IMG/VR virus record: IMGVR_UViG_2648501392_000001
Span: 1 to 6,675 of that record
Origin: a virus
Taxonomy: Duplodnaviria > Heunggongvirae > Uroviricota > Caudoviricetes
Reading direction: 5' to 3' (one strand)
Length of the DNA stretch: 6,675 bases
Shown: positions 1 through 6,675 of the stretch, in pieces
Layout of the letters: each line of letters begins with the position of its first letter
Numbering within the stretch: the first letter of the stretch is position 1
Made by a program: the position numbers and the translations under genes
Notes under the pieces: model-generated
What the model was told of the DNA's origin: nothing
Databases searched by the model: none
Seen by the model: the letters and a program-made list of their open reading frames with translations, nothing else

Positions 1-110
1 CCTTTAAATGCCGTCTGGCGAAGAGTGGTGATCAGTTCCTGTGGGTCGACAGAATCCATGCCGACACGTTCAGCCAGCTTCCCTGCCAGCGTTGCGAGTG
101 CTGTACTCAT
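1..110 (-). CDS. bet: Bet (Red-beta) single-strand annealing recombinase, N-terminal part only; the gene runs off the left edge
   Basis: Minus-strand translation from ATG at 110..108 gives MSTALATLAGKLAERVGMDSVDPQELITTLRQTAFK, which matches the N-terminus of lambda Bet as I recall it. It begins 5 nt after the gam stop, as in lambda. Confidence 0.9.
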   Translation of the reverse strand, partial: MSTALATLAGKLAERVGMDSVDPQELITTLRQTAFK

Positions 111-115
111 CCGTT

Positions 116-532
116 TTATACCTCTGAATCAATATCAACCTGATGGTGAGCAATGGTTTCAACCATGTACCGGATGTGTTCTGCCATGCGCTCCTGAAAC
201 TCAACATCGTCATCAAACGCACGGATAATGGCTTTTTTGCTGGCCCCGTGGCGTTGCAAATGATCGATGCATAGCGATTCAAACAGGTGCTGGGGCAGGC
301 CTTTTTCCATGTCGTCTGCCAGTTCTGCCTCTTTCTCTTCACGGGCGATCTGCTGGTAGTGACGCGCCCAGCTCTGAGCCTCAAGACGATCCTGAATGTA
401 ATAAGCGTTCATGGCTGAACTCCTGAAATAGCTGTGAAAATATCGCCCGCGAAATGCCGGGCTGATTAGGAAAACAGGAAAGGGGGTTAGTGAATGCTTT
501 TGCTTGATCTCAGTTTCAGCATTAATATCCAT
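116..532 (-). CDS. gam: Gam, host RecBCD inhibitor. Long form is 138 aa (116..532); the short GamS form (98 aa) would start at ATG 412..410
   Basis: ORF-track protein [32 protein letters not shown]...[10 protein letters not shown] is near-identical to lambda Gam from memory. The internal ATG at 412 has a strong SD (AGGAG, 7-nt spacer), whereas the long-form ATG at 532 has no SD, so the short form is probably the main product. Confidence 0.9.
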
Positions 533-630
533 TTTTTATAAGCGTCGACGGCTTCACGAAACATCTTTTCATCGCCAATAAAAGTGGCGATAGTGAATTT
601 AGTCTGGATAGCCATAAGTGTTTTATCCAT
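487..630 (-). CDS. kil: Kil, host cell-division (FtsZ) inhibitor, 47 aa
   Basis: ATG at 630..628 gives [47 protein letters not shown], matching lambda Kil from memory (a few substitutions). It overlaps the long-form gam N-terminus as in lambda. SD GGAG lies about 9 nt upstream. Confidence 0.8.
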
Positions 631-763
631 TTTTGGGAACTCCTGGCTGATTAAGTACGTCGATGAGTCGTTTCCATCCGTCACGTAATTTACGTGTGAT
701 TCGCTCAAGTAAAGATTCGGAAGGGCAGCCAGCAACAGGCCACCCTGCAATGGCATATTGCAT
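623..763 (-). CDS. cIII: cIII, inhibitor of FtsH-mediated CII degradation; 46 aa here, apparently C-terminally truncated relative to lambda cIII
   Basis: ATG at 763..761 gives [46 protein letters not shown] followed by TAA at 625..623. This matches lambda cIII residues 1-46 from memory. SD GGAG (complement of 771-774) is 7 nt upstream. Confidence 0.75.
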   Translation of the reverse strand: MQYAIAGWPVAGCPSESLLERITRKLRDGWKRLIDVLNQPGVPKNG

Positions 764-834
764 GGTGTGCTCCTTATTTATACATAACGAAAACGCCTCG
801 AGTGAAGCGTTATTGGTATGCGGTAACGCCGCGC

Positions 835-1203
835 TCAGGCGGCTTTGATAGTCATATCATCTGAATCAAATATTCCTGATGTATCGATATCGGTAATTCT
901 TATTCCTTCGCTACCATCCATTGGAGGCCATCCTTCCTGACCATTTCCATCATTCCAGTCGAACTCACACACAACACCATATGCATTTAAGTCGCTTGAA
1001 ATTGCTATAAGCAGAGCATGTTGCGCCAGCATGATTAATACAGCATTTAATACAGAGCCGTGTTTATTGAGTCGGTATTCAGAGTCTGACCAGAAATTAT
1101 TAATCTGGTGAAGTTTTTCCTCTGTCATTACGTCATGGTCGATTTCAATTTCTATTGATGCTTTCCAGTCGTAATCAATGATGTATTTTTTGATGTTTGA
1201 CAT
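835..1203 (-). CDS. ea10: Ea10-like protein, 122 aa, in the position lambda ea10 occupies between cIII and the ral/sieB region
   Basis: ORF of 369 nt on the pL-operon strand, same length and position as lambda ea10. SD GAGGA lies upstream of ATG 1203. Identity is assigned from synteny and size; I cannot verify the sequence from memory. Confidence 0.6.
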   Translation of the reverse strand: MSNIKKYIIDYDWKASIEIEIDHDVMTEEKLHQINNFWSDSEYRLNKHGSVLNAVLIMLAQHALLIAISSDLNAYGVVCEFDWNDGNGQEGWPPMDGSEGIRITDIDTSGIFDSDDMTIKAA

Positions 1204-1353
1204 CTATTCATATCCTCACAGATAAAAAATCGCTCTCACATTGGAGGGCAAAGAAGATTTCCAATAATCAGAACAAGTCGGCTCCTGTTTAGTTACGAGC
1301 GACATTGCTCCGTGTATTCACTCGTTGGAATGAATACACAGTGCTTATTCGTA

Positions 1354-1824
1354 CTAATAAAATACCCAATTTTCTGTTTCTTGGTTGTGTCCAAAGTTAT
1401 ATTCAATATCTGGTGTTGATGTATCAATATTCTTCATCCCATCAACAAGAGTTGATACAACAGCCAAATCTTGTTTTATTCTCATTAAATGGTATTTCTT
1501 CCGGCGCAATAAACTTTCAATAGCAAGTTTCTTCGTTGGGAATGCAAAAGATCTTTCTGCATTTTTTGCTACTTTCTTAATTGCATATCTATTTCTCCTT
1601 TGTTTCCATTCCTGTAACCACTGATTTGGTGCTGGTTTAAAATTAACAATCCAATGCGCAGGAACCAACCATGCATAATGCTCTGTCTGATGAAAAGCTA
1701 TATATTGAAGTGCGAATATTTTTATCCCATCTTCTTCAACTGTCGCCTGGAATCTCCAGAAAACAGGCATTCCATCATGTTCAGTTTCTAATTCAGGAAA
1801 AGGTACGCTCCATGATTTTGTCAT
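1354..1824 (-). CDS. Hypothetical protein, 156 aa, in the position where lambda carries ral and sieB; non-lambda cargo gene
   Basis: ATG at 1824..1822 is preceded by SD GAGGTGA. It is co-oriented with the pL operon between N and ea10. It has a basic central stretch (WKQRRNRYAIKKVAKNAERSFAFPTKKLAIESLLRRKKYHLMRIKQ) and no obvious transmembrane segment. I do not recognise the family. Confidence 0.6.
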   Translation of the reverse strand: MTKSWSVPFPELETEHDGMPVFWRFQATVEEDGIKIFALQYIAFHQTEHYAWLVPAHWIVNFKPAPNQWLQEWKQRRNRYAIKKVAKNAERSFAFPTKKLAIESLLRRKKYHLMRIKQDLAVVSTLVDGMKNIDTSTPDIEYNFGHNQETENWVFY

Positions 1825-1882
1825 ATCTCACCTCAAATAAGTGGTTTGCTGCCTAATTTCATTTTCTGGCGACCAACACAAG

Positions 1883-2266
1883 TCACCTCGCCGTCAGTTG
1901 TTTGGATTTCCGGTAGCCTGCCGCGTAAATGGCTACGTTTGGAAGACATACACCAGTTTCTGGTTGCTTATGTCCAAACTCATTCGCGTACACAATGGCC
2001 GCTCGCTCCAGATTGCGTCTGTATTCTTTCTGTTGCCAGATCACGTCTTGTGCCATGAACTTAATTGGCTTAGCGTCTTCTATACGCTCAGGCGTTTCGT
2101 GAGTACCTTTAGCCTGAATCTGCGCTCTGCTTAGAGTAGGGCGGTGTAATACTTCTGAACTTATTGCTTCTTCGCGGGCCAGTACGCCATTAGCTAATGC
2201 CTTTACCTTTAAACGCTCACGACGACGAGAACGTGAATTGCCTTTGAACTGAGTTCTGCGTGTCAT
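1883..2266 (-). CDS. N: N-type transcription antitermination protein, 127 aa, P22 gp24-like
   Basis: It is the first gene downstream of pL/nutL. ATG 2266..2264 has a strong SD (AGGAGG, 5-nt spacer). The N-terminal arginine-rich motif GNSRSRRRERLKVKALA resembles the P22 N motif GNAKTRRHERRRKLAIER, and the C-terminus VAIYAAGYRKSKQLTAR resembles P22 gp24 VALYAAGHRKSKQITAR (both from memory). Confidence 0.85.
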   Translation of the reverse strand: MTRRTQFKGNSRSRRRERLKVKALANGVLAREEAISSEVLHRPTLSRAQIQAKGTHETPERIEDAKPIKFMAQDVIWQQKEYRRNLERAAIVYANEFGHKQPETGVCLPNVAIYAAGYRKSKQLTAR

Positions 2267-2279
2267 ATAGACCTCCTGA

Positions 2280-2420
2280 TGAACTTTGGTGGTGTGGTAG
2301 GTGGGAGACCCATTTCGACCTGTTTCGGCCTACTTCAATTCGGCAATAGTCCCGCAGGCTTCGCCGCTTTACGTGCGACATATTCCCGTCCATGAACCCT
2401 TCACCACACCCCAAAGTTCA
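2280..2420 (-). promoter_or_regulatory. Long-range inverted repeat in the N leader, a candidate RNase III-type processing or translation-control stem
   Basis: 2280-2298 (TGAACTTTGGTGGTGTGGT) is the reverse complement of 2403-2420 (ACCACACCCCAAAGTTCA) apart from one bulged base. The 3' arm ends directly next to the N SD at 2271-2276. Confidence 0.5.
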
Positions 2421-2431
2421 CTTTGGTTATT

Positions 2432-2446
2432 GCGCTTTGTCAGCGC
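2432..2446 (-). promoter_or_regulatory. nutL boxB hairpin (P22-type, GACAA loop)
   Basis: Minus-strand RNA reads GCGCUGACAAAGCGC: a 5-bp stem with GACAA pentaloop, matching the P22 boxB I recall. It lies between pL and N. CTACG sits immediately 5' of it, as at nutR. Confidence 0.75.
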
Positions 2447-2506
2447 CGTAGATTCATATTCGAATCGTTGTATATTCACCGCCCTGGTGAGTAGTGCGTC
2501 CTGCTG

Positions 2507-2600
2507 ATGGCTTAAAGATAACCTAGGTTATAGTGGTGGTCAATAACTTAATTTATGGATTCTGATAAATAAGTTATATGTGATGGATAATAAAGGTATT
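2507..2600 (-). promoter_or_regulatory. OL operators and pL promoter (leftward)
   Basis: Operator-like palindromes at 2518-2531 (ATAACCTAGGTTAT, perfect), 2543-2556 (ATAACTTAATTTAT), 2566-2578 (ATAAATAAGTTAT) and 2587-2600 (ATAATAAAGGTATT), the same family as the sites between cI and cro. Candidate pL on the minus strand: -35 TTGACC (complement of 2538-2543), 17-nt spacer, -10 TATCTT (complement of about 2515-2520). Confidence 0.6.
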
Positions 2601-2717
2601 TTATTTTTGTAAATGTTGCGGATTGGTCGGTATTGGAAGGGGGGCGCTGTATTGCTGTCGTGTTGGTTCGTGGTTTACCGCATTTGCGGCTGTTAAATAT
2701 GGGGGACGATCGCGAGG

Positions 2718-2746
2718 CAAAGAAAACCCGGCGCGGAAGCCGGGTT
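2718..2746 (-). terminator. Rho-independent terminator (minus strand) downstream of the 44-aa ORF
   Basis: Minus-strand RNA AACCCGGC-UUCCGC-GCCGGGUU followed by UUCUUUG: an 8-bp GC-rich stem with a U-rich tail, 16 nt after the ORF stop. Confidence 0.65.
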
Positions 2747-2762
2747 TGAGATTTAGTTATTT

Positions 2763-2897
2763 TCAGCAGCTCGGATAAGAGCGGAAGTGCTGACGAACAT
2801 GTTCGAGCTCACCGAAACGTATGCGGCAGTAACTGCGCACATAAACCGGCTTGTCGTGTTCGTAGATGAAGTCATCGCGATTAACATCGTGAGCCAT
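2763..2897 (-). CDS. Small hypothetical protein, 44 aa (MAHDVNRDDFIYEHDKPVYVRSYCRIRFGELEHVRQHFRSYPSC)
   Basis: ATG at 2897..2895 is preceded by SD AGGAGA with a 7-nt spacer; stop TGA at 2765..2763 is followed by an intrinsic terminator. This frame is not in the supplied ORF track (too short). It contains several His and Cys residues. Confidence 0.55.
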   Translation of the reverse strand: MAHDVNRDDFIYEHDKPVYVRSYCRIRFGELEHVRQHFRSYPSC

Positions 2898-3045
2898 AGC
2901 TTTTCTCCTGTTTTTGTATACAGCCTGTTTACCCGAACAGGTTGTAGTTTGTTGGGAGAACCGCTATCCTTGGCTTGCGGTTGCCAAGGGTGTAGCGGTA
3001 GGTAATCCTCCATACACTTCGGAAATACTGGATATATTTCCGACC

Positions 3046-3080
3046 CAAAAAGCCCCGTTCCCTCGGGGCTTTATTCTTTT
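3046..3080. terminator. Bidirectional rho-independent terminator, the tIMM-equivalent ending the cI operon
   Basis: GCCCCG(3052-3057)-TTCCCT-CGGGGC(3064-3069). On the minus strand it is followed by UUUUU (complement of A-run 3047-3051), immediately after the 177-aa ORF stop at 3071-3073. On the plus strand it is followed by TTTATTCTTTT (3070-3080). Confidence 0.75.
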
Positions 3081-3604
3081 GTTCCGCCATCAATCATCGC
3101 AAAAGATTCCACAATCAGACTGATACGCTTGGCTTCATCTTTTGTCAGGTCGCGAGGCAGGTTGCCAATGGTGACGATAAGATCTCCGCGCAATGGAATC
3201 GGCAGTTCAAATGTTTTTACACCAACCTGTACGTCAGCTACCGCCTTCTTCTTAGGTGCCATCTTTTTACGCTCCTTTTTTTTATTTACATCACCAACTG
3301 ACACATTAATCTCACCATTCTGGTAGGAGATAAATTTATCAATAGCACTTTGCATTCGGCTTTTGTATGCCTGCAAAGATGATTCAGAAGGTTTGCTTTC
3401 TGCTGAGTCTGCGTACGAACTTGCTAAGTTGGCAACGCTATAATCACGGATATCGGCATCGGTGAAATCCGACCCAAGAACAGTAAGAAGGCGCAGGGAA
3501 GAGTCACGGAGATTGCGGGCTGTAGCATCATTGACGATACCAAGCTCAGGAAGCATCTGTAAGAAGTCCTGAAATGCTTTGATGGTGTAGCTTTTGGTTT
3601 GCAT
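3071..3604 (-). CDS. Hypothetical protein, 177 aa, distal gene of the cI-linked cassette (rexB-equivalent position); two-domain layout with a lysine-rich linker
   Basis: ATG 3604..3602 with SD GAGG and a 7-nt spacer; the stop abuts the terminator. The protein has a central KKKERKKMAPKKK linker separating an N-terminal domain of about 105 aa from a C-terminal domain of about 55 aa. No obvious transmembrane segment. Family not recognised. Confidence 0.7.
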   Translation of the reverse strand: MQTKSYTIKAFQDFLQMLPELGIVNDATARNLRDSSLRLLTVLGSDFTDADIRDYSVANLASSYADSAESKPSESSLQAYKSRMQSAIDKFISYQNGEINVSVGDVNKKKERKKMAPKKKAVADVQVGVKTFELPIPLRGDLIVTIGNLPRDLTKDEAKRISLIVESFAMIDGGTKE

Positions 3605-3793
3605 AAAAAAGCCTCATACAGTTGATGAGGCAATACTAATTTGATCGTCAAAACAAATCAAGACCCAAGAAACGATCGTTGATTCCTTTCTTTGTGACAA
3701 TACAGTCAAATCAAGTTTTACAAGGATTACTTTTCTTCGATTACATTAAAGGCCGCACTTCTGCGACCATCCATCACCAAAATGTCTCTTCAC

Positions 3794-4135
3794 TCATCCG
3801 AAGAAGCAGCAATCCGGGTCAGCACGCACAAGCTCAAGCGCATCAGTCAGCGAAAGTTCAGTACTGTACTGATGCCATTTCATATCCTTCCGCATCCAAT
3901 AGATTTTCCATCTATCCAGAGAACGTATGTACTTGATTCTTGCTGATGGCAGGATGTTTGTTTCACCTGGGTTGCCCTGCCACACGGGGCGCTGTTCGCC
4001 GATATCTATCGTTTGGTCATTGATGCTATAAACAATATCCAGTTCATTGCGGATATGTTCAGGCGGCCTTATGCTTTCAATGAATTGGTGAACTTCTTTT
4101 TTGACCGCTTGATATTCAAGGTCAGTGAACGCCAT
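3794..4135 (-). CDS. Hypothetical protein, 113 aa, proximal gene of the cI-linked cassette (rexA-equivalent position)
   Basis: ATG 4135..4133 with strong SD GAGGAGG and a 4-nt spacer, only 37 nt downstream of the cI stop on the same strand, so it is probably co-transcribed from pRM. Family not recognised. Confidence 0.7.
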   Translation of the reverse strand: MAFTDLEYQAVKKEVHQFIESIRPPEHIRNELDIVYSINDQTIDIGEQRPVWQGNPGETNILPSARIKYIRSLDRWKIYWMRKDMKWHQYSTELSLTDALELVRADPDCCFFG

Positions 4136-4172
4136 CTATCCTCCTCACCCAAACGTTTCTTCAGGCCACTGG

Positions 4173-4880
4173 TTACCAGCTATGCGATGACCAGAATACT
4201 CTGCCAATAATCCTTACGGTTTTATGAAATTCATCTCTATCCATTACTTCATCCGGGTACTCTTCGCGATTTATTGATCTGATTATCACCGATGTAGGAG
4301 TGGCGATTAATGTTTTTACTCGCAACAAATCAGACTGGCAAATAGCGTAGGTTTTACCATCTCTGATGGTGGTATCTTGTGTGTTAACACCAACAACATC
4401 GCCATCGTGAAGAGTTGGTTCCATGCTTTGACCTGTTACCCTTACCAGCTTGGCAGAACTTTCAGTTACCCCCATCTTTTTCAGATAGTACTTTCTGAAA
4501 ACCAAAGAGAACTCTGATGATTCTTCTATCTCGCAGCTACCGCTTCCAGCCGAAAGCGAAACGTTAAGAAGAGGCAATGCGACAAACTCGTCATCGTTTT
4601 TTTTAATGTCTTCCCATACCACAGCTTTTAAAGATGACTCACGGATATTGGATGGTTCTTCATGTGTACCATCCCTCATTTCACCAATACCAGAACTAAG
4701 CCATTCAGGGCGTACTTTTAAAGCATTAGCTAACTCAACCATCTTGCGAGATCCGTTTGTTTTACCGGATGACATCTTCTGTATGGCTGGCTGAGATATT
4801 CCAACCATGTCCGCAAGCTGTGATTGCGACACCCCTGCCGATCTCATGGCTGCATTTAGTCTTTCTGCGAATGTTTTCAT
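4173..4880 (-). CDS. cI: CI-type prophage repressor, 235 aa: N-terminal HTH plus C-terminal S24 (LexA-like) autopeptidase domain
   Basis: Translation contains an HTH region (QSQLADMVGISQPAIQKM), an Ala-Gly cleavage site (SLSAGSG), the serine motif GQSMEP and a downstream Lys (LLRVK). It is divergent from cro across an operator-rich region. I chose ATG at 4880 with no SD (leaderless, as for lambda pRM transcripts) over the in-frame TTG at 4910. Confidence 0.9.
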   Translation of the reverse strand: MKTFAERLNAAMRSAGVSQSQLADMVGISQPAIQKMSSGKTNGSRKMVELANALKVRPEWLSSGIGEMRDGTHEEPSNIRESSLKAVVWEDIKKNDDEFVALPLLNVSLSAGSGSCEIEESSEFSLVFRKYYLKKMGVTESSAKLVRVTGQSMEPTLHDGDVVGVNTQDTTIRDGKTYAICQSDLLRVKTLIATPTSVIIRSINREEYPDEVMDRDEFHKTVRIIGRVFWSSHSW

Positions 4881-4991
4881 ATCCACAAATCTATAACTAC
4901 GGTTATCCAAAGTAAAATAATAAAGGTTATTGCTATCTTTTATAACTTGGGTTATCCTTGGTTATAAGTAATGGCTGAAAGAGGTATGCTC
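4881..4991. promoter_or_regulatory. OR operators with divergent pRM (leftward) and pR (rightward) promoters
   Basis: Three 14-bp palindromes of the ATAAC-N4-GTTAT family at 4893-4906 (ATAACTACGGTTAT), 4916-4929 (ATAATAAAGGTTAT) and 4942-4955 (ATAACTTGGGTTAT), spaced 23 and 26 bp, plus an extra GGTTAT half-site at 4960-4965. Candidate pRM on the minus strand: -10 TAGATT (4888-4893), start at the cI AUG, -35 TTTACT (4911-4916). Candidate pR -10 TATAAG at 4964-4969; the pR -35 is ambiguous. Confidence 0.65.
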
Positions 4992-5216
4992 ATGAATTTA
5001 GTAATTCACCGAGCCTTGAAGATTGTCGGTAGTCAAAAGCGGCTTGCCGACAAGTGTGGTGTAACGCAGCCAGCAGTACACAAATGGCTGAAAGGCGGGC
5101 AGGTTTCTCCAGAGAAAGTTACCGCCATCGTTAACGCCACTGGAGGGCAGATCAAGGCTTACGAAATTCGCCCAGATTTACCACACCTGTTTCCAAAACC
5201 GAATCAGGCAGCATAA
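4992..5216 (+). CDS. cro: Cro-type HTH repressor, 74 aa
   Basis: It is divergent from cI and first on the rightward operon. ATG 4992 is preceded by SD AAGAGG with a 7-nt spacer. HTH-like segment QKRLADKCGVTQPAVHKWLKG. The sequence is unlike lambda Cro, so this is a different immunity type. Confidence 0.8.
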   Translation: MNLVIHRALKIVGSQKRLADKCGVTQPAVHKWLKGGQVSPEKVTAIVNATGGQIKAYEIRPDLPHLFPKPNQAA

Positions 5217-5254
5217 GTAACACCGCTATTTTCACAATGGACATTCGTCCTACG

Positions 5255-5269
5255 TCGCTGACAAAGCGA
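5255..5269 (+). promoter_or_regulatory. nutR boxB hairpin (P22-type, GACAA loop)
   Basis: TCGCTGACAAAGCGA between cro and cII, with the same loop and CTACG 5' flank as nutL. A candidate boxA-like CGCTATTTT lies at 5224-5232 but is weak and uncertain. Confidence 0.7.
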
Positions 5270-5342
5270 GCCCCAAGATATCTGACCAACTAAGGCCATA
5301 TGTGTTTCCACGCATACCTTTCAACTAACTATTCACTATTGG

Positions 5343-5377
5343 AAATATTAAGAAATGACACAAACAAGTTACAGCAA
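5343..5377 (-). promoter_or_regulatory. pRE-like CII-activated promoter (leftward), overlapping the cII start
   Basis: Minus strand reads TTGCTGTAACTTGT (complement of 5364-5377; a TTGC-N6-TTGT CII box), then 12 nt, then TTAATAT, then TTCC. This has the same architecture as lambda pRE (TTGC-N6-TTGC, 12 nt, TAAGTAT, TTCC) from memory. Confidence 0.55.
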
Positions 5378-5651
5378 ACTATCCCAGCGCGACGTTGATC
5401 GCGCAGAAACGGATTTACTCATCAACCTGTCAACGCTTACCCAGCGCGGTCTGGCAAAGATGATTGGCTGTCATGAATCGAAGATAAGCAGAACGGACTG
5501 GAGATTTATTGCTTCGGTCCTGTGTGCTTTCGGAATGGCATCAGACATCAGTCCGATTAGCAGGGCTTTTAAGTATGCGCTTGATGGAATCACCAATAAA
5601 AAACGCCCGGCGGCAACCGAGCGTTCTGAACAAATCCAGATGGAATTCTGA
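5355..5651 (+). CDS. cII: CII-type transcriptional activator, 98 aa, chimeric: non-lambda N-terminal region with the lambda C-terminal 19 aa
   Basis: The C-terminus TNKKRPAATERSEQIQMEF is identical to the lambda cII C-terminus from memory; the first 79 or so residues differ. Position between nutR and O matches. Confidence 0.85.
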   Translation: MTQTSYSKLSQRDVDRAETDLLINLSTLTQRGLAKMIGCHESKISRTDWRFIASVLCAFGMASDISPISRAFKYALDGITNKKRPAATERSEQIQMEF

Positions 5652-5673
5652 GGGAATTACTGGATCAATCCAC
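5597..5673 (-). ncRNA. oop: oop antisense RNA (about 77 nt), with its tO terminator at 5597-5623
   Basis: The minus strand across 5597-5680 reads ...GACTCCTGTGGATTGATCCAGTAATTCCCTCAGAATTCCATCTGGATTTGTTCAGAACGCTCGGTTGCCGCCGGGCGTTTTTTATTGGTGA, near-identical to the lambda tO/oop region I recall (hairpin GCCGCCGGGCG plus U6). It is antisense to the 3' end of cII. Exact ends are estimated by analogy with lambda. Confidence 0.7.
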
Positions 5674-5682
5674 AGGAGTCAT

Positions 5683-5711
5683 TATGACAAATACAGCAAA
5701 AATACTCAACT
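5683..5711 (-). promoter_or_regulatory. pO promoter driving oop
   Basis: Minus strand: -35 TTGAGT (complement of 5706-5711), 17-nt spacer, -10 CATAAT (complement of 5683-5688), placing the start near 5675. Confidence 0.55.
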
Positions 5712-6622
5712 TCGGCAGAGGTAACTTTGCCGAACAGGAGCGTAATGTGGCAGATCTCGATGATGGTTACGCCAGACTATCAAATATGCTGATTGAGGCT
5801 TATTCAGGCGCAGATCTGACCAAGCGACAGTTTAAAGTGCTGCTTGCCATTCTGCGTAAAACCTATGGGTGGAATAAACCAATGGACAGAATCACCGATT
5901 CTCAACTTAGCGAGATTACAAAGTTACCTGTCAAACGGTGCAATGAAGCCAAGTTAGAACTCGTCAGAATGAATATTATCAAGCAGCAAGGCGGCATGTT
6001 TGGACCAAATAAAAACATCTCAGAATGGTGCATCCCTCAAAACGAGGGAAGTTCCCCTAAAATGAGGGACATCCCTCAAAACGAGGGAAAATCCCCTAAA
6101 ACGAGGGATAAAACATCCCTCAAATTAGGGGATTGCTATCCCTCAAAACAGGGGGACACAAAAGACACTATTACAAAAGAAAAAAGAAAAGATTATTCGT
6201 CCGAGAATTCTGGCGAATCCTCTGACCAGCCAGAAAACGATCTTTCTGTGGTTAAACCGGATGCTGCAATTCAGAGCGGCAGCAAGTGGGGAACAGCAGA
6301 AGACCTGACCGCCGCAGAGTGGATGTTTGACATGGTGAAGACCATCGCACCATCAGCCAGAAAACCGAATTTTGCAGGGTGGGCTAACGATATCCGCCTG
6401 ATGCGTGAACGTGACGGACGTAACCACCGCGACATGTGCGTGCTGTTCCGCTGGGCATGCCAGGACAACTTCTGGTCCGGTAACGTGCTAAGTCCGGCCA
6501 AACTCCGCGACAAGTGGACCCAACTCGAAATCAACCGTAACAAGCAACAGGCTGGCGTGACAGCTGGAAAACCAAAACTCGACCTGACAAACACTGACTG
6601 GATTTACGGGGTGGATTTATGA
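5684..6622 (+). CDS. O: Replication initiator O, 312 aa, with the origin iterons inside its coding sequence
   Basis: ORF-track protein MTNTAKILNFGRGNFAEQERNVADLDDGYARLSNM...TDWIYGVDL is near-identical to lambda O from memory. SD AGGAG is 5 nt upstream of ATG 5684. The stop overlaps the P start (ATGA). Confidence 0.95.
   Translation: MTNTAKILNFGRGNFAEQERNVADLDDGYARLSNMLIEAYSGADLTKRQFKVLLAILRKTYGWNKPMDRITDSQLSEITKLPVKRCNEAKLELVRMNIIKQQGGMFGPNKNISEWCIPQNEGSSPKMRDIPQNEGKSPKTRDKTSLKLGDCYPSKQGDTKDTITKEKRKDYSSENSGESSDQPENDLSVVKPDAAIQSGSKWGTAEDLTAAEWMFDMVKTIAPSARKPNFAGWANDIRLMRERDGRNHRDMCVLFRWACQDNFWSGNVLSPAKLRDKWTQLEINRNKQQAGVTAGKPKLDLTNTDWIYGVDL
6032..6200. repeat. Replication origin: six O-binding iterons (6032-6156) followed by an A-rich tract (6157-6200)
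   Basis: Iterons TCCCTCAAAACGAGGGA-like at 6032-6049, 6052-6069, 6071-6088, 6091-6108, 6115-6132 and 6138-6156, each an internal inverted repeat, spaced 19-24 bp. Then cacaaaagacactattacaaaagaaaaaagaaaagattattcg. Confidence 0.85.
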
Positions 6623-6675
6623 AAAACATCGCCGCACAGATGGTTAACTTTGACCGTGAGCAGATGCGTCGGATC
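6619..6675 (+). CDS. P: Replication protein P (DnaB helicase loader), N-terminal part only; the gene runs off the right edge
   Basis: Translation MKNIAAQMVNFDREQMRRI matches the lambda P N-terminus from memory; start overlaps the O stop. Confidence 0.9.
   Translation, partial: MKNIAAQMVNFDREQMRRI

Follow-up and report, generated by a model that had tools for sequence, protein, structure and literature searches.

A small-protein gene with a structured leader and a predicted cis-antisense sRNA in a mobile cassette of enterobacterial phages

In the immunity region of a lambdoid prophage of E. coli, which makes up the content of the window (the whole 6,675-nt stretch of viral DNA analyzed), we found a gene for a 44-aa protein that belongs to a conserved mobile cassette. 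Our main reading, which we hold at a probability of roughly 0.6, is that this small protein is controlled by an antisense RNA in the manner of a type I toxin-antitoxin system, within a three-part cassette. The cassette appears to have been inserted between the cI operon and OL/pL, with the small ORF as its last gene, and on the minus strand it consists of a promoter, a gene for a 177-aa protein (hereafter the partner), a terminator, a conserved spacer of ~175 nt, the small ORF, and a second terminator (Table 1). An earlier note on this DNA had described an extra unit next to OL/pL without counterpart in lambda, and the comparison bears this out, as the genes differ from those of the lambda rexAB region and a search for rexAB/tImm homology between cI and pL returned only the ~45-nt terminator that follows the small ORF (lambda 35782-35826). 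Over positions 2600-3075 the identity to E. coli O39:NM F8704-2 is 100%. The exact window version of the cassette occurs in phage SH2026Stx1 and, of 5,426 complete E. coli genomes, in only 6.

Table 1. Features of the cassette and its surroundings, in window coordinates
Feature	Position	Strand	Basis or remark
N	1883-2266	minus	
OL/pL	about 2515-2600		
Terminator after the small ORF	2724-2747	minus	U-tract 2717-2726; sequence and fold
Small-protein gene (Fam1), 44 aa, ATG start	2763-2897	minus	PHROG 21154; dN/dS
Shine-Dalgarno (SD) region AGGAGA	2904-2909	minus	pairs with anti-SD in the predicted lowest-energy leader fold
Hairpin H3, between anti-SD and SD	2919-2946	minus	compensatory changes in 5 of 9 pairs
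Predicted sigma-70 promoter, -35 TTGTAG, 17-nt spacer, -10 TATCCT	2942-2947 and 2965-2970	plus	PWM scan
Anti-SD UUCUCC	2955-2960	minus	invariant CC; predicted to pair with S1 (helix P1) or SD
Nested hairpin, P2 + P3	2960-2999	minus	same predicted three-tier fold in all 23 variants; covariation
Predicted cis-antisense sRNA, ~100 nt	2977-3078	plus	promoter, terminator polarity, fold
S1, SD-like GGAGG	3007-3011	minus	predicted to pair with anti-SD (P1); inside the sRNA-complementary region
Hairpin H1, 9-bp arms	3019-3043	both	compensatory changes in 8 of 9 pairs
Terminator T, at the stop codon of the 177-aa gene	3049-3072	bidirectional in window	
Partner gene, 177 aa	3071-3604	minus	PHROG 2602
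Cassette promoter, -35 TTGATT (3656-3661), -10 TAGTAT (3633-3638)	3633-3661	minus	
DUF3024 gene	3794-4135	minus	
cI	4173-4910	minus	

The small ORF was present where the earlier note had placed it, with an AGGAG (2905-2909) 6 nt upstream of its ATG, and PGAP annotates it as a hypothetical protein (WP_000929756.1). Its residues 1-44 align to profile positions 1-47 of PHROG 21154, a family of unknown function, with an E value of 1.9e-31. We gathered relatives by protein and contig searches, and the comparison of synonymous and non-synonymous changes that had been proposed as a check gave dN/dS values of 0.05-0.11, with frameshifts absent across the relatives. Variable columns fall at codon positions 1, 2, and 3 in the proportion 16/14/42 (42 of the 44 third positions vary), overlapping frames pick up stops, and the frame is open in all 14 of the family-1 variants compared. 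In the distant members synonymous sites are saturated and the protein is retained, with relatives of 34-49 aa preserving the core V.V..Y.R.R.G..E.VR.H.RS.P. The 44-aa ORF is, almost certainly, a real and strongly conserved small-protein gene. Residues V18, V20, Y23, R25, E32, V34, H37, and R39 are invariant, and an AF2 model predicts a two-stranded, Arg-rich beta-hairpin over residues 19-38 (pLDDT >90). The protein (MAHDVNRDDFIYEHDKPVYVRSYCRIRFGELEHVRQHFRSYPSC) is charged, lacks any hydrophobic stretch, and is probably a basic beta-hairpin protein. Searching for similar folds with the 44-aa model returned no meaningful match, and Pfam, NCBIfam, and PADLOC returned no match to known toxin families (Hok, Ldr, Ibs, TisB, ShoB, ZorO, DinQ, SymE, or RalR). 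Our best guess is that the protein acts as a small regulator or a toxin.

The small ORF travels with the partner gene. Klebsiella prophages that belong to an unrelated type (DUF927 primase, SSB) carry a small ORF that is 93% identical; it always lies 3' of a 175-aa gene with a spacer of ~170 nt between them, and the cI and DUF3024 genes are not nearby. Raoultella and Klebsiella show the same pairing with a partner that is only 43% identical, and the pairing recurs in Symbiopectobacterium, in Leminorella, and on metagenomic and viral contigs; a scan of genome contigs yielded only three loci. The proposal that the small ORF is a component of the adjacent cassette therefore stands insofar as it is tied to the 177-aa gene, and falls for the DUF3024 gene, which does not travel along. 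The carriers also include E. coli lambdoid prophages, Klebsiella and Raoultella prophages with DUF927 or D5 primases, the Stx2 phage Sp5, and satellite-like elements of Enterobacter. The promoter of the partner gene is shared as TTGATT-17-TAnnAT by the E. coli, Klebsiella, Symbiopectobacterium, and Yersinia loci, and the terminator at 2724-2747, which marks the cassette end, is conserved 3' of the small ORF in other hosts. We are highly confident that partner, spacer, and small ORF form a conserved mobile cassette across unrelated phages and satellites of Enterobacterales; it is found in roughly 4% of complete E. coli genomes, among them that of O157:H7 Sakai with its Stx2 prophage Sp5.

Behind this shared architecture, the small-ORF slot is occupied by at least three unrelated families. 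In the Enterobacter satellite-like elements, a homologous spacer is followed by a different 44-aa, Cys-rich protein, a zinc ribbon with four to five cysteines (MANGICPKCGNACEV...CNC), and in a third branch, to which Yersinia lambdoid prophages belong, the slot holds a protein of 57 aa (MALKDIATKPLPAGFRWVKCRFRK...). Homology among the three families was considered and is unsupported by hhalign. One contig holds two leader-plus-ORF units in tandem, family 1 followed by family 2, behind a single partner. Effector swapping of this kind is typical of toxin-antitoxin and defense systems, here at a lysogeny-expressed "moron" site by cI.

In the partner, an N-terminal four-helix domain is joined by a Lys-rich linker to a C-terminal domain of ~45 aa that is almost invariant. 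The N-terminal domain has the fold of the core-binding domain of tyrosine recombinases, but the partner differs from proteins with such SAM-like domains (3nrw, lambda Int 2oxo, MrpR 8a0a) in having no catalytic domain: at 177 aa it lacks the RHR-Y domain and any Phage_integrase Pfam match, and its sequence match to lambda Int is non-significant (E 0.87). Its 45-aa C-terminus is unrelated to the recombinase catalytic domain, and this unique conserved domain sets it apart from tyrosine recombinases and integrase-like repressors alike. Three loci have a frameshifted partner next to an intact small ORF; such loci are awkward for a strict antidote role of the partner, unless the frameshifts are homopolymer sequencing errors.

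The region upstream of the small ORF had been viewed as a simple leader with two strong hairpins, boxed between two terminators. The hairpins are real (the nested one at 2961-2999 and the one with 9-bp arms at 3019-3043), and they are joined by a third, previously unlisted one at 2919-2946. Folding energies were well below those of shuffled sequences, with z scores of -6.85 for 2715-3075 and -5.98 for the leader at 2880-3045. The view of a simple boxed leader did not hold up, however, as the most conserved bases of the spacer are those of a predicted promoter on the opposite strand. A PWM scan of both spacer strands placed an antisense sigma-70 promoter at the same aligned position in every variant, and in all 26 distinct variants the antisense strand carries the motif TTGNNN-N16-18-TANNNT at -70 +/- 4 relative to the ATG, compared with no more than 1 of 26 for any position of the sense strand. 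Columns A104, T108, A109, C130, A131, and A132 are invariant and coincide exactly with the TTG and TA...T of this promoter; the other invariant columns belong to the terminator stem, the SD/ATG, and the CC of the anti-SD. The window copy agrees with the consensus at only 7 of 12 bases and went unlisted in a simple scan, and its predicted start lies near G2977.

Terminator T shows the same polarity. Placed by the earlier note at 3046-3069 and assigned there to the cI operon, it instead serves the 177-aa gene and, by our prediction, the antisense RNA; as one side of a box around a sense unit it is oriented for the wrong strand. In the window it has five U's on the sense strand and can act in both directions. 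Across the family, its 8-nt tail holds a mean of 6.6 U on the antisense strand versus 3.5 on the sense strand, and the antisense tail is the richer one in 29 of 30 variants. Read on the sense strand, the terminator has an A-tract ahead of it, including where that sequence is non-coding, and this gives a proper U-tail only on the antisense strand. Judged from these sequences, terminator T appears family-wide to be built for the antisense strand. Given the position of the antisense promoter and the orientation of the terminator, the predicted sRNA would contain the hairpin at 3019-3043 together with half of the 2961-2999 palindrome; it would pass through the top of the palindrome and through the hairpin and end at the terminator at 3049-3072. 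Its predicted parts are a 5' part with CCUCC, the 3019-3043 stem-loop, and the terminator with its tail UUUAUUCUUUU; a 104-nt version is predicted to fold into three stem-loops (z -3.3). We consider it probable that the spacer encodes a previously undescribed cis-antisense sRNA of ~100 nt. No Rfam match was found for the spacer or the predicted sRNA in the window and six related loci, so that both the candidate sRNA and the leader switch described below would be new to Rfam. The Pas sRNAs (bioRxiv 2026), late-region sRNAs, are unrelated.

On the sense strand, the PWM scan and the motif count over variants found no conserved promoter within the spacer, and the small ORF therefore depends on read-through of terminator T. 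A candidate promoter in the C-terminal coding region of the partner (CTGACA-17-TATCAG) was rejected, as third codon positions vary freely there. Downstream, the terminator that the earlier note had assigned to the small ORF (at 2725-2746) is present by sequence and fold: its hairpin CCCGGC/GCCGGG (2727-2732/2739-2744) can be extended to 2724-2747 and is followed by UUUUCUUU on the minus strand. A consensus terminator scan missed it because the AAA/UUU extension consumes the U-run. It is 91% identical to lambda 35782-35826 and related to the end of rexB.

To describe the leader structure, we folded the segment between the 3019-3043 and 2919-2946 hairpins alone and obtained the same three-tier hairpin in 23 of 23 spacer variants, consisting of P1, P2, and a variable P3, with stem sequences that differ among variants. 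In the window, P2 is formed by ACCGCUA (2993-2999) and UAGCGGU (2960-2966) and P3 by CCUUGGC (2983-2989) and GCCAAGG (2968-2974). The 3' arm of P2 carries the antisense -10 box, the 5' arm of the 2919-2946 hairpin overlaps the antisense -35 box, and the 3019-3043 hairpin would occur in both the sense leader and the antisense sRNA. We built a covariance model on the three-tier structure and aligned 32 spacers to it, an alignment that is fitted to the model and so favors the structure. In this fitted alignment, the compensatory changes that had been suggested as a check were found, with double changes in 25 of 48 pairs. Compensatory cells numbered 132, compared with 49.6 in shuffles, none of 500 of which reached 132, and slid controls were much lower. 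Helix P2 has 25 G.U versus 3 A.C cells, a bias that indicates selection of P2 on the sense RNA; for the other helices the strand is not decidable from such counts.

A second helix, outside the covariance model, joins the SD to the anti-SD. It is paired in 71% of cells versus 61% in shuffles, and its covariation score is 0.209 versus 0.073 (reached by 0 of 500 shuffles; slid controls 0.05-0.13). S1 covaries with the SD, reading GGAGG/GGAGA in the window type and repeating UACAGGUUAA in the Klebsiella type. The SD is paired in the predicted fold and both alternative helices covary, as would be expected of a structured leader that limits translation in a type I system. In these models the leader can form either of two helices that exclude each other, and one of the two conceals the SD. 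Masking the half that is complementary to the sRNA raised the mean probability of pairing between the anti-SD and the SD core from 0.37 to 0.79, with a rise in 19 of 30 variants. For the window type, this probability is already about 1.0 without masking. A coarser measure, accessibility over -14..+3, gave no consistent effect of masking (0.40 versus 0.39). Direct pairing of the sRNA with the SD was rejected as a general mechanism, being significant in few variants only.

These features suggest how the cassette may work. The plus-strand sigma-70 promoter within the leader would yield an sRNA of ~100 nt that ends beside the stop codon of the 177-aa gene. In one predicted fold of the leader, the three-tier hairpin, the SD-like GGAGG would hold the anti-SD UUCUCC; in the other, the anti-SD would pair with the real SD. 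The sRNA would have perfect complementarity to the 5' half of the hairpin, S1 included, so its binding should free the anti-SD, which would then shut off translation of the small ORF, and/or the duplex would be a substrate for RNase III. In the window variant, the prediction has the SD already concealed when the sRNA is absent. Alternatives to refolding would be cleavage of the duplex by RNase III, transcriptional interference, or the blocking of an SD-like standby site. The refolding mechanism is plausible but not established, and we place repression by the sRNA through leader refolding or cleavage at slightly under even odds. The 177-aa protein would be the third component, possibly an antidote or repressor. 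A toxin or addiction function for the small protein is, in our estimate, somewhat less likely than not. That the whole forms a new three-component addiction or exclusion cassette, made of a core-binding-like protein, a cis-antisense sRNA, and a swappable small nucleic-acid-binding toxin drawn from the Arg-rich beta-hairpin, the zinc-ribbon, or the third family, is somewhat doubtful; if true, it would combine type I and type II logic with non-membrane toxins. Should the small proteins be toxins or exclusion effectors, phages of medical relevance would harbor a new, soluble class of type-I-like toxins.

Several known systems share parts of this arrangement. In the E. coli type I pairs tisB/istR-1 and zorO/orzO, a small protein gene has a long structured leader in which the SD is occluded, and a short opposite-strand sRNA pairs far upstream of the start codon, so that repression is indirect, acting through a standby site, refolding, or RNase III. 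The cassette resembles them in its SD-occluding structured leader and in the opposite-strand sRNA predicted here; the involvement of Hfq or another RNA chaperone is plausible. It differs from both pairs in that the predicted sRNA is cis-encoded inside the leader and the partner gene is always attached, it has no sequence similarity to either, and whereas their toxins are hydrophobic membrane peptides, the cassette protein is basic with a soluble-looking beta-hairpin. The small protein is thus not the short hydrophobic membrane peptide of classical type I systems, and the cassette belongs to no known type I family with respect to homology and toxin hydrophobicity. The type I system ralR/ralA of the Rac prophage has a small non-membrane toxin with zinc-ribbon-like Cys motifs and an antisense sRNA antitoxin. 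It is likewise prophage-borne, and one family in the small-ORF slot is also a zinc ribbon, but RalA overlaps the coding region, a partner protein is absent, and homology is undetectable. In P22 immI, the short antisense RNA sar starts from a promoter within the downstream unit and runs back across an intercistronic region towards a small upstream regulator gene, limiting expression of the distal gene (arc-ant). The likeness lies in a phage operon with an antisense RNA across the intercistronic region, predicted in the case of the cassette; sar, by contrast, covers the ribosome-binding site of ant, whereas the cassette sRNA would end at least 80 nt upstream of the SD, and the genes are unrelated. 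Interchangeable effector families further set the cassette apart from all of these systems.

A distant variant of the cassette lies in the Stx2 phage VT2-Sakai/Sp5, where the partner is orf22/ORF23 (ECs1184), 38.6% identical and located between cI and N. We found an unannotated 40-aa family-1 ORF (MSTYNLNDQFDREVHVNAYERIRHGNLEHVCEHYRSRPHR) 173 nt downstream of ECs1184 (NC_002695.2 1255735-1255857, minus), with ~53% identity to the window ORF over 30 residues; an antisense promoter, TTGAAA-17-TAAGGT at -66, is the best of the region. This version is present in 234 of 5,426 E. coli genomes. Tree et al. 2014 reported an orphan Hfq-CRAC peak, EcOnc20, at 1255628-1255753 on the minus strand of NC_002695.1 (PMC4104026 Table S2). 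Using a genome-version offset of about +134 to +142 derived from AsxR, we mapped EcOnc20 to the sense strand, from about -35 to +90 of the Sp5 40-aa ORF and so over its start. EcOnc20 has been catalogued as a non-coding sRNA with unknown target (PMC4104026, PMC7873438), and the orphan list of the Hfq-CRAC study holds the sense peak only, a plus-strand peak not being listed there (PMC4104026). Most likely, EcOnc20 is the mRNA of the Sp5 counterpart of the small ORF, which would turn a catalogued orphan sRNA into the messenger of a small protein that has escaped annotation. Mondal et al. 2016 were unable to delete ORF23/ECs1184 in frame; they concluded that deletion "appears to be lethal" and that the gene is needed for stable lysogeny (PMC5155283). 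This is an indirect hint of small-protein toxicity; the cassette reading offers a testable reason for the published puzzle of a non-deletable early Sp5 gene, and the three-component arrangement, if true, would explain why ORF23/ECs1184 resists deletion in the lysogen. A role for the C-terminal domain of the partner in binding the leader RNA is disfavored by a 2025 study in which ECs1184 fell just under significance in RNA-interactome capture and gave a PNK signal no higher than GFP (PMC7618764). As ECs1184 is no strong RNA binder, a protein-RNA link is unlikely.

An alternative to antisense control is a plain two-gene operon with an attenuating terminator and stabilizing or occluding hairpins, in which the apparent antisense promoter is a by-product of stem conservation and there is no sRNA. 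The weak 7/12 promoter match in the window, the fact that the RNA on record for the Sp5 homologue is Hfq-bound and from the sense strand only, and the capacity of the SD:anti-SD helix alone to account for low, structure-limited expression are all compatible with it. We nevertheless regard it as unlikely: the six TTG and TA...T positions are invariant, with exact 17-nt spacing, although the paired bases around them vary, and the A-tract before the terminator, kept even in non-coding context, yields a U-tail only for the antisense strand. Alternatively, the 3019-3043 and 2961-2999 palindromes could be DNA operators for the 177-aa protein, which, with its core-binding-like DNA-binding fold, would repress the small ORF or the antisense promoter in a type-II-like pair. 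Partners with unrelated N-terminal domains (43% identity overall) adjoin identical spacers, however, so that operator and DNA-binding domain do not co-vary; the 25:3 bias in P2 is explicable only by RNA pairing; and the palindromes lie downstream of the predicted promoters, overlapping none of them except at a -10 box. These points make operators quite unlikely as the main explanation. Repression of this kind is compatible with antisense control of the small protein.

The two other readings concern the product of the region. The window protein has four His and two Cys, which had led to the suggestion of a small His/Cys-rich metal-binding peptide, and a PDB sequence search with the family profile, though returning nothing significant, had the C2H2 finger of ADR1 as its best match (E 0.14); the different family that occupies the slot in Enterobacter is, moreover, a Cys4-5 zinc ribbon. 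The ligands themselves are not kept: C24 is replaced by Y/T/E/L/A/F, H33 by N/Y/F/L, and C44 by R/S/N, H3 and H14 are lost, and H37 is the sole invariant residue among them. With no Pfam metal-binding domain match and no conserved set of four Cys/His ligands in the family, zinc binding was rejected and a metal-binding peptide is very improbable. The catalogue entry of EcOnc20 as an orphan Hfq-bound sRNA would fit a region that is only a non-coding sense sRNA with a fortuitous ORF. Against it stand the strong purifying selection in the small-ORF frame, which holds up to saturation of synonymous sites in distant members, the consistently open frame, and the conserved SD and ATG, which leave this reading extremely improbable.

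With terminator T reassigned, the transcript of cI and DUF3024 more likely ends at 3611-3631 than at 3046-3069. The DUF3024 gene itself stands apart from the cassette; its PADLOC match is the candidate PDC-S43.

One related locus has two units of the leader and small-ORF part of the cassette. In L108 (2491-3156), a single partner gene is followed by two leader and small-ORF units in tandem, the first encoding a 45-aa family-1 protein and the second a 51-aa zinc-ribbon protein of family 2; a separate copy of the structured spacer accompanies each unit. In the Symbiopectobacterium locus L047 (3026-3241), P3, the variable top hairpin of the leader, carries an insertion that copies the small ORF's first ~28 nt.

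Downstream, the terminator after the small ORF (2702-2746) is 91% identical to lambda 35782-35826, at the end of rexB in the tImm region. Because Klebsiella and Yersinia loci also close their cassettes with related terminators, this sequence looks like a module boundary in common use.

At the upstream edge, the start codon (ATG) of the 177-aa gene is immediately preceded by a hairpin with a U6 tract, which has the appearance of a terminator ending the cI/DUF3024 transcript. Transcripts starting from the cassette's own promoter would begin within the 5′ arm of this hairpin, and the SD (GAGG) of the 177-aa gene is located in its 3′ arm. GATC-containing palindromes (CGATCG; GATCTT...AAGATC) recur close upstream of the partner promoter in most loci and may represent a Dam/SeqA site or an operator. 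The DUF3024 gene (3794-4135, minus strand), which separates cI from the cassette, has a PADLOC match to PDC-S43, a candidate single-gene defence (E 7e-42); in other hosts, the cassette occurs without linkage to this gene.

Within the 177-aa gene, the stretch for the Lys-rich linker contains an A8 run that is one A shorter in three viral contigs (L029-L031), leaving the partner frameshifted and the small ORF intact, which could reflect sequencing error or slippage-prone phase variation.

Table. Positions of features in the window and in related sequences.
Feature	Position	Strand	Remark
156-aa ORF	1354-1824	-	PHROG 1636 (unknown function); between N and DUF2528 gene
A8 run (T8 on + strand)	3276-3283		177-aa gene
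Region of hairpin + U6 and promoter	3611-3661	-	
Cassette promoter	TTGATT 3656-3661; TAGTAT 3633-3638	-	
GATC palindromes	3670-3690		equivalent positions in L003, L047, L035, L094
Origin iterons (ATCCCTCAAAACGAGGGA repeats)	6027-6153		inside O gene
ECs1180 (Sp5 ORF21)	NC_002695.2 1254720-1254971		

In the Stx2 phage VT2-Sakai (Sp5), GeneMark predicted a 53-aa ORF, VT2-Sap22 (L120:3133-3294), on the strand opposite the conserved 40-aa family-1 ORF that it overlaps; VT2-Sap22 is probably a mis-annotation. Neither ORF is annotated in RefSeq NC_002695.2. Among Sp5 early genes, ECs1180 is the only one besides the partner homologue ECs1184 that could not be deleted (PMC5155283), and Table S1A of Tree et al. 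2014 places it with the top coding sequences bound by Hfq.

Elsewhere in the window, the lambda cIII thermoregulator element (Rfam RF01804) was matched at full length at 718-776 on the minus strand (88.5 bits). A sub-threshold SNORA74 match is spurious, being produced by the origin iterons. In an otherwise identical prophage of strain F8704-2, an Nmad5-family gene replaces the 156-aa ORF.

Follow-up and report, generated by a model that had tools for sequence, protein, structure and literature searches.

Where in this locus does DNA of the lambda type begin, where does it end, and how is a cII gene to be understood whose last residues are those of lambda? The stretch analyzed here (6,675 bp, hereafter the window) corresponds to the early region of a lambdoid (pro)phage that resembles 933W. 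The gene content given below follows from the ORF list and Pfam searches, with the addition of a boxB-like hairpin:

Minus strand, leftmost in the gene order: gam/kil/cIII/ea10-like genes.
1883-2266, minus strand: N homologue.
4173-4910, minus strand: cI repressor; the longest cI reading frame starts with TTG at 4910.
4971-5216: cro.
About 5255-5269, plus strand: boxB-like hairpin UCGCUGACAAAGCGA between cro and cII, corresponding to the nutR annotated in 933W.
5355-5651, plus strand: cII, 98 amino acids plus stop codon.
5684-6622, plus strand: O replication initiator of the 933W type with six iterons (Pfam Phage_rep_O, E 1e-35).
After O, at the right end of the window: start of P.

With its position in the rightward early operon, between cro/nutR and O, cII shows the gene order that characterizes its family. 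The nearest complete relatives are the 933W-group Shiga-toxin phages and a prophage of E. coli O39:NM F8704-2. The latter genome is the best match among complete E. coli genomes (87% of the window covered, 99.3% identity), and its complete prophage corresponds to window 1832-6675 at 99.6%. The immunity region (2496-5230; cI, cro and upstream ORFs) is not of the 933W type and matches Stx1_JNE110649 (94.5%) and the F8704-2 prophage (99.6%). Further to the left, blastn revealed a sharply bounded block (300-1344, the kil/cIII/ea10 region) that is 98.2% identical to lambda and had gone unmentioned in the original prediction; the left arm is therefore mosaic with lambda as well. At the start of the cIII-like gene, Rfam detects the cIII translational thermoregulator Lambda_thermo over the full model (718-776, minus strand, 88.5 bits). 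Two minus-strand ORFs, 1354-1824 (156 aa) and 3071-3604 (177 aa), gave no significant Pfam family; a CagZ match of the 177-aa ORF was weak and below the cut-off.

Central to the question raised above are a short island and the two points at which it is bounded:

5588-5594: left junction; lambda homology runs from 5590, and 5594 is the first site at which lambda-type and 933W-type islands can be told apart.
5590-5644 (55 bp): lambda-identical island; on the plus strand the CII tail codons 79-97, on the minus strand tO and the 3' half of oop stem-loop I.
5643-5645: right junction; lambda-type at site 5643, 933W-type from 5645.

Global alignment to lambda (J02459) sets the start of lambda homology at window position 5590, i. 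e. lambda 38592, and blastn agrees. In an ungapped comparison anchored at this base, agreement with lambda rises from chance level over 5530-5589 (14/60) to 55/55 over 5590-5644 and 61/62 over 5590-5651. Such an abrupt change of identity, the mark of a lambdoid module boundary, is seen at 5590 against lambda and at 5645 against 933W. Gradual divergence from lambda across cII is ruled out by the step from 14/60 to 55/55. The sharp junction that had been predicted at 5588-5595, within cII and next to the tO hairpin, is thereby confirmed, and pairwise alignment to lambda fixes it at nucleotide level. Since 5590 is the second base of cII codon 79, residues T80-F98 (19 amino acids, TNKKRPAATERSEQIQMEF) are identical to lambda CII 79-97, just as had been proposed for the last 19 residues. 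The junction lies 8 nt past the U-run of the oop terminator; with the oop end mapped at about 5597, it therefore falls at the physical end of the oop gene. No lambda similarity was found by blastn through cro, cI and N, and the statement that the cII body, cro, cI and N are non-lambda stands as long as one exception is admitted, a 45-bp patch at 2702-2746 within a stretch (1345-5589) that otherwise shows no lambda DNA similarity. The left junction is not peculiar to the present genome, being a population-wide boundary that is already in the literature (PMC3349717, PMC2629481).

What, then, is the part of cII to the left of this boundary?

5355-5589, plus strand: cII body, phage-21/933W-type allele; codons 1-78, helix-turn-helix included.

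As DNA, this segment shows no similarity to lambda, neither in the global alignment to J02459 nor by blastn, and in this sense it had rightly been called non-lambda. It is, however, a member of the CII family. Residues 1-92 of the 98-aa protein align with positions 1-91 of the 91-position Pfam profile Phage_CII (PF05269; E 4.9e-34, 116.9 bits against a cut-off of 21.3), a full-length match, and the structure of lambda CII (PDB 1xwr) is matched with an E value of 9e-10. Outside the common 19-residue tail, only 19 remaining aligned positions are identical between the window CII and lambda CII. The body is identical to 933W at 219 of 235 bp, and in multiple alignment it is near-identical to lambda imm21, PhiR63_2 and Stx1_JNE110649. 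To judge from these sequence comparisons, the body represents the classical phage-21/933W allele and, though diverged, is homologous to CII and not foreign to the family. The six-way alignment additionally reveals that the body itself is finely mosaic among relatives. By its lambda-identical residues 80-98, the protein also carries the sequence of the FtsH degradation signal, which in lambda CII occupies the last 16 residues (Kobiler et al. 2002, cited in PMC5869508).

To the right of 5590, the situation differs from what had been anticipated. The original prediction held that everything to the right of the junction is lambda-like, which is true coarsely, as the right arm is 94% identical to lambda to the window end (blastn). 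This similarity lends some credit to a simpler history, in which one crossover near 5590 brought N, cI, cro and the cII body, all non-lambda, together with true lambda DNA for everything to the right (cII tail, oop, pO, O, P); an architecture of this kind does exist, for example, in PhiR63_2 and lambda imm21. Yet, sites at which lambda and 933W differ tell otherwise. The island is identical to lambda at 55/55 positions and to 933W at 38/55. The six-way alignment shows 17 positions within 5594-5643 at which the window departs from 933W and JNE110649, with both flanks almost identical, and at all 17 informative sites of the island the window carries the lambda base. Beyond the island up to 6030, none of eight informative sites is lambda-type and all eight are 933W-type (5645, 5654-55, 5667, 5671, 5733, 5792, 5806 and all later informative ones among the 933W-type sites; Fisher p 9e-7 for the switch). 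Out to 6675, 26 sites and a 39-bp indel are all of the 933W type where lambda and 933W differ, and 5645-6675 is identical to 933W at 1030/1031 positions. The 39-bp insertion relative to lambda (6031-6069) adds two iterons to give six, as annotated in the 933W record. It contains a private base, A at 6050, and a spurious Rfam match to SNORA74 (6027-6153) falls on the iterons.

The switch at 5643/5645 therefore makes the lambda-identical stretch a 55-bp island with two junctions, the second of which had been overlooked. With every distinguishing site from 5645 being 933W-type, the six-iteron insertion included, and only 55 bp being lambda-type, one crossover does not suffice and a second junction is needed, which renders the simpler history improbable. 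At the sequence level, the right arm is the 933W version of a lambda-type replication module.

The island carries information on both strands:

5597-5673, minus strand: oop antisense RNA of about 77 nt, placed by alignment to lambda 38675-38599.
5598-5627, minus strand: tO intrinsic terminator, with a G+C-rich hairpin (5604-5627) followed by a U-run (5603-5598), from a terminator scan.
5681-5709, minus strand: pO promoter-like site TTGAGT-17-CATAAT, overlapping the O start, from a promoter scan; identical to lambda.

The sequence elements of an oop/tO unit are present, i. e. a predicted leftward pO over the O start, a terminator within the 3' end of cII, and an RNA of about 77 nt with two hairpins (predicted fold -29.8 kcal/mol, z -4.8). 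The mapped overlap of oop with the cII 3' end matches the 52 nt by which lambda oop overlaps cII (PMC5869508). The RNA is a chimera whose 5' part is of the 933W type and whose 3' part is of the lambda type. Based on what is known from lambda, this chimeric oop would still fold, terminate at tO and be able to pair with the 3' end of cII mRNA. The Rfam search of the window returned no match in the oop region, only the cIII thermoregulator and the spurious SNORA74; as lambda's own oop is identical over 5597-5644, this suggests that Rfam holds no oop family.

The U-run of tO is encoded by the Lys-Lys codons of CII (Lys/Asn-Lys-Lys across the tail alleles), and its G+C stem is supplied by Pro/Ala/Gly-rich codons. 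In six tail alleles, including those from Serratia and Yersinia, the antisense hairpin and U-run are kept at the same place, with 96.7% of cells paired and compensatory changes in 4/10 pairs; slid controls were 36-58% paired and had no compensatory changes. All tested tails of cII loci from Enterobacter, E. coli, Serratia and Yersinia (loci L206 and L208-L213) likewise have an antisense G+C hairpin with U-run and compensatory stem changes, and the hairpin is kept even where the downstream replication genes differ. A further terminator-like hairpin with a weak T-run lies on the plus strand at 5495-5520, i. e. on the sense strand within the cII coding sequence. As a real terminator it was rejected, as it is probably a chance occurrence (2 sites found, 0.9 expected).

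Because the CII tail is dual-coded with the oop terminator, tails vary as blocks, which explains the position of the boundary and fits the behavior of the tail as a separate evolutionary unit. Could dual coding also account for the pattern without any recombination, by fast divergence of the body next to a tail and oop segment under double constraint as protein and antisense terminator? The conserved hairpin with its compensatory changes and the homology of the two body proteins would agree with such a scenario. It does not explain, however, how 14/60 turns into 55/55 within one codon, synonymous sites included, why the island of 933W and JNE110649 is 31% diverged although their flanking DNA agrees with the window at 93-100%, or why one and the same island occurs with three body alleles and several replication modules, an incongruence between neighboring segments. 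Given the step, the diverged island in close relatives and the reassorted modules, constraint alone cannot give this pattern, and divergence without recombination is very unlikely.

The reassortment just mentioned emerges from a scan of IMG/VR for the exact lambda-type island, which recovered at least 120 loci. These are mostly E. coli prophage fragments and not independent samples, so that the frequencies are rough: about two thirds have lambda-type bodies, about one third 21/933W-type bodies, and a few have others. Among the matches listed, several right flanks and replication modules follow the island; of 116 loci with this island, 79 lose homology to the window precisely at 5590, and on the right-hand side 27 lose it at 5691 and four at 5644-5647. 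Hence, the boundary is reused with differing flanks, namely three body alleles and several replication modules. A classing of loci into 'O-lambda-like' and 'other-rep' by an exact 38-mer proved too strict and was left out of the replication-type counts. The 933W-type island (77 loci) was found only with the 21/933W body and is followed by a 933W-type right flank in 69 of 70 complete loci. The combination in the window may accordingly derive by recombination from a coherent 933W haplotype and be in the minority, or it possibly represents an older form of that haplotype. At the protein level, the conserved 21/933W-type body occurs with at least five tail types. One locus, L019, illustrates reshuffling elsewhere in the region: it is 94% identical to the cI-cro region of the window (4135-5231), continues with a lambda-type cII body, shares window 5590-5695, and has another replication module after 5695. 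This arrangement implies a further junction near 5231, between cro and nutR.

The record might conceivably be an assembly chimera, i. e. two co-resident lambdoid prophages collapsed at their common oop-pO repeat. E. coli genomes often contain several lambdoid prophages (up to six matching places per genome), and a common segment of about 100 bp could mislead short-read assemblers. Four complete E. coli chromosomes, however, are 100% identical to the window over 5540-5700 (161 bp, covering both junctions), and in each of 97 complete-genome E. coli records the junction region differs by one mismatch at most. The same arrangement occurs in the IMG/VR loci L065 and L089, and the F8704-2 prophage, which matches across the entire cII-O region, is itself complete. 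In addition, the exact 98-aa CII is found on 227 public contigs and is widespread in E. coli and Salmonella records. With an identical arrangement in complete genomes and on 227 contigs, an assembly artefact can therefore be excluded for practical purposes and is the least probable of the alternatives weighed here.

The start of cII overlaps the candidate promoter that CII would activate:

5377-5364, minus strand: CII box of pRE, TTGC TGTAAC TTGT, around the -35 position and within the first cII codons.
5350-5345, minus strand: candidate pRE -10 element TAATAT, 13 nt downstream of the proximal tetramer and at the same position as lambda AAGTAT; putative function.

The two tetramers lie at cII ATG+19 and ATG+9, in the exact register of lambda (TTGC GTTTGT TTGC, 13 nt, AAGTAT), and the proximal repeat differs by one base, TTGT vs TTGC. 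Such an arrangement, with direct repeats on either side of -35 and an antisense orientation across the start of cII, is what is expected of a CII target promoter. The lambda architecture is thus retained, in agreement with the prediction; merely its spacer of 12 nt has to be corrected to 13 nt, as in lambda. The motif TTGC-N6-TTGY occurs once in the window with 0.79 matches expected, a count that is not significant, so that its weight derives from position and register. In 109 loci with a 21/933W-type body, TTGC never varies at the distal position; 86 of them have TTGT and 23 have TTGC as the proximal tetramer. A single-base change in the repeat is also described for phi24B (PMC4651098). With box and register conserved, recognition of a TTGC-type box by the window CII is a well-supported prediction. 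By analogy to lambda, the body would bind the TTGC-N6-TTGT box and activate pRE, while the lambda-type tail would supply the FtsH degradation signal and direct proteolysis.

Taken together, cII-oop-O most likely (with a probability of roughly 85%) consists of three exchangeable pieces that meet around an oop-pO linker. The first would be the phage-21/933W-type cII body (5355-5589) with pRE and nutR upstream of it; the second the lambda-type island (5590-5644), which encodes the CII tail and, on the opposite strand, the oop terminator and part of oop; and the third the 933W-type pO-O-P replication module from 5645. Position 5590 would then be an old, population-wide boundary, at which lambda, 21/933W and P22-like body alleles all meet a conserved oop segment. 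The oop-pO stretch of about 100 bp (5590-5691) may act as a homologous linker, a crossover substrate that reshuffles immunity-side against replication-side modules, presumably when co-resident lambdoid phages undergo homologous or short-homology recombination. A rarer boundary is the right one at 5643/5645, within oop. Its origin could be a short patch of conversion, or else a PhiR63_2-like phage, with a 21-type body and a lambda-type island, may have crossed over with a 933W-like phage. Alternatively, the 933W-type island could be derived, with the window representing the older state.

This three-part composition is real but ordinary. In light of the published features of lambda imm21, epsilon34 and phi24B, a mosaic cII restates the already known and recurrent mosaicism of lambdoid phages, and the second junction with its 55-bp island is a refinement and not a new kind of feature. 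The junction, a textbook case of lambdoid modular exchange, thus carries little weight beyond correct annotation: cII should be treated as a 21/933W-type activator with a lambda-type degradation tail, and the right arm should be called 933W-type and not lambda-type. A more far-reaching suggestion, which is doubtful, is that the oop/CII-tail island exchanges independently as a specificity cassette that determines the antisense pairing of oop RNA and cII mRNA together with the degradation tail of CII. If so, swaps between lambda, 933W, 21 and other allele types would alter interference in the lysogeny decision and in oop-dependent replication inhibition between co-resident or superinfecting lambdoid phages, and allele diversity as well as short-patch exchange would be selected instead of being by-products of neutral mosaicism. 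The lysogeny frequency of Shiga-toxin phages could also be adjusted through tail/oop alleles, should these differ in their effect on CII stability or on antisense cross-talk.

In comparison with known systems, lambda (J02459 38360-39585) shares with the window the gene order cII - oop/tO - pO - O, the identical segment 5590-5644 (and hence the tO hairpin, the CII tail T80-F98 and oop in its 3' part), an identical pO, the geometry and register of pRE, and an O that is 98% identical up to the iterons. Unlike the window, lambda has a cII body without DNA similarity and with few common residues outside the tail, a proximal tetramer TTGC instead of TTGT, and four instead of six iterons; the 5' part of the window oop and the pO-proximal sites are 933W-type, in contrast to lambda. 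Phage 21, or lambda imm21 (OM418627; PMC3349717), has the cII body allele of the window, and lambda homology resumes at the same position by oop. It differs in its own tO loop variant, a tail ending in ...KKKRPVCKTERSEQIQMEF with a 3-bp insertion, a canonical TTGC-N6-TTGC box, and a lambda-type right arm with four iterons. According to PMC3349717, lambda imm21, in which the cII-oop overlap is altered, largely escapes oop-dependent inhibition. In the same source, the conserved oop-pO segment is aligned for 23 lambdoid phages, 933W among them, and a 33-bp conserved sequence is credited to Clark et al. 2001, the boundary 'sequence 5' of lambdoid mosaicism.

933W and related Stx phages (NC_000924 13227-14494) resemble the window in the cII body (93%), in pO-O-P (1030/1031, six iterons) and in the TTGC-N6-TTGT box, which matches the single-base change noted for phi24B (PMC4651098). 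They have their own island allele (38/55) with a CCCCGG/CCGGGG hairpin and the tail ITKKKSPVAAGDSKQIDMQF. For epsilon34, PMC2629481 describes a CII with a weakly similar N-terminal part and a C-terminal part in which 16/18 residues are identical to lambda, as well as TTGCN6TTGC/T sites at pRE. The Salmonella P22-like phages g341c and epsilon34 contain the same lambda-type island as the window from about 5595 on. What sets them apart is the body allele, a third one, and the replication module, which follows directly on the cII stop codon and is not that of the window. Juhala et al. (2000) reportedly described conserved 'linker' sequences at the module boundaries of lambdoid mosaics. Like these linkers, the window has a short conserved oop-pO segment between interchangeable modules, with breakpoints clustering at its ends, 5590 and about 5691. 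To this it adds a breakpoint inside the linker segment, at 5643/5645, and is otherwise the same in kind.

Follow-up and report, generated by a model that had tools for sequence, protein, structure and literature searches.

An in-frame 39-bp duplication gives a lambda-type replication origin within gene O six iterons, as in Stx phages

In bacteriophage lambda, the replication origin is placed inside gene O, with gene P downstream, and the O protein recruits DnaB through P. Any in-frame change in the iterons of such an origin alters both the cis-acting sites and the initiator that binds them. The window, i.e. the whole 6,675-nt stretch of viral DNA that was analysed, carries an origin of this kind with six iterons, whereas lambda has four. 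A sequence-only reading of the window attributed the surplus to a 39-bp tandem duplication, which would have changed the origin and the linker of its initiator in a single step, and suggested that the strength or copy control of the origin might be affected. This raises the question of whether the duplication is genuine, whether it is new, and what two additional iterons and 13 additional residues could contribute to the initiation of replication.

The window contains a lambdoid early region on the plus strand, comprising cro (4971-5216), cII (5355-5651), O (5684-6622) and P (from 6619). The 312-residue product of O matches the Pfam family Phage_rep_O (PF04492) over residues 22-115 (E=1e-35; score 122 bits, cut-off 28.7), and the ATG of P at 6619 overlaps the stop codon of O, with 57 nt of P inside the window and the rest beyond it. 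With all iterons within the O coding sequence and an AT-rich region beside them, the origin and O of the window constitute a lambda-type replication module. An Rfam scan gave no match in the origin region, and a PDB sequence search with O found no solved relative. The features are as follows, with the evidence for each in brackets:

5684..6622, plus strand: gene O, replication initiator of 312 aa, with the origin inside (ORF list, Pfam, identity to 933W)
6031..6069, plus strand: left 39-bp unit, the diverged copy, containing iterons 1 and 2 of six (Tandem Repeats Finder; gap in the lambda alignment)
6070..6108, plus strand: right 39-bp unit, identical to lambda iterons 1-2 with the preceding C (alignment)
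6032..6049, plus strand: iteron 1 of six, ATCCCTCAAAACGAGGGA (coordinates carried over from 933W 'ori iteron 1')
6052..6069, plus strand: iteron 2 of six, termed 1' by Kozlowska et al., TTCCCCTAAAATGAGGGA (repeat search, 933W annotation)
6071..6088, plus strand: iteron 3 of six, the counterpart of lambda iteron 1 (repeat search, 933W annotation, lambda alignment)
6091..6108, plus strand: iteron 4 of six, the counterpart of lambda iteron 2 (repeat search, 933W annotation, lambda alignment)
6115..6132, plus strand: iteron 5 of six, the counterpart of lambda iteron 3, in its Stx-type form '3*' with A in place of G (alignment, PMC7466680)
6138..6155, plus strand: iteron 6 of six, the counterpart of lambda iteron 4 (repeat search, 933W annotation, lambda alignment)
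6157..6199, plus strand: AT-rich region of the origin, duplex opening (lambda alignment)
6619..6675, plus strand: start of gene P, helicase loader and partner of O (sequence; same position as P of 933W and lambda)

The iterons are roughly 18 bp long and imperfectly palindromic, each with arms TCCCTC / GAGGGA as read from the sequence, and their six copies occupy 6032-6155. A repeat search recovered them as six 17-nt copies with starts at 6032, 6052, 6071, 6091, 6115 and 6138, i.e. with start-to-start spacings of 20, 19, 20, 24 and 23. When up to 3 mismatches are allowed, the consensus iteron has 4 matches in the window, all of them in the origin block, against a chance expectation of 0.02 (200 shuffles). 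Tandem Repeats Finder delineated a period-39 array at 6031-6108 (2.0 copies, 92% matches, 0 indels, score 135), and a base-by-base comparison of 6031-6069 with 6070-6108 gave 36 identical positions out of 39, with 3 mismatches. Each unit contains two iterons and two further iterons follow both units, which makes six. In the earlier reading, the units had been drawn at 6032-6070 and 6071-6109, i.e. moved by one base to the codon start; in that frame 35/39 positions agree, in keeping with the identity of about 90 percent and the two iterons per unit that it had reported. The first iteron (6032-6049) is the farthest from the AT-rich region and has the same sequence as the third, and the second (6052-6069) is the most diverged of the six. 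Directly to the right of the iterons, the A+T content reaches 78% in the 40 bases from 6160. In the translated ORF, the duplication appears as a 13-aa tandem repeat, IPQNEGSSPKMRD / IPQNEGKSPKTRD, at residues 117-129 and 130-142 of O, as had been described.

Alignment with lambda bears out the 39-bp insertion. Lambda O (NC_001416, 38686-39585) comprises 900 bp and 299 aa, with four annotated iterons, exactly as the sequence-only reading had stated. The two origins agree in the iteron sequences, the spacers, the AT-rich region (0 differences over 6157-6199) and the N- and C-terminal parts of O, whereas lambda lacks the 39-bp unit and, with it, two of the iterons and 13 residues of the initiator. 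The DNA alignment of the origin region contains one 39-bp gap, in lambda, and two other differences, namely the G-to-A change in iteron 5 (TTAGGGG in the window, TTGGGGG in the corresponding iteron 3 of lambda) and one base farther downstream. The protein alignment likewise contains one 13-residue gap in lambda, together with the substitutions Gly17Glu, Leu37Ile and Ser282Gly (lambda numbering); in the O protein of the window the respective residues are Glu17, Ile37 and Gly295. The difference in length between the two proteins corresponds to precisely one 39-bp unit, and both alignments uphold the claim that the cis-acting site and the initiator protein were changed by one event. As for the manner in which the unit was duplicated, we looked for microhomology at the unit ends and found that the run of identity stops exactly at the borders, the flanking base being mismatched on either outer side. 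Had lambda iterons 1 and 3 simply recombined by unequal crossover, the duplication would measure 44 bp instead of the observed 39 bp, and this route was rejected.

Assemblies notoriously go wrong at short tandem repeats, and the array could in principle be a collapsed or expanded repeat produced in sequencing or assembly, an argument that contains nothing specific to this window. It could also be a new event private to this genome, i.e. a fresh origin variant, which is the impression that the earlier comparison with lambda alone would give. Both possibilities are contradicted by the distribution of the duplicated block. When IMG/VR was scanned for exact matches to the left flank of the iteron block, at least 120 stretches were obtained. 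Among the matches listed, the fetched sequences (including the window, 933W and lambda) have an iteron block of 86 bp in 91 cases and of 125 bp in 24, the latter being the length found in both the window and 933W. At least 23 fetched IMG/VR loci carry the 125-bp, six-iteron block. The 86-bp block is accompanied by a 299-aa O in 83 IMG/VR loci and the 125-bp block by an intact 312-aa O in 21, again among the matches listed, and in at least 4 IMG/VR loci the O gene is identical to that of the window at the DNA level.

The block is also widespread outside IMG/VR. A 121-nt query spanning the duplication matches 1327 records of complete E. coli genomes, at least 319 of them at 99% identity or more, and 133 records of a phage collection, at least 65 of them at 99% identity or more; this identity band (at most 1 mismatch to the duplicated block) can be reached by six-iteron forms only, and the counts obtained with it are lower bounds. 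A count at 80% coverage or more of the same query was discarded as a means of separating the two forms, because BLAST joins the pieces on both sides of the 39-bp gap and four-iteron origins therefore also score about 100% coverage. Besides, the two units of the window differ at 3 positions, and the reading frame is open throughout a full-length O, which also counts against an assembly error. The divergence between the units, 3/39 in the window and 4/39 in 933W, set against the 20/900 bases at which O of the window and O of lambda differ outside the insertion, argues that the duplication, as judged from these sequences, is not recent. The block thus recurs in independent records, among them those of 933W and VT1-Sakai, and its copies have diverged, which excludes both alternatives: we assign a negligible probability to an artefact, and an origin of the duplication in this genome alone is practically out of the question, the more so since the arrangement is annotated in the 933W record and has been described in print.

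O of the window is nearly the same as that of 933W (AF125520 / NC_000924). The two genes are identical at 938 of 939 nt (99.9%), both encode 312 aa, and the six iterons, the AT-rich region and the overlap with the start of P are shared; an O gene 99.9% identical to that of the window is present also in about thirty other Stx phage records. Six O-binding sites, 'ori iteron 1' to 'ori iteron 6', are annotated in GenBank record AF125520 at positions homologous to those given above. The same allele as in 933W occurs in P27, P22, P32, PA28, AU5Stx1, VT1-Sakai and BP-4795. According to Kozlowska et al. 2020 (PMC7466680), the replication regions of Stx phages have 6 iterons compared with 4 in lambda, the two additional iterons give rise to 13 additional residues of O, and the substitutions Gly17Glu, Leu37Ile and Ser282Gly as well as the base of iteron 3* are listed as differences of the Stx phages; the first such comparison is credited there to Nejman et al. 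2009 (J Mol Microbiol Biotechnol 17:211). All marks of the Stx type on that substitution list, i.e. Glu17, Ile37, Gly295 and the iteron 3* base, are present in the window. We consider it highly probable that the origin of the window is a lambda-type origin in the 'Stx-phage' six-iteron allele, as in 933W, P27, VT1-Sakai and many E. coli prophages, and we have met no evidence contrary to this explanation.

The six-iteron origin is thus already known, being present in the GenBank record of 933W and having been characterised experimentally between 2009 and 2020. The sequence-only reading was right about the structure, and the values that it had given for lambda were correct; however, the finding is not new, because close relatives of lambda (933W, P27, VT1-Sakai, BP-4795 and numerous further Stx phages and prophages) already have this arrangement, which in part is a circumstance that the reading itself had named as one that would speak against it. 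Induced Stx prophages amplify their toxin genes by replicating, and the properties of the origin are thereby relevant to the virulence of EHEC, which is why the six-iteron origin had been studied before.

How the origin would work can be outlined from related systems. O dimers wrap the iterons into an O-some and open the AT-rich region in supercoiled DNA, according to PMC7466680 and to the review PMC5043065; the latter adds that at later stages more proteins stabilise the opened state, allowing the host helicase DnaB to load. The same review allows a comparison with the iteron-type origins of plasmids (P1, R6K, RK2, pSC101), in which the repeats that bind the initiator also form an array next to an AT-rich unwinding element, whereas the iterons of the lambda type are palindromes bound by O dimers and lie within the coding sequence of their own initiator. 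For lambda, P27 and 933W, binding of O to the iterons and opening of the origin have been shown experimentally (PMC7466680). By analogy with lambda and with the experiments on 933W and P27, we propose that the 39-bp block with lambda iterons 1 and 2 was duplicated long ago, in tandem and in frame, whereby the origin gained two O-binding sites on its flank away from the AT-rich region and, by the same event, O gained 13 residues just past its N-terminal DNA-binding domain. With its palindromic iterons bound by dimers of O, the DNA would be bent and wrapped into an O-some, which would open the adjacent AT-rich region at 6157-6199, after which O would recruit the P-DnaB complex. The four AT-proximal iterons would form a strongly occupied core, and the two distal ones would serve as weak auxiliary sites that raise the local concentration of O or stabilise the O-some; as proposed in PMC7466680, the distal pair would compensate for a lower affinity of the Stx-type O for iterons.

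Most of the bench work that the earlier reading had suggested is already in print. Gel shifts have been run on both four- and six-iteron templates, and DMS footprinting revealed efficient occupancy only at the four AT-proximal iterons, the two distal ones being weakly bound and iteron 1' being among the weakest (PMC7466680). It may be argued from this that the extra iterons are an essentially neutral polymorphism, in which the four AT-proximal iterons do all the work and the 13 residues are harmless in a flexible segment. The four- and six-iteron alleles are both common together with an intact O, the segment of O encoded by the iterons is polar and predicted to be unstructured, and lambda tolerates the loss of one iteron, its growth being normal with only three (Moore et al. 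1981, as cited in PMC7466680), which makes the contribution of the extra sites in the whole phage uncertain. On the other hand, no transformants were obtained with plasmids derived from P27 in which iteron 1, iteron 1' or both had been mutated (PMC7466680 Table 2), plasmids derived from Stx phages are reported to differ from lambda plasmids in the regulation of replication (Nejman 2009, 2011, as cited in PMC7466680), and the left unit has been kept across many genomes with few variant positions. Neutrality therefore appears unlikely to us, and a role of the distal pair as auxiliary sites is preferred. By the same analogy with the studied phages, the published binding and replication behaviour presumably also holds for the allele of the window, which has Ser at position 123 of O.

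Three IMG/VR loci homologous to window 6031-6156 (L038, L063 and L105, the last with its match at 463 on the minus strand) have blocks of other lengths, and O is truncated in 3/3. A block of 109 bp resulted from a 23-bp duplication of lambda iteron 3 with its spacer, which gives five iterons and breaks the frame of O; in a block of 59 bp a deletion has left three iterons, with O truncated; and in a block of 19 bp a deletion has left a single hybrid iteron, likewise with a truncated O. These three variants look like origins of decaying prophages, and changes in the number of iterons evidently recur. Forms with eight iterons, which would encode a 325-aa O, were not seen among the matches listed for the fetched IMG/VR loci. 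In this small sample of fetched loci, and among the matches listed, the sole change of length that goes with an intact O is the in-frame 39-bp insertion, which illustrates the double constraint on origin and protein.

That out-of-frame changes of iteron number were found only with truncated O proteins (fetched loci, among the matches listed) is also what one would expect if the selected effect of the duplication were on the protein, i.e. a longer tether from the part of O that binds DNA to the part that binds P, with the DNA sites as a by-product. Every in-frame change at this locus alters DNA and protein together, and the insertion starts only two residues past the end of the Phage_rep_O domain as delimited by Pfam. 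However, point mutations of the iterons designed to abolish binding of O gave no transformants, which indicates a role at the DNA level, and the predicted secondary structure suggests that the extra residues do not join the contacts with DNA (PMC7466680). We regard a purely protein-level advantage as quite improbable and retain the additional binding sites as the preferred explanation, with the reservation that the published data leave the DNA effect of the two extra sites and the protein effect of the 13 residues unseparated.

The sequence-only reading had placed the 13-aa repeat in the linker between the domains of O, a placement that is plausible. The repeat lies just past Phage_rep_O, and residues 117-200 of O are 82% polar or disorder-prone and 15% hydrophobic. 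A single-sequence AlphaFold2 model likewise has no predicted secondary structure over residues 103-204, though its confidence is low (mean pLDDT 41.9), so that it tests the placement weakly. These features would fit a flexible stretch between two domains. However, the origin-binding fragments of lambda O that have been defined biochemically reach past residue 116, so the insertion may be located at the edge of the DNA-binding fragment rather than in a pure linker.

The single difference between O of the window and O of 933W is at position 6050, where the window has A and 933W has G. It replaces Gly123 by Ser and turns the 2-bp spacer of the distal iteron pair from GG into AG. The base at 6050 is the only element of the origin that lies outside published work, and the allele itself is already present in public genomes. 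The A allele was found in 7/24 sequences with the 125-bp block, the window counted, among the matches listed, and also in E. coli 2014C-3011 and in the prophage of strain F8704-2; the exact iteron-block sequence of the window, with AAGTT in the first spacer, recurs in at least 6 other loci of IMG/VR. It is conceivable that the A at 6050 changes the weak occupancy of the distal iterons, and hence the firing of the origin, in a prophage sub-lineage whose immunity region is not that of 933W, but we consider such an effect very doubtful.

Beyond the replication module the window is a mosaic. Its segments 376-2507 and 5204-6675 match 933W at 97-98%, whereas 2508-5203 is unlike 933W, which indicates that the six-iteron origin travels with an immunity region other than that of 933W. 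In particular, cI (4173-4910, minus strand) and cro do not match 933W, so that the immunity regions differ over 4173-5216, and in place of the 933W segment with the stk kinase the window has a hypothetical ORF of 177 aa (3071-3604, minus strand) with its flanking sequence. Thus, the element that hosts the origin may be an Stx phage but need not be one; stx would be located several kb downstream of the end of the window, which falls in gene P. The best overall match is a prophage of E. coli O39:NM F8704-2 (NZ_CP050998.1, 1305331-1311792), with 99.6% identity over 1832-6675. It shares with the window cI, cro, cII and a 312-aa O with six iterons and Ser123, and differs from it in ten bases in the 3' part of O, which change one amino acid (Gly295 in the window, Ser in the prophage), and in the interval between cIII and N. 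There, the F8704-2 prophage has an Nmad5-family gene instead of the minus-strand ORFs 835-1203 (122 aa) and 1354-1824 (156 aa) of the window, which correspond to ssb/Ea10-like and L0079 of 933W; this exchange marks a further recombination joint between cIII and N. On the minus strand, the stretch 718-776, which lies upstream of the cIII-like ORF (623-763), matches the Rfam family Lambda_thermo, the thermoregulator of the cIII mRNA, over its full length, with 88.5 bits against a gathering score of 50.
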